This document shows positions 1 to 64,000 of a stretch of DNA of 64,000 nucleotides, in pieces; the stretch's first letter is position 1; each line of letters begins with the position of its first letter. The position numbers and the translations under genes were made by a program. The DNA lies in assembly GCA_010093995.1 (NCBI GenBank), contig ML992502.1, forward strand, positions 2,612,728-2,676,727, given 5' to 3'. Below the pieces are notes generated by a model. The model was not told the DNA's origin. It ran no database searches and saw only the letters and a program-made list of their open reading frames with translations. The DNA is from Elsinoe ampelina (lineage: Eukaryota).

Positions 1-157
1 TGGCGACCTTGGGGTCACGAGTGACGTTGGCGTTTCGGAGACGCTCGACCTTGAACGAGCGCTTGTGCAGGTGATTCTCAGGTACAGGTAGGGGTGCCGG
101 TGCGGCCAGCGCGACCGTGGCCACCGAAGCAGCGGCGACAAGTGACGTGAAATGCAT
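1..157 (-). CDS. 5' end (partial) of a secreted pepsin-like aspartic protease precursor
   Basis: Manual translation from ATG at 157 gives MHFTSLVAAASVATVALAAPAPLPVPENHLHKRSFKVERLRNANVTRDPKVA. It has a signal peptide, a KR site and an SFKV.R.RN pro-segment typical of fungal A1 proteases. The catalytic domain lies outside the window. Confidence 0.6.
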   Translation of the reverse strand, partial: MHFTSLVAAASVATVALAAPAPLPVPENHLHKRSFKVERLRNANVTRDPKVA

Positions 158-1521
158 GGCAAAATGTGAAGATATGTCCTCGGTACTGTCGAGAAATGAA
201 TGTAGTCACTGCAGGTAGGTTGCCAGTGAGATGGTGTGCACACGCAAGAAGGCCTTGTGAAGGAGTGACAAGGGAACGAGGGCAAGCAGTGTATCAAACA
301 CGTGCAAGCAACGAAAAGGTGCAAAGAAGGACAAATGCAAGACACAATCGAGCGCTGGGAAGAATCAAAGAAAAGCTCTGCAGGTGGGCGGCTCGATATA
401 TCAGGGTGACTTGACACGGTGGGCCCCGACAGGATGGCGAGAACGCCTCATCTGGACCTACCACTCCACTGGCATGGATCGCAGGCCCGGGAAAACAAGC
501 CGTGCAAAGACTCTGATGGCGTCGACAGAAGACTTGACAAGCTTCGTTTGAGAGTCTTGGTTGTGGAGAAAGGAGATGGGAGGGAGATCACCAGGAGGTG
601 TTTGCATGTGCAGCACGGGCTGAAGGAGCCAATGAGGAGTGCAGTGGCATGTTTCGACGGAGACGGCGTGGGCAGCGTCGAGCGGAAGCGAAGAGCCGTC
701 ATGGCGTATGTGGAGGTTCAACGGCGAGCCAGACCGAGCAGGGATGGGAGGATCGAGAGGCGAGATGGGTGTGCTGACGACGTGACTGTCCACGGGTGGT
801 TTGATGTGCCAAGGGCGTCTTGACGAGGACAAGCATGAAACAAGCCTCCCCAAATTGCTTGTGTCCGCAAGATGGAAGCCGGGCGCGAGTCGAGGACGAG
901 GAGTGATGTCGGAGAAAGAGGGTGAGATGCAGGAACAGGCTTCGCACCAGCGCATCACAATCTTGGGCGCCGCGTTTCTGTTGACGCTGACTGGACGAGA
1001 AGAGTCCGGGGTCGATTTTGTCGTTTGCTGGGACCACAAAAAGAGACCCCTGATGTTTCACAAAAATCTCTGAACCATCGGCGCCAGTCAATCCTGCCAT
1101 CTCGCCTGCTTACCTACAGGACATCTGTGCTGAACTGTTGTGTGACTAAAGCCCAAACCCCAAATGTCGATGAAACCAGCACCGCTTGTATTTGAACGGA
1201 ACCTTTGCCACCAGTGGAAATGCTCTTGGCTTTTGATGTGTAAAAGAAATTCTGGAAGCTTTGGTGGAAACCAAATGAACTTCTGAAAGGCACAAAAGCG
1301 ACGAGTGCCGATCCGGACTTTTGAACGGCCACAAGCGTGTACGGGAAGAAAATGCATTGGCTATTGCCATGACTATGAAGAATGCTTTGCTTTCTTTAGA
1401 TGTTCATGTAAAGGAGCAGAGACAACCATATCCTTTCCCGGCCGGACGTCAAAAGCCCCAGATCAAATCGCCCAGCTCCTGGCCCTTCCGGCAGATCTCC
1501 AACCCAGCCCTACTCCCTGCC

Positions 1522-3141
1522 CTACAATGAGCGCACGGGATACTTCTCCCTAAGGTATCCGCCGTACTTCATAAGCAAGAATGGTACCGGAACAGAGACA
1601 AGCGAGATGAAGCCCAACACGCTCGTTCCCCAGCCATATCCCAAGGCACTGTACAGCGGACCGCCAGCAAGCGGCACGAATGCTCCAAACGTACATCTCA
1701 ACACCGTGGCTGCAGCAATAGCAGACGCGGCATACATGGTGAAAGCATCTACCAGGTAGGTCTGCAATGGCAGCATGATCAACAGAAGACCAGATCCGGT
1801 GAGAACAGTGCTGAGCAATGGGAGCGCCCAGTGAAGCTGGAGCTGAGCTGTCCAGCCATAGGCGAATAGACCGATTGGTGTCAAAGGTGCCGTCCAGACC
1901 ATGAGTGGCAGACGGTGCTCTGGCTGCAGCGATCCTTCCTTCGCTTTGAGACCCATGGCGATCTTGTCGTTATACTTGAATGATACAAACATACCGATCA
2001 GGAAACCGACACCCTGTGGCATGAATGTGTATACCAAGTTCTGAGGCGCAATGTGGTATTGGTCAAGGAATATCGAGGGAAACGTCGTAAGCATGAGGAA
2101 AAGGTAGCCGTATGCGATGGCCACGTAGATCGAGGAGAAGAAGACGACGGGAGACAAGAAGAAGATCTTGATCGGTCGGATCATAGCTGTGGCGAGCAGA
2201 GCAGCCGGAGGTGGCAGGTTGACATCCAAGCTGGATTTGTGCTCCTTGCCGCCCTTCCAGCGGGTGAGGTCTCGAGCCTTCTGGCGGAGAACCGTCTTTG
2301 CATGCGTCTCGGTAAGTCCAATGAAGGATCCGATTGTGAGAGCGGCACCCTATCTCAAATTAGTCATTGTGCTTCTAGATGCCATGCGCGACTCTTACAA
2401 GCACAGCTAGAACCCAGAACGCAGATCTCCAGCCATAATGTACCGCAAAGTATCCTCCAATGATTGGTCCCAAGATCGGCCCAAGGATGGGTCCGAGCGA
2501 GTAGATGGCAATAGCACTCCCTCTCTTCTGCGGTGGAATTGTGTCCGCGATAGTTCCAGCACCAATAGCCACCGGAGCTGCGCCTGCACAACCAGAGAGG
2601 AAGCGGAAGACGATCAGCATTGGCAGATTCGTTGACACGGCGCAGATGATGACTGTGACGAGGAAGAACAAATTGGACCCGTGGTACAGAGCTGTTCTCC
2701 CGTAGATCTCGGACAGGGGTGCGAGCAACCTGAAGGCATCAGCCATGGACATGATCAGTCTGAATATTGACGAAACTCACATCGGTCCGATCGCGTAGCC
2801 CAGTACGTAGATGGAAACCACCATGGAAGCCAGCACCTTGCTCGAGCTGCCAAATTCATGCATGAGCTCAGGGATACCAAGCTCCGGCATAGCAGTACCG
2901 AGCGAGCTACAGTATCATTAGATCTTCCCGAAGCCACCACGCAATTTCTGTTGAAGACTCACGCAACAAACGTGATCAGACTGACGATCGCCACGTTGAG
3001 GTTCTTCTTGCTCTGAGCCCAGTTCATTGGGTTGGTCGGATCATTCTCGTCTTCCCAATCGACGTAGATGACTCCTCCCTCTTCTTCCGAATCAGGATCC
3101 ACCTGTCGGATCGTGCCATAACCTGCGTTGCCTGGACCCAT
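1522..3141 (-). CDS. MFS drug:H+ antiporter (DHA1 family), multi-exon
   Basis: Motifs VDWEDENDPTNPMNW, APLSEIYGR, FRFLSG, GPILGPIIGG, PEHRL and YLVDAFTMYAASA are present. The exons checked join in frame across GT-AG introns. Confidence 0.9.
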
Positions 3142-3893
3142 TGTGGCGGGATGAGCTGGATTGTGCTAGAGGCGTAGGTCCGGGGGGACTGCTGCAGGCT
3201 CTGGGAGACAAATTCACTTCGTGAGAAGTCCTACCACACACAGAGTAAAGCTGGCACATCGTAGCACTGGCGCTGAAAGCATTCTTAAGAAAAAAGTGTT
3301 CCGCCAACTTCCAGGGTTCGGTCACCGAGCTGTATCACCAACTCCCCGAGGAGCGAAACATCACTTACCGCCAATGCTTGTTGGAATTATGCTTTGGGCA
3401 GTAATAGTCATTGTCCAGCTATACATGTCCATTGAGTTGTTTTCCATTGTACAGATTCATGGAGTAGGAAATGTGCTCCAAGTGTTGATCGGAGCCTCAT
3501 CCAGACACGCCATCTTGTGGACGCTAATCCACCTGAGATCACATAGAAACGAAATCAGGGCTTGAAATAGCCAAGAGGATTAAACAATTGCCGGAAGGCA
3601 AGGATCAGATACTCGCAATGTATCGAATGCTTGACATGTGATGCGGCTCTGTTATGCACAAAAAGATGTGTGTTTGATGTGCAGCGGTCGCGCTGATCTT
3701 CAAAGTGAGATTTTGCTTGGCAGTCCGGTTGTGCACGGAACGTCATCAAATCTTACATCCAGCACCTTCAGTTCCTTGACAAACCTCTGCGCCAGGACAG
3801 CCACACTACACAGACAGGCTACTGCTAGTACAGAATACCCAGCGCAACTACTATAAAGACCAGGCTACCGATCAGCGAACCCATAAAGGAGCC

Positions 3894-5076
3894 ATGGCGC
3901 TCCCAGCCCTTGTCCGGGTCCTCCGGCCTCGAGTATGTTTATCCTGATCGCGCGTACGAAGCGCATACCATGATCGAGAGTACTGACGAGCGATAGTCCT
4001 TCTTCCACTTCATCTCCCTCCTCACAGCGACCGAATTCATCACGATCTCACTTCTAATCAACAAAGTCGAGGGCGTCTATGGCATCCTTGCTCTCTTTAC
4101 CGGCTACCATCTCTCAGCCCTCCAACTCTCCATGTACATCTACTCGATAGTAGTCCTAGGGCTTGTCTGCTACCTCGGTCCTCACATCCGCAAGCAATCG
4201 CCGTTACAAAATCTCGCATTGGCATGGATATACATCCTCGACTCCATCATCAATGCCGCCTACACGGCCCTCTTCGGGCTCGGCTGGTTCATCCTCCTCG
4301 CGCAACACCTCAACCCATCCCCATCCCAAGACAGCGACTCCCCCGTGACCACCACCCCCGGCTCCAAAATGATCAACGACACCGCGGGCTTCACCGACCC
4401 CGAGGCCGGCAAAGTCGACAAAGTCGAAGTCATCGCCGAAGCACGCCCAGACAAATTCCCCCCCGGCCAAGACGCCAAAGCCTACGGCATCAAAGACGGC
4501 AGCGGCCTCGGCAACGCCGTCTTCCAATCCGGCAGCATAATGAGCATAACCATCATCTCCCTCCTCTGGTTCGTCCGCCTCTACCTCATCCTCATCATCA
4601 TGGCCTACGCCCGCCAGGTGCTCCGCGGGTACGCACAGTCCCAATCCCACTCCACCACCACCTCCAAACCCGACGACCCCGCCCTCGACCCCACCACCAC
4701 TGTCGTCCCCCCCTCTTCCGACCCCAGCATGCTCCCCAACCCCTTCTCCCCCACCTCCCCGCTCGGCCAAGGCTGGGCAGGCAAACTCGGCCGTCTCCTC
4801 ACCCGCTTCCCGGCCTCGTACTGGCTCGGCCGCGACGAGGTCGACGAGGAATGGGTGCGCGGCGCGGACGAGCGCTTCCGGCGACGATCGACGCGCGGGA
4901 CGGTGTTGAAGAATCCGCCGCCGCCGTCGGCGGGGAGGGGCACGAGGGAGAGGGAGAGGAGGGCGAGGAGCGGGACGGGACCGCCGGCGCCGAGTTTGGA
5001 GTTGGTGGGGAGGAGGAGTGGGGAGATTGGCGTTGGGATTGGGCTGGGTGGGGAGGGGGGGAAGGGGGAGTTGTGA
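3894..5076 (+). CDS. KEI1: Inositolphosphorylceramide synthase regulatory subunit Kei1 (DUF1753)
   Basis: ATG at 3894, then a GTATGT..TAG intron, then SFFHFISLLTATEFITISLLINKVEGVYGILALFTGYHLSALQLSMYIYS leading into ORF 4132-5076. Confidence 0.85.
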
Positions 5077-5390
5077 TTTTCAGCTTAACGAAGTGCGAGG
5101 GGTAAAGGGGGCATATCAGGGCGTTTTTGGGGGGGGAGATGGTACATAGCGGGCGCTTCTGAGGTGGTGCCGTAATGCATAGTTTGTTGCGGTCACGTTT
5201 TGAAGCAATGCAGCGCATCGTCCAGTATCTCAATATGAATCCGTAGCAAGACCATAGCTCCCGTATGCTGCTGGCCGGTCCACGCTCGTCTTCGTTTCCA
5301 GAACATGCAGGAAGAATCGAAGAAAGTTGGTATCGCTGAACTAAATCGCTATCCTGTACAAGTCCATCCTCTTCTCTCCTCCCCTCCACA

Positions 5391-6285
<895 letters not shown>

Positions 6286-6697
6286 GGTTCTGTTGTCCTT
6301 GGAAGCTTGCGGCCTAGCCCTGCTCTGACCGAGAGCTCGCGAGAGTGTTTTGGATGTGTGATATCGATGATCTCTACAATGTGGATGTCCTCGAGAAAGA
6401 AGGATGCGTCAGTCGGTGTTGTTGTCGTTGCTTGGCTGGTAGATCGATAGTGGAGACAGTGTTTTGTTCTCGGTGAAGCTCTGGACTCCTGGAGATCGCA
6501 CGAGGTCATGACTACTGCTTTTGCTCTAGCGTTCTCGCTTGATCAGAGCGGCACGCACCGTCGGGCGGAGAGATCGCCGACGTCCGTGAGGGCTTCGAGA
6601 TTTTTTGAATTCCGCTTGCGCCTTGAAGTATGAGAAATTAGCACATATTCACTGCACGCTTGCTGGATTTTCAAATCGATCATCGTTTGGTACGACA

Positions 6698-8044
6698 ATG
6701 TCGGCCTCTACAGTAGCTCCGGCGCAGCACAAACAACCATCTCGAAAAGGCAAAAAGGCATGGCGGAAAAATGTCGACATTTCCGAAGTACAGGCTGGTT
6801 TGGAAGATGCTCGAGAAGAGGTTATCTTCGGTGGCATAATCAGTGAGAAGCCGTCGGAACAGCTGTTCGTTCTAGACACGACCGGAAGCGAAGATATCAA
6901 GGAGAAGCATTTCAAACATGCAAAGCCACTCAAAGCAGACGAGATCATTGCAGCAAGGACTTCGGCAGTCGCTCCCCTCGGAGGCAAGAAACGGAAGAGC
7001 CTACTCGCCGAGGACATGCCAATGAAAAGAAGCAAGCCGAACACATACATCCCACACGCCGAGGTTCAGCGGCTCAGAGCATCTGCCGCGGATGGGGAAA
7101 GCAGGAAGATCATTGTGCAAGATGGAGTGAACCATGATCCATGGGCTGTGCAACCGAAAATCCAAGATCCAAGATTCGACTTTCTCGAAGAGAAGCAGCC
7201 CATTAGAGAGCCGACCACTCTCAAGCATACGCCGGTGTCTTTGACTGCCAGTGGAAAGGCCGTGGCAGCGGTCAAGAAGCCGGAAGCAGGCAAATCATAC
7301 AATCCCCAATTCGAAGATTGGCAGAGCGTTGTCGAAAAGGCTGGAGAGAAGGAGGTCGCGGCGGAAAGGAAGAGATTGCAAGAAGCACAAGAGGAGGCTG
7401 AGCGCATGGAAAAAGCGTTGGCAGAGGCAGCAAAGCCTGATCCGGTGAGCGATGATGAATACGAGAGTGCTTGGGAGAGCGAGTGGGAAGGCATTCAAAG
7501 TGGTAAGGAAGAGGAAGATGATAGCCTGACGAAGAAGAGACCCGAGAGGAAGACACAAGCGGAGCGGAACAAGATCAAGAGAAGAAAGGAGAAGGAGAGG
7601 GCGGAGAAGCATGAGAGGGAGATGAAGAAGCGTGAGGAGCAGCAGCAGAAGATCCGGGAGATTGCAAGGGAGGTGAAGAGGAAAGAGGCAGAGCGTCGAG
7701 CTCAGGTCGCGATTGTATCGCAGGACAGCAGTGAGTCCGAAGGTGAGGAGGTATTGAGGAGGAGGAAATTGGGCAAAGCCTTGTGAGTTTCTCTTCGGAG
7801 AATCATGATGGGATGTATACTGACATTGTCCAGCTTACCGGAAGCACCCTTGGAAGTGGTGTTGGCAGACGAATTGCAAGACTCTCTGCGTGCTCTTCGA
7901 CCTGAAGGGAATCTGCTCAAGGACCGCTACAGGAATCTGCTGGTCAATGGAAAACTGGAGATGAGGACGCGTACGCAGCACAAGAAGCCAAAGACGGAGA
8001 GGACAGAGAAGTGGACCTACAAGGATTTCAAACTCCCAGCATAG
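6698..8044 (+). CDS. NOP53: 60S ribosome biogenesis protein Nop53
   Basis: N-terminal QPSRKGKKAWRKNVD, LFVLDTTG motif and C-terminal DELQDSLRALRPEGNLLKDRY...EKWTYKDF; one intron near 7783-7833. Confidence 0.93.
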
Positions 8045-9364
8045 AAGCTGCCCATTTCGAATTCACGAACACAAGGCACTGCCACATGCTCGAAACATGA
8101 TTGCCTAGCGTTGTGATAATTGACTTTGTAGCTTGTCGTGATTTTGATCGGGGTGGCCGTGACTGCAACCACCTGACCGAGTTGCTGCAGGTCTCAAAAT
8201 CTAGTTGCTACTAATTCAGGCACCTTGAACACTGATGCCTGAGATTAATGAGCATCAGCCTTGATGGTGGCTTGATCAATCGTTCATCTCCGCTGTCAAA
8301 AACAACCTGCAGTGAAGCAAGACGGTCTAGATCTACCTGTGGCTGTGCGTTCCTCTTCCGGCAAACGCAATTTTCTCCCTCCGCGACGTCAGGGAATTAG
8401 TGTCGCTGGACGGTGTCAAGGATTAATTTAGGGCTCGCAATCATCGGTGAACTCAGCAAGGGAGAAGTCGGGCTGCAGCTGTAGAACTCGCATGTCTCGA
8501 GTGATCGAAAATACAGTCTATCAAGGATGAGACGAGGGGTTGGCAGAGCATCACTTCCAGACAAGAGATGGCTAGCATGTGAAATGCGGCTGCAGCTCTA
8601 GAGCTTCAGACCGCATCCCTACCAGACCTAGACTTTGGAACGACCAAGGGGAGGTTGACTTTAGCTTGTTGTCCTCAGACGGTGTACTGTATACATGTTG
8701 CAACGTTGGCCGATCTCAAGCTCTTCAAGATTGCAAAAAGGTTATTACCCGGTGCCAACGTGAAAGGTGAAAGGTGAAAGGGAGGGACCACAATCGCAAT
8801 CAAACTCATCTACTGCAACAACTCAAAAGAGCATAGCTCGGACATGGCAGCGCCTAGGGCCTGGAACCCGGCCATTTGAAAGCCACATGAGGCGGTGCGA
8901 CCATCCCACGCAGCGTGATCGATTTCATCGATGGTGGCCTGCCAGACACCCAAGACAGTGGAGATATATAGATCTGAGGAAATGCGGTAATAGATGCGAC
9001 AGACACACCTCTCTACCGCTGGACGCACACGCGGAAAAAGCATCCTTGATCGAATTTGCAGCAATTGACCTCTCGGTCGTTGTGAGACAGTGCACCCGCA
9101 GAACGCAAATCAGTGCAAAATCCTCGTCGATCCCGAACCGTGCTACGTCACGGAGCGCTAGCGCGTCAATCCAAACTTGTGGCTTGCACGACAACGCAAA
9201 GCGACGCAACGATTCGATTCGCAACGAGCCTCATATTTACTCAGACCTCCCTGCTCCATTCCTCCTCGGACGACTACTCCTCTGTTGCGCTGCGACACCT
9301 TCACAACACCTTCACCTACCTCTGGTGAACACGAGCTGCTTTACGATCGCAGAGGCGCCCTACC

Positions 9365-9516
9365 GTATGTGCATCCCCCTCTCGGAGCTTCCCCTTCCCC
9401 ACCTCCTGCAATTTCCCATATCGCGCGTCCCATTTTCTGCGCTATACCATCGAAATTTGTCCTCCAGCACAGAGGAGTCCTTCACTCAGCAATTGCTTAA
9501 GCTAATGCTCTTCTAG
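9365..9516 (+). other. Probable 5'-UTR intron of the CSC1/OSCA gene
   Basis: GTATGT donor at 9365, GCTAAT branch point at 9501 and TAG acceptor at 9516, 65 nt upstream of the ATG at 9581. Confidence 0.55.
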
Positions 9517-9580
9517 CTCTGACCTGAGCTTCATCGCTCCCTCCGTCTCGTCTCCGATTCGATCTTTCTGATCGCCCATC

Positions 9581-12279
9581 ATGTCCACTGACCAAAGTCA
9601 AGACCAGAACATTGGGTCTGCTCAAAATGCCGATGAAAACTCAGCTTCGGCTTCGACCCTGGTCTCCACACTCGTACCAGTGCTCGTCTTCGCTGGTATC
9701 TACCTCGCCCTGTTCTTGCTCCTCAGGTATGTCAGGTGCTCCGGCGGCGACGAAATGCTATATCTGACAATTTTCTAGGACAAGATTCGAGCGCGTGTAC
9801 CAGCCTCGTAGTTACGTCTCAACATTGAGATCGAATGAAAGATCGCCTAAACTACCCAATGGCCTATTCAATTGGTTCAAGGCCTTCTGGCAGATTCCGG
9901 ATACCTACGTTCTCAACCACCACAGTTTGGACGGCTTTCTTCTCCTCCGTCTCCTCAAGCAGGCCGTGGTTGCCTGCCTGGTTGGTATGGCCATCACCTG
10001 GCCTATCCTCTTTCCCGTCAACGCGACTGGAGGTGGTGGACAGAAGGAGCTCAACGTGATCACCATCGGCAACATCACCAACAATTATTACCGCTACTTT
10101 GCCCACGCTGGTTGCGCGTACTTGTTCTTCGGCTACATCATGTACATGATCACTCGCGAGAGCATCTACTACATCAACCTCCGCCAGGCTTACCTCTTGT
10201 CTCCACTTTACTCCAGCCGCATGTCATCCCGCACTGTCCTGTTCACCTCTGTCCCTGAGGAGTACACCAACGAGACCAAGCTTCGCCACATCCTAGGCAA
10301 CTCGGTCAAGCGCGTGTGGGTCGCGACTGATACCAAAGAGCTAGACGACCTGGTTGAACAACGTACAAAGGCTGCCATGAAGCTCGAAGCCGCCGAGACC
10401 AAGCTCATTCGCAATGCCAATGGTGCTCGCATCAAGGCTGAGAAGAAGGGCGGATCCGGTAAGAAGACCGCCAACACCACTGCCACAAGCGCCGAACTAG
10501 AGAACGGACATGGTGGACGCGCTGCTCAGTGGTTGAACCCCAAGGACCGCCCGACCCACAAGCTCAAGCCCTTGATCGGCAAGAAGGTCGACACTATCGA
10601 TTGGTGCCGTGCTGAGATCACCAGGCTCAACCCTCAGATCGAGAAGGAGCAGATCAAGCACAAGGGTCTCGAGGTCAAGACTGTCAACTCGGTTTTCGTC
10701 GAATTCACCACTCTCGCAGAGGCTCAAGCTGCTTACCAGAGCTTGACCCACCACCAGGTCTTGCACATGGCACCACGCTTCACTGGCATTACTCCTGGCG
10801 AAATCATCTGGAAGAACCTGCGCATCAAGTGGTGGGAACGTATAATCAGGCTCATTGCCACCACGGCATTCATCACCGTGCTCATCATCTTCTGGTCTAT
10901 CCCTGTCGCATTCGTGGGTTCCATCTCGAACATCAACTCGCTGACGGAACTCTTGCCCTGGCTGTCTTTCATCAACAGTATCCCACCCGCCATTCTTGGA
11001 GTTGTTACCGGTTTGTTGCCCTCCATCCTTCTGGCTGTGCTCATGGCTCTTCTACCCATCATTCTGCGTCTAATGGCCAAGCTTTCTGGTGATCCGACCT
11101 TGTCAGCCGTTGAACTGTCCACTCAAAATTACTACTTCGCCTTCCAGGTCGTTCACGGTTTCCTGGTCTGTACACTTGGCTCAGCTGCCTCTGCTGTGGT
11201 GCAAGGCGTGTCTGAGAATCCTGCCTCGGCCCCGAGCTTGCTCGCATCGAACATTCCCAAGGCCAGCAATTTCTACTTGTCCTACTTTATTCTCCAGGGT
11301 TTGGCAGTCGTGTCGTCTATGCTATTGAAATTGAGTGGTCTGGTCATCTTCATTGTGTTGAGCAAGCTCCTGGACAACACTCCCAGGAAGGCCTACAAGC
11401 GATTCATCACTCTCGCTGGCGTCGGATGGGGTACTCTCTTCCCCATCTACACGGTTCTGTTCGTCATTGGTAAGAATGTCCCCCATCATAGTATGAATTC
11501 CAGCTAATCTTCTCACAGCTATCTGCTACTCCTGCATTGCGCCATTTGTTCTTTTCTTCGCCACTCTTGGTCTCTACTTCTTCTACATCGCCTACCGATA
11601 CAACCTGCTCTTCGTCAACAACGCTACCATTGATACCAAGGGCCGCGTCTATGCCCAGGCCCTGCAACACCTGTTCGTCGGTCTCTACGTTGCGGAAGGA
11701 TGCTTGATCGGTCTCTTCGCCATCGGCACCGGAGAGTCCATTGGTGCGCTCGGTCCATTGGTCCTGATGATCGCCCTCCTCGTCTTCACCGTCCTCTACC
11801 ACATGTCCTTGAACTCGGCTCTCAAGCCTCTCATCGACTTCCTGCCCAAGTCCCTCGAGGCTGAAGAACGCCGCCTGCTCGAGGACGAGAAGCTCGCAGA
11901 GGCCAACGGTAACACCAATGGACACTCCAATGAGCTCGGCGCTGCGCCGCACAAGAAGCCCAATATCCTCACCAAGTTCCTCAAGCCCCACATCTATAAC
12001 GACTTTGCCACCATGCGCCGCCTCGTACCCCGCGAGATCGAGATCCGCTACGAAGGCACCGAGGAGGAGAACGCCTACTACAACCCAAGCATCACTGACG
12101 AGCTGCCTCTTCTCTGGATCCCCAAGGATCCTCTCGGAATCAGCGCCCATGAGGTCAGGGATACCCCCAAGGATATCCCCATCACTGATGAAGGTGCTTC
12201 GCTCGATGAGAAGAACAAGATTGTCTGGGACCAGGAGAGTGGACGTCCTCCCATCTACCAGCCTACCGTCTATTACTAG
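9581..12279 (+). CDS. CSC1/OSCA/TMEM63 (DUF221, RSN1/PHM7-like) calcium-permeable membrane channel
   Basis: Motifs YQPRSY, LDGFLLLRLL, PILFPVNATGG, SRTVLFTSVP, GKKVDTIDW, IIWKNL, YFAFQVV and NIPKASNFYLSY; multiple TM helices; two introns (about 9727-9778 and 11469-11517). Confidence 0.93.
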
Positions 12280-12603
12280 ATGGTAGAGCTGATCGGCAGA
12301 AGGTCGGGAAGGTGGCGGTAGCATAGGGACGGAGAAGTAATGTGTCCCGGAGCATGTCATGACGACTAGAATGGATCTGGATTTTTCCACGGAGGAGTGA
12401 ATGGTAGATACCCTTGGTTAGTTCCTTTGGCTAGGATGAGCAGTATGAAATGCGTAATTCTCAACCCTCCTGATTCGGCCAATACAATACATGACTCTCG
12501 GACACTGTTCGTGCAGCTATGAGCCTTGCGCGCCGCCGCTCCGGAGTTGGCTTCCTTGGCCCTTCTTTGCCCCGGGTACGTAATCTTTCGTCTCATAGGC
12601 AGT

Positions 12604-14882
12604 TTACTTCGACGGCTGCTGGGTCCCAACGGTGTCCTGTCGACCCTCTGAGAAGGCAAACGTGTCACGCAAGGTCTTCCTTGCAGGAAACGAGTCTTCG
12701 TCCCTGGGCCTTCCCTTATCGCTCTTCAGCTCCCCACGAGCCGTGGACGTTCGCGAGGAAGACTGCTTGGCCGACCTACCACTTCCTCCGTTGGCGATGT
12801 CGAAGGGGCTATCTGGTCCTCGTCTCTCGATCAGTTTCAGCGCTGCCGTGGTGTGCTCGTATTCAGACGGCTCGACCAGTGCGATGGACGGATCTCGTCT
12901 GGAGATGAGTTTGCCGTGGTGTAGCTTGATGCGGCTGTGGACGTCGATTATCAGCGACCCGCCTATGATGCACATGGTTTGTCCCGTCTTGGACTTGTTG
13001 TAGGCGTCCTGGCAGTATTGGCAACTTGCAGCGTGAGTCTCAAATGTCGTGACGCACTCAATTTCCTCTGGGTTCAGTTCTCGTGGAGCAGGCTGGATGG
13101 TTGTGGTGGACGGTGCGAATCGGACTTGCCGCCTGGTACTGGGGGTCGCCTCCACGGAAGTACTTCTTCTGGTAAGCATCTGTCCCACTACCTTCTTAGC
13201 ATCGCGGCCTCTGTACTCTTGTCGGATGAGGTCTCTTTCCAGTTCCAGACGTTTGATCTCCTGCTCGATGTCGTGATGGGAGCGTTCAACTCGCAGGGTG
13301 CGTTCTAGCCCAAGATGCTGATGGGGTGGCGGCGGGGGAGGAGGAGGGGGAGGAGGCGGTGAGAACGGGGACCGAGTGAGATGGACGTCGTCAGCCATAT
13401 CATCGCCCATTACTTCCCTCGCCGTTGCTGTAGATAGCACGCAACCTGGATCCCTCCTCGAAACTTGGGCAACGGCCTGCGCGTGACGTCTACCCAAGTC
13501 CTCTTGATCGCAAACGATACTAGCATACTTGTAGAGATGCTCTGCGACATGACGAGTGTAGCTTGTCAGGTCCATACTCTGTGCCTGATTTGCTAAGCAG
13601 AGTGGACATGATAGGTGATGCGACGAGCTGGAACGACGACAGATGTCGAACAAAAGCGATTTCGGAGCATCTTTGTATTCGACTGGATGTTCTGCTTGCA
13701 AATGTCCCTCGAATCCAACTTTGTCCCGAAACGTTGGATGCGTCGCATCCGGGCACTGATACTCTTGCATATAGCATGACACTTCATGACGAATCCATTG
13801 GTTTTCGGTATCGTACAATGTGCCCGGCGTTGCGCAGTCATCATGGGTGCAGCAGAACGGCGATAGGAGTATTTCACTGTGAAATGTTAGTAACTGACAT
13901 ATGTACAGTATGTGTAAGCACAAACTCATGGTCACTCCCAGATGCTGCGACAATCGTCGTGTGCTTGATGCCGCTTCCAGTTTGAATACTTCTTTGGCGG
14001 TCTCGAATGCGTCGTTCTTGGTTGGCATCTTTCAGCCGTCCTTGCAATATTTGAGATGCCGCCGGGAAGTGGTCTGAAATGTAAGCGGCATCTGTTGCAG
14101 AGTCCAATGTCTCCTCATTGGGGACTACGCCGAGATAAACGTCAGACTGCGGCGCAGCAGACATCAGATTATACAGTTTGATGACATGCGATATCTGTTC
14201 GCTAAGCGAGCCAAGCAGTGAGTCGAGTTCAGTCCCTTGCTCTGGCTCCGCTTCATCCATGAATGTTAGCTCAAGCTCGCTGTTTGTAGAACTTGAATCC
14301 GTGTCGCCTGCCGCATTATCAGATGAGACGAACTGTGCTATGAGTTGAAAAGTGGACTTCAATTCCTCGTCAGGTAAAGGTAATTCGTCGTCGACCACTC
14401 CTTGATCGTCGTCCGATTGACAGTTGGTCGTCCGAGCCTGAGTCCTTGTGCACACTGTTCTTGTAAGACGGCGCTGAACGACTAATGACACGATGGACCA
14501 CGAATCTCTGCTTACAGATCGACACCGTTCCGTTCAGATCCATCAAGGCGTCTGTGAGGAACTTGGTATTATATGAGCTATGTTGGGGACTCGATACTGG
14601 AGGTCCAATGTTGACATGCCCCACATCTAGCCCAGATGCCTCATACCAGGTCCAGAACCGGTCGACGCAAGTCTGCAAGCTGTCCATGCGATCATTGGTG
14701 GTTTTGCCTGGGAGCCTGTACCACACATGAAGTGTTTGTAAACCGATTTTAATCTGGTCGCAGATTTGTGTCAAGCTCGGTGTCCAGTATGGTGGTTGCA
14801 AATCTGAGCTCGAAGACGAATCTTGCCCAGGTCGATGTTTGGGCGTGAATGCTGAATTGCGTTGAAAAGCAAATGGCTCCAT
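12604..14882 (-). CDS. Hypothetical fungal protein with degenerate C2H2-like zinc fingers and a polyproline tract; exon structure uncertain
   Basis: Three consecutive minus-strand ORFs. Motifs PFCCTHDDC...WIRHE, CPD...FEGHLQAEH and CPLC...YTRHVAEHL, plus a Pro run. The first exon junction could not be resolved cleanly. Confidence 0.55.
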
Positions 14883-15199
14883 GGCGGCGGCGGTAAGTCA
14901 GCATGGGTCGGGAAACGATGCCTTTGGCTGGCCATCCTTTGGAAGGAGCAGACAAGGTCGGAGACAGAAGATCAAATGATGAGTTCGCAGGAAATTGTCG
15001 TCATACCAGGTATGCAAGTTGTACTCAGCTGAGAAATGAAGGCGTCAGTCCAAGGCAGAAGACCCCGCAGCTGAGCTGACACGCGGCAGCACGCATGTGG
15101 TCAGAAAACCAGGCAACCTAGATCTAGCAATGTTTTGTGTAGACGGTGTTTTGCGACCTTTTGTCGAGCCCTGCAAAGAACATCTTTTACTACGTCGGT

Positions 15200-16886
15200 A
15201 TGGAAGTTGCTGGCGTTGTGCTGGGTGCGCTCCCAGTGATTGAGCGAGCCATTCGATATTACAGAGACAGATCGTCGATTCTCTGGCATCATGAGCGTTT
15301 CATGGTATCTTTATTGCGCTCTTTCCAATTCGAGCATCTTCTGTTCCGGACATCGTGTCAGAAATTGCTGGAAGGATGCGTCGACAGATGGACCATGGAG
15401 GAACTCCTTATGAAACCCGATGAGGCCCGCTGGAAAAAAGTGCTAGATGAGGATCTAGACAGCAAGCTCAAGCGAAGACTGGGTGAGGATTACAGTGTCT
15501 ATGTCCATGCGATACAAGACATGTGGAGACATCTGGTCAAGTTGTGCCGAATTCTAAGACTCAAGGACTACAAGGTAGCTCCCGTCTGGGCGATAACAAT
15601 GCCGCCTTGCTGACCACAAGTAGACAGCTTTGCAGACAACAGATATCCAGAACTCAGGCTCAAGCATGGAGATCTGGCATCGTATCAAGGATTGCCTTCG
15701 CCTACGAGAGAACGAGCATCTGCTTGCTCAGGTCAGTGGTGCCAATCGGCGGCTAGAGCAATTAGTAGGGATCATGCCGAATTCTCTCTCTAGAGGTAGA
15801 GAGAGCACGCAGACAGTCATCGATCGGCTTCACTCGACCCGGAAAATTGCTGTCAATCTGCACTGCGCCTTACATCAAAGCTTCCGGTGTCAGTGTCCGA
15901 GCCACGAATTTCATCTGCGCCTGAAAGACCACATGGACTCCGATGAGACGACCGATATATTTGAAGGTGCCATTCTTGTGAGATCAGCGCCTGTTGCATC
16001 GACGCCAACGGCGCCTGGCAGATGTGAGACGTGGCGAAAGGTGCAAGTCACCTCACAAGGTGCAACTACCGTGGGGGCTGGACCTTGCACAGCGACCACG
16101 AGAACCACAGTGGCGCTCAAAGACAGCTTGATTGCGGATCTGTGCGCTGCAACTGCCAACATTAGTGGCAGTAATACTTGTATCGGTTACCTGGAAGAAT
16201 CTGGCCGGAAGCATTACATCCATGCTATGTCCAGCGGAGTTGCCGAGCAGTACAACAAGAAGATCACGCTGCATGAAATGCTTCTTGGACAGTCCCAGCC
16301 ATGTTCTGGTAATTCCCAACCATCTCTCCACCTGCGCGATCAGCTTGAGCTGGCCCACCTCTTGGCCTGCTCCCTTCTGCAACTGAACTTCACGCCCTGG
16401 CTAAAAGGGCGATGGTCTGCACATGACGTCAATCTGCTGAGTGCACACTCACCTCTCTGGCTCCAGAACGGCGCATTTGTATCTGCCAGGTTCCCAGATG
16501 TCGCGACCGCCACTCCTGCCTTGGCAACAAAGACGTGGCGGGCATGTGCGGTACCTAATGAGGCAGTCTTTGCGCTTGGCAAGATCATGCTGGAGCTGCA
16601 CATGAAGGCGTTACTTGATGATAAGACGATTGATGACGATCGCAGCTCGATTCCGGACACGGCGGATTACCAGGCTGCGAAGCGTCTATGCGAGCAGGTG
16701 CAGTGGGACTGCCTACCTGGGTGGTTGACTGCCATGACTACCTGCATCAATCGACGATTCCGACATGACATGGATTTCGAGAACGAAGATTTCCGAGTCG
16801 AGTTCTATACGTACGTCGTGGAGCCCTTGCGCGAGACACTTCAGATAGCGACTGCTACCAAGGCACCGAAGATGCCAAGCAGATAA
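15200..16886 (+). CDS. Fungal protein with HeLo-like/STAND-type N-terminal helical domain and kinase-C-lobe-like C-terminal domain
   Basis: N-terminus MEVAGVVLGALPVIERAI. C-terminal LELAHLLACSLLQLNFTPWL...W and VFALGKIMLEL...Y..A...C motifs. One intron at about 15575-15623. Confidence 0.7.
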
Positions 16887-17630
16887 TATTCTGGCATAAC
16901 CAGACTGCGCTACAGCCACTGAAGATGGACTGGTCGACAAATCCTCGGTTGTCGCTTTGTGGATGGTCAAATTTCAACCAATCCTGTTGGTCAGATTATT
17001 TGGACCACTGGGAGGTGTTTGGCGACAAGGACGAGATTCTCGGTCACGACGAGACAATGCAACCCACCGAGATGCCTGCTTGTCGTGGGTTATTGCACAT
17101 TTGAAGTTGGTAATGTTGGATGACAGGCTCTGAAATTGGCCAGGCGATGGCAGACCACGTGCCGGCTTACGTAAGACCGGATTTAACGGCGTCAGGAACG
17201 TTGTCGCCGGAATTAGGGCTCGAGTTCTGCTTCAGCGACATCACGACGTACCAACTTATTCGCGCATCTTCACGCATCAAACCGTCTACCAGACGAGCTG
17301 ATAGACTCATGTGCGGCTGTCATCTCGATCAGGCGTGCGTGATGTTGCATCGATGCTGACGACTTCGTGCACGACAAAGCGCAAGCCGCATACCATATAC
17401 TGGCCGCCTCACAGCTTACAAATCCGTGGAATTCATCGTCGGGTGGACCAGTTCGTCCGAAGATATGACCTCCATATCAGAAAGTCTCCGAGCCTTCTTC
17501 GTCGGAGTAGGGAAATGATTCGGCGAATGCATCAGAGCACCCCGACCATCGTGTTGGACGCTGCGGAAGCGGATAGTTGTCTGTCTTGACCATGTCTAAG
17601 CATGATATGGTGGGTAACGTTGAGATTGAG

Positions 17631-17637
17631 TATAAAA
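17631..17637 (+). promoter_or_regulatory. TATA box of the SDR gene
   Basis: TATAAAA 134 nt upstream of the ATG at 17765, followed by a C/A-rich leader. Confidence 0.5.
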
Positions 17638-17764
17638 GACTACCATAGAGCCATGGGTCAAGCATCATAACTACAAGCAGCACCCACTCCTCTACCAACC
17701 CCAAAACGAACTTGATACCTCCGTCACTCACACTTGAGAAACCTAGCATTGTCATCCATACAAC

Positions 17765-18520
17765 ATGAGCACCTACCTCGTCACCGGCGCCAACCGTGGC
17801 ATTGGCAAGGCTTTCATCGCCGCTTACCTGCAGCGTCCCAACTCTACAGTCATCGCTGCTGTCCGCACTCCCTCATCAGCCAAGTCTCTCAACGACTTTC
17901 CCAAAGCCGATGGTAGCAAACTCATCATCGTCAAGATCGACTCTTTTTCCGAAACCGACCCCAAAGACGCTGTCGCGGAGCTTCAGAAGCAAGGTGTAGA
18001 CCATATCGACTTTGTCATCGCCAACGCCGGTATCGCTGGGGAGAAGAGTACTGCAACGATCGACATCATCCCCTCCGTCGCCCGCGATGTCTTCAACGTC
18101 AACTCTATCGCCCCCCTCCTGCTACTCAACGCCACCAGTCCCCTCTTGAAGAAGTCTAACAAGCCCACTTTCGCAGTCGTCTCCTCCGCCGCTGGCTCCA
18201 TTGGCATCCAGGCCATGTTCGCCGAGTTCCCGGTCAAGATGTCGCCCTACGGCGCATCGAAAGCAGCGGTCAACTGGCTCGTAGAACGTATACACCTAGA
18301 GGAGAAGTGGCTTGTGGCTATTAGTTTGCACCCTGGTCTCGTCACCACAGACATGTCCGCTGGGGCACTTCCTGACGGCATGGATCCGAAGGAGTTCGGC
18401 ATCACTCCTCTGACTCCCGATGAGAGTGTCAAGCAGATGAACGAGGTACTCGACAGGGCTACCAGGGAGAAGGAAGGAGGCAAGTTGGTCCAGCACGACG
18501 GAGAAATTTTGCCATGGTAG
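17765..18520 (+). CDS. Short-chain dehydrogenase/reductase (Nor-1/C-factor-like)
   Basis: TGANRGIG Rossmann motif, IANAGI, YGASK catalytic motif and HPGLVTTDM; intronless. Confidence 0.93.
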   Translation: MSTYLVTGANRGIGKAFIAAYLQRPNSTVIAAVRTPSSAKSLNDFPKADGSKLIIVKIDSFSETDPKDAVAELQKQGVDHIDFVIANAGIAGEKSTATIDIIPSVARDVFNVNSIAPLLLLNATSPLLKKSNKPTFAVVSSAAGSIGIQAMFAEFPVKMSPYGASKAAVNWLVERIHLEEKWLVAISLHPGLVTTDMSAGALPDGMDPKEFGITPLTPDESVKQMNEVLDRATREKEGGKLVQHDGEILPW

Positions 18521-18670
18521 ACATTGCACGATCGCTATTAATTGCTGTGCGTCATGGCTTCTGTAGCATCTCATAGTTGAGCGAATCAATTCACATTCCC
18601 AAGGTCTAGGACACCTCCCCGCCTTTTCCGTCACACCTACCCCTGCTACACCCACCATATTCAACCTTCA

Positions 18671-19266
18671 TCAGACCATCAATCCCCCCTCCGCCGCCCC
18701 CTTCACCGTCCACTCCGTCTCCCCATCCCACCTCCTCAGCCTCTCCCTCGCCTCCCCCGCCTCCCTAACCAACACCTCCTTGATCTTCTCACTCCTTACC
18801 ACAAACCTCCCCGCAAACGGCAAAGGCCTCATATTCTCACTATCATTATACGCCCAAACATCCGCTTCCCTCTTCCCGCCCATCTCATCAACTTCCAACC
18901 GCATCTCGAAAGCCCACAACAGTCTTGCAAGTGACCCAGGTCTCGACAGAGGGTCGAGATGGATAGAATTCATGATCAGGGCTTGTAGAAGAGATGCCAG
19001 AACTCACAAGGTGCGGCAGACTTCCCATCTTGTACTCGATCATCGCCTTCCAGTGTCGGATCTCCAGTGTTATAAACCCCACAGTCTCCAGATGACATGG
19101 CTTCCCCGTGCAGTTCGCTCCTTGAAGTCAAATTGTGGTTCATTTGCTCGACCCTGATTCGCCATCCGCGCGGACACGGGAATTCCGCTTTCCGCCACCA
19201 GGCTCCCGAGCGACAACAAATGGCTGAGACGTTGGGGAAAATGAGCACCAGATCGTATTTGGCCAA
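18671..19266 (-). pseudogene. Possible remnant of a hypothetical protein gene
   Basis: A coding-like 3' ORF (18671-18973) is preceded by short ORFs in different frames, with no room for a promoter before the MFS stop at 19299. Confidence 0.3.
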
Positions 19267-19298
19267 GTATTGCGTGAAATAGATGGTCTACCCCAAAT

Positions 19299-21075
19299 CT
19301 ACTCTGACTGCTTGCGCCCAATATAAGCCCTCCATCTTGGATTCAAGATATAGACAGGAATGCCTAGCAGGAACAAGCCAATGAAGAAGGCAAGTAGAAT
19401 CATGAACGCCTTGAGATAGCTGTACATGTTGACCATCGGGATAATGCCGAATGAGGCTCCAAAGCTGAGCACATTCTTCATGCCAATGACGATGACTAGA
19501 GCAGGTCCAGGATTCTTGGGATACGCCTCTGAGCCGAAGTGCGTGGTCGTGATGAGCACCACAACGAAGGCGAACTGGAACAGAGTCCATCCTGTCATGT
19601 GTCAGAGCTTGCACAATAGTGGAGGAATCTCCTTGCTTACTCATGATGATCCCCCATGAGCTCATCCGCTGTGGGTACATGGCCGTGACACCATATATAA
19701 CAACGCCAATGACTCCAACAAAAAAGGGAAAGATCAGCTGAAGTAGAGTGTCTTCTGGATGATGGACTCCACCACGTCTTTTGGCGAGGTAGACGTTGAA
19801 CCTGTCTCCGATAGTTCCAGTCCAGATCATGGCAAAGATGCTAGCAGGAAAGACACCGATGTTGACAAGCCCAATAGACTTGTAGCTCCAAACGAATAGC
19901 TTGGTAAGAATAGTGGCATATGTGACAGACATGGCGATACCAATGCCGAGGGTAATGGACGCGACCAGCACAGCCCACATGACAGCTGGAGAACTGCATG
20001 ACTGAAGCATCTTCAGGTTTGCGCCGAGTCCAAGGCGAAACGAGTTGGGTGCCATGCCCTGGAAGGGCTTGAGTTGTTGGAGGTACGTCTTCTTCTCTGT
20101 GACTGTGTTCTCGGCGACGTCCTGTACCTCACCAAATCGTGCTCGGGTTCTGCATCGGAAAGAAAATGGGTGATACCCCATTCGTCTGTATGAACAACCT
20201 GGCCGTTCATGGATGTTGGTTTACGCTGGAAGCGAGTCTCGACAAGAAGGAAGAAGCCAAGGATGAGACCCACGCCAGCGAAGATTGCCAGCACCCATCA
20301 GAAAAATCGCCAGGATGTAGCTGCTACCAGATAGGATGTTGAGATCAAGAAGACAGTGTTGATCAGGTTCTGCATGCCCCAGTAAATACCAAAGTAGAAT
20401 CCTCGCTCGTCAAGAAATGACATATCGGTGATGATGAGGGGAAGGACCGACTCGGTAGATCCTGCTGCAGTTTCTTGTAAGATGCGACATGCCATGTGAG
20501 TGTTGTAGCTCTGAGAAGTTGCGGCACCGATTGTGAACCCGAGCCGTAGTATGCTACACCCCGAGAAGACGGGTCTTCTACCAAAAGCCATCGTCAAGGG
20601 AAGGATGAGGAAAGCACCTGAGTAGACATCAGCTATCGAACAAAGGTTGTATGGCGTGGTGCTCACCGACTGCCATGACCAAGCTGGGAAAGGTGGTGAG
20701 ATTGACGACCTCTTGCGTCGATCTTCCCTCGGGCCCGTACAAGGCGAAGAAGGTGGACAAGATGGGTCCGAGTCCTCCGACAAGTACAAGTGAGAAGATG
20801 GCTGTGATCAATTAGTTTTCTCCTGATGCCTCAGCCATGTGGATATGCTTACAAAACCAGCAGCATGCAATCAGGACGCCCAAGTTTCGCCATTTTGAAA
20901 AACTCGAAGGGTCGTTGGGATCGCTAGAGGGAATTGGTATACGTCTGATATTTCCATCCTCCCCGATCAGCTGCACGTCGCCGCTGCCACCATTTGCTTG
21001 TGCCTTTGCCTTGTCCAGAACTTCGAGCTGCTCAACGTCTGCAGCTACCTTCTCTGCCTCAATACTGGTAGTCAT
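19299..21075 (-). pseudogene. MFS transporter (HOL1-like) with premature stop and frameshift
   Basis: Motifs IPIPSSDPNDP, FGRRPV and PLIITDMSFLDERG. In-frame TGA at 20298-20300 (SWRFF*WVLAIF). A 1-nt loss near 20147 breaks HFLSDAE/ARFGEVQ. Confidence 0.82.
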
Positions 21076-21576
21076 CTCGCCGCTCAGAGCGATGATGAAT
21101 AGGGTGGGCGTCGCGGTGATGAGGTCAAGCACCATCGAAGGTGAGATGAAGTCTTTATCCAAATGATAGGCTCGGTTCCCCCGCATGCTCTCCCCCACGG
21201 GGATATCGTTGATAGGCTACATACGCGGTATGCAAGATCGCTTCATTGCAGGGGCGTTCGTTGAATGAGAGAAGAGTCATTTGCGGACCAATCATTGGAA
21301 AGTGGTTGCGGTGCCCGAGGGGGGGATCTTTGGAGGACGTGGCGCCTTTGACCGAAGCGAAGCCAGAAAACTCTCTTCAACCGACGGACCGACCAGCTCT
21401 CGCGTCACACTGGACATCAGTCACCCTTCCTCGACATCCACCTTCCGAAGCACGGAATCTTTTCACCCAGCCTTCTTCGTCCGGCAGACTCGTTTCACAC
21501 CAAATCAACCTCTTGCGCGACGCGTCAGTGCTGCAGCCGTCGAGCTTGATCCCGACCCGGTGCACGCCCGCCTTTC

Positions 21577-23796
21577 ATGGCGCAGACCTTGGATACCACA
21601 GCTTCTGAATCGCCGCAGCAACCTTCTCGGAAGCGAATTCGACTGTCTCGTGCATGCAACGCATGCCGGAGTCGCAAAGTCCGATGCGATGAACAACAGC
21701 CCGCATGCTCACGATGCGTAGCTGCAGGCATCGTCTGCACGACGTCAGACCCAAAGAGCACCTCCCTCATACCGGCCACCGCGCGCCGACGAGCTGGACA
21801 TTATGCAACACAATCGCAATCTGCACAAGAGGACTCTCGTGAAAGCTCCAGACGTCGAAGCACAGGTGTGAACGCCTCAGCAATTCAGCAACGCGTGAGG
21901 CACGACTCGGAAGATGGCATTCACAACGATACCAATTTTCGCGGCGGACCCAGTCCTTTGCCACTAGATCCGAGTCTTAGGAACGACTCGACCGCGCATG
22001 ACAGTGCCGTCCACCACCATCTGTCGACTTCATTCATCCCCAGCTTTGCACAAGCTGGACTGCAAGATGCTGGATTGAACGGAGAGGCCGAGGCTGAGAG
22101 TCCAGAGTATGCCTTCAACTCCACCGGCCAGCTTGAACACAAGTATCTGGGCCCAAGCAGTCTCCAAGTCTTCACGCAATGGCTTGAGATGACCTTTCGC
22201 ATCGAGACTCCATCATTGACTGAGCGTTTCCGTTATGGCTTGCGACATTGTGAAGAGTTGGACATTCCCGACTCCATTGACATGCCGCAGCTGCCAGCGG
22301 CCTGGGAGGAACACGTCCAGGTATACTTTGACGAGGTCTCCCCGCTCTTCCCTGTAGTCAAGCGATCTCAAATTCGAGCAACCGCTGCCTTATTTGCTTC
22401 ACGGGCTATATCGGGTCTGCCGCAGCGACAACGTCCTAGTCTTGCTCTGCTCTATGCATGCCTTGCTGTTGGCATCCGACAGCAGCATCCTCTTTCATCG
22501 GAAAGTGCAAGGTACCTGCGCGCCGCAAGCTCACTCTTCAGCTTCTTAGTAGCGTACCCTTACGTGGAGTCTGCACAGGCCCTCCTCATGCTCACTATTG
22601 CTCTACGCTGTCATAGTAAAGACGGCGCGGCCTCGCAATGCCTGGGGCTAGCTATCAGGATCGCACAATCTATCGGCCTCCATCGACAAGCCTCGACCCA
22701 CCAAGTAGCCTTCTCTGCAGCCACTGAACATCTTGACCAGGGCACTCAATCTCCCCACGCCCATATTGCTCATGTACAGGAGGTATGGTGGTCCGCCTAT
22801 TGTCTCGAGAGAATATCTTGTCTTGAGTCGGGACGGCCAACATCCATCAATGACGAGGACGTCGATCAAAATCCATTGTTTGATCAACGACAAGCGCCGC
22901 TCCAAGCATTTATGATCAGCCTTGCAAAGATCCAAGGCGATGTCAGTAGGCAGATGTTCTCCAATTACACAAGGCAGGTAGTCAATTCACCTCAAGATAT
23001 GTTCCACATACAGAGTCGTCTGGATCGCCAGCTCAGCAGTTGGTATGCAGACCTGCCACAACAACTCAGACTGGACGGGGAGCTCTTGACTAGCGGCCCG
23101 AGGACGAGAGCCGCTCGAGCTTTCCTACTTCTTCAGTACTACTCGACATTGGCGACAGTTCACAGATCTGCTCTTCTGATCAATCAACACATCCATGTTG
23201 CGAATCTCAAAGCAGCTGATCTGCCTGCAGAAAGAGAGGATCGATTGCTTGAATCGAAGAACGTGTGTATCTCCTCCGCCAGAGAAATCATCAGAAGCTT
23301 TCTTGAAGTATTGGAGAGAAATACCAACACGGCAGTCATCTCGATGACACAGCCTCTCATGGCAATCTACATCCTCGCTATCAAGAACCTTCGAGATCCT
23401 GGCAGTTGGATGGCACGATCCGATCTCAGTCTTCTTCACAGTGCAACAGAAGCTGTCGAGGGCCGCTACAAGGTTGACGGACAAGATCCGGGATTCTACT
23501 TCATGCTGAAGCTGCTGCAGCAGTTCGCAACGGCCCGTGAGTCTGCACCGGTCACACAACCTGCCACCGGGTTCAGTCATGTGAACGTGTTGGCTGCTGA
23601 TGGACAGTCCCTACTCGATCCTACGCAGGAGTGGAATTCATTGTTCCCTCGCCTGTTCCTTGGAGATCTGCCACTGGAGCACAACGATACCCACCAAGAT
23701 GACATCTTCGGCCTGATGGACATTCCTCAGCTCACGGAAGAAGAGATCATGAGCTTCTCCGTCATGCCTGGATTCGGCGAAGAAGGAGCATTTTGA
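21577..23796 (+). CDS. Zn(II)2Cys6 transcription factor with fungal-specific middle homology domain
   Basis: ACNACRSRKVRCDEQQPACSRCVAAGIVC, YLGPSS, AIRIAQSIGLHR and WWSAYCLER...GRP; uninterrupted 739-aa ORF. Confidence 0.95.
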   Translation: MAQTLDTTASESPQQPSRKRIRLSRACNACRSRKVRCDEQQPACSRCVAAGIVCTTSDPKSTSLIPATARRRAGHYATQSQSAQEDSRESSRRRSTGVNASAIQQRVRHDSEDGIHNDTNFRGGPSPLPLDPSLRNDSTAHDSAVHHHLSTSFIPSFAQAGLQDAGLNGEAEAESPEYAFNSTGQLEHKYLGPSSLQVFTQWLEMTFRIETPSLTERFRYGLRHCEELDIPDSIDMPQLPAAWEEHVQVYFDEVSPLFPVVKRSQIRATAALFASRAISGLPQRQRPSLALLYACLAVGIRQQHPLSSESARYLRAASSLFSFLVAYPYVESAQALLMLTIALRCHSKDGAASQCLGLAIRIAQSIGLHRQASTHQVAFSAATEHLDQGTQSPHAHIAHVQEVWWSAYCLERISCLESGRPTSINDEDVDQNPLFDQRQAPLQAFMISLAKIQGDVSRQMFSNYTRQVVNSPQDMFHIQSRLDRQLSSWYADLPQQLRLDGELLTSGPRTRAARAFLLLQYYSTLATVHRSALLINQHIHVANLKAADLPAEREDRLLESKNVCISSAREIIRSFLEVLERNTNTAVISMTQPLMAIYILAIKNLRDPGSWMARSDLSLLHSATEAVEGRYKVDGQDPGFYFMLKLLQQFATARESAPVTQPATGFSHVNVLAADGQSLLDPTQEWNSLFPRLFLGDLPLEHNDTHQDDIFGLMDIPQLTEEEIMSFSVMPGFGEEGAF

Positions 23797-23840
23797 CCAT
23801 CTTGATGCTGTGGCATATGTACAATACAAGAAGATTCAAT

Positions 23841-24955
23841 CTAGGCTTCTGTGGCGATATATGGAATACCGGTCAGCTTGTACGCCCTCTCCGACAGTTG
23901 GGGTGCCTTTGCGGGCTTGGTCCTGTTGTGCGGATCCAGCTCGCCATTCCTCTTGGCTTGGTTGCGTCCCATGACCTGGCAATTTGGCCCTGCGAAACGT
24001 CAGCACTACATAACTTGCTTGAACTGGCGTGACGAACAGTGGGTCGTGCCAAACCAGCCTTCGAATGCAGTCTTCTTCCGCTTCAAGGCCTCTTGACTGG
24101 CATCCGCTACCGGCATGTAGCATGTATAAACACAGAAGCGATTCTGGTCGGTCTCGTCGAGCTGAGATTGTAGTGTGGTGTCCTTGAGTCCCAAAGCAGA
24201 AGATCGCCGGGCTCTGCGCAGACCTTCACCCACTCAAGACCTTTGTTGGCAAGCCACTCCATGCCCCTGTCTGTGAATCCGTACCACTCTGGGTTCCAGG
24301 CTGGGATAGGTTCCTCCCAGGCCATCTCTTTGTGGAATTGCTCGCTGTACTGATGTCCACCTTTGCAGACAATCAAACCACCGTCGTTCGGACCGTTCGG
24401 CAGGATGTTGACGAGACCTTGCAGGCAGCGGAAGCCAGCCTTCTTTGGGTCTTGATCTGGTGTGGCCATGGCTTGTTGGGAGCGAGATCTTTGCGGCCCG
24501 ACAGACCAAAGTTGACGGCGTCGAAGGACACAATTAAATCCTTGGTGCCGAGGACTTCTTCAAATGTGCCAACAACACCTGGCTCAGCTCGTACGTCCCA
24601 GACGAAGTCTTCATGTGCGACGGCGTAGTCCAAGCACATGCCCTTGTTGTTGATCTCTGGCAGATGCTCGCTGGTCCAGGTGGAACGATCAGTGCGATCA
24701 TATCCAAGTCCGCTACGAAGTTTGAGTCTCGCTTCGATTGCGACTAGATGTAGCAACTTACAATCCCTCCAACCACTCATGCATACGCTCAGCGTACTGA
24801 GCAGCACGCTCCTTTGGCACTGCACCCTTCACGACGGCGAAGCCGTCCCTCGCAAGATCAGCTTGCCAGCCTGTGGATGGGGCATCCTCTCCCGTGAGCT
24901 TGATCACGCCAATGTTGAGGCTGCTGGTGACTTCTTGAGTTTGTGTGGTAGACAT
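23841..24955 (-). pseudogene. Phytanoyl-CoA dioxygenase (PhyH)-family Fe(II)/2OG dioxygenase with two frameshifts
   Basis: Motifs DLARDGFAVVKGA, LIVSFDAVN, WPHQ/DQDP (frameshift near 24457), GDLLLWDSRTPHYN (frameshift near 24153) and GTTHWPN...LTGIPY; two GT-AG introns. Confidence 0.85.
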
Positions 24956-25151
24956 GGCGGTTGGGTGCGGAGTGCTTGACTTTGCCGAGCTTGGAAGTGG
25001 CTTGGGGACGAACAAACATATACCTGTCCAGCAGACAATGGCGCGTCATTCGGCACACCGCTTACTTCTCCCACCTTCATCTTTGTTGCCTGACGACCGA
25101 CGCGATCTGTTGCTGGCAATACGGTGGTGCTGGTCGAACACCTCGCATCGT

Positions 25152-25180
25152 GCTCGGCTCGGATTCCAGCTCGGCTCGGA
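25152..25180. promoter_or_regulatory. Tandem GCTCGGCTCGGA direct repeat (CGG-N2-CGG), candidate Zn2Cys6 binding sites
   Basis: Exact 12-mer at 25152-25163 and 25169-25180 in the divergent dioxygenase/monooxygenase promoter. Confidence 0.45.
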
Positions 25181-25436
25181 AAAGTTTGCCTCTGTCTCAG
25201 GCGATCTCCCGGGCCCGACCCCGGATCCTCCACCGGATCGCCCCAGCTTTTGTGGGGAAGGGGCAATGCATGATGCGAACATGCTTTGATGCTGCATGCC
25301 TAGTCCTACGAGCAGGTCCACATGTAGCTTTGATTTCAAGGTCAAGGCTTGAACTTCTTTGCAACTCCCAACTTCTAGCAAACTCCATGACCACCACCTC
25401 GCTTGCATTGTGGTTGTTTGTACAAGATTTGAAACC

Positions 25437-26762
25437 ATGGCAATCAAAGAAAAGAACGACTTCGAAGTAGTGATTGTTGGCGGAGGTATTGCTGGTCTGT
25501 CGGCGGTAGGACGTCTCGTCGGAGTGGTGATGACAAGGACTGATGGCTGCTAGGCGATTACGCTTAGAGGTCCAGGAAGGCGTATCACAATTCTGGGAAA
25601 GTCTCGAATGAACAAGGAGGTCGGCGCCCTGATCTCATTCCAACCAAATGCCCAGAAGATAGTAGAGTCGTGGGGCATAGATGAGCACTTCAACAAAGCG
25701 CGTCCTCTCGGTGACACCGCGTTCCAGATCCTTGATGTTAATGGTGATGTGCGAATGCGGATACCTCTCAGCACGGAAAGGTACGGCGCCAACAGAGTGA
25801 TGTACCATCGACAGGATCTCCACTCGGCACTCAAGGCTGGCGCGACATCCACGGATCTTCCTGGTCCTCCCGCTGTGATCAAGACTGCGTCGAAGGTCGT
25901 CTCGTGCGATTGTGATGCTGGCATTGTCACCCTTGAGGACGGCACGACCGTACAAGGAGACCTCGTCATCGGTGCAGATGGTATCCATAGTCCCATCCGT
26001 GCCTCTTTATTGTCGTCCCTTGGTCTCAAGCCAGTGCAGCCCCTCGCCACTGGTCTTTCTGCTTATCGCGTGCTCCTCGATACTGCTTCTATGCCGGAGC
26101 TCGATGTACCTTCATCAACCTTCACCGCCACCGCACCCATCACGACAATGATGATGGCGCACGACCGACGTGTCGTCATGGCGCCTGCAAGGGGTGGCGA
26201 TGTCTTCGGCCTTGTCTGCCTGGTGCCGGATGCGAAAATGAACGAAGACAGCCATGGAAATAGCTGGACCACCCCGTCGTCGGTCTCGGAGGTATTGGAG
26301 CAGTGAGAAGATTTTCCCATCTGGCTGAAGGATATTCTAAAGTGCGCTGACGACGTCGCGCTCTGGCAGCTGAGGGACATCGATCCTCTTCCGACATGGA
26401 CAAAAGGTCGAACAATCCTCATCGGAGATGCTGCGCACGCGATGCTGCCGACGCAAGGCCAAGGTGCGAGTCAAAGTATTGAAGACGCAGAGGCATTGCA
26501 AGCTTTCTTCCGCGGCGTCGAAGGGAAGATCGAGAAGGAGGAAATCGAGAGGCGATTGAAAGAGGTTGTTGATTCAAGAATCGAGCGCGCGTCATTGATA
26601 CAGGCGTATAGTCGTCAGCAGGCACAGCATGCGACTGCAAAGGGCGAGACGGAGATCAAGATGAACCCGGTTGAGTTTATGGATTACAATTGTGGTTACG
26701 CTGGGGCGCTCGATTGGGTGAAGAGGTCAAAGCTGTCAGCGTCGCCACGTGTCGCACAATAG
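25437..26762 (+). pseudogene. FAD-dependent monooxygenase (salicylate hydroxylase-like) with in-frame stop
   Basis: Motifs IVGGGIAGL, DLVIGADGIHS and LIGDAAHAMLPTQGQGASQSIEDA. In-frame TGA at 26304-26306 (VLEQ*EDFPIWL), with the same frame continuing to 26762. Confidence 0.85.
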
Positions 26763-27055
26763 GCAGGATATTCACGCTGGCGAGCTGCAAGCTTTGTTTC
26801 TATCTAAACAACTTCACAATCGAGCTCTTTTCCTCACCTTCTGCACGTTCAATTACTACCAGATTGCTCGCCTTGCGCACCATCCGTTCGTGACAATCAT
26901 CGTGTCAGCACGAGTAGAAGGCTAACAAACTACCAGCAGCTGTAGTGGGAGAGGGAGGAGCTCGTCGCCGCCCTCACCAGGGGTGAAGACTTCAGTACGT
27001 TCTACTACCAGAGGCTGCTTGCTAGCACTGGTATAGCCTTTTGAGGCTTTACAGT

Positions 27056-27456
27056 CTGGTAGTACCTGAGAGCTAATACCTACCAGCAAACATGGATACC
27101 TCGCCGTCGCCCCTTCCAAAGGGCGTTTCAAGTAAGCTCACACCACCATCAGAAGCTATCCTTGGGCTGCCTACTCTGGCACAGGCTTTTTGGCTGAGCA
27201 ACCTGGTAGTATCTGAGAGCTAATACCTACCAGATGCCACAGAGACCTCGCCGTCGCGGTCGCCCCTTCGCAGGGGGTTCCCTGGTAAGCTCTTATAGCC
27301 TTTCGAGGTTGGCATCCTGGTAGTACCTGACGGCTAATACCTACCAGATCCAGCACGAAGCCTGCTGTCTGACCTGTTTGCCAGCAGTAAGGCATTTGGT
27401 AAGATCATTGTGTGAGGAGTGGTTTCTGGTAGTACCTTGCGGCTAATTCCTACCAG
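27056..27456 (+). repeat. Four copies of a 31-bp imperfect palindrome CTGGTAGTACCTGAGAGCTAATACCTACCAG
   Basis: Copies at 27056-27086, 27203-27233, 27317-27347 and 27426-27456; spacers of 116, 83 and 78 nt; degenerate half copy at 26921-26936. Confidence 0.92.
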
Positions 27457-27581
27457 ATTCGGGTGAACCTTCCGCGCCCGGCAGAACTTTCCCTGCCAAC
27501 AAACCGGACTCAAAGAAAGTCCATTTCGATATACCTCCCACTCACCAAAACATCAAGCATGGTAGCCGGAAAGGCGCCAAA

Positions 27582-30500
27582 ATGTCTGCGGATCTCTCGC
27601 CACGAGCGTGGTTCGTGTCGCTCGAATTCCACGACGATCACTTCTCGCGCGACTCTATCATAATCAATACTGAGCACATAGCTGGCTGCGATCTTCTGCT
27701 TGGCTCAATAGCGCGAGTGGCACCATTCCACGCATCAAAGCGCACTCACAATGGTCGCAACTCTTCAGATCATAGCTCAACCGTGGACGACAGCTCTCAA
27801 TATGGTGGCACCAGCACTTCGGACGGGACCGATAGTCAGACTTCTAAGCGCACCGCCTCGCGAGGTACAAAGCGGACCGCACGAAGTGGTCACAGTGTCG
27901 ATGGTGATATACCCGGAACCGTCGAGCACAGTAAATCACTGGTCTTCACTGTCGGACAGCTCACTTCAGAACAGAGGTTGAAGAAGCCTCACATGCAGAT
28001 CTCACTCCACACAAGTATCAAGTCCGTTTTCAACTTCACAAACCGTCAGCGAGCCGTAGTATACCCCGACAGCAAAGAAACTTCTCAGGCTTCCTTCATC
28101 GAACTGGCTTTTCGTGACCAGTACCTCGCCCGCTCGGACATGTGGCAGCTCACGGTCAACGAGCTGAGCAACCAACCTGTCTACCGAGGCCAGCAAGTCA
28201 CTTTTATGGGAAGCATCAAAGCGAAAATCAAGAACATCTTCGTCCGTAAAAAGAAGGTGAATTCCGCTCTGGTGACGGCTTCGACAATTCCCATCTTCCG
28301 GAGCGAGTCAGCTCGATATGTCTTCTTCATCCAGATGTCGAGGGAGATGTGGGAGTACGACGCGGACGGCAGCGGCGAGATCATGTTCAACAAGGTCATT
28401 AACGGCTTCCTTCCGGATCTGTTCAAGCGATGGCAGAAGGCTGCAGCTCGACATCTCGTCAGCATCATCCTCTTCGCACGAATCGAGTATGAGAGAGGCA
28501 TCTTGAAGCACCAAACCGAACCCGCCTACAACAAGCGATCCGATCCCGATGACAAGGACCAAAAGGATTACCGAGATTTCTACAGAGTGGTCACGACAGA
28601 CATGGCCAGTGGAGAGTGGATCCGCATATTGTATGGGCTGAAGAAGGAGTTCAAGGTCTTCCTCAGAGACACCTTGATTCTTCCCGGAGAAGAAGCATAC
28701 GGTCGACTACCAGACACCCTCTCCAGCGTGAAGGACGCCGCCGACGTGGATTGCGTGATCGCCGGAACACCGACAATCGCGGCAAAGGGCAATGTGCTGG
28801 AGGCCATCAATCTCGCTTCATCTCAATTCGCACAAGACTATATCGACAGGGACTTGGTGCGAACTGGAATCTCGCTGGTCATTATCACAGCCGGCAGTGG
28901 CGTCTTCGAGGTGGACTACGACATGCTCAAGTTGACTACAGATACCTTGGTGGGAAACGGCTTCGGCATAGACCTGGTAGCGCTGTCACCCATGCCTTTG
29001 CATTCTGTCCCGTTGTTCAAGTACAGGACACCACAAGCTGCACGGGGAATCCTCGCAAAGTCTTCCTTTGGCAGCTTTGGCAGAGGAAGTGCAACACCAC
29101 GCAACATCCCTTTGCGAACCAAACTTTCAGCTTCACCAGTCAAGCTAGATCATTTACCGAATAGCAAGCAGTTCTCTAGCACGAACGAACCGACCAACGA
29201 GGATGATGACGCAGAATCAACTTGGAGGTACGCTCTACCTCATTGGATCGATGTGTCTTTCTGGACTGGCGATGAAGACACATCCTGGGAGGATACAACG
29301 GCTTCGTTCAAACATCGTATCAACAGAGTCTCGAACGACTTTATTCCAAGCGTTCGAATGTATGAGCTGCAGATGATGGACCTGATGGACATTGAGATTG
29401 CCGACATTTCTTTGCCACTAATGGAACCTATAATCCGTCCCGTCACCAAGGCAAGCGGCGACTCGAAGGACTCCAACCACCATTCAACGGATATGTCACG
29501 GCTCCTGAACAGCTCGAATGCAGCAGCGTGGACTCCAAAAGGTTCACCGGAGAAGCAGGCACCCGAACCAGAAGCTGACGCCGATCTTGCCCGCAAGCTG
29601 CTCGAACAGTGGATGGACGATTATGACCGACAAGTTTTCGAAGATGATCCAGGCGCAGCTTCGATGGGCCTGACCTTCGAGAAGACACAGAAGGACGCAA
29701 ACACGACCCGCAGCCACGGTAGATCTGACAGTATCTCTGCTAGTTTCACTGAGCTCGGTACATCACCATCCGGGAGCGCTTTGAGCAGATCACCGCTGTC
29801 ACACTTCCAAGGACTGAAGAAACCTCGAGATCGGAAGGAGTCAATGGCATCGCTCGTGTCGGTCCCTGACAATGCCTCTGTCAACAGTGCATCAGGGCTA
29901 AGGCCGACAACGGACGGGAAGCCTGATCTCGCGAAACGTGCGAAGCTCAATCGCCAGATAAGCCTGGGTTTCAAAGGTATCGGTCCCGGAAAAGCCATCG
30001 CAAGCACCAGCATCAGCTCCGGAAGTGTCGATATGACGCCGGCCACTTCTGACATGCGAAGCACCACGGGCACAACAAAGCCTGTGGGTCTACTGACACA
30101 GCAGCTTCGCATGTCACTAAGAAGAAAGCCATCAGAAGCTACTCTTGTCGAGCAGAGCGAGGTCAAAGACACCAAGAGTCAGAAGCAGCACCAAAGCACT
30201 CCCATCTCCATTCAGAAGGACAGTAGCAGTGAGAGCTCGAACGATGAAGACAGTCTGGCAGATGCAACGGTCAAACCAGGACAGCTGCTCAAACCAAGCG
30301 AATACGGCTCTACAGTCCGGCCCGAGAACAAGTTCTTGAAAACGGCACCAGGTCGAAAGGACTCTGTGGGGAAGACGCGAGATCATGAGCTTTCCCCGTG
30401 GAGCGCCATGTCACCGTGGCTAACGCTGCTCAACCCTTCCAATCCAAGAAAGGACAACATGAGTGTGGCTACTCAGTTCCGAAGGTGGCAGCATGTCTTC

Positions 30501-33209
30501 CCACGAGCGATTCCTACAACGGCCATCAAATGGAAGTCCTTGACATCTCCGGCAGCCTTACCACTCACGAATGAATACTTTCCTACACAAGAGGAACTCA
30601 GAGACCAGTACGAAGAGAAGATACACAGAGTACAAGTGCCCGAGGATGAGGACAACGATCTCAAAGCTACCGATGTCAAGTCGCTGATGCGGCGATTGAT
30701 CTCTTCCCGCTTCTCCAATGGCTTTCAACTGGTCATCGGAAACGATGCGAAGGCGCACGCCGAAGTTCTGGATCTGAAGCTGATCGAATGCTTCGAGCCG
30801 CAATTGGCTGTGGACCAGGATTCGGTCGTGTTGATGAGTATCGGGAACGATTATCATCAGCTCCAGTGCACACGAGAAGACGAAGTCCTGGTCAAGCGAT
30901 ACATCAGAAAGACAGCCATGTTGCCAGTCCCTGTCCAAGACTCAAGGATCTTGTACAAGCCCAGGGTACGGACGATGCTTGCAGAGACTTATACGAAACG
31001 GAGTTTTGTGCTGCAAAATCCACGTTCGACATACGACTGGACTTCTATAGACGATCACTCGGCTGGAGTCAAGCCTGAGCTATCCGAAGAATTCCGCTTC
31101 TGGCGAGCACGTTTTGTGCTGATCCCAGTGGACATTCCTAAAGGAGCTCGCGGCTCTCTGGCACCAGTGACAGAAGTGACCGACGAAGAGACAAGGGTGG
31201 AGGGCATCCAGAAGCTCACTCAGATGTGGCAGAGGAACAGGTACTATCCACCAAGCGAGAAGCGCTACCAGGCTTCATTGCCCGCCCAGCACAAAGACAC
31301 CAATCCACTGGCGATAGACTACCAGACAAGAGATCCATCAGCTGTGGTCAGAGCACATGCGCTTGGTCCGGTGGAAAGCCTCCTGCATGGAGGTGATGGC
31401 TTCCCGCTTTTCGCCGAGTCCAACATGTACCACAGTAGCGACTTTGACTTGCAACGAGTGGCACAGCATCTGCAGTCAAAGCCACCAAAGGGTATCATGA
31501 TGGTCGACCGACGCTGGCACTTCAAGTTGTACCATAGGTGCTTCCGTGGTGATGAACTAACATCTTGGATTCTTGCCAACTTCAAGGATACCGAATACAG
31601 AGAAGATGCGGTCAGACTTGGCAACGAGCTCATGAAGAAAGGCTTGTTCACCCATGTTCAGTCGAAACATCACTTCAGGGACGGCAACTACTTCTACCAA
31701 GTATCGAGCGAGTACCGGACCACCTCGTTCCAAGATTCGAGAGGATGGTTCAGCCGTATGACGGACAGATCCATTCCGACCACTCCAAGCGTTGAGACTA
31801 ATCAGAACTCGCCCATGTCAGAGCGTCCAGCATCACGAGCAAGCAAGGCATCATCCGGGACCTCGTCCGGTGAACGGACTCCGACTAAGGAAAAGGTTCT
31901 GGAGCTCAGCCGCATGTTGCAGTACGACGTTGATCCGAAGAAGAAGTCCTGGCGACCGGAGATCATCCACCTGCACTATGACAGGATCCACAACCCGGAC
32001 AATTGCTACCATCTGCGCATCGAATGGATGAATGTCTCCTCGAAGCTCATAGAGGATGTGATCGTTTCTTGGGCAACGACGGTCGATCGTTATGGTCTCA
32101 AGCTGGTCGAAGTACCGATTGCGGAAGCCTGCAAGATCAGTGAGGATCATCCGTTCCGAACGCCATACAGAGTGGATCTGGTCTGCCCGCCTCCAAAGAG
32201 TACACCTCGCCACTACTTTGAGACTGTTACATTCAGCGGCCTGCACTCACTAGACGACCCTCTGGCATATCAAAAGGCAGTCCTGCGCAAATGGGACTTT
32301 GTCCTTGACATCGAATCAGCCAAGTCGTTCGAGTCCACGGTGCCCGTGACCTACTCCTGGGGCAAGCCTTCTTACCAATATACCCAGTTCATCCACAAAT
32401 CTGGCGGACTGCTCGCTCAGATCACCGATGAGGGCTCTTTCCTTCTCCTGGCCAATCGCCTCTGCTCGAACAGAGTGACACCAAGCAAAGACACGTCCAA
32501 GGCGGATCACCCGGAACGGGCTCCTTTCGATCGCCGCACCACCCGCACTGCCGCCTCACCATATGCCTCTCCTCTGATCCGCCCGGCCGACGTCCCTATC
32601 CCGCCATCTCCTCACCTCTCTGCTCTCGCCGACCAGCGTCCATCGGTCGCCACCTCTCGCATCCCCACGACCACTTCCAAGAAAGACCTCCTCCGCCCGC
32701 TTACCTTTTCCGAAACTCGCCTCAACGGCAAACCCTTGACGGCGGAGAACCTCTTGAACGCCTTTGAGAAATTCTGCCACAACAAGACCGAGCTCGAAGT
32801 TTTCTGGGAAGACGCCCTGAAGCCCTCTGCTTCGCCTAGCCCGCGCCAACACCCTGCCGACCGCGCCAGTCCCCGTGTCACACCCACTCTGCGCGGTGTG
32901 AGCGCCGCTTTCGCGCGACAAGGACGTGGAGCAGGACCGGAGCTCGGCGCCGTCGAGGAGATTCCTAGCTTGGGACTGCCGGAGAGGAGGATGCAATTCG
33001 GTGCTGGGAGGGCGGCGAGTTATGCGCCTTCTAGTGGGTTTGGGTTGGGGCCGGGAGCGGGGGAGAGGGAAAGGGAGAGGGAAAGGAGGGAAAGTGGTGG
33101 TGGAGAGGGGAGGAGTGGGGCCTTGGGGGCGCAGTTGCTGGGGAGGCCGGCCAGTCCGAGGGATACGATGTTGGGAGAGGATGGGAAGAAGGGTCCTGGT
33201 GGAGCATGA
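27582..33209 (+). CDS. IML1: Vacuolar membrane-associated protein Iml1 (SEACIT/GATOR1 subunit, DEPDC5 ortholog)
   Basis: 1875-aa ORF with FRDQYLARSDMW, FRSESARYVFFIQMSREMW, DRDLVRTG, KWKSLTSPAALPLT and a DEP domain (DRRWHFKLYHRCFRG...FRDGNYFY). Confidence 0.96.
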   Translation: MSADLSPRAWFVSLEFHDDHFSRDSIIINTEHIAGCDLLLGSIARVAPFHASKRTHNGRNSSDHSSTVDDSSQYGGTSTSDGTDSQTSKRTASRGTKRTARSGHSVDGDIPGTVEHSKSLVFTVGQLTSEQRLKKPHMQISLHTSIKSVFNFTNRQRAVVYPDSKETSQASFIELAFRDQYLARSDMWQLTVNELSNQPVYRGQQVTFMGSIKAKIKNIFVRKKKVNSALVTASTIPIFRSESARYVFFIQMSREMWEYDADGSGEIMFNKVINGFLPDLFKRWQKAAARHLVSIILFARIEYERGILKHQTEPAYNKRSDPDDKDQKDYRDFYRVVTTDMASGEWIRILYGLKKEFKVFLRDTLILPGEEAYGRLPDTLSSVKDAADVDCVIAGTPTIAAKGNVLEAINLASSQFAQDYIDRDLVRTGISLVIITAGSGVFEVDYDMLKLTTDTLVGNGFGIDLVALSPMPLHSVPLFKYRTPQAARGILAKSSFGSFGRGSATPRNIPLRTKLSASPVKLDHLPNSKQFSSTNEPTNEDDDAESTWRYALPHWIDVSFWTGDEDTSWEDTTASFKHRINRVSNDFIPSVRMYELQMMDLMDIEIADISLPLMEPIIRPVTKASGDSKDSNHHSTDMSRLLNSSNAAAWTPKGSPEKQAPEPEADADLARKLLEQWMDDYDRQVFEDDPGAASMGLTFEKTQKDANTTRSHGRSDSISASFTELGTSPSGSALSRSPLSHFQGLKKPRDRKESMASLVSVPDNASVNSASGLRPTTDGKPDLAKRAKLNRQISLGFKGIGPGKAIASTSISSGSVDMTPATSDMRSTTGTTKPVGLLTQQLRMSLRRKPSEATLVEQSEVKDTKSQKQHQSTPISIQKDSSSESSNDEDSLADATVKPGQLLKPSEYGSTVRPENKFLKTAPGRKDSVGKTRDHELSPWSAMSPWLTLLNPSNPRKDNMSVATQFRRWQHVFPRAIPTTAIKWKSLTSPAALPLTNEYFPTQEELRDQYEEKIHRVQVPEDEDNDLKATDVKSLMRRLISSRFSNGFQLVIGNDAKAHAEVLDLKLIECFEPQLAVDQDSVVLMSIGNDYHQLQCTREDEVLVKRYIRKTAMLPVPVQDSRILYKPRVRTMLAETYTKRSFVLQNPRSTYDWTSIDDHSAGVKPELSEEFRFWRARFVLIPVDIPKGARGSLAPVTEVTDEETRVEGIQKLTQMWQRNRYYPPSEKRYQASLPAQHKDTNPLAIDYQTRDPSAVVRAHALGPVESLLHGGDGFPLFAESNMYHSSDFDLQRVAQHLQSKPPKGIMMVDRRWHFKLYHRCFRGDELTSWILANFKDTEYREDAVRLGNELMKKGLFTHVQSKHHFRDGNYFYQVSSEYRTTSFQDSRGWFSRMTDRSIPTTPSVETNQNSPMSERPASRASKASSGTSSGERTPTKEKVLELSRMLQYDVDPKKKSWRPEIIHLHYDRIHNPDNCYHLRIEWMNVSSKLIEDVIVSWATTVDRYGLKLVEVPIAEACKISEDHPFRTPYRVDLVCPPPKSTPRHYFETVTFSGLHSLDDPLAYQKAVLRKWDFVLDIESAKSFESTVPVTYSWGKPSYQYTQFIHKSGGLLAQITDEGSFLLLANRLCSNRVTPSKDTSKADHPERAPFDRRTTRTAASPYASPLIRPADVPIPPSPHLSALADQRPSVATSRIPTTTSKKDLLRPLTFSETRLNGKPLTAENLLNAFEKFCHNKTELEVFWEDALKPSASPSPRQHPADRASPRVTPTLRGVSAAFARQGRGAGPELGAVEEIPSLGLPERRMQFGAGRAASYAPSSGFGLGPGAGERERERERRESGGGEGRSGALGAQLLGRPASPRDTMLGEDGKKGPGGA

Positions 33210-33278
33210 ACGATGGGATGAGAGAGATGGGCAGGAGAGTGTACGATAAATGAAATGGTAGATGCGGATGTAAGATAG

Positions 33279-35249
33279 CTACACGGTCTTGTTGCCGTCC
33301 CACTCTAGGCCAGTAATGGGAGATTTCGGCGCTTCTTGACCCTCCTCGACGTGAATGCTTCTGTCTCCGTCCTCGTCTTTACCCACATCCATTCCTTCCT
33401 CACCACCCTCCTTCTCCTCCTTTACACCAGCCACCTCCCCCTTCCCCTCCCCGTCCTTCCTCCTCAAAATCGCCAACGCCTCCACATGCGCCGTCTGCGG
33501 GAAAAAGTCCCACCCCATGAGACTCTCAATCTCGTACCTGCCCCCGTCCCCACACAAGACCCCAACATCCCTCGCCTGCGTATGCACATTACAGCTCACA
33601 TACACGACCCTCTTGGGTGCAAACCCCAACAACTGCGCCAAAAACGCCCCGTCGCACCCCTTCCTGCTCGGATCCAGCACCACGACCGTGTTATCGGCCG
33701 GGAAACCCCTCACGTGGGCGAAGATATCGCCGGCGTCGCCGGCGAGGAAAGCGCACTTGTCCTTGGGGATGTGGTTCAGCTCCGCGTTGCGGGAGGCGAA
33801 ATCGATGGATTGGGACGACGTGTCGATGCCGATTGTCCGCGTGAACATGTCGGCGAGGAAGACGGAGAAGAGGCCGGAGCCGCAGTAGGCGTCGACGAGG
33901 TGCGTGATGTTGTCCGGGTTGGGGTGCATGTCTGCGGAACTGAAGGGGGGGTGGAGGACGGGGGGCGGGCAGCGGATGTGGGATTTTATGTGGAGCAGGA
34001 AGGGGTATAGGATGGCTTCGTTGTTTTGGAAGAAGGCGCCGGCCGGGTTGTCGAAGCGGTGGGTGCCGACGTATTCGGTGCTGATGGCTTTGGGGTCGGT
34101 GATGCAGGTTTTGATCAGGTAGGAGAAGCCGTCGTCTTCCATGGTGAAGTCTTCGGGGTGTTCGGTTTTGAAGTCGGGGGCGAGCTTGTCGGCGTCGGAT
34201 TTGAGGAGTTTTTTGATGCTGCGGGCTTGGGTAGAGCCGATGCCTGAGTTGAGGCGGGCGCCAGGGTTGTCTTTTTCGATGGTGGTGGTGTTTTGGCGGC
34301 AGAGCAGGGTGGCGCCGCGGTTGTACTGGTCGAGGTTCTTTGCCACTCGTTTGCGTTCGCGCTTCATGCCTTTGCGTACTGCGTCGGTACCGATTGGGCA
34401 ATCTTCAATGTCCATTGTCTTGCGAGTGCCCTTTTGCATGAAGCCGATGGGCGGGACGTGCTCCCAGTTAGGCTTGTTGCCCTGTCGTCTGTCCCTACGA
34501 CCACCCGGTGGCCCATCGAAATGAGGAGTGAGCTTCGTCCGGTATCCATATGGTTCGGCAGATGGATGCGTGTCCCCAATGGTCGGGATCTTCGAGGCAG
34601 GTAACTTGGAGAAGTGCCGGTACGCCTTCTCAACAATGGTCTTCTTGTGCGCGAGTTGATCCTCCTCGCTCATCATCTGGAATTGGCAACCAGAACATTT
34701 GGCAAAGTACTGACATCGTATGAGATCATCATCTCGCTTCGAAGACTTCTTTATGACTTTGACAAAGTCCGCTACCGAGTATGGCTGTTGTCGGTCATGT
34801 CGAATAATCTTGGCCCGGATTTTGTCGCCAGGCACAACGAATGGTACAGCGACGACTTGTGCAGTGTCCGGTAGTATTGCTAGCCCATCTCCAGTCGAAG
34901 AAAGCTCCTCTATATCGAGATCGACTTCAGTAAACGGATCCGGTAGAGCATTCTGAGATTTGCCGTTCGCGTCGGCTTCGTCCTTGGGATTCAGAGAGTG
35001 CTTCTCCAACAGCTCTTGCACGTCCCTGATCAAGACATCTTCATTTGATCCCTCTGCAACGTCCGAGTTTGTCTTTTGCTTCTTGCTCCTTTTGAAGTGG
35101 CGTTTGCCCTCATTGAAGGATCTTTTATTCGACTGCTGAGACTGTGAGTGACCATTTGCCTGCTTCATTTCGACCATGACGGGAATCGCAGATTTGAATG
35201 TGCTGGACGACCGTGATAGAGCCCTAATTCCGCATCGCAAAGACAGCAT
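33279..35249 (-). CDS. TRM2: tRNA (uracil-5-)-methyltransferase Trm2
   Basis: TRAM domain (LSSTGDGLA...VPFVVPGD), CQYFAKCSGCQFQ, YGYRTKLTPHF, FFQNN, LVDAYCGSGLF, DPSRKG, YVSCN and DFFPQTAHVE. Confidence 0.95.
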   Translation of the reverse strand: MLSLRCGIRALSRSSSTFKSAIPVMVEMKQANGHSQSQQSNKRSFNEGKRHFKRSKKQKTNSDVAEGSNEDVLIRDVQELLEKHSLNPKDEADANGKSQNALPDPFTEVDLDIEELSSTGDGLAILPDTAQVVAVPFVVPGDKIRAKIIRHDRQQPYSVADFVKVIKKSSKRDDDLIRCQYFAKCSGCQFQMMSEEDQLAHKKTIVEKAYRHFSKLPASKIPTIGDTHPSAEPYGYRTKLTPHFDGPPGGRRDRRQGNKPNWEHVPPIGFMQKGTRKTMDIEDCPIGTDAVRKGMKRERKRVAKNLDQYNRGATLLCRQNTTTIEKDNPGARLNSGIGSTQARSIKKLLKSDADKLAPDFKTEHPEDFTMEDDGFSYLIKTCITDPKAISTEYVGTHRFDNPAGAFFQNNEAILYPFLLHIKSHIRCPPPVLHPPFSSADMHPNPDNITHLVDAYCGSGLFSVFLADMFTRTIGIDTSSQSIDFASRNAELNHIPKDKCAFLAGDAGDIFAHVRGFPADNTVVVLDPSRKGCDGAFLAQLLGFAPKRVVYVSCNVHTQARDVGVLCGDGGRYEIESLMGWDFFPQTAHVEALAILRRKDGEGKGEVAGVKEEKEGGEEGMDVGKDEDGDRSIHVEEGQEAPKSPITGLEWDGNKTV

Positions 35250-35416
35250 TGAAAAAGATGAAATTCATATGAAGCTTCTGATGTGATGCAGTCGAGCTTC
35301 GTCTTGGCGCTCAAAAAGTTGAACCCGCAAATGAGCTTCACCTTTGTTACATCTTCATCACCACGACAAGCTTCGCTATCTCCGCCGCTGTGACGAGACG
35401 GAGCCATCTGATCGCC

Positions 35417-36978
35417 ATGAGCGGTGTAGCATCGACCAAATGCCTCTTTTGCAGGCTGGCACCCTCAGTCCCGAAAGGATCATCGATACCTCCGCGGCGA
35501 CAATTCCACAGCACACCCTCGAATCAAGCCAGGCGGAAACCCAACTTTGCAAGCGTGCGCGCAGTCGATCTCGGTCTGATCACGACAACGAAACCCAAAA
35601 GCGGTCGACAAACGTTTGCTCTCCCGACAGTCCTTCCGCAAAGGACAAAGCACAAGGACAAGAAGAACGAGACGGCGCCGCGACCAGCATACCGTGATCC
35701 TAGGGCAATAGACAGGGTCAAGGTCTCTCAAGCGCTCGACAGTGCCACGAATTTCTTCAAGCCATACACACCTCGCGAGAAGCAATTGCTCGCACTCAAA
35801 TACACTCCCGAACAGGTGGCAGCACTCGAGGCAGCTGAGGCGAGTATCAATCCCGAGGATATCGCCGCTCAGGGGCGCATGCGCGATGATGCCATGCGAA
35901 TTGAGTACAAGGACGACTTCAGCAGAATATTACCGCTCATTGACCACCCCGTCCGGGCACCGGATGAGGACATTGATCCTGGTATTCGGCCACTTACAGA
36001 ACAGGAGACGGCTGCACGGTTTGCAGATTGGTTCGAAGCGGTCGCGCAAAGACAGGAAGACAAAGTGGAGGCGGAAGACGAATTGGTGACAGAGACACAG
36101 TCTTTGTTGAGAGACGTGAAAGCTGGGGCGGAGTTGGGCATTCATCCAGCGGACGGCCTCACGCCGCAGGAACGACTTCTGAAGTTGAGGAGATACGCGG
36201 AAGAGCATGAAAGTGAATTCGATGATGTGGTAGCTTTTGAGCGATTCGTCGCGGATCCCAGCAACTTCTACTACTCTCCGAAAGGCACGCTGCACAGCCA
36301 GTCGGACGTGCTTGCCGATGAGCTGCCACGTCTGGAAGATCCTCGAATCATTACCGACAACGAGAGCGAAGACCCACACATGGAGCGACTCATACTGCAG
36401 ACCGGCCTGGAGGACGAAGTCATCCAGAATATCAGGACCAAGATCTTGGTGCAACACCGTGTCGTCAACCAGACCAGGATGGGTAAAATTCAGAGCATGT
36501 ACTTCCTGTGCATCGCCGGAGACGGAGAGGGCATGCTGGGCGTTGGCGAAGGCAAGAGCACGGAAGCAGACGAGGCAGCGAGAAAGAGCAAGTTGAACGC
36601 CATTAGGAACATGAAGCCGATCCCCCGATACGAGAACAGGACCATCTTTGGTGAAGTCGAGGGTAAAGTCGGCGCCAGCATCGTCAAGCTGAGCGCCAGG
36701 CATCCAGGTTAGTCTCCTCCGTTCCTCATACCTTGACTCTGTCACTGATCTTCTTAGGCTTCGGCAACAGGTGCCAATCCCTCATCTTCGAAATGGCAAG
36801 GGCAGCTGGTCTACGAGATCTCTCGGCGAGATGTCTACGATCGAGAAACAAGATGAATGTGGTCAAGGCGACCTACGCGGCGCTGATGAGCCAACGTGAT
36901 CCGGAAGAGGTGGCCATGGCGAGAGGTCGTAAGTTGGTGGATGTGAGGAAGGTGTACTATGAGGGTATGACTGCGTGA
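35417..36978 (+). CDS. MRPS5: Mitochondrial small-subunit ribosomal protein uS5m
   Basis: Basic presequence, HRVVNQTRMGK, GDGEGMLGVGEGKS, IPRYENRTIFG and GRKLVDVRKVYY; one intron at about 36708-36757. Confidence 0.94.
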
Positions 36979-37234
36979 GAAGCAGTGTCAATAGCTTGTA
37001 CAGTATCGAGGAATTTTCTGAGCGCGATGTTGTGGAAGGACAATTCCACATTTCACTTCACTTCACATCGTCACCTCACATGGATTCACCAGATCTTTGC
37101 TTTGCGGACCAAGATCTGTTAGCTGCCAGCGCATCGCTACCAAGATCTATATCGAGAAGATCTGTGTCATCCACGTGGCTTGCATAGCCTTTGTGCAAAT
37201 TTTCACACGATCCTCATGTCTAGTCCATCAAATT

Positions 37235-37450
37235 CACATCCCCTATCTTCAAATGCCTCATCTCAATTCAACATCTTCACATCCCTCATCTGCAGAATTT
37301 TCATCTCGATTCAACATGCTCACATCTCGTGTCTTCAAATCCGTCATCTCCATTCAACATCTTCACATCTCCTACCTTCAAATGCCTCATCTCGTGCCCT
37401 CAATATCACATCCCTTGGATGCAGAATTTTATCTCCATCCGATATATTAA
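37235..37450. repeat. Degenerate 43-bp minisatellite (at least 5 units)
   Basis: CACATC unit starts at 37235, 37278, 37321, 37364 and 37407, exactly 43 nt apart. Confidence 0.85.
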
Positions 37451-38194
37451 CATCTCACATCGTCAGATCTCCCATCTAGCATCCTCGGACTTCACATCCC
37501 TATGCTTGAGCCCCTGATCTGGGATTCTTACCGTCGCATTCGCCTTCTTGCATCACTCCGTGCCACTGGGGATCCAATCCAACATTCTGATGTCTCCCTT
37601 GGCAGCTCTTGCCTCACAATTCTCGCCGATAGCTCTAGGCTGTCCCCAAAGTTCCAGACAGTCACGGAGCTTCAACGCCACTAGAACGTCCAAAAGCAAA
37701 TAAATTCCATTCATGATCGACGAACCGACCACGGGTATCTCAGGTCTACTCCATGCACCATACGCCATCCGCACCACTCTAGCCTTGTCTGCATCCCCGA
37801 GCGGCCTTGCTGCATCCCCTATGACTTCATGGTCATCAAACATTCCTTGCTGATCCTTCCCCAACTACGCATCAGGTGCGCCCGTCACCCCGCTACACCG
37901 AGTCCCCCCTCCCCCGTCTCGTCGTGACCAGAGAGTCGCTCGTCACACAACCCGTCCCACGGTGACCACACCTCGATGAATCCCCAAGGACAAGCCCACC
38001 CTCCCCGACCACCCCACCAGGTTTTCCCCGTCCCACCCCCCTCCCAACACCTCCCATCCAACCCCGCAGCCCTTCATGCCCCACTCGTTACCACATCCAT
38101 ACCCTCTGCTCCCCCAATTTCCTGCCCCACTCCTCTCCCGGCCCCTCCCGGCCCCTCCCTTGCCACGCCCAAGTCCCCGCCCGCCAGCACCCCA

Positions 38195-39062
38195 TCACCC
38201 CCTCTCCTGCTCCTCCCCGAATATCTCCTGCTGCAGAACAATGCTGTACACGCTCGCCTTGAGCAGCGTGAACACGGTGGCTGTTTTCCGTTCGAGGCCG
38301 CGGAGGGCGTCTAGGATCTCGGCCGATGGGCGGGAGGAGAGGTCTGCTAGTAGGCCTGAGAGCTGGGAGGGGGGGTTAGTGTGGGGATGCTTTTTGTGGT
38401 GGGGTTGGAGGGTGGCTGTGAGAGGAGGGGAGGAGGAAAGGAGGGAAGGGGTGGAAAGGAGGAGCTGAGTGAGAGGGGGTTTGATGAGGTGGGGGGGATA
38501 AGGGTGAGGATGGGGGGGAGAGGAGGAGGAGGGGAGGATGCGTGGTAGGGGAGGCTGGATGGCCGGGGAGGAGGAGGATGAAAGAGAGGAGGGTATTGCA
38601 AAGGGAGGGAACAACTGGGAAAGGAAAGGGAGGGATGAGCTAGAGGTAAGCATGGGGTGGAGGACTGAGGTGATATGAGGGATGGGGTTTGCGCTATGGC
38701 AGGAGAAGAAGACGGTTCGACAGAGCGTAAAGGGTTCGCTGTGAAGCGAACATATGTGCGAATGTAGTGCAGACTGGCGTAGAGCGCATCGATTTACATC
38801 GTTGAAGAGGGGGCCCAGACGAGAGAAGATCAAGGTACTTGATTGATGGGAGGCATGGCCGAGTAATGTCAAGAGATTTATGGCGCGGGCGCGGACGAAA
38901 TCGTGATTGAGGCCAAGATGACCAGACAAGAGTGCTGTGAAGAAAGAAGAACGCCGAACGAACCTTGTCCAAATTCCCAGCCAGCGCGGCGTACTCGTCC
39001 AACACCTCCTGCTCAAGCGGGGATAGTGCTTCGTCGTCGGTGTTGTGCTGTGTCGATGCCAT
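38195..39062 (-). CDS. DAD3: DASH/Dam1 kinetochore complex subunit Dad3 (2 exons: 38964-39062, 38195-38362)
   Basis: LSPLEQEVLDEYAALAGNLDK joined to LSGLLADL...ILDALRGLERKTATVFTLLKASVYSIVLQQ across a GTTCGT...ACTAAC...CAG intron. Confidence 0.93.
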
Positions 39063-39803
39063 GGTGTTCGCTTTGTGTGATTCGTGTCTCACAGTTCCGT
39101 ACATCTCGGAGTCTGTCGTGGCGTTGGTTCTCCTTGATGACGGTGATTTGTGGAACTCGAATCAAGCATGGAGGTGGAGACGGGAACGCGACATGGGACG
39201 CGTTGCGGCTATACCGATTTGCCAAGCCTTTTTCGGAAACCACGAAAAATGGTTCACCAGACCAATGCATCATGACATGGGCAAAAGTGGGCTCGTTAAA
39301 CTACATGAGAGGACTTGAGATGCGTGGTTAGCGTCTGACTTCTCACCCGTCGCAGTCCTCATCCCAACATCTCACATGACTCTTCTGGGCCAAGCAAGTG
39401 ACACCGAATGAAAATGCAAATCATCATTTTTTGATTTCCCCAAAGAAGGTCTCCAGAACGCCGTATGCCCCGTCGTCGTGACTGTGATAAAGATACGTAT
39501 AGCATCGTGACTCTCATCTGTGCCGCCTTGTCCTCCATATCCTCCCTGTCCCTTCCCGGCATCGCCATCTCCTTCCTCTGCCCTCGCTTCCCATCCCCGA
39601 TCCGTGACACATCCCTATAATCTTCATATACACACGGATCCTACCGCGATTCATTCCAAAATTTCCCACCCATCACTCTTCCTCCTTCCCCTCCTGCATT
39701 CCTCATCTCTCTCCCCCCTCTTTACCCGTCCAATACTCCCCGCCCAACTCCTCATCTCCCTCAACCCCACTGTCCTCCTCCTCTCCTTCTTCTCAAGCGC
39801 GTA

Positions 39804-41939
39804 CTACCGCCCCCCATTCGTCTGTCCGTGATGCGCCCCGTGGTCATCCCCATCGTGATGTAGCGTCACACTGTTAAACTCCTCAAACGGATCCGCCAGC
39901 TCCCCTCCTGGCGTCGCGAGCCCGCTATCCAACGGCACACCCTTCATTTTGCTTGCGCTAACGCCGAAGCCCTTGTTGATGCCGGTGTGGCCGCTGCCGA
40001 GATCGACGGACCCGCTTTCCTTCATGTTGCGGAAGTTGATCGTGTCGGCGCCCTTGCCTTGGTTGGGAATGATGGGGGGCTTCATGTGGCGCAGGAGAGC
40101 CCACTGGGTGGTGCGGAAGAAGGGGTGGGATTTGACGTCGGATGCGCCAGCGCGTGAGCCTAAACGGCGGAGTTCGTCTTTGATGAGGAGTTTGCGGACA
40201 AGAGATTTGCAAAGACAGGGAAGGGTTAGTCCACGGCGAGCATGTGGGAAGGGCTGGATGGAGACTTACTTGCTGACTTGTGGTGCGCCGCCGCCTTCAG
40301 GCAGGGGCACCTCATCACGAAGAATGTTGGCAAAGGTGGCGTTGCGATTCTTGCCTTTGAAAGGTGTGGTGCCGTAGAGCATTTCGTAGATCAGAATACC
40401 GAGCGTCCACCAATCCACTGCGGAGGTATGGCCGCAGCCCTTGATCACCTCCGGAGCGATGTACTCCTCTGTGCCAACGAAAGAGTTTGTCCGAAAGTTG
40501 TTGATGCATGACTTTGTGTCGATAATGGGAGCGCTGCCTTGCGACGAGGACATGCCAGATCGGTTCGTGCCCATGATCATTGTCGGCACTCCTCCTGGGT
40601 CTGACTGTTTCGAAAGGTCGAAATCTGACAACATGATGTGACCAGATTGATGTAAGAGAATGTCTAAGTAAATCAGCAAAGGCGACTCAAGATCAGGCTG
40701 ATCGGCATACTCTCTGGCTTAAGATCTCGGTAAATGAATCCCATAAGATGTAAATATTCCAGAGCGGCTGTGACCTCTGCCGCATAGAAACGTGCTGCGT
40801 CTTCATCCACGCATTTGTTCGGCCGGGTCTGAAGAGCCCTGAAGAATTCTCCTCCACTACAGTACTCCATACAAAGGTACAGGTGATCTTCCGACTGGAA
40901 TGAATGATACAGTGTGACGATAAAAGGGTGGTTGCTGGTTGCCAGGATTTCCTGCTCTGCGAGAGCACGCTTGATCTTGTTTCGCTTGATCATTTCCTTC
41001 TTGCTCAAGACTGCGAAATGTCAGCGTCATGGATGCTCCGTACTTGGATACTCAAACCCTACCTTTCATGGCATATAATCTCGAACTCTTCTTCTCCCTC
41101 ACCAAGTATACCTTTCCAACATCGCCCTTGCCAATCAATTTGATCTTGTCGAAACTGCCAGGACCGACCTCGACATTCCTGACCTTGATGCTATTGCTGC
41201 TGTATGTTCTCCGGAACGCTACAGAGTCTCTCAATTGACCCGGACTCCCACTCAGTGTCGGGACCGGAAGAAGTCCTCCATCCCCATTCACACTGGTGTC
41301 TATCTTCAAGTTCGTGGGTGACATATTCGAGTGGTCCGTAGGCTTCAATATGATCTTCTCGGTCGGCGTCTGTGGCCTATTCTTGTTGTCCACTTCTTTG
41401 TTGAACAGTCCCTGCGCATTCGGGGCACTCGCTACCCGTCTGAGCTTCCTTGCCAACTCTTCTTTGCCATTCGTTGAAGCTGCGTCGCCATTTGCGTCCG
41501 TCTCATTCTCCTTATCTGCCGAGGCCGTGTCCGAGGGACTTGGTGGTACGCTGCTGTCATTGTGGTGTCGTATGGCAGGGGGACCTTGGTGCTGGAAGTA
41601 CGGATTGGCATGTGCCGTGGGACTCATCCCTTGATCTAATGTGTCGCCCTCGCTGGCTACCGTCTGCGATCTGTTCCGACCGATGTGGGGCAAGAATCGG
41701 CTCTGGCGGAGTCCGCGTGGAGTGGATGAGCCCGAGTCGTCCTTCTCGTTGGAAGATTTGCCTATACTGAAGCCATCCTTGCTTCCAGATGAATTGATCC
41801 TGAAGAAGGACTTGATCTTTTGAGAAACCTGGCTGTTTGTGCCGTTCACTTGGCGATTGGTGGACAGAGCGGTGCCCGTGAAGGCGCGTTTCTCGTTGGG
41901 CATGTTTGGATTGTTGTGAGAGCGGAGAAGTTGTGTCAT
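39804..41939 (-). CDS. nrc-2: AGC-family Ser/Thr kinase NRC-2/Fpk1/Kin82 (flippase kinase), multi-exon
   Basis: [69 protein letters not shown] and [13 protein letters not shown]. The start could be 41939 or 41903. Confidence 0.92.
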
Positions 41940-42729
41940 TGGGCAGAGAGAGTGATAAGGGATATAGTCAGGAGTGGGAGAGGATTTCGTGATCTATAGG
42001 CGTTTCTGTTCTTTCGAGCAATTGGAGTCGAGGAGGGCGGTAACTGAAGCACAGCCGACTACAGTATGTGTCAAATCGCCATCCTGGACGAATGAAGCTG
42101 CGATCGTACTGCTCAAGGTCGTGCAAGACAAGAGCAATACCGAAAGATCCAAAGCAGACCGAGTCGAAAGTGACGGGAGAGTGCAGTGACGAAGGACAGA
42201 CGACGTCTGTATGGCCTGTAGTCTGCTTAACAATCGGCCTTGGCGGGTAGCCGGCGCAGTTTCCCCTCTGGTCTCTTTGATGAGAGGTGAACCCTCCGGA
42301 TTCGCTTTCAGAACCTTGAATTCCGGCAGGAAAAGTGGGGGCAGCCACGGCATCATGCGGCTTCAAACCGGCTCTTTGATCGACAACGCGTGACGGTCTC
42401 GACTTTTGATTCGTCGCCAGCTCCAATCTCAACTCAAATGTCCACAGCGAACCTCACAACAAGAACAGGCAACTGCAATTGATCTCATGTATTATGAAAT
42501 CCCAGGTCTGTATCTAGACCTGGCCGAGTGGAGATGGTATCTAGTGGTATCTTACAGCCAGCGTTCCTAACTCCCAGCTGGTATGCCCATATGTTTTATG
42601 ACATTTCCCGTCCGTTTAGCTTCATGCATGTCCCATCCCAAATCCCATGGTCTGCTCATAGGCGAGTACCCATAACGCCTGCCCGCTGGCATGAAAAGGT
42701 GTGACAAATGAAACGTCGGCGGATCAGGC

Positions 42730-45700
42730 TCATGCCCGTCCTCCGCCGACCAGCTCGGCAATCTTGCCAGCTACCGCGCTTGGGTATCCTCTGCTGAGCG
42801 CTTCAGCAACAACGGCCTCAGCTCCGGCATGATCCTCGACGGCAAGATGCGCTCGGACCATGGCCTCGTAAGTGCTGGGCTCAAGGTGGTAGATGTCTAC
42901 CATACCAAAAGCCTCCTGAGCCTTGGCGAGATTCTTCTCCAAGGTCCAGCCGTGGATGAGAGCATTAACAATGTATGGTGTAAGTTCGACACGACGTTTG
43001 ATCATGTCAGAAAGGAGAGCGTCAGATTCTGTGACGCGGTGGTTGGCCACCAGAGATTCGAAGAGAGCTTGATAGATGCAGGGTTGAGGGCGAACACTGT
43101 GATCAGTGATGACCTGGTCGAATAGTGCTCGAGCACCATCCATGTCGTGCTTCACGCAACCCTTTGCATGAATAAGACTGGCGTAGTGCACGGCTTCGGG
43201 CTGCAGTCCTGCTTGCTTCATCTGGACCAGAACAGCCTCAGCAGCGGCCATGTCAACAGGCTGGATAGTAGCGTGGGTGTCGATCAGGAGCTTGAAAGTA
43301 TGAGCAGTGGGCTCAATGTTCAGCTTGCGCATCCTTTCGTAGTAAGCAAGCACCTTTGACTTATCCCGTTTCGTGGTGAGGAAGAACTGCATCAAGCTGT
43401 GATATGGTGCTGGTCGCGGCTTGTAATTATTGCTGGCTTCCATTTCCTCGAAAATCTCCTCGGCGAACTTGTCATCACTGACACGGCAGAGAGCATTGAC
43501 AATCGTGCCGTATGTGACCGAGGTGGGGCGAATACCTAGGTTCCTCATCTCGGCAAAGTAGAATAGGCAGTCATCGATGCGACGGGCCTTTCCAAGCTTG
43601 CCGATCAGAGCGTTGTAAAGGAACGAGGTAGGCTCAACACCTTCCGCTTTTGAGCGTAGAAAAATCTTGACGGCCTCACTGGCTTCATCGAACGTCTTCG
43701 TGGTCTCCTTGAGTGACGTGATGTAAAGACCAAAAGTGTTCGCAGAAGGCGCCGCACCCATGTCGAGCAGATCCTGGTGGTATTTGGCTGCGAGTTCACG
43801 TCGTCCAGTAGTGATGCACGCCGAGACCATAGAATCGAGTATGGCAATCCAGCCGTGTCGAACAATGCGATACTGGTGTAGCAATGGCACGTCCTGCTTT
43901 GCCATCTCGAGTACTTCCTGAGCAGTGTGAAGCTGATTGGCCTTGGCTGCAGCCTGGATGAGCTTGCCGTAGGCGAAGAACCGAGGATGACGACCGGCGC
44001 GGCGAATGTTCCTGAATTTGGTGAGTGCCTCGCTTAAGACAGCTGCAGGACGAGCATGGCTCTTCTCCAGAATGTCGGTAATGACAACAGATCCTTTGTG
44101 GTCGGTCTGAGCAATGTACGGATCGAATGAGTCGTCATACATGGTCTGAGGGGGAGCCGGTGCGACTGGGGAATATGTTGGATAAGTGGTGACCGATGAG
44201 AAATGAGGCGCAACGGGGTAGCGATAGCCATTCCAAAGTCGGCTTAGATCAATGTCGTTGACGGTAGCAAGACCTTGCTCAATGAGCTTCTGCGTCGCCA
44301 CATCAGGTAGGACGGAGCGGCCGATGATGTTCTCAACCATGCAGGCAAATCTGGCAGGACCGGCGACATCTTGCGAGCCTTCCAAGAGGTGCATAGCTTG
44401 AACTTGGGTGAAGATATCCAGGTCAGCAGAGTCCATGCTTGCGATCTGTGAGGCACCAAGCATGGAAAGCAGGGGCTCGGTGTGGGCCAGTGAGTGCATT
44501 CCATTGTCATTCATCATCCGCAGCAACTCAGCTGAAGCTTCTGGTGGTGTAGAAGTGCCGTTGGTGGTATGTAGGGCCTTTGCCATGACTTCGATTGCCT
44601 CTTCGATCCTCTCTGCAGCTTCACGACCTTCCGCCGACTTTGCGTCGAAATTGCCACGGTATTTTGACAAAAGAGCGCGTGCTGGACGGAGGCCTTGCAT
44701 GAGCTGACCGTTCTGGATCAGGATCTGTGCTCTCAAGGCAGACAATTGCACCACCTCGAGATTCGCTGGTGCCTGCTCAACAATAGTCCAGAAACGATCC
44801 CCGCTTTCCACATTGCCGTTCCTGATGCGAAGCGCGAAGATGGCCAGGGCTGAGCCGGAGAGATCTGCATCGATCTCAACAAGAGCATCGAACGCCTTTA
44901 TGGATTCCGCTGCGTTTCCGAGATCCGCTGTCTTTACGGCGATGGTCTCAAGCGCGCTCGGATAGTGCTTGGCAGACATGTCGTTGACCATCTTGTAGAC
45001 TGCATCAAAGTTGCCAGATTCGAGCTCCAAAGGCAGTATGCTTTTCGACACTACTGCACCAAGAGAGATGTGTTGCGAGCCATTGGCCTTCTCCTCCACT
45101 TTGACGCGGGCAAGAAGCTTCTTGCCGTCCACAAGTCGTCCCGCTTGACCGTATGCACGGACTAGAGCAGCGTAGATTTCGGTGTCTATCCTGTCCATAG
45201 TTATCTCTCCTGCATTGTGAGCGATAGCCATCTCACGATACTCGTCGTACGAAGAGACGGCGTTTTTAAGATCTCCAGCCTCACCAAAAGCCTTGATCAT
45301 GGCCGGATAGGTGCTGGAACCAATAGACACCCCTTGTCCGCGAGAAACGTTGTACAAGTCGATCATATCTGAAACCTGTCCACGTACAGCACAAGCCGTG
45401 ATGAGAGCTTCAAATGCAGTGCCCGGGAGCTTGACAGCCTTTGAGGCAGGGCTGTTAAGGAACTTGAGGGCGATTCCCAGCGATTGATCTTCCGACATCA
45501 TCTGGTACTCCAGATCGTCAAGCGTGAACGACGTGGCGTGAGGTCCAAGTCGACTGCGCCTTTCCAGTAGCATTTGCGAAGACTTTGCTGCATCCAGAGC
45601 TCGGATTGCAAGAGTGTCCACAATCATAGACATGGTATCCGCATCGGGCACCACGCTACGGCGCATCATGTCGGCATAGATGTCGAGGACTCGCGGTGCC

Positions 45701-46536
45701 TTTTGGTGCTTGTTGTCTGTGAGCTCGACCGCGGAGGTGAGAAGAGCGCGGTAGGCCTGCTGGGATGGCTTGGCGACTCCATCGCGCAGCATGGATTCGA
45801 AGAGGACCGGGATCTGAGCGTATTGTCCAGCCTGACGCAACTGTTCAATCTGCGAGCTGTAGAAATCTGCGCGTGCCTCGGCCAGAGTATGCTCGGATTG
45901 CTTTGACGAAACAATTTCGAGTCCATCCTGCTCTTCGGCCGCGGCCAAGGGTGAATCGCGTCGAATGCGCTCACCTGCAATGCTTTCGTTGACTTGAGCG
46001 AAGGCGGCGGCTTCGGCTTCCACATTGTCTATAGCTTTTGCAAAGTTATCCACCGCGCTTGTGGAGTAGGATCTCTTCAGGTTCGAGGGTTCCTCAATCG
46101 CTTCGTAAGCGGCGTTTTGCGGATTCGCCTCCTGGGCGTCGACTGGGGTATTCTGAGGACCGGGGATGGTAGTCGGTGGCTTCCATCCGACCCTCTTTGC
46201 CAGCGACTGGTGATGCCATTCTCTTGCCTCTGATTTGTGGTGTTTCTGCCACGCCTCATGATAATGCGCTAAACCAGACTCGAGATGACCGTCCTTTGCA
46301 GCCGAGCCATCGGTGGCCTGGCTAGCGACAGTGCTGAAGTGTGCATGTTGGCTTGACTTTGGCTTCTCCTTGAAGCGACTGAGGAAGTTGGAAGCAAGGG
46401 GGGCGACTGGGGTATTCTGAGAAGCGTAGGAGGATTGGGACGCGGCGACGACAGTCTGAGCGTATCCGTGGGTAAAAGATTTGAGGGCAGTGCCGGCGAG
46501 ACGGGAGACGTGTACTGTCGACTTGGGCAAAACCAT
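42730..46536 (-). CDS. Large mitochondrial pentatricopeptide-repeat protein (Ppr5-like)
   Basis: 1268-aa ORF with tandem PPR motifs (FLYNALIGKLGKARR, VTYGTIVNALCR, PYHSLMQFF, HYASLIHAKG). A probable 49-nt 5'-UTR intron lies at 46576-46624. Confidence 0.88.
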   Translation of the reverse strand: MVLPKSTVHVSRLAGTALKSFTHGYAQTVVAASQSSYASQNTPVAPLASNFLSRFKEKPKSSQHAHFSTVASQATDGSAAKDGHLESGLAHYHEAWQKHHKSEAREWHHQSLAKRVGWKPPTTIPGPQNTPVDAQEANPQNAAYEAIEEPSNLKRSYSTSAVDNFAKAIDNVEAEAAAFAQVNESIAGERIRRDSPLAAAEEQDGLEIVSSKQSEHTLAEARADFYSSQIEQLRQAGQYAQIPVLFESMLRDGVAKPSQQAYRALLTSAVELTDNKHQKAPRVLDIYADMMRRSVVPDADTMSMIVDTLAIRALDAAKSSQMLLERRSRLGPHATSFTLDDLEYQMMSEDQSLGIALKFLNSPASKAVKLPGTAFEALITACAVRGQVSDMIDLYNVSRGQGVSIGSSTYPAMIKAFGEAGDLKNAVSSYDEYREMAIAHNAGEITMDRIDTEIYAALVRAYGQAGRLVDGKKLLARVKVEEKANGSQHISLGAVVSKSILPLELESGNFDAVYKMVNDMSAKHYPSALETIAVKTADLGNAAESIKAFDALVEIDADLSGSALAIFALRIRNGNVESGDRFWTIVEQAPANLEVVQLSALRAQILIQNGQLMQGLRPARALLSKYRGNFDAKSAEGREAAERIEEAIEVMAKALHTTNGTSTPPEASAELLRMMNDNGMHSLAHTEPLLSMLGASQIASMDSADLDIFTQVQAMHLLEGSQDVAGPARFACMVENIIGRSVLPDVATQKLIEQGLATVNDIDLSRLWNGYRYPVAPHFSSVTTYPTYSPVAPAPPQTMYDDSFDPYIAQTDHKGSVVITDILEKSHARPAAVLSEALTKFRNIRRAGRHPRFFAYGKLIQAAAKANQLHTAQEVLEMAKQDVPLLHQYRIVRHGWIAILDSMVSACITTGRRELAAKYHQDLLDMGAAPSANTFGLYITSLKETTKTFDEASEAVKIFLRSKAEGVEPTSFLYNALIGKLGKARRIDDCLFYFAEMRNLGIRPTSVTYGTIVNALCRVSDDKFAEEIFEEMEASNNYKPRPAPYHSLMQFFLTTKRDKSKVLAYYERMRKLNIEPTAHTFKLLIDTHATIQPVDMAAAEAVLVQMKQAGLQPEAVHYASLIHAKGCVKHDMDGARALFDQVITDHSVRPQPCIYQALFESLVANHRVTESDALLSDMIKRRVELTPYIVNALIHGWTLEKNLAKAQEAFGMVDIYHLEPSTYEAMVRAHLAVEDHAGAEAVVAEALSRGYPSAVAGKIAELVGGGRA

Positions 46537-47521
46537 TTAGTGAGCCGGAGGTTCCTTCGTGAAGGAAAGGTATGACTGCTTCGCTATTAGCATTGGTGCC
46601 GAACGCGGGAACGCAGGCGCGTACCCTAGACCTCAAGCTGATATTTGCTGCAGGTTCATTTGACAGCACGTGGCCGTCAAGTGAACGCGCTGACTCAATC
46701 AAGGTCCTATGGTAAGAAAGGTCACTGCAATACAGTGACGGGTCGTGGTAAGTGATGGAGGCAGTCCGCAAAGACGTGACTCCGATAGACGATTATGCTG
46801 TATTCGGTGTGTGTGCGTGGGAAACGAGAGACTTTGACCTGTGCCTGACCAGAGTATTTCAGGCAACGACAGGACGGCGGAAATGATGACAGGTCGAGAG
46901 TAGAATTGTGGAGCTGTAGATGGAGGAAGGATGGGCCGTCGTGACTCGGGCGTGGCTGAGAACCCGCAATCGAAGTGCAAAGAGCTCCGAATTTTCCCTG
47001 CCAGAGCCAGAAAAGGCGCACCAGGTCGGTCCCAGCCAGCGCCGCCTCTCCGACCACTGCTCGCGACATATTTTCTTTGCTCGAGCACACCCGGACGGGC
47101 CCTGGACTTGCCCGGTTCGGGATACAGGCTAGCCCTTGGTTGACAATTTGGTGAAAAGATTTTGACAGAAACCAAAGATTTCCGTTTGAAGCAATCCAAG
47201 TCGATGCGGTCACCACTCTCCCGCAAACTTCAAGGCCACCAGGAAACTCTACAGCTCCCTCATCCTTCCAGCAGTCTCCCGGCTTTTCAGCGTAGGCTTG
47301 TCCTGCTGACCTGCTCAGCCGTTATTTGCGGATCTCGTTGTTCCTTCATCATCTTCTAGCATCGATTAGTTGCAGAAACAAGGTTCCTAAGCCCGACATT
47401 TCTTCGCCATCGCCTTCGCAGGTCGTTCGGCGCCCCACGCTTTGCTGTATCTGACCCTGTACCTGATCGTCACCCCGGATCGCGTTGCCGACGTCAATTG
47501 ATCAGCAGGACGAACGAGCAG

Positions 47522-48956
47522 ATGATCCAATCCCAATCCGTGGCAGTATCTGCACCAGGCAAGGTACTCCTCGCTGGCGGATATCTTGTGCTCGACAGAA
47601 AGTATACTGGTCTTGTCTTTGGCCTGGATGCTCGTATTCATGTCTGCGTTTCACCGGTGCGGACATCACCTGGCGTGATTCTGTCCGAGATAATAGTGCA
47701 ATCGCCCCAATTCCTCGATGCGATATGGGAGTATGGGTACAGATTGTCACCAGGCAATGGAGGCATGCAGGTGACCGAGTTACGAGCGTAAGTAAGCTGT
47801 TTCCTTCCCCAAGCATCTTCTATTCCAGGACCTCTTTGGCTACATAGCTCCATGGCATCTGATAATTTCCAGGGATGCCGACCTCCGCCTTACCCGCAAT
47901 CTCTTCATTGAGACTGCCCTCTCCTACACTCTGACCTACATCTCGACCTTCCAGACTCACCCCCTCCCTTCAGCTTCCATCACCATCTTAGCCGATAATG
48001 CCTACTACTCAACCCCGTCCTCCGCCGGTCCTCTCTCTCGCTTCCATTCCTTCGCATGTCCCCTCTCTGCCGCCCACAAGACCGGTCTCGGCTCTTCCGC
48101 CGCCCTCGTCACGGCCTTTACAGCCGCCCTGCTCCGATATTACCTTCCACGTGAATCCTTCTCACTTGACGGCGATATGGGCAAGCGCCGTCTACACAAT
48201 CTCGCTCAAGCCGCTCACTGCGCTGCTCAAGGCAAGGTAGGCAGTGGCTTCGACGTCGCCTCTGCGGTGTATGGGAGCTGTGTCTACCGCCGTTTCTCTC
48301 CTGACTTGCTGGCCGGGTGTGGAGAGATCGGCACAAAGGGCTTCGCGACGCGGTTGAGGGAGGTCGTGGACGAGACTGGTGAGGGAGGGCCATGGGACAC
48401 GGAGGTGGTGAAGGGTAAAGTGGCGGTACCAAAGGGGTTGAGACTGGTAATGTGCGATGTCAAGGGGGGTAGCCAAACGCCGGGGATGGTCAAGAAGGTG
48501 CTAAAGTGGCGGGAAGCCGAAGGGGAGAGCGCGGAGGAATTTTGGGGACGACTGCAAAGCGCAAATGAGGGATTGGCCAAGGAGATGGTCAAGGTCGCTG
48601 ATGAAGGAAGCGCGGAGTACGGGGCATTGAAGTCAAAGCTCAACGAGATCAGAGGCCTGATCAGGGAGATGAGCGAGCGAAGTGGCGTTCCCATCGAGCC
48701 TGTAGAGCAGACCAAGCTGATTGATGCTTGCTCCGAGGTTGAAGGCGTCATTGGTGGTGTCGTTCCTGGGGCAGGAGGATACGATGCTATATCTCTGTTG
48801 ATCGAGGATCGACAAGAGGTTGCCGACAAATTAGCTGAGCTGGTCAAAGGTTGGGACTTTGGTGGCGAAGGAAAGGTGAGCGTATTACCTGTACGAGAAG
48901 AGATGGAAGGCGTGAGGTCAGAACAAGCAGATGGGTACAGGCAATGGACGGACTGA
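47522..48956 (+). CDS. ERG8: Phosphomevalonate kinase
   Basis: SAPGKVLLAGGYLVLD, KTGLGSSAALV, AHCAAQGKVGSGFDVA and VPGAGGYDAI; one intron at about 47788-47872. Confidence 0.96.
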
Positions 48957-49327
48957 TTCAAGTAACAAGCGTAGGATCCGAGCGTGGGCGCAATGGGAAC
49001 GGATAACAAAAAGAGTATATACACAACCAAAATCATGATCGGCGCATACAAACGACGGCTAGCAGAAGGCGCTTCGATGATATTCAAAGCCTGACCTCGT
49101 ATGTTTTGTCTATCCGCAACGCCTCGCTGTGTACATATCGCTCTTGACTCCGAAATGTCCAAAACGACCAGGACCAGATTAATCCACATCGTTTCTTCTG
49201 CTCTGCAGGAACCCCTTTGACACTCTCGAGATCATGAACAGGCAGATCTTCAATCACGACCCACACCAGCACTCTCCACCAATCCCTCCCCCGTTCCCCT
49301 CTCCAACACCCAGCAGATCCACCACCC

Positions 49328-51112
49328 TTAGGCATCAACTCTCCACTCAACATACCTCTCACACCCCGACAACCCCGACCCCAACCTCCTCCAGAACCCC
49401 TCCATCACCACCGGATCCCCAGCCTCAAACCTCACCCTGTACGGCCACTTCTCCACCAGGGTATGCCCCTCCTTGACCCTCATCCCCGCCTGCCTCGCCG
49501 CCTCCCCAAACCTGATCCGCTGCGTATACGTCTCCCAGATCTCATCAAAAGGCAACGCACACTTCCCCGCGAACTCAGTGAAAACAACCAACTGCATCAT
49601 ATTCCTCCCCAACTCGGGCAGCAGTTTCAGGACCGCCGGCCCAAGCGCGGCAGTGGCGATGGTCTGCTCGGCCGTCACTGTGTTGGGGATGGCGTTGAGG
49701 TACAGCGTGAGCAGCGTCGCGTGGGGATTGGTCCGGTTGAGGAGGTCGCGGGCGAGGAGCAAGGTGCGGGACGTGCCGAGGTAGCCTGCGTCGCTGGCGT
49801 TGGAGACGTCGAGGCGGTCGAATTTGGTGGTTGGGTGGGTGGTGCGGAGGGCGGTGGCGTCGGTGCAGGAGAGGACGATGGTGGTGGGGCGGGAGAGGAG
49901 GGAGGTTTCGGCTAGGTGGGTGAGGGTGTGGAGCATGTGGTGGAGTTGGCCGTAGGTGTCGTTGGTTAGGCCGGGGAGGTGGGTTGGGTGGGAGTGGGTG
50001 GTGCGGTCGGTGGGGTCCCAGCCTTCTTGGGGGTCGGCGAATTCCCGGGCTAGCCAGGTGCCTTTTGCATCGTAGAGGGTGCTGGTGAACAGGTGAGGAA
50101 TATGTCAAGGCGGTGGAGGGCGGTGGATGGACTTACAAGTTGGGGATGGTGAAGGCTTCGTCCGGACTGCCGTAAGGCAGCAAGATACCTCTGTCTCGGA
50201 ACTTCTCCATCGCTAGCCGTCGATGGCAATCAGAGGTGATGGCCGTGTAGATACGATGAAGATGATCTTTGCGAGCATTCAGGACGCGGTATCTGTTCGC
50301 ATGAGCTTGATCGCTGTCCATCGGAGTAGAGAGTCTCTTGTGCATATAGCACCATTGTCCTCTTGTCAGGATGATGCGAAGATGGCTTGTGCCGCTCTTT
50401 ACGGTTTTTGAAAGCAAGCGATCCTCGTGTGCCCCGTGAGTCTTGTTGACAACGTCGTGGACAAGAGGCTTGACAACAGAATCCAGTAATGCGACATGAT
50501 CGGGGCGGAGACGAGCGGAGTACCAGACGTGGATCAGTGTGTCTATTGACAGAGGATGGTCACTTGTCAGTAGTAGCATGGAAATGACGTTCCTGAACAC
50601 GATGTCCGGTTCGCGATCGTTGATGGCGAGCGTGAAGGCGCCTTTGAACGACTGTGGTAATGCCGCGAGGGTCTTCAACGCACATCGAAAGTCGCCGGAT
50701 GCTGTTGGACTTAAGATTAGTCGATTGAACTTGCGGTGAGAAGGTCGTTAGTACCTGCGAAGAGCACCGCTAGATCCCCTGCGTAGTCCGTGCCTTCATT
50801 GGAGGACAGCTGGACGATGTCGAGCGCAGGTACGTTGCCCCAGACATATTTACTCAACAGATCTGCCATCAGGTATTTATCGTGCTCATCTTGGCCCAGG
50901 AATGAAGGAGGTCTTTCCTCCCTTGCCCAGTCAGGTAGCCAAAACGGAAGAGATAAATCCGATTTGCAGATGCGCTTGTGTGATTTCCAACTCCGGCGCT
51001 GACAGGTCGAACTGCAATATGCCACTAAATGGCAATGACTGCAGACTTTGGTCGCATCGTTCGGACAAGGGTCTTCATCGTCGCCGCCCTGACGAGCACA
51101 AAGGACCGCCAT
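49328..51112 (-). CDS. MYND zinc-finger / DUF4470-domain protein, multi-exon
   Basis: CSHCHLVAYCSSTCQRRSWKSHKRIC, WGNVPALD, LFA/ASGDFR, INDREPDIVFRN and FDRLDVSNASD. Confidence 0.85.
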
Positions 51113-52371
51113 TGTGTTGAGCTGTGGATGATGAAACGCCAGAGGTGAAATGTGATACGATAGGAAAGAAGATATTTCACATTCTCACCTCGACAGAACT
51201 ATCGGGTAACTGCCAGCAGAATTCTCACAAACACTTTCACATGTGGTGAATATGCTTGCGTTTGTAGACATGTGACACTGGGAACATTGCGCGACGTGGT
51301 AGCTAAAGACAGCGCAGGTCGACACGACACCATACAGCAAACGACAAGTTGCGAAAGTAGACATCCACGATCCCCCATGTCGGCGATCAGGGTAGCAGCA
51401 TAAAGACTCTCGCCGCTCGGATGGTATGCAGATGCTAAGAAGACCATGTCGGCATGGTTGATGTCTGCCGCAGACCGCGCGTCCAAGTGCGGCAAGGTTT
51501 AGTTATTACCTTAGACATGGCGGAAGGATGGCAGCGAGCCGTTTGGCGATTCAAGGTTTGGCTGACGGGCCGTCTTTGCCTGATTGACCCGAAACATTGA
51601 CATATGAATGATGAGAGCACTTTTCCAGGCAAGACTCGTCAGAGTTCATCAACCTGGTAGCCACGGTGAAGTAAAGTGGGTAGAAGAGCAGAGAAGTCGA
51701 CTTTCGATCCAGCTCGCTTATCAACGTCGACTGATCGCGACGACCGCCAAGTAAAACTCAAGAAACTCAAGGCGGAGCGGAAGATCTAAGCGGAGCCGCG
51801 GCGGATTGTATTGGAGGGCGAGGAGCTTCTTGCCTACTCTGCGTAGCGTAGAGTATATAGAGTACAGTATCTGCGGAGTATCTGGGGCTGGTGTCGCTGA
51901 TCGCCCAATGATTACACTAGCACCATCTGCCCTCTGAATCAGGTCATTCCCCGTCACGCTCCCGTCTACTCTTTCATCCTGTCCTCCAGTATTATATCCA
52001 AAAGACGCTCCTCCAGACTGCAACGGGCTTGCACTATTCATCCGGCAAGCGACGTTCCAGCCAACCACTTCCAAGCTTTCCTCTTTCGTGCCCGGATCGA
52101 TTCTGCGACATCGTTTCCTGGCCCGACTGCGTCCATCCATCCATTGCCGGTTTTTGACCTCGACTCTTCCAAGCACGATCTACCGTTCGCTGTTCTCTTG
52201 CGTTAGGGCTATGTGAAGGTGTGCTGTGTGGCTGCAGACTATCAATATTCCTACATTCGTTCCATTGTACTCTTCAACCACGAGCAGTCGTCCATCGAGT
52301 TCGCCCAGTCGATCAGCACCCAAGCACGGATCACTTGCGGTATACACGACCTCCGTCAGACATTGTTCAAC

Positions 52372-53288
52372 ATGGCCATGGCAGAAGAATCTGAGAGAAC
52401 CGAGACTGGCACAGGCATGCCATCAATACCCCCGCTCGAGCTCGGTGACCTTTCCATGTCTGGCACATCCCAACCCAATGCCGATCAACCGGCCTCAACA
52501 TCTGCCGAGAAGAAGGAGGAAGTTGAACACGATGAACAAGCACATACTGGTGCAGAGACCTCGAATCTGGCAGTGCAGAAAGAAGAGCAACCACGGACGT
52601 CAACAGAGGTGGAAGCAGCAAGAGGAGATAAAGCCGGCCCTTTACCAGCACCAATTGACACCTCAATGCCCGCCATGACCCGACAGAACTCCGAGGCGAT
52701 TGGACCCTCGACAGACCTGCCCACTCCCATGCTACAACCGCCTTCGTCAGTTCTGGCGGCCGGGCCAGTCGTACAATTCACCCTCCTGCTGGCTTCCACA
52801 GGGACTCGGCATCCCTTCCAGCTCAACGAGAAGTACTTGAACAAGCGCAACGTCACGGCAGCAGACCAAGAAGGCAAATTCGATCCTTCTACCATAAGTG
52901 TCTACACACTGAAAGAGCTGATACTGAAAGACTGGCGAGACGGTGAGCTCTCATATATCTTTCGACTAGCATATCTCGGCTAATATGTCTATCAGACTGG
53001 GACCAGAAACCAAGTTCGCCTTCTGCTATACGCCTCATCTTCTTCGGTCAGCTCTTGACCGACAACGTCAGTTTGAAGGGTAAGCGAGGTGTTCGAGTTC
53101 TACATTCACATTACTAACTTTTACCAGAATGCAAACTCCAAACTGACGGCACTCCGAATGTCCTGCACATCACCGTCAAGCCTCAGGAAGTCATGGACGA
53201 TGAAGAAGCCGGCAAGGGTAAATCTAGCATGTCACGCGACCGAGATGGTGGCGATAGCACGCCAGGGTGCAGATGCGTCATATTATGA
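52372..53288 (+). CDS. UBL3/MUB-like membrane-anchored ubiquitin-fold protein
   Basis: LLASTGTRHPF...SVYTLKELILKDWRD, PSSPSAIRLIFFGQLL and NVLHITVKP; C-terminal CRCVIL* CAAX box; two introns. Confidence 0.85.
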
Positions 53289-54075
53289 GCCAACTCCTGA
53301 CACTCGACAACGAAAATACCAGCGTCCTGCTGACGGCAAGCGACCACGAGCAACAACATTGAGTCGAAGATGCCGAACTCTGCACGGAAGGCTGCACATA
53401 TAGTCTGTAGCAAGCCCGCACATATCAGGGGAGAGTGTTAAGCAGCAACCTCTCGGCCCCTGCAGTCTCGGTCGGCGCTATCGGCATGCATGTTGCCCTC
53501 TGCTCCTTCGAGAGGCTGCTTCGCCGAACGCTGGCCAACTTAGAGCAGAAGCGATGGGAACTCCGGCACCGACGAATTATATTCCTGCACAGTCTGTGCA
53601 TGTACTCGATATGGCCTTGAAGGGGAATCAAGGTTCGCCCTTACAATGGATGGGGGACGCGAGCCGTAACGTAGTAGGAGCTCTAGTATGGAGGGAGATG
53701 CGCAGGTCGCTTGTTCAACTGGATTGACAACACCACTGTTCATGTATAGATTATTGTAGACCATCACTCTCGAATACACTCATGTACAGCATACATGTAT
53801 ATGCCCGACCATCTATCCTTTGCAGTGTAGCGTCGTGAAGTGATTGGATTTCTGCCAGAGCAGAAGCTTTGTGAATCATCAAAAATTGTTTCCCCTCCAT
53901 CCAACCTTCAACCAACAATTCTCAATTCGACAAGCTGGCCGCGCATCTGATCAAGAACAATTTTCGTTCTCTGTCCAGCAGAAGAGGATTTGTTCCCTCG
54001 CGACGGATATTTCCAATACCGATTCCACTCCCATACCGAGCTCTCGTACGGAACCTTTCATACACGCCCTTCACG

Positions 54076-55359
54076 ATGACAACCGCTTTCGACGACCGCA
54101 CAAAGACTCTCCTTACTTCTTCCTACCCTGGCATTGACCTCTCCGCCTCGCCTGCCGAGCTGTCCAAGGCTACTTTTGCAGACCAGTCATACACTCCAGC
54201 CGAAGAGCAGGACATCTCAGCATGGCTCAAGAAGTCTTCAAATGTTGAGTCAAGCGTGCCAGAGCTCAATAGCCACCTCTCCTCCCGCACGACTGTCATT
54301 GGCTCAAAGCCGTCGATAGCAGATGTAGCCTTGTACTCGAAGCTAGCACCCCTCGTGTCATCTTGGAGCGACGAGCAACGGACAGGAAAGGACGGTCATC
54401 ATCACATTGTGCGATTCGTCGACTATGTACAGAACGCGGATATCTACAAGCTTAAGATTACAGACTCGGACAAGGTCAAGATCGACGCCGACAAGGTTCT
54501 CTCTCCCATACCACCGGTCGACCCGAAGGCCGAGAAGGAGCGCAAGAAGAAGGAGAAGGAAGCCGCCGCTGCCGCCGCCGGAGGTGCAGCCAGCACAAAC
54601 GCTGGCAAGGAGAACAAGTCTCTGCCCGAGCGTGTTAAGGAGAAGGCCAGCGAGGCAAAGGACAAGGTAGCGGCGGCAGTCACGGGTGAAGCTGGGGCAC
54701 CTCAAAAGAAGAAAGAGAAGGCGCCCAAACAGCCCAAGCCACAAAAGGCGGCGCCAGTGGAGAAGCCCCTTTCCCCTTCTCTTATCGACCTCCGCGTAGG
54801 TCACATCCTCAAGGCCGTCAATCACCCCAATGCCGACAGTCTTTACGTCTCGACGATCGCATGCGGCGACGCGCCTGGCACCGATAACACGAGTGAATAT
54901 GAAGGCCAAGTCGTGCGGACAGTGTGCTCTGGTCTGAATGGCCTTGTACCGCTCGAGTCGATGCAAGGGCGCAAGATCGTGGCTGTGTGCAATCTCAAGC
55001 CTGTGACGATGCGAGGGATCAAGTCAGCTGCGATGGTACTTGCTGCTTCACCGCGCCTGAAGGAAGGTGAAACGGACGACCACAAGGGACCGGTCGAGCT
55101 CGTGGAGCTGCCAGAGACCGCCAAGGCCGGCGACAGGGTGTACTTTGAGGGCTGGGAGGGAGAGCCAGAGCCGGTGCTGAACCCGAAGAAGAAGCAGTGG
55201 GAGGCGGTACAACCAGGATTCACGACGACCGAGGGTGGAGAAGTGGCATTTGATCCGGAGGGCACGGAGGGATTAAAGGGCAAGGGCAGTTTTGGAAAGC
55301 TGATGGTGGGAGGGAAGGTGTGCACTGTGCCCACGCTCAAGGGGGCGACGGTGAGGTAA
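54076..55359 (+). CDS. ARC1: tRNA-aminoacylation cofactor Arc1
   Basis: GST-like N-domain, Lys/Ala-rich linker and EMAP-II-like domain (IDLRVGHILKAVNHPNADSLYVS, CNLKPVTMRGIKSAAMVL, LNPKKK). Confidence 0.93.
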   Translation: MTTAFDDRTKTLLTSSYPGIDLSASPAELSKATFADQSYTPAEEQDISAWLKKSSNVESSVPELNSHLSSRTTVIGSKPSIADVALYSKLAPLVSSWSDEQRTGKDGHHHIVRFVDYVQNADIYKLKITDSDKVKIDADKVLSPIPPVDPKAEKERKKKEKEAAAAAAGGAASTNAGKENKSLPERVKEKASEAKDKVAAAVTGEAGAPQKKKEKAPKQPKPQKAAPVEKPLSPSLIDLRVGHILKAVNHPNADSLYVSTIACGDAPGTDNTSEYEGQVVRTVCSGLNGLVPLESMQGRKIVAVCNLKPVTMRGIKSAAMVLAASPRLKEGETDDHKGPVELVELPETAKAGDRVYFEGWEGEPEPVLNPKKKQWEAVQPGFTTTEGGEVAFDPEGTEGLKGKGSFGKLMVGGKVCTVPTLKGATVR

Positions 55360-56954
55360 AAAAGAATGAATCGCCACGGATTCCGTCTTCGAGTCGAGCA
55401 TTGAGATGCGGCCCAATAATCAGCCGACTCTTTCGCCCAAATTGTGCATGGCGGCGTATTCGAGGCTCCATGGGGCCTCACTAGTGCTCAGCCATGATTG
55501 ATGGTTCGCGTGCATTTAGCGATGATAGAGAATCCGATACCACAAATGCGTGTCCGACCACCAGATTTGTTCATGTCGTAGCTTCCCGGTCGGACCATCG
55601 CTTGCAACATTCTTGAAAGAAAAGAAAAGCCACATCGTGCATCAAATCGCGTTGCCAGACAGATCAAGCACCGCACAAGAGATCCTGTCAAGACGCTACC
55701 TCTGCAGCCAAACCAACGAGAGACGACGTGCATGATCCACTAATCGATCGAGATGCTGTAGAGCAAGCCGCCATTTGTGGTAATATGTTGTACAGCCTCA
55801 TGCAATCACTACCTTTACAGCAAGACTACACGAACCAGATTAGCAGGTGTGACCGTCTCAATCAATCCAACCAAGATGAGCACGTTACGGAAAGAGCAAC
55901 CCGGTCTGTCACACTACTTGCCGGTGGGGTCAAATGGTACAAACGTGCCTAGACGTCGATGATCTGTAGGGCCTGAGCAATTCGCTGAATAAGAAAATTA
56001 AGGCGTGGTCGAAAGCATCACACCTCTCTTTCTCGGACCTGACCGGTATCGCTGCTTAGCTCGTCGCTAGTCTTAGGAGTACCAGGAACCACTATCGAGC
56101 ATGGAAGTGCTGATCGACGACAGGACCAGGTTGGAAGGCACGCAGGACAAGAGCTGGTCAACAATCTCAGCGACAATGATGGGTGAGGGAGACAGCAAAC
56201 CTGGTCAACCATCTTCACGCACACCACGTCTCGGTCTCATTAACCACGATCGTCGTCAAGTCAGCAAGATCTGGCCACCGTAATCTGATTCTTGCGTACC
56301 AAGTGGAACATCCCACATGGCAGCAGAACAACAAGGGCTCAGTCTGTCATTTACGCTTCCACTCCTTCTGGCGACCTTCCAGAAAACCACGAAACCCGTG
56401 GACTAGCGGCAGGCCCACGCACAGCTGGGGATATGGCCTTCTTGGCCATCCCCAAGATGGGACAAGACATGCCCGTCGGTGACGACGCTCGACAGCCACC
56501 GACGCCGTATGTCCTCGACCTTCACCGCTTGAGCGTCCATGATCTGCCTGGGGGAGGACCACCCTTTGGATCCCGACTGGGAATCTCCCCGCCGAGCCTG
56601 CTTGACCATACTAGACCGCGGCTTGCTATTCTTCGTACTTGCTTGAAAAGTCCGACGAATAGCTAAGCTAGTGGTTCCATCGCTTGCACCACCCCGGAAC
56701 ACCACCCCCAACACCGTCTTTGGGACCAGCGTCTCCGGACCAGGTCAGTCGCGCATGGCTTCCGCAGTGTGTCGTCTATCTTTCTTTGATTTCCTCCCAG
56801 GGTTACAAAGCTTCTGTCATCCAGAAAGCATGGGCCTCGCCCTCTCATTTTTGAGTCTTCTACTCCTGCAATGAGCCCTGATCGTCCCTCAGGCCATTTG
56901 CAATCACTATTCTTTTCATACAAACTCTCTCCATGAAGCAAGCTACACGTACAG

Positions 56955-58234
56955 ATGACGCCGCCGCAAACAGACTCGGGCGTAAGTGTTATTCCGTTCT
57001 CGACAAACTCCCCTTACCCAGCCATGTCCCTACTGCAAACCGTTCCTTCAGCTCCTGCCGCCCCCGCAAAAAAACCCCAAAAACGCTCAGACGAGTCAGT
57101 CAGCTTCTCGTTCTTCAAGACTGACAATGTCTACCACAGGCCTCATCACCTGTTGGCGGCGGCTCGGTGACGTCCAAGGCAAAGGCTGAGAAGATATCCA
57201 ATCTCGTCAGGACCAGAGAGAATCAACGGAGATCGCGCGCTCGCCGGAGAGAGTACATCGCCGGCCTCGAAGCCAAATACCGCAGATATGAAGCCATGGG
57301 AGCGGAAGCCAGTGTGGAAATACAACAAGCTGCCAGAAAAGTGTTGGAAGAGAACAGACGTCTGCGCAGCATCATACAGGAGTATGGTCTGAAGGTGGAG
57401 GAGAACGAAGAACGTCCAACGGAGAAGGTCGAGAGTCTGCTCTCCAGGAAGCGGACATTGGAGGACGATGGAACGCTACCTACCGGGCGATCAATCGCGC
57501 TTAAGCCTGCCTCGGGCTTGGAAGAAGTCGCTGAGCGCTCAGCCTCGGTCGTCGCCGCCGCCAGACCTACCATTGGCACAGCGCAGTCAAGTGTCACCGC
57601 GACACCGCAGCCCCAACGACAACAGCTGACATTGGTCACACCGAAGATAGAGCCCGGACTGGAGACATTCGATCACGATGGATGGGAGTCGGACTCGGCC
57701 AATATGCAGACCCCTCTGCGCCAGATGGCTTCTGGGCAAGAGGCATGGAGTGCACCTCCTACAGGTCCCTCCCATCCCTACCAAGCACAGCAAAATTGGG
57801 CACCTCACATCACGGGCATGAGTCTAGATGCGCAAGAACTCGCAGCAGCAGCAGGTCTGTCGTTGTCAGACCCCAGCATACGCTATCTCCTCACGGACCC
57901 CGACACCCTCCTCAAGCAAATGTACGGCCTGCCTGCGGAAAGCTACCAGCAGAGCCAACGACAAGTCGGCTATCAAAGCTTGACAGGTCCTGCAAGCTCA
58001 CACTCCGACGCCGAGTTCCACTGGGGCATTTCTCAGCCCCAACACCATCCCTCGGCCTCACAACAGCAGCAGCATCCACAAATGGCCCATTCTCAGCATC
58101 CGTCGCAAATGAACACACCACAAATGGGCGTCCCTCAACCTCATCAGCAGATACAACACCAGACCAACCATCAATACCCCCAAGGTCAAGGCCAAATGTA
58201 TCCTCCACCAGGATACCAATATCCGCAACGCTGA
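56955..58234 (+). CDS. bZIP transcription factor with Gln-rich C-terminus
   Basis: Exon 1 MTPPQTDSG, intron 56982-57139 (GTAAGT..CTGAC..CAG), then the basic region RTRENQRRSRARRREYIAGLE and zipper ARKVLEENRRLR. Confidence 0.82.
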
Positions 58235-59196
58235 AAATCCCTCATCCGTAACAGCACTGGATGAGCCCTGCATTTGCCCGGCACTTATGACCGGCATGTG
58301 GCGTATCCCAAAGCGTAATACAGCCCCAAACGCCCAACATAGGCGGTCCAGTATAGCCAGAGTTTGCGTGGCGTCAATGCGGCGTCGTAGCCCTGGGTAT
58401 AGGGCTGATGTTCTGCATGATACACGTGCTTTCCTGATTCCGGTTTCGGGTTGGGTGATTGATAAGGGTGTCTTCTATGAATAGCTTCACGCGCCAAGAT
58501 CAAGCTGCAAGTGAGGCGAGGGCACGATTGAACGTGTAGTACAGCATGGAGCTTCCTTTGGACCGGCGAGGGCGGGGTGAGGTCTGTCAGCTAAAACAGG
58601 CAATGTTGCTTGCTTCGCCTGCTGGCGAGAACGGAGTACATATTGGGAGAGGAACATCCATCATCAATGCCATGGGGAGCCCTCAACTAATCAATCTCGA
58701 CTCGTGGCAGTCACCGCCACCGCCACCTCTCCATCCCTTGATCGGCTTCGGGAGCGACTGGATCTGTCTCAACGGACGGTACAGCCAGCCACGCCTGACA
58801 CAAGCGACAGGCAATTATTCCTGCGCCGGAGACCGCGGGTGCTTGCAACCTCCCAGTGAGGCGCTCAGTTGATCAGCGAGGGACGGAGTCGGTCATCGAG
58901 GCACGCAGGGAGAGAAATGGGGAAGCTTGGATGGGCGCCGGGCACAGTGATCGAGAGGTCCAGCGCCGCCCACGTCCGTCGGAGGGCAGAGAAACAGGGC
59001 CGAGGTTGCTTCCGAGACACCTTGTACGTCGTGAAGTCGCTTCATGGCATGATCTTGCACGAGCCGTGTCATGGCTTTGGAGCAAGGATACGGAGTGCCG
59101 CCTTTGAGCAAGGACAAGGGCTACAGGCGTGGCAGAGATCGCAAGCAGAGACTGGATGGGGCACATGAAGGTATGAAAGCTGATTCTGATTGATCA

Positions 59197-59230
59197 GGCT
59201 GGATGCAGGATGCAGGATGCTGGACGCAGG
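59197..59230. repeat. Short 7-bp microsatellite (GGATGCA/GGATGCT)
   Basis: ggctggatgcaggatgcaggatgctggacgcagg. Confidence 0.55.
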
Positions 59231-59517
59231 GCATTGAGTCGCGCCGACCCTGTCCTCGTCTCTCAAGCGGTGATGAAACCGAGCTAGTCTGCCGAACCTC
59301 TACCGTGAGGATTCCCTGATAACGCCTACGCTAAATAAAGATTACAACACCCCGTTATCCTTGTGATTCTGTCCATTCCCACTCCTGCGAGGCAGATCGC
59401 TCGTGTCTTGCCATGCCGCCGTCGTCGTTGCACAAGCCACATGACGCACCTGGTCCAGATGCCAATCCTGCCTCGTCCGTCGCTCTTCCCCACTCCGCCT
59501 GCGGCAAAAGCTCCCAC

Positions 59518-61384
59518 CTACCCGTCGAGATTCATAAACTCCTCCAACCCGTCCCCACCTTGGCCCCTCTGCCCCTGCGCTCGCCCCTGCCCTGCTCCCT
59601 CCTGCCCCGACCCCTCCCTCCACCCCCCCGGCACCGCACCCCCCAACGCCTCCCCCCTCGTCTCCCGCCTCACCTCCCTCACTTCCCCCGCTCCACTCCC
59701 CGGCGCCCTCACACAGTCTAGCCGCCCATTCATCTTGGGTCCCATCTCCCCGGCCTCTCCCCTCGCGAGCTCCGCTTCCCATGCCGCGCTCCCGTTCATG
59801 ACGGGGAAGAGGAGGGTGGTTTCGTACCACCTCCCTTTTATCTCGTGCGTGGCGACGGAGACGGAGGGGCGGGTGAGGATGTAGGTGGAGTGGCTGGCTT
59901 TCAGGCGGGTGGTGGTGGCGTTGCGGAGGGTGAGGTCGTGGGTGAGACGGGTGGGGAGAGAGGCGGGGTGGTCGATGGAGGAGGTGGAGGGGAGGGTGCG
60001 GAGGGTGTACGTGTCTCCTTGTAGGGATAGGGAGCGGGACAGGATGGCGTTGTTGAAGGCGGAGGTTTGGGTTGTTTCGGTGATGCCGTGGAGGATGAGG
60101 ATGTCGAGACTGTTGGGCGTGGAGCTGGTGCGTAGGCGGACGGGGTCGCCGATCCAGAGGCGTTCGGCGCCGAGGTAGAGGCCGTTGTAGGTTGTTGTGG
60201 TGCCGGTTGAGGAAGGCGTGGTGGTAATGGGCTCGAAGGGGGTGAAGGAGATATCGATGGCTTTGGCGGCGAGGATGGAGCCGTCGACTTCCATGTCACC
60301 TTCGCCGTACTTTTTGGCGTAAATGCCTTGCCAGTCGGCTGTGTCGAAGCTAACGGGCATGCCATTGAGAGCAGGGTGGGTGAAACTTGGGACTGACCAC
60401 GCAAGCCAGGGGCGGAGCAGAGATTCGGATGTGATGGTCACTGCTGGTGGGTGCTGATACGGGTGAGATAGTGGTTGGATCAAGAAAGCTGGCGAGCTTG
60501 GCCCAGTCTGGTTCTGGAACCAGCGACGTGTGATGACTCCGAGACCCCATCTAGTGCCTCTGTTGAACCATACCAGCTCGCCTTGTCGAAAGATTGAAGT
60601 ACCGTAGGTCATGTCGAGCCGCTGGTCTTCATTCTTGGGCGTGAGATCTGGACGACCCGCGCGATGTGTGAGTGGTGCCCTGTCGCCAGTTGTAGCAGGT
60701 TTCGTGTCTTGCTGTGATGACTGTCGTTGCATAGACACCCTTTGTGCAGGCTCCGGTTTGACTACCTTGGTCTCTTGTTTTACCTCTTTCTTGGCCTCCT
60801 TCTTGATAGCTTGCAGTGATTTGTCGTCAATCTCTTCCGGACAGCATATCTTGCACCAGCAGTTGTCTGGATCTCCATCCTCATCTGTAGCCAGCCATAA
60901 CAAATGTGGATAGAAGTCTGCCGGGCTCCTGAACCGTTTCCTCTTTCCAAGTGGATGTCCATACAGATAGGCGTCCTGTCGTTCATTTCCACCACCTGCA
61001 TGGTTCTTCACGGTCTTTACTGCTTTCGACTCGTCCTCTGCTCGCTTGACGTGCTCGTAGAGTCGATAGTTCTCTGGAAAGCTCGCAAGCATGTACCCCC
61101 GCTCTATCACGATCAGCACATGTGGCATTGTGGATTGGAGGCAGCTCACCTGGATCTGCTTGGCCCATATCTCGTGCTAGCATACCGCCGAGCTTCCTCC
61201 TCCAGTCGAGATGCTTCTGCTCGTCCATGTCCACCTCGCGATAGTAGTCACTGATGCCATTGGCATCGGGCTTGCGGTCGAGCTGATCTGGTGTCGGCTC
61301 ATTCTTCTCTTTGATCTTGTGCCGATTCACAATGTTGATTTTGCCATCCGACCGAGACACATACAAAGGGAAGAAGCGACCCAT
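59518..61384 (-). CDS. CLR2: Cryptic loci regulator 2 (SHREC silencing complex) homolog
   Basis: WRRKLGGML, FPENYRLYEH, DAYLYGHPLGKRKRFRSPADFYPHLLWL...CWCKIC, FRQGELVW and YNGLYLGAERLWIGDPVRL; one intron near 61100-61149. Confidence 0.88.
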
Positions 61385-62001
61385 GATGCTGAAGGTCGCA
61401 TGTGTGCGGTGGTAAGATGCTCTGGTTTCTTGACATTGAATTTACAGTCGGCCGGGTTCACGTCGGAGTTAAGCAGCGCGATATAAATCCCCACCCCAGT
61501 CAACTTCCAGTTTCATTGTTTCCTCCCTTGACCGCAATATCAGGTAGTTGGGAATGTCCCATCTCGATTTCTGGTATGCATGCATTTGAAAATAGCTCCG
61601 TGGTCGAGAGGAATAGAGACTTCGTGACTGATGGCCCGGGTACGGGTCTGGTAGTATATCTCCCCATGTTTCTTTGATTTTACATCAAAACCTCCCAAAG
61701 AATAGATAGTGACGCTCAGAGCATCGGTGAAGATGTACCGGTGACATTCTTGGACGGTTGAGAAAATGGCGAAGAATCAGATGCGCAAAAATCAGGAGAC
61801 AACATAGATATCCCTACCACTGCTAGCAGGTAGTGGGGGCTTGATTTGCATGACGGCAGGAGAGACATATCACAAGAGATGGCAGGTGCTCGTTTCAGCA
61901 GTACGTTACTATGATCGATACGTGTGGGCTGTGAAGTCTTTGTGGCATGTGACGCCCCCCTGAGGAAGTATATATTGTTTTTCAACCTTCTATCTTCCAA
62001 T

Positions 62002-62165
62002 CTACAGAGGCTTCCGTATACTTTGCCAGACTCATCGTCTGGTTCAGATGCCAGAAGTCTACTGTAGCCCCGAATCACAACGAGCGAAAAGCGCCCCGAA
62101 ACTCTGCTAGCCAGATGTAGAGGCGCTCAGAGCTCGTTTGAGCCCTGCTTAGCAGGTTGCTTTTT
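62002..62165 (+). ncRNA. Candidate structured ncRNA, copy 1 (Pol III-like signals)
   Basis: Direct repeat of 62761-62918 with conserved stems and variable loops; TATATA at 61969, T5 at 62161 and GGTTCGATTCT at 62199. Confidence 0.55.
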
Positions 62166-62760
62166 GCCACTTTGGCATGCAAATGGGCGGCGGTTCTTGG
62201 TTCGATTCTGTGCTATGCGATGTTCTTTTTGAGGCAATTTTCAGCATCGTGTTGGACAAGTGACGTGTCTCTTTGCTTGTCCTCTCCCATCACCAAAGCT
62301 TCTGGATACGAGTATTCACCGGTGCGACATTTTTGGTAGATATTTTGATGCTGATGTCATCGTGATCAAAGAATTCAATGAGTAGTGACTTTGAATGAGG
62401 AATCTTCGTGTAGCGAGCCAAAGGAGGCGCACAGTTGGTAGTCGATTATGATTGCACGATTTGCACAGGGGACCTCATCTGTGAGCGGATGTCCGTTACC
62501 TAGCCACACAGTAGTCCCTTGTAGAAACAGATAGAGCACTCACCATTACGATGGCAGCGGAATGACTTCCTCTTGCAAGATGAGCGCTGCTCACGGCGAG
62601 AACGAACGACACCGATACTGCAAGTTACAGGTCTTGTCTTTGTGAGTTGGGCAATGGGCATTTGGCATGTGATATTGCAAGCAATCCAGCCTGCGATATG
62701 CAAGTCATACCACATTGGTGCATGACATTATATAGTTATCAGTCGTCCCTTTTCCTCATC

Positions 62761-62918
62761 CTACAATGCTTCCGTATACTCTGCCAGATCCGTCTGGTCC
62801 AGATGCCAGACATTGTAGCCTCAAATCACAACGAGCGAAAAGTTCCCCGAAAACTCTGCTAGCCAGATGTAGAGGAGCTCAGAGCACGTTTGAGCCCTGC
62901 CGAGCAGGTTGCTTTTTT
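62761..62918 (+). ncRNA. Candidate structured ncRNA, copy 2 (Pol III-like signals)
   Basis: Direct repeat of 62002-62165; TATATA at 62729, T6 at 62913 and GGTTCAATTCT at 62963. Confidence 0.55.
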
Positions 62919-63179
62919 GTTGTTCTCGGTGTCAAATCACGTGATGTTGTAGCAGGCACGTGGGTTCAATTCTCATCAGCCGACTTATTTTTGAGCGAAA
63001 TAGTCTTCATTAGTCTAAAAATAATGGCATCGTAGCAGTTCAGAAAATAACTAGGTAGTTTGCCGATTAGAAGAAATTCGTCATGTGACGCTCGCCCCCC
63101 CAAGGACTGCCCCCGTGAATTCAACGCCTTAGATAACTACAATCTATCCCACTAGATCGAAACTTCATCCATTTTTATC

Positions 63180-64000
63180 ATGCCTTCTGCAGTGGAACAA
63201 GCCTTGGTGACACTTGTGCCGTCTGTCAATAATCTTCCCATCGAATTGACGAGTCTTGCCAATGCGTTGTTGATGCAATCTCGCTCAAAAGCAGCGAAAC
63301 TCAAACCTGACGAGGAGATCGCCAGAACATATGTCTGCAGTCACATTGCTTGCGAAAGGTAAGTTCTGAGCGTGTCTGATCATGTCATAGTCGCGAATGA
63401 CGACGAAGGCTAACGTGGACGGCACAGGCTCAAGTCTCGACTCGGTTTAGAAATACAGCCACGACCGCCGGTCCCACCACGAGTGTACAAGAAGCTCAAA
63501 GCATTCTTTGACAAGCAACTTGATGTCCCATCGACTCCGAGCGCCGTTCGTCAGGTCGATGCGCTCAACCGAAGTGGTGCGGATAGCTCACGTAAAGCTA
63601 CCCCCGCTTCAAACAGGAGTGCGGTGACGCCGTCGTCCCGCAAACGCCTCCGTGATACCCAAGACGACACTCCGAGCAAGACTCCCGCCGGTGTTGTGCT
63701 ACCGGAGACTGGAGGTGACGATGCGGACACCCCATCTCGAAGGTCCGAGAAGCGTGCTCGCCCATCATCAGCCAAGGATCTAGCTGAGCTCGCAGCCGGC
63801 GCCACGAAGTCACCGAACCGCAAGTCTGGGAGGCTGTTCGCACCATCTCCGAATAAGCAGAATGCGCCACCTGAGTGGGTAGATGACATGATTGCAAGAC
63901 TGGCAAACAAATTTGAGGCTCCTGCCGCCACCCATATTCGCGCCGGCCTTGACCATGTTCTCGCAGTGCGAGGCTTCTCGATCGAAGATGCGCTGGATGC
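63180..64000 (+). CDS. ORC6: Origin recognition complex subunit 6 (5' part, runs off the window)
   Basis: VEQALVTLVP...LANALLMQSRSKAAKLKPDEEIARTYVCSHIACER, intron at about 63359-63428, then LKSRL...PRPPVPPRVYKKL. Confidence 0.88.

Follow-up and report, generated by a model that had tools for sequence, protein, structure and literature searches.

The palindromic 31-mers that lie upstream of IML1 in Elsinoe ampelina are the best-kept 3′ ends of five homologous tandem units. Together the units span positions 26789 to 27456 of the window, which is the whole 64-kb stretch of DNA that was analysed and to which all coordinates refer. The structure is real and tidy, and most likely represents a multi-unit case of a known type of event. 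Our leading explanation is that the array consists of segmentally duplicated spliceosomal introns, situated in the IML1 leader or in an upstream transcript, and we hold this explanation tentatively, at slightly less than an even chance. Transcription, splicing and a role for the hairpin are features that we infer from the DNA sequence.

A preliminary description of the region had reported four near-identical 31-mers separated by gaps of 116, 83 and 78 nt. All four copies were recovered with exactly these gaps, corresponding to a start-to-start spacing of 147, 114 and 109 nt. Their positions are as follows.

27056 to 27086, + strand: 31-mer copy 1, CTGGTAG-17 nt-CTACCAG, with a GCTAAT branch-like site 10 nt from the terminal CAG
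27203 to 27233, + strand: 31-mer copy 2, which ends unit S3
27317 to 27347, + strand: 31-mer copy 3, which ends unit U2
27426 to 27456, + strand: 31-mer copy 4, which ends unit U3

Relative to copy 1, there is one mismatch in copy 2, two in copy 3, and five in copy 4 (26/31 identical). Across the four-copy alignment, 25 of the 31 columns are invariant, and these include both 7-nt arms, the TA that follows the 5′ arm, the GCTAAT element, and the CC that precedes the 3′ arm. The six variable columns (10, 13–16 and 23) all fall within the loop and outside GCTAAT, and conservation falls sharply at both ends of the 31-mer. None of 100 dinucleotide shuffles of the window contained any match to the 31-mer. 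The 15-mer GCTAATNCCTACCAG, allowing up to two mismatches, occurs four times in the 64-kb window, each time inside the array, where 0.17 occurrences are expected. Copies 1 to 3 carry TAG, TGA and TAA stops in three different frames, and copy 4 is without the TGA.

Alignment of 26789–27456 shows that the array exceeds its earlier description, being composed of five units and not just four 31-mers. The units are listed below.

26789 to 26936, + strand: unit S1, oldest and degenerate, with TACTACCAG at 26854–62, GCTAAC followed by a CTACCAG that ends at 26936, and a decayed 5′ arm
26937 to 27086, + strand: unit S2, exon-like at 26946–26994 (GC 65%) and intron-like at 26995–27086 with donor GTACGT; alternative donor GTATAG at 27031
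27087 to 27233, + strand: unit S3, exon-like at 27087–27131 (with an ATG at 27092 inside) and intron-like at 27132–27233, 102 nt, with donor GTAAGC
27234 to 27347, + strand: unit U2, exon-like at 27234–27284 (GC 71%) and intron-like at 27285–27347, 63 nt, with donor GTAAGC
27348 to 27456, + strand: unit U3, exon-like at 27348–27386 or 27348–27398, with donor GTAAGG at 27387 or GTAAGA at 27399, and intron-like from there to 27456

The suggestion that these are mutually homologous, tandemly duplicated units of exon plus intron is upheld, since homology between the flanks reaches beyond the 31-mers, and the sequence that the mini-exons were said to share is present. Flank alignments score above shuffled controls with z values of 4.5 (S2–S3), 5.9 (S3–U2), 2.5 (S2–U2) and 2.3 (S1–S2), and in the S1–S2 flank 67 of 82 aligned positions are identical. 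The homology of the U3 flank to other units is weak (z 1.3–1.6). Tandem Repeats Finder did not call the array because its units are too diverged. Unit S1 is the most decayed, having lost its 5′ arm and donor and matching the good copies at only 12–15 of its last 31 nt, and decay grows toward the 5′ end of the array. Among the four good units, pairwise identity is 25–30/31 (81–97%) in the 31-mer versus 71–80% in the aligned flank columns, to which many indels must be added. The 31-mer thus forms a conserved island within a tandem duplication that is old.

This pattern of decay bears on whether the array does anything at all. It could be a functionless fossil, a decaying minisatellite that arose from an intron-bearing piece of a gene and that is now neither spliced nor bound, serving only to mislead gene predictors. 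The gradient of decay and the damaged state of S1 agree with such an origin, as do the lack of any copy elsewhere in the window and the different ways in which two annotation pipelines thread the region (described below). Neutral decay should treat flank and 31-mer alike, however, and here the paralogous flanks have diverged well beyond the level implied by the gene models of two species (given below), yet the 31-mers have kept both their high identity and intact signals. We therefore consider a neutral fossil to be quite unlikely.

The array lies before the start of IML1, as had been claimed. An FAD monooxygenase gene ends upstream of it, with its stop at 26762, and IML1 begins downstream, at 27582. 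Its surroundings are given here in order.

26442 to 26762, + strand: last exon and natural stop of an FAD-dependent monooxygenase (salicylate-hydroxylase-like), an ORF with its stop codon at 26760–62
27457 to 27581, + strand: unique leader or core-promoter stretch, with ATATA at 27529–33, a C/T-rich run at 27534–46, and an out-of-frame ATG at 27559
27582 to 33209, + strand: ORF of IML1 (SEACIT/GATOR1 subunit), 1875 aa, with a conserved start codon at 27582

Stand-alone monooxygenase orthologues, such as the 424-aa E. fawcettii protein P0124, end 8–14 residues past a conserved tryptophan, and the unspliced monooxygenase ORF of the window ends after this tryptophan in the same way. On the other side of the array, the closest IML1 orthologues (P0002, P0003 and P0004, which include those of E. 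fawcettii and Sphaceloma murrayae) all start at the Met encoded at 27582. Most other IML1 matches cover 81–86% of the query, which is the portion from this Met onward. Judged by where the monooxygenase orthologues end and the IML1 orthologues start, the array lies in a spacer of 819 bp that parts two distinct genes of like orientation, and in E. fawcettii the two are annotated as separate genes. Because the IML1 orthologues begin at this position, the mini-exons are not conserved coding sequence. A metagenome search for loci related to the IML1 N-terminus returned 78 pattern matches, none of which was confirmed. Only 26 nt separate the monooxygenase stop from unit S1, so an IML1 leader that took in the entire array would need a promoter running into the end of the monooxygenase gene. 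Downstream of the array, the stretch at 27457–27581 is open in the IML1 frame, with about 64% of its residues identical to an E. batatas gene model, and its ATATA and C/T-rich run at 27529–46 plausibly resemble a core promoter.

The internal anatomy of the good units is that of short introns. A branch site and acceptor had been proposed at the repeat ends, and all four good units indeed place GCTAAT 10 nt from CAG. The proposed donor-like sites are likewise where they were said to be: GTATAG at 27031, GTAAGC at 27132 and 27285, GTAAGG at 27387, and GTAAGA at 27399. A canonical donor (GTACGT, GTAAGC, GTAAGC, and GTAAGG or GTAAGA, respectively), the GCTAAT branch-like site and the CAG acceptor are all kept in 4/4 good units, with the donors sitting 30–70 nt upstream of each palindrome. 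GC content alternates in all four, at 55.6–70.6% in exon-like versus 45.7–51.0% in intron-like segments; for comparison, nine candidate introns of the window have a GC content of 47.2% and the IML1 ORF one of 54.2%. Candidate introns had to be flanked on each side by a long open frame, to begin with a GTRNGH donor and to finish in a YAG acceptor, with CTRAY 5–30 nt from the end. The resulting set has 19 rows and 14 distinct acceptors and is motif-filtered rather than RNA-verified, so that agreement with it indicates compatibility and not proof. Among these 14 motif-filtered acceptors, the distance from branch A to intron end is exactly 10 nt in five and 8–12 nt in nine, and the donor types of the array recur among the motif-filtered candidate introns of the window. 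Predicted intron lengths in the array are 56 or about 92 nt for S2, 102 nt for S3, 63 nt for U2, and 58 or 70 nt for U3. The nine candidate regular introns, which are not RNA-verified, measure 45–85 nt, and seven of them 45–51 nt.

These same signals weigh on a second reading of the conserved 31-mers, in which they are untranscribed cis-regulatory repeats in the IML1 promoter. CTACCAG and CTGGTAG would then form a cluster of protein-binding sites, and their resemblance to introns would be inherited from whatever sequence had been copied. The array sits directly upstream of the possible core promoter at 27529–46, its arms are invariant in 4/4 copies with variation confined to the loop, conservation drops at the 31-mer ends, and the upstream exons are not needed by IML1 orthologues. 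On the + strand CTACCAG is found seven times between 26856 and 27456 versus 17 times in the whole 64-kb window, and within these 600 bp the array holds seven direct and four inverted copies of CTACCAG/CTGGTAG. What promoter repeats would leave unexplained are the conserved GTAAG donors 30–70 nt upstream of the palindromes, the invariant GCTAAT of the loop at a typical 10-nt branch-to-acceptor distance, and the GC alternation together with a spliced frame that is free of stops (see below). For a single DNA-binding factor it would also be unusual to have 25 invariant positions and half-sites spaced 24 bp from each other, and no known motif stood out in the 31-mer. We consider a cis-regulatory cluster unlikely; the parsimonious reading of the invariant positions would be one at the level of RNA.

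When spliced in silico at its best donors, the leader runs for 86–107 codons in the IML1 frame without a stop and contains an in-frame ATG at 27092. The unspliced array stretch has 8–11 stops in every frame. When each exon was shuffled separately, 516–1166 of 20000 shuffles were equally stop-free, the number varying with the exons chosen. Another frame of the spliced leader contains no stop either, and the open frame may thus reflect composition only: it fits an exon-like composition, and as evidence for coding it is weak. This matters for the idea that the mini-exons are translated, giving an IML1 isoform extended at its N-terminus from ATG 27092 by duplicated Ser/Pro/Arg-rich mini-exons. The path from this ATG through the donors at 27132, 27285 and 27387 (or 27399) stays open and in the IML1 frame, and where the S3 and U2 exons are homologous they share a reading frame, with a 6-nt indel between them. 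Against translation, the three closest orthologues are annotated as starting at 27582, the second frame is equally open, and the gene models disagree on frame: the S2 exon in the deposited E. ampelina model is framed differently from its homologues, and the E. batatas model frames S3 differently. The pieces are too short for a test of substitution pattern. An extended isoform of this kind appears improbable.

Contigs from four runs of uncertain kind end at 26809 and resume at 27556, and this gap is neutral for splicing. Their only joint runs from 32977 to 33150 and skips 172 nt in a GA-rich repeat of the 3′ part of IML1. It was rejected as an intron because its ends, GC..CG, are not canonical.

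The deposited gene models pass directly through the array. In E. ampelina, P0001 is a 2361-aa fusion of the monooxygenase with IML1, and a script check showed that its residues from 303 onward correspond exactly to an exon ending at 26717, exons 26946–26994, 27234–27284 and 27348–27398, and an exon starting at 27457. The model has four linker introns, of 228, 239, 63 and 58 nt, and three of them terminate exactly at a 31-mer, whose end is thereby used as the acceptor. P0001 matches the predicted U2 exon and intron exactly, and in U3 it takes the exon 27348–27398 and the intron 27399–27456. Its introns of 228 and 239 nt far exceed the 45–85 nt of the candidate introns in the window, and its first linker donor removes the natural monooxygenase C-terminus seen in orthologues. 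The unspliced stop is where orthologues that consist of the monooxygenase by itself finish, so P0001 is a chimera of two genes.

A 2374-aa record from E. batatas, which belongs to the same 90% cluster as P0001, is likewise a fusion of monooxygenase and IML1. Its model keeps the S2 exon, with 11/16 residues identical, and then reads through the 3′ half of copy 1 (as ANTYQ), the S3 mini-exon and the GTAAGC donor, a stretch corresponding to 27072–27152 of the window. After this read-through of S3, which is in another frame, the model jumps to the stretch that follows copy 4. The parts of the array present in E. batatas are therefore the S2 exon, the 3′ half of copy 1, and the S3 exon with its GTAAGC donor, and their presence implies that the array predates the split between E. 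ampelina and E. batatas. Linker residues are about 64–79% identical between the two models, which we estimate to correspond to about 86–92% at the nucleotide level. Both annotations look like guesses by a predictor, since they use different exons and frames and the E. batatas model reads through a 31-mer and a donor. A comparison of the frame-0 read-through of S3 with proteins of 78–2000 aa yielded no candidate, the 2374-aa E. batatas record being outside this range, and two cluster members of 54 aa (P0121 and P0122) bear no visible relation to the linker.

The E. batatas model implies the same order of monooxygenase, array and IML1, which speaks to the proposal that the array is a set of recombinase or boundary sites at the edge of an accessory gene block. 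Position is what recommends this proposal, as the array follows the last gene of a block that the preliminary description had called decayed. Nothing recombinase-like is tied to the array, the window holds no second set of sites, and the gene order implied for E. batatas counts against a block edge, as do the two separately annotated E. fawcettii genes, whose records both give 434752 bases as the longest contig. We find a boundary function barely credible.

Each palindrome had been predicted to fold the branch point and 3′ splice site into a hairpin. The arms for a 7-bp stem are indeed present, but the predicted fold is weak, at −7.0 to −8.9 kcal/mol. Folded alone, the 31-mers give z values of −1.2 to −2.0, with 8 to 22 of 200 shuffles equalling or bettering them. 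For the whole predicted introns the z values are −1.70 (56 nt), −0.37 (102 nt), +0.23 (63 nt), and +0.27 (70 nt) or −0.31 (58 nt), and for three of the four introns 69, 112 and 117 (or 61) of 200 shuffles fold as well or better. With scores this close to those of shuffles, the whole introns are not unusually structured. The stem shows no covariation, being invariant in all copies, and the structure-gated splicing that the preliminary description had suggested is conjectural. The arms can also pair at a distance, in that every 5′ arm of a 31-mer is able to pair with every 3′ arm, and 9-nt perfect complements at 26854–62 and 27003–11 can pair with the 5′ arms. Long-range pairs between 26856 and the arms of copies 1–3, and between 27005 and the arm of copy 4, exceed shuffled-flank controls in strength (z −2.9 to −3.7), mostly on account of two TA pairs that the 9-nt complement adds. 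Rfam gave no match in 26400–27800 at E values up to 10, and a tRNA scan of 26000–28000 found no genes. An intron-hosted snoRNA was considered and dropped, given that the conserved part is only 31 nt and that Rfam gave no match. A self-contained 28-nt mini-intron inside the 31-mer was dropped as well, 28 nt being too short an intron for fungal splicing.

A bolder form of the intron reading gives these pairings a regulatory task. In it, four consecutive introns of the IML1 leader would each carry the 31-nt module as an RNA switch under selection, choosing both mini-exons and start codon. The stem would hide the acceptor and a donor-like GGUAGUA while displaying the branch site, and competing arm pairings, including those with 26854–62 and 27003–11, would choose among the leader mini-exons in the manner of docking and selector sequences. 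Use of the in-frame AUG at 27092 would give an N-terminally extended IML1, with translation otherwise starting from 27582. Two known systems are comparable: RNA structure near the branch point steers the use of 3′ splice sites in yeast, and docking and selector sequences pair between tandemly duplicated exons in Drosophila Dscam. The stem in the array resembles the yeast case in enclosing the branch-to-acceptor region, and resembles Dscam in offering many interchangeable complementary arms among duplicated mini-exons. In contrast to both cases, the structure here is predicted only, its energy is weak, and its stem is invariant. We judge a switch of this kind to be very improbable.

A link had also been drawn between the 31-mers and multi-copy introner-like elements (ILEs). 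It is unsupported, with no further copies in the remaining ~63 kb of the window and introns that fold no better than shuffles. Pattern searches of the 64-kb window found no 31-mer outside the array. A covariance model run over the window with filters off returned, below E 0.1, only the four copies and their reverse strands, and a metagenome scan with a degenerate 31-mer gave no matches. The result on dispersal covers 64 kb, which is too little sequence to exclude a family. Introners of the TIR/TSD type have a target-site duplication flanking each copy; unlike these, the array copies have no consistent target-site duplication, and on inspection the bases around the four 31-mers share no consistent direct repeat. 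ILEs occur in Dothideomycetes and, in the portions of PMC4457414 and PMC3609843 drawn on here, are described as about twice the normal intron length with significantly lower folding energy. The array is like them in that its repeats have the form of introns, carry full splice signals and are partly self-complementary, in a host that is a Dothideomycete. It differs, as far as these partial descriptions of ILEs allow comparison, in being, within the 64 kb, a single locus of tandem copies whose introns are unexceptional in stability; their length is 56–102 nt, beside 45–85 nt in the candidate regular introns. A mobile element, either an ILE or a TIR-type introner, that is also present in many other genes would fit the palindromic form, the branch site and acceptor carried by each copy, and the host lineage. 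It would not fit copies that are all in tandem at one locus with homologous flanks, the empty searches of the window and the metagenome, the absence of a consistent target-site duplication, or the folding scores given above, of which only that of the 56-nt intron departs from shuffles (z −1.70). We regard a mobile introner as highly improbable.

Two further comparisons reveal partial likeness. The array resembles CRISPR in having short palindromic repeats at regular intervals, but this likeness, which the preliminary description had remarked on, is superficial. A CRISPR array is ruled out because the window is fungal, the best database match to its IML1 protein, at 100% identity, bearing the name of Elsinoe ampelina, a Dothideomycete, and the spacers here are 78–116 nt long and homologous to one another, with neither cas genes nor a leader. 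Internally symmetrical stwintrons and cropped sister introns of the Hypoxylaceae (Fekete et al. 2021), according to the portion of PMC8469720 used here, have terminal inverted repeats of 45–55 nt that take in both intron ends, a donor interrupted by a nested intron, and copies dispersed to new gene positions. They share with the array an inverted-repeat symmetry in fungal introns, the capacity to form a hairpin, and a genuine intron reading on one strand only. Compared with that account, the arms in the array are only 7–9 nt and lie within the last 31 nt, the copies are in tandem, and no donor is nested.

The closest counterpart is the same-gene duplication (SGD), a class set out by Collemare, van der Burgt and de Wit in 2013 (PMC3609843). 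As excerpted from PMC3609843 and PMC4457414, SGDs are the rarer class of fungal intron duplication, and half of them are segmental, meaning that the flanking exon is duplicated too; segmental SGD introns have ordinary length and folding energy (PMC3609843). On the points covered by that excerpt, the array is similar in three respects: near-identical intron sequence is confined to one locus and found nowhere else in the 64 kb, the flanking exon-like sequence has been duplicated along with the intron-like part, and the introns are 56–102 nt long with ordinary folding energy. Unlike the SGDs described there, the array has five units, falls in a leader or intergenic spacer rather than in any coding sequence that has been verified, and is near-identical in the 3′ 31 nt only, the remainder having drifted; its introns, moreover, are predicted. 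Our comparison suggests that the array most likely belongs to the segmental same-gene duplication class, as a multi-unit case. A literature search found no description of this array or of intron repeats in Elsinoe.

The reading that we favour, duplicated spliceosomal introns, would proceed by repeated segmental duplication of a module of ~110–150 bp made up of a short GC-rich mini-exon and a short spliceosomal intron. Duplication of the segmental kind is indicated by the fact that all copies lie in tandem at one locus and have homologous flanks. The 31-mer would be the 3′ end of the intron, comprising the GCTAAT branch site, a 10-nt tail and the CAG acceptor. Within it, CCTACCAG would form the tail and acceptor, and CTGGTAGTA the 9-nt 5′ arm able to pair with the acceptor region. 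The four 3′-proximal units would be present or recent U2-type introns, belonging either to an IML1 leader initiated upstream or to a separate transcript, and splicing would remove the stop-rich hairpin segments. Selection on the splicing signals and on a small hairpin may be what keeps the 31-mers 81–97% identical while the units around them drift. Several points count against this reading: IML1 orthologues do without these exons, the two gene models disagree on how to thread the array, and a plausible core promoter lies downstream of it. Conservation of the 9-nt 5′ arm, which ordinary splicing does not require and leaves unexplained, also counts against it.

In Zymoseptoria tritici, the segmental-duplication route accounts for <1% of single intron gains, according to the portion of PMC4457414 considered here. 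If the array is spliced, it would be an unusually clear multi-step example of fungal intron gain by segmental duplication. The branch site and acceptor would then also be enclosed by a small hairpin that has been conserved, ahead of a nutrient-signalling gene, IML1 being a TORC1 regulator. The array misleads gene predictors, such that the public records of two Elsinoe species (2361 and 2374 aa) fuse a monooxygenase to IML1, and each of these records should be split into two proteins.

Public protein records from two Elsinoe species read across the repeat array and so join an FAD monooxygenase with IML1 in a single protein. One is the deposited E. ampelina protein of 2361 aa and the other an E. 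batatas protein of 2374 aa. The region concerned and the other features considered here are as follows.

25437-33209: fused monooxygenase-array-IML1 region of the public protein records
27052-27069, 27196-27216 and 27312-27330: segments complementary to 26849-26869 in S1
27559-27561: upstream ATG, 23 nt 5' of the IML1 start and out of frame
32977-33150: 172-nt skip (ends GC..CG) in one contig of X1, a sequencing run of uncertain kind
37234-37448: 43-nt-period tandem repeat whose identity to the reference 86-mer is 64-72%
62063-62165 and 62814-62917: segment of ~100 nt present twice (families D6 and D7)

Both halves of the fused records have stand-alone orthologues. Because these orthologues show that the monooxygenase and IML1 are two genes, the fusions look like annotation chimeras.

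The monooxygenase models also differ between the species, with a 17-residue segment kept in E. batatas and missing from E. ampelina. The corresponding ~51 nt, at about 26200-26300, are taken as an intron in one model and as coding sequence in the other. The upstream ATG begins a 34-codon uORF whose 3' end overlaps the IML1 coding region. The skip in the X1 contig falls within the GA-rich 3' part of IML1, which codes for Glu/Arg/Gly repeats, and is probably a repeat collapse or length variant rather than a canonical intron.

Elsewhere in the window, the 43-nt-period repeat contains many TCACATC/TCATCT motifs, and the two ~100-nt copies are 90-92% identical with a spacing of about 751 nt.

Within the array, S1, the decayed, most 5' unit, has a stretch of 18-21 nt whose complementarity to the 5' arm region in palindrome copies 1-3 is 79-86%. 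This complementary stretch exceeds the local hairpin stems, of 7 bp, in length.

Follow-up and report, generated by a model that had tools for sequence, protein, structure and literature searches.

The divergent intergenic region of 2 kb between Clr2 and ORC6 contains two direct copies of a candidate structured RNA gene of about 160 bases, both on the plus strand, at 62000-62165 and 62758-62918 of the window (the whole stretch of DNA that was analysed, 64 kb in length). The host is a filamentous-type ascomycete. Clr2 occupies 59518-61128 on the minus strand and ORC6 starts at 63180 on the plus strand; Pfam confirmed both neighbours, between which a preliminary description of this DNA had placed the locus. 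The features of the first unit are as follows.

61943..61952, plus strand: upstream motif TGGCATGTGA, a putative element at about -57 from the inferred start
61969..61976, plus strand: TATA box TATATATT, 31 nt ahead of the first conserved base (the start being set at the conservation boundary)
62000..62165, plus strand: RNA copy 1, about 166 nt, starting at the first conserved A and including the T5 run, both ends placed at conservation boundaries
62002..62067, plus strand: long imperfect 5' hairpin with 26 pairs, -30.9 kcal/mol, z -5.9, 0 of 200 shuffles as stable
62073..62091, plus strand: 19-nt block identical in both copies, partly paired in the copy 1 fold
62102..62156, plus strand: three short hairpins grouped at the 3' side (6, 7 and 5 pairs), from folds and alignment
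62161..62165, plus strand: T5 run followed by G, putative primary Pol III terminator, coinciding with the conservation boundary
62199..62209, plus strand: B-box-like motif GGTTCGATTCT, 34 nt past the T5 run
62226..62230, plus strand: second T5 run, putative fail-safe terminator; an RNA-derived contig ends at 62231

The second unit repeats this arrangement.

62663..62672, plus strand: upstream motif TGGCATGTGA, a putative element at about -95 from the inferred start
62729..62735, plus strand: TATA box TATATAG, 29 nt ahead of the first conserved base (again from the conservation boundary)
62758..62918, plus strand: RNA copy 2, about 161 nt
62761..62818, plus strand: 5' hairpin, -20.6 kcal/mol, z -4.6, 0 of 200 shuffles as stable
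62824..62842, plus strand: the identical 19-nt block, single-stranded in the copy 2 fold
62854..62908, plus strand: 3' three-hairpin cluster, from the minimum-energy fold and alignment
62913..62918, plus strand: T6 run followed by G, putative terminator, from T-run positions
62963..62973, plus strand: B-box-like motif GGTTCAATTCT, 45 nt past the T6 run
62988..62992, plus strand: second T5 run, from the repeat comparison and T-run positions

When each copy was compared with the 64-kb window by blastn, the other copy was the sole substantial match (62002-62165 against 62761-62917, 86.7% over 165 columns, E 3.5e-49), and all remaining matches of either copy within the window were at most 22 nt long. 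A covariance model built from the copy pair found no third copy within the window. Short repeats had hinted at a third, diverged copy at 61696-61924; this candidate was rejected, as the best local alignments scored 22-25 and the shuffle mean was about 22. In the global alignment of the two copies 145 of 158 aligned columns are identical (92%), with 13 substitutions and 8 + 3 indel bases. The RNA block is selectively conserved: its alignment has a z-score of 25.9 against shuffles, and the similarity ends exactly at the T runs. The 100 nt upstream of the copies align at shuffle level (z 0.8), and neither the stretch from the first to the second T run (z 1.1) nor the 100 nt past the second T run (z 0.9) aligns better than shuffles. 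Conservation is thus confined to the block from the putative start to the T run, a pattern compatible with purifying selection, or with gene conversion, on a transcript. The two diverged direct copies and the otherwise diverged flanks of the preliminary description are both upheld by these comparisons.

The duplicated blocks lie in a common frame of motifs. The hexamer TATATA occurs six times in 64 kb, twice at the locus (61969 and 62729). The pattern GGTTCRANTCY, based on the B-box consensus, has exactly two matches on both strands of the 64 kb, namely GGTTCGATTCT and GGTTCAATTCT. Both motifs (GGTTCRATTCT) are on the same strand and in the same place in the unit, 34-45 nt 3' of the T run, and in both units the second T5 run follows 25-27 nt after the motif, in the common context TT(C/A)TTTTTGAG. 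This promoter-like architecture, with a TATA box at -30, an oligo-T end and a downstream B-box-like motif, is real, and its placement is far beyond chance. The U6/SNR6-like layout noticed earlier was recovered in all its elements: TATATA about 30 nt upstream of each copy, a T5-6 run closing each copy, and GGTTC(G/A)ATTCT followed by T5 in both flanks. Candidate intragenic A boxes were also considered; the best conserved matches agree with the A-box consensus in 8 of 11 positions, at 62040/62795 and 62108/62860.

The 5' part of both copies folds into a hairpin (58-66 nt long, 20-26 pairs). The copy 2 hairpin is shorter because 4 nt are absent from its 3' strand, and due to this deletion the middle of the stem is not conserved. 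The inner arms of the two copies share 95% identity, and the outer stem carries a double compensatory exchange, G-C to A-U, seen in the folds. The long 5' stem with its compensatory change (G-C to A-T in the DNA) had been proposed before; the exchange and the stability of both hairpins relative to shuffles support it.

The best-conserved part of the copies is the 3' 100 nt, outside this hairpin. The whole copy 1 fold has a z-score of -5.5; taken by itself, the 3' domain exceeds its shuffles in stability by only a small margin (z -2.3 and -1.35). Here the earlier proposal of three consecutive 3' hairpins held in part. All three are seen in the minimum-energy fold of copy 2, and their stems contain no substitutions between the copies; however, the minimum-energy fold of copy 1 prefers an alternative long-range helix. 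An alternative helix, 62090-62095/62122-62127, bears a double compensatory change, G-C to U-A (62093/62124). The RNA also contains three conserved GCCAGA motifs and a single UCUGG strand, for which these motifs could compete, and this might give a conformational switch.

The 13 substitutions largely avoid or compensate predicted pairs (P about 0.01-0.02). Two of the 13 break pairs in the minimum-energy structure of copy 1, where 6.3 would be expected (P 0.012), and one breaks a pair in the structure drawn in the preliminary description, where 4.9 would be expected (P 0.017); these counts were made from coordinates on structures that came from the same two sequences, and the support is that of two paralogues. 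The earlier statement that the differences spare the pairing agrees with both counts.

A protein-coding explanation was rejected. No ORF of at least 50 aa overlaps copy 1, and the 54-aa and 89-aa ORFs over copy 2 had no Pfam match, so that the region was correctly described as having no credible ORF. Moreover, no reading frame is conserved, and the indels between the copies are not multiples of three.

No known RNA family was recognised at the locus. The search with the covariance models of Rfam 15 (4227 models) gave no matches in the whole window at the gathering score and none in 58000-64000 at E up to 1; at E up to 10 there were five unrelated weak matches, none of them common to both copies. 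There was no match to the Rfam models of U6, other spliceosomal snRNAs, RNase P/MRP, SRP RNA, U3, snoRNAs, Y, vault or 7SK RNA. Impressions of a resemblance to U3, U1, U4, U5 and MRP RNA were discarded, as no model matched. ARAGORN predicted no tRNA genes in the locus at the default and 90% thresholds. At the relaxed 80% threshold it reported tRNA-like shapes at 62126-62220 and 62896-62984, each ending 21 nt past the start of the B-box-like motif. However, there were 38 such calls across the 64-kb window, the locus being no richer than other regions, and thus the two calls are not significant. The stretch around the B-box-like motif has no stable fold (z +1.2 and -0.14), and hence a downstream tRNA-like element or minihelix, called by ARAGORN at the threshold of 38 calls per window alone, was rejected. 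Nor does the RNA look like a box C/D or H/ACA snoRNA: judged by reading the sequence, UGAUGA, CUGA and ANANNA are absent from the required places and the 3' end lacks a nearby ACA, and no snoRNA model of Rfam matched both copies.

Because no Rfam family or tRNA matches, the conclusion that the RNA is no known family in Rfam 15 stands, and the failure to match tRNAs, spliceosomal snRNAs or RNase P/MRP, reported at the outset from the letters alone, was reproduced by both programs. The invariant 19-mer was found in five metagenome loci, but these share the 19-20-mer alone and read as protein-coding DNA of other organisms; they are chance matches and not homologues. A full-text literature search with a 16-nt part of the invariant block gave no matches, and a literature search for Pol III ncRNAs of filamentous fungi yielded analogues only. 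Several of the Afu RNAs of Aspergillus fumigatus have Rfam models, whereas the Rfam 15 models gave no match to the present copies. Afu-182, Afu-202, Afu-254 and others are, according to PMC2377427, intergenic unclassified ncRNAs of 100-300 nt, similar to the present RNA in being small, intergenic, without a known class and from a filamentous ascomycete; they differ in that Pol III is mentioned nowhere in that paper.

A trace of expression was found in run X1, which behaves as RNA (a spliced ORC6 contig and an adapter are present), although no run is recorded as RNA. A 162-nt contig from this run covers 62070-62231, two thirds of copy 1; it continues past the first T5 and breaks off at the second one. 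The contig has a depth of 3.3, is unstranded and comprises neither the 5' hairpin nor copy 2, and contigs cannot define transcript ends. Runs X2-X4 gave no contigs on this stretch. A further unassigned contig lies just upstream of the locus, at 61696-61924.

The earlier interpretation of the locus is partly supported: its two paralogues are probably Pol III genes, each with a split promoter of the SNR6 type, that encode a lineage-specific structured small RNA. Under this reading, which draws on sequence features, the upstream TATA box would position TFIIIB about 30 nt ahead of the start, and the B-box-like element 3' of the terminator would recruit TFIIIC. Transcription would start near A62000 and A62758; most transcripts would end at the T5 or T6 run, and some would continue to the second T5 just past the B box. 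The predicted product of 161-166 nt would begin with the long 5' hairpin, continue with the 19-nt invariant linker and the compact group of 3' hairpins, and end in an oligo-U tail. La and Lsm-type proteins bind 3' oligo-U tails on other Pol III RNAs, and we infer that they would bind this tail as well. Protein or RNA partners may contact the product at the invariant linker and at the three GCCAGA motifs. The product would most likely be a stable, lineage-specific RNP RNA, the main rival being a Pol III-made microRNA-like precursor.

The closest known promoter is that of SNR6, the U6 gene of S. cerevisiae, which has a TATA box upstream, terminates at an oligo-T run and carries its B box past the terminator, within the 3' trailer (PMC5356446). 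The present units resemble it in all three respects, and their product would likewise be small and structured and end in oligo-U. However, the RNA is not U6, as it had no Rfam match to U6 even at E 10; the units have no clear intragenic A box (at best 8 of 11 positions); and the B-box-like motif is a mere 34-45 nt past the terminator, with a further T5 run behind it. According to the same source, T5 is enough to terminate transcription in S. pombe, and a 5T terminator is stronger when the next base is G (PMC5356446). Both T runs at the ends of the present copies have G next.

Among filamentous ascomycetes, the nearest analogues are the Neurospora milRNA precursors. Pri-milR-1 is a Pol III-dependent transcript of about 170 nt that depends on a TATA-like element; T stretches lie downstream of all of milR-1 to -4, and milR-4 is co-transcribed with tRNAs (PMC3547838). 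One possibility is therefore that the present genes are Pol III-transcribed milRNA precursors whose 5' hairpin is cut by Dicer and loaded into Argonaute, as with pri-milR-1. Indeed, each copy is a short Pol III-type unit of comparable length with a TATA-like element, a terminal T cluster and a hairpin, the inner arms of which are nearly identical between the copies, and TATA-like elements are needed for pri-milR-1 (PMC3547838). On the other hand, the best-conserved 3' 100 nt lie outside the hairpin and would be unneeded by a milRNA precursor, whereas the middle of the hairpin stem, with its 4-nt deletion in copy 2, is not conserved. Moreover, no A or B box is predicted for milR-1, whereas a B-box-like motif is conserved in the present units, and the published milR-1 qPCR and mutagenesis primers are, judged by reading, unlike the copies (PMC3547838). 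We consider a milRNA precursor unlikely.

A Pol II origin, either as a small ncRNA or as part of a longer ncRNA or UTR transcript in the Clr2/ORC6 region, with the T runs and the B-box-like motif being incidental, has a low probability. A TATA box at -30 fits Pol II as well, the contig at 62070-62231 ignores the first T run, the unassigned contig 61696-61924 lies just upstream, and Pol II-promoter-type motifs (E-box-like and CATGTGACGC) crowd the region. However, incidental motifs would hardly account for two B-box-like motifs that are the sole ones in 64 kb and have the same place and strand in both units; conservation ends exactly at the T runs, the same contig ends at the second T5, and no conserved Sm-type site with a 3' stem-loop follows the T run (downstream flank z 1.1). 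The locus could also be a duplication without function, or what is left of a mobile element (SINE- or tRNA-derived) or of an RNA that was retro-copied. This would be consistent with two adjacent copies being the only ones known and with the relaxed tRNA-like shapes; the latter, as noted, are not significant at 38 calls per window. But the block is still 92% identical in the two copies, amid flanks that have diverged to noise, and a retro-copy would not share the TATA box, the B box, the second terminator and the upstream 10-mer. Besides, there are no more than the two copies in 64 kb, no direct repeats bracket the units, and the B box lies outside the unit on its 3' side and not within it as in dispersed repeats. 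Such an origin is very unlikely. Least probable of all is a role at the DNA level, in which two units bound by TFIIIC and Pol III would insulate the divergent promoters of Clr2 and ORC6 from each other, or mark a chromatin boundary between them, with the RNA as a by-product. Extra-TFIIIC sites, weakly transcribed tRNA-gene relics and extra-transcriptional effects of Pol III complexes are known (PMC5356446), and a B box with T5 25-27 nt further on resembles the 3' end of a tRNA gene, but this would not explain why 160 nt of transcribed sequence are so strongly conserved or why the substitutions spare the pairing.

The universal Pol III set consists of tRNA, 5S, U6, RNase P RNA and SRP RNA. To our knowledge, the fungal Pol III transcriptome is hardly charted beyond budding and fission yeast. 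The few additional fungal products in PMC5356446 and PMC3547838 are RNA170, tRNA-gene relics, snR52 and the Neurospora milRNAs. RNA170, ZOD1 and the YGR033C locus, the latter two being tRNA-gene relics, are small orphan yeast transcripts of Pol III associated with TFIIIC (PMC5356446). Like them, the present RNA would be a small Pol III product outside the universal set with TFIIIC sites, Pol III and TFIIIC being predicted here; they are set apart as single, weakly expressed budding-yeast loci, whereas here there are two paralogues with a conserved block and structure-sparing substitutions.

If the RNA is real, it would add to filamentous fungi a new regulatory or RNP RNA, made by Pol III, that is conserved, structured, duplicated and driven by a clean U6-type promoter. 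The promoter would be a second natural one that combines a TATA box with a downstream B box, and could be useful for guide-RNA expression, and the orphan RNA lends itself readily to knock-out and pull-down work. The interest would be modest if the RNA is just a milRNA precursor or an oddity of one species. More tentatively, and as a possibility that we hold somewhat below even chances, the two genes may be founding members of an undescribed, lineage-specific family of structured Pol III RNAs of filamentous ascomycetes, with a U6-like external promoter and an RNP of its own. The functional sites of such a family would be the invariant 19-nt linker and the three GCCAGA motifs, and it would be a fungal counterpart, in kind and not in ancestry, of animal 7SK, Y or vault RNA.

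Some further motifs were observed around the units. The octamer ATGCAAAT is not enriched near them (3 matches, 1.9 expected). The upstream motif TGGCATGTGA is an exact 10-mer repeat at 61943 and 62663, and its degenerate form TGGCATGYRA has three matches in the window, all on the plus strand and all within the locus.

Both RNA copies sit between two genes 2 kb apart, one of the Clr2 family (minus strand) and one of the ORC6 family (plus strand). The window has a G+C content of 54%, contains no N, and is fungal; the tRNA methyltransferase encoded there groups with Ascomycota proteins. Each copy, together with its TATA sequence, T runs and B-box-like motif, is called a unit. The features of the locus are as follows.

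59518-61128, minus strand: Clr2-family gene (Pfam)
61943 (unit 1) and 62663 (unit 2), plus strand: upstream 10-mer TGGCATGTGA, exact in both units
61969 (unit 1) and 62729 (unit 2), plus strand: TATATA, 31 nt and 29 nt ahead of the first conserved base
62161-62165 (T5, unit 1) and 62913-62918 (T6, unit 2), plus strand: first T run, followed by G
62199 (GGTTCGATTCT, unit 1) and 62963 (GGTTCAATTCT, unit 2), plus strand: B-box-like motif, consensus match
62226-62230 (unit 1) and 62988-62992 (unit 2), plus strand: second T5 in the common context TT(C/A)TTTTTGAG
from 63180, plus strand: ORC6-family gene (Pfam)

A BLASTN search of the whole window with each flanked copy paired 62002-62165 with 62761-62917 (86.7% over 165 columns, E 3.5e-49), in agreement with the two direct copies of the preliminary description; apart from the partner, all matches were at most 22 nt long. 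A covariance model derived from the two copies found no third one in the 64 kb. In the global alignment of 62000-62165 with 62758-62918, 145 of the 158 aligned columns are identical and 13 are substitutions. The similarity is restricted to this block of about 160 nt, and the flanks have diverged. The alignment score of the block is 25.9 sd above shuffles; scores that cannot be told from shuffles were obtained for the 100 nt ahead of it (z 0.8), for the 65-74 nt separating the two T runs (z 1.1) and for the 100 nt that follow the second run (z 0.9). For the 300 nt upstream the score is marginal (z 2.6, matched by 2 of 300 shuffles). Within the block, 19 nt between the 5' hairpin and the 3' domain are invariant, and all three GCCAGA motifs are conserved (62025, 62050 and 62110 in copy 1; 62783, 62805 and 62862 in copy 2).

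The 5' third of each copy forms a long imperfect hairpin (-30.9 kcal/mol, z -5.9 in copy 1; -20.6 kcal/mol, z -4.6 in copy 2), and in neither case were any of 200 shuffles equally stable. The compensatory change described in its outer stem, G-C to A-U, is present, and the loops indeed differ between the copies. The inner stem, GCCAGA(C)/(G)UCUGGU with 6-7 pairs, is the same in both, as are a 4-pair and a 2-pair helix, whereas the 7-pair middle helix of copy 1 is largely absent in copy 2 owing to a 4-nt deletion. Thus the hairpin is kept, though not all its helices. Since a single UCUGG strand serves three GCCAGA motifs per copy, alternative pairings are possible.

For the 3' domain there are two competing descriptions. 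The three consecutive hairpins proposed initially are found in the minimum-energy fold of copy 2, and their stems are without change; however, copy 1 folds differently. Its minimum-energy fold and the RNAalifold consensus contain a long-range helix enclosing the first 3' hairpin. This alternative helix shows C-G to U-G and G-C to U-A changes between the copies, and a substitution disrupts a single pair in its outer extension. The substitutions are compatible with both descriptions. Folded by itself, the 3' domain has only a weak stability advantage over shuffles (z -2.3 and -1.35). As had been claimed, the differences spare the pairing: the 13 substitutions break one pair of the initially proposed structure (5' hairpin plus three 3' hairpins) against 4.9 expected (permutation test, P 0.017), and two pairs of the copy 1 minimum-energy structure against 6.3 expected (P 0.012). 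This support is modest, the structures having been derived from the very two sequences tested.

Despite the diverged flanks, the short plus-strand elements follow in identical order in both units. TATATA occurs six times in the 64-kb window against 1.5 expected, and there are 24 runs of T5 or longer on its plus strand. The B-box consensus used in the search, GGTTCRANTCY, has only two matches on both strands of the window, at 62199 and 62963, that is, 34 nt and 45 nt past the first T runs. Two window-unique motifs at these distances and on the right strand cannot reasonably be ascribed to chance. The distance separating the B box from the second T run is reminiscent of tRNA gene 3' ends. TGGCATGYRA has three matches in the 64-kb window (61943, 62173, 62663), all on the plus strand of the RNA locus: two lie at differing distances upstream of the TATA boxes, and the one at 62173 is in unit 1, past the proposed terminator and ahead of the B box.

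Known RNA classes gave no explanation of the copies. Rfam 15 had no matches at the gathering score in the whole window, as the lack of a known family in the preliminary description implied, nor at E up to 1 in 58000-64000. When the units were searched singly at E up to 10, five weak unrelated matches appeared (E 1.9-9.4), three of them on the opposite strand (two in unit 1, one in unit 2); none was common to both copies. With default settings, ARAGORN detects no tRNA in the window. At 80% thresholds it reports tRNA-like shapes ending 21 nt past each B-box start. However, this setting yields 38 calls per 64 kb and the B-box stretch has no stable fold, and therefore the B box was treated as a DNA element, not as a folded tRNA-like RNA. 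C/D and H/ACA snoRNAs are defined by their boxes, and neither arrangement was seen on reading the copies. The absence of a credible ORF holds for copy 1, which no ORF of at least 50 aa overlaps; copy 2 is overlapped by ORFs of 54 aa and 89 aa without Pfam matches. Any common reading frame is destroyed by the indels between the copies (8 and 3 bases, not multiples of three). The 19-mer occurs at five metagenome loci that share the 19-20-mer alone and look like coding DNA; they were rejected as homologues. A full-text literature search with part of the invariant block returned no paper. Literature searches and text passages of PMC2377427, PMC3547838 and PMC5356446 yielded analogues and not this RNA.

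According to the text of PMC5356446 that was covered, a tract of five T is enough to stop transcription in S. pombe, one of six in S. cerevisiae, and a following A or G makes a 5T tract a stronger terminator. The units reproduce the SNR6 layout described there (upstream TATA box, oligo-T terminator, B box past the terminator) except for a clear A box (best matches in the units, 8 of 11 positions), and hence we infer from sequence two paralogous Pol III genes. TFIIIC would bind the downstream B box, and TFIIIB would occupy the TATA sequence. Transcription would start near A62000 and A62758, the first conserved bases, and terminate at the T5 or T6 run, with part of the polymerases continuing as far as the second T5. 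An oligo-U tail would be expected at the 3' end of the product.

One of four sequencing runs compared with the locus has contigs there. None of the listed runs is recorded as RNA, but this one was treated as cDNA, as its contigs behave: that over ORC6 resembles spliced mRNA (2849 nt, adapter letters at 63167, departing from the genome after 63359). Position 63167 is the likely ORC6 mRNA 5' end, 13 nt ahead of the ATG at 63180, and 63359 a likely intron donor within the ORC6 domain. Another contig, 62070-62231 (162 nt, depth 3.3, no differences from the window), begins within copy 1, of which it covers the 3' two thirds, continues through the first T5 and the B box and stops one base past the second T5. 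Contigs cannot define transcript ends, strand or level, and this one suggests, as a hint only, that unit 1 is transcribed, with a leaky first T5 and a fail-safe second. The run does not cover the 5' hairpin or copy 2, and the other three have no contig on the locus.

The main rival is that the copies are milRNA precursors made by Pol III. In the part of PMC3547838 consulted, the primary milR-1 transcript of Neurospora measures about 170 nt and requires Pol III as well as TATA-like elements. A T stretch follows each of milR-1 to -4, and tRNAs are co-transcribed with milR-4. However, the best-conserved part of the copies is outside the hairpin, and the milR-1 primers printed there show no resemblance to them on reading. 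The RNA might still be identical to a milR locus published for another species, as milR sequences stand in figures. Further candidates are transcription by Pol II, a boundary element acting at the level of DNA, and a relic, either neutral or mobile. Conservation of the block in both paralogues and retention of the promoter frame in randomised flanks argue that both copies are kept for expression, and against one being a retro-copy or decaying duplicate. Given the sequence logic and the weak expression hint, it is credible that the locus carries orphan genes for a small Pol III RNA under a U6-type promoter. With low confidence, the product may be a stable RNP RNA, with the invariant linker and the GCCAGA motifs as its working surfaces.

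The cDNA-like run has a further contig at 61696-61924 (229 nt, depth 2.7, no differences), which is 570-800 nt ahead of the Clr2 start codon. This sequence has no Pfam-matching ORF and is unrelated to the RNA copies; it may belong to Clr2, as a 5' exon or UTR, or to another transcript. The window also encodes a 1268-aa PPR protein (42730-46536, minus strand) weakly matching the mitochondrial RNase P subunit RPM2 family, an Arc1p-like tRNA-binding protein (54076-55359) and a tRNA m5U54 methyltransferase (33279-35249), taken to be a chance cluster of genes related to tRNA. Finally, CATGTGACGC has only two exact matches in the 64 kb, at 61946-61966 and 63082-63106, the first 23 nt ahead of the copy 1 TATA and the second 85 nt ahead of the 5' end of ORC6. 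Both are followed by a C6-7 run and AGGA, and they may represent a common transcription-factor site.
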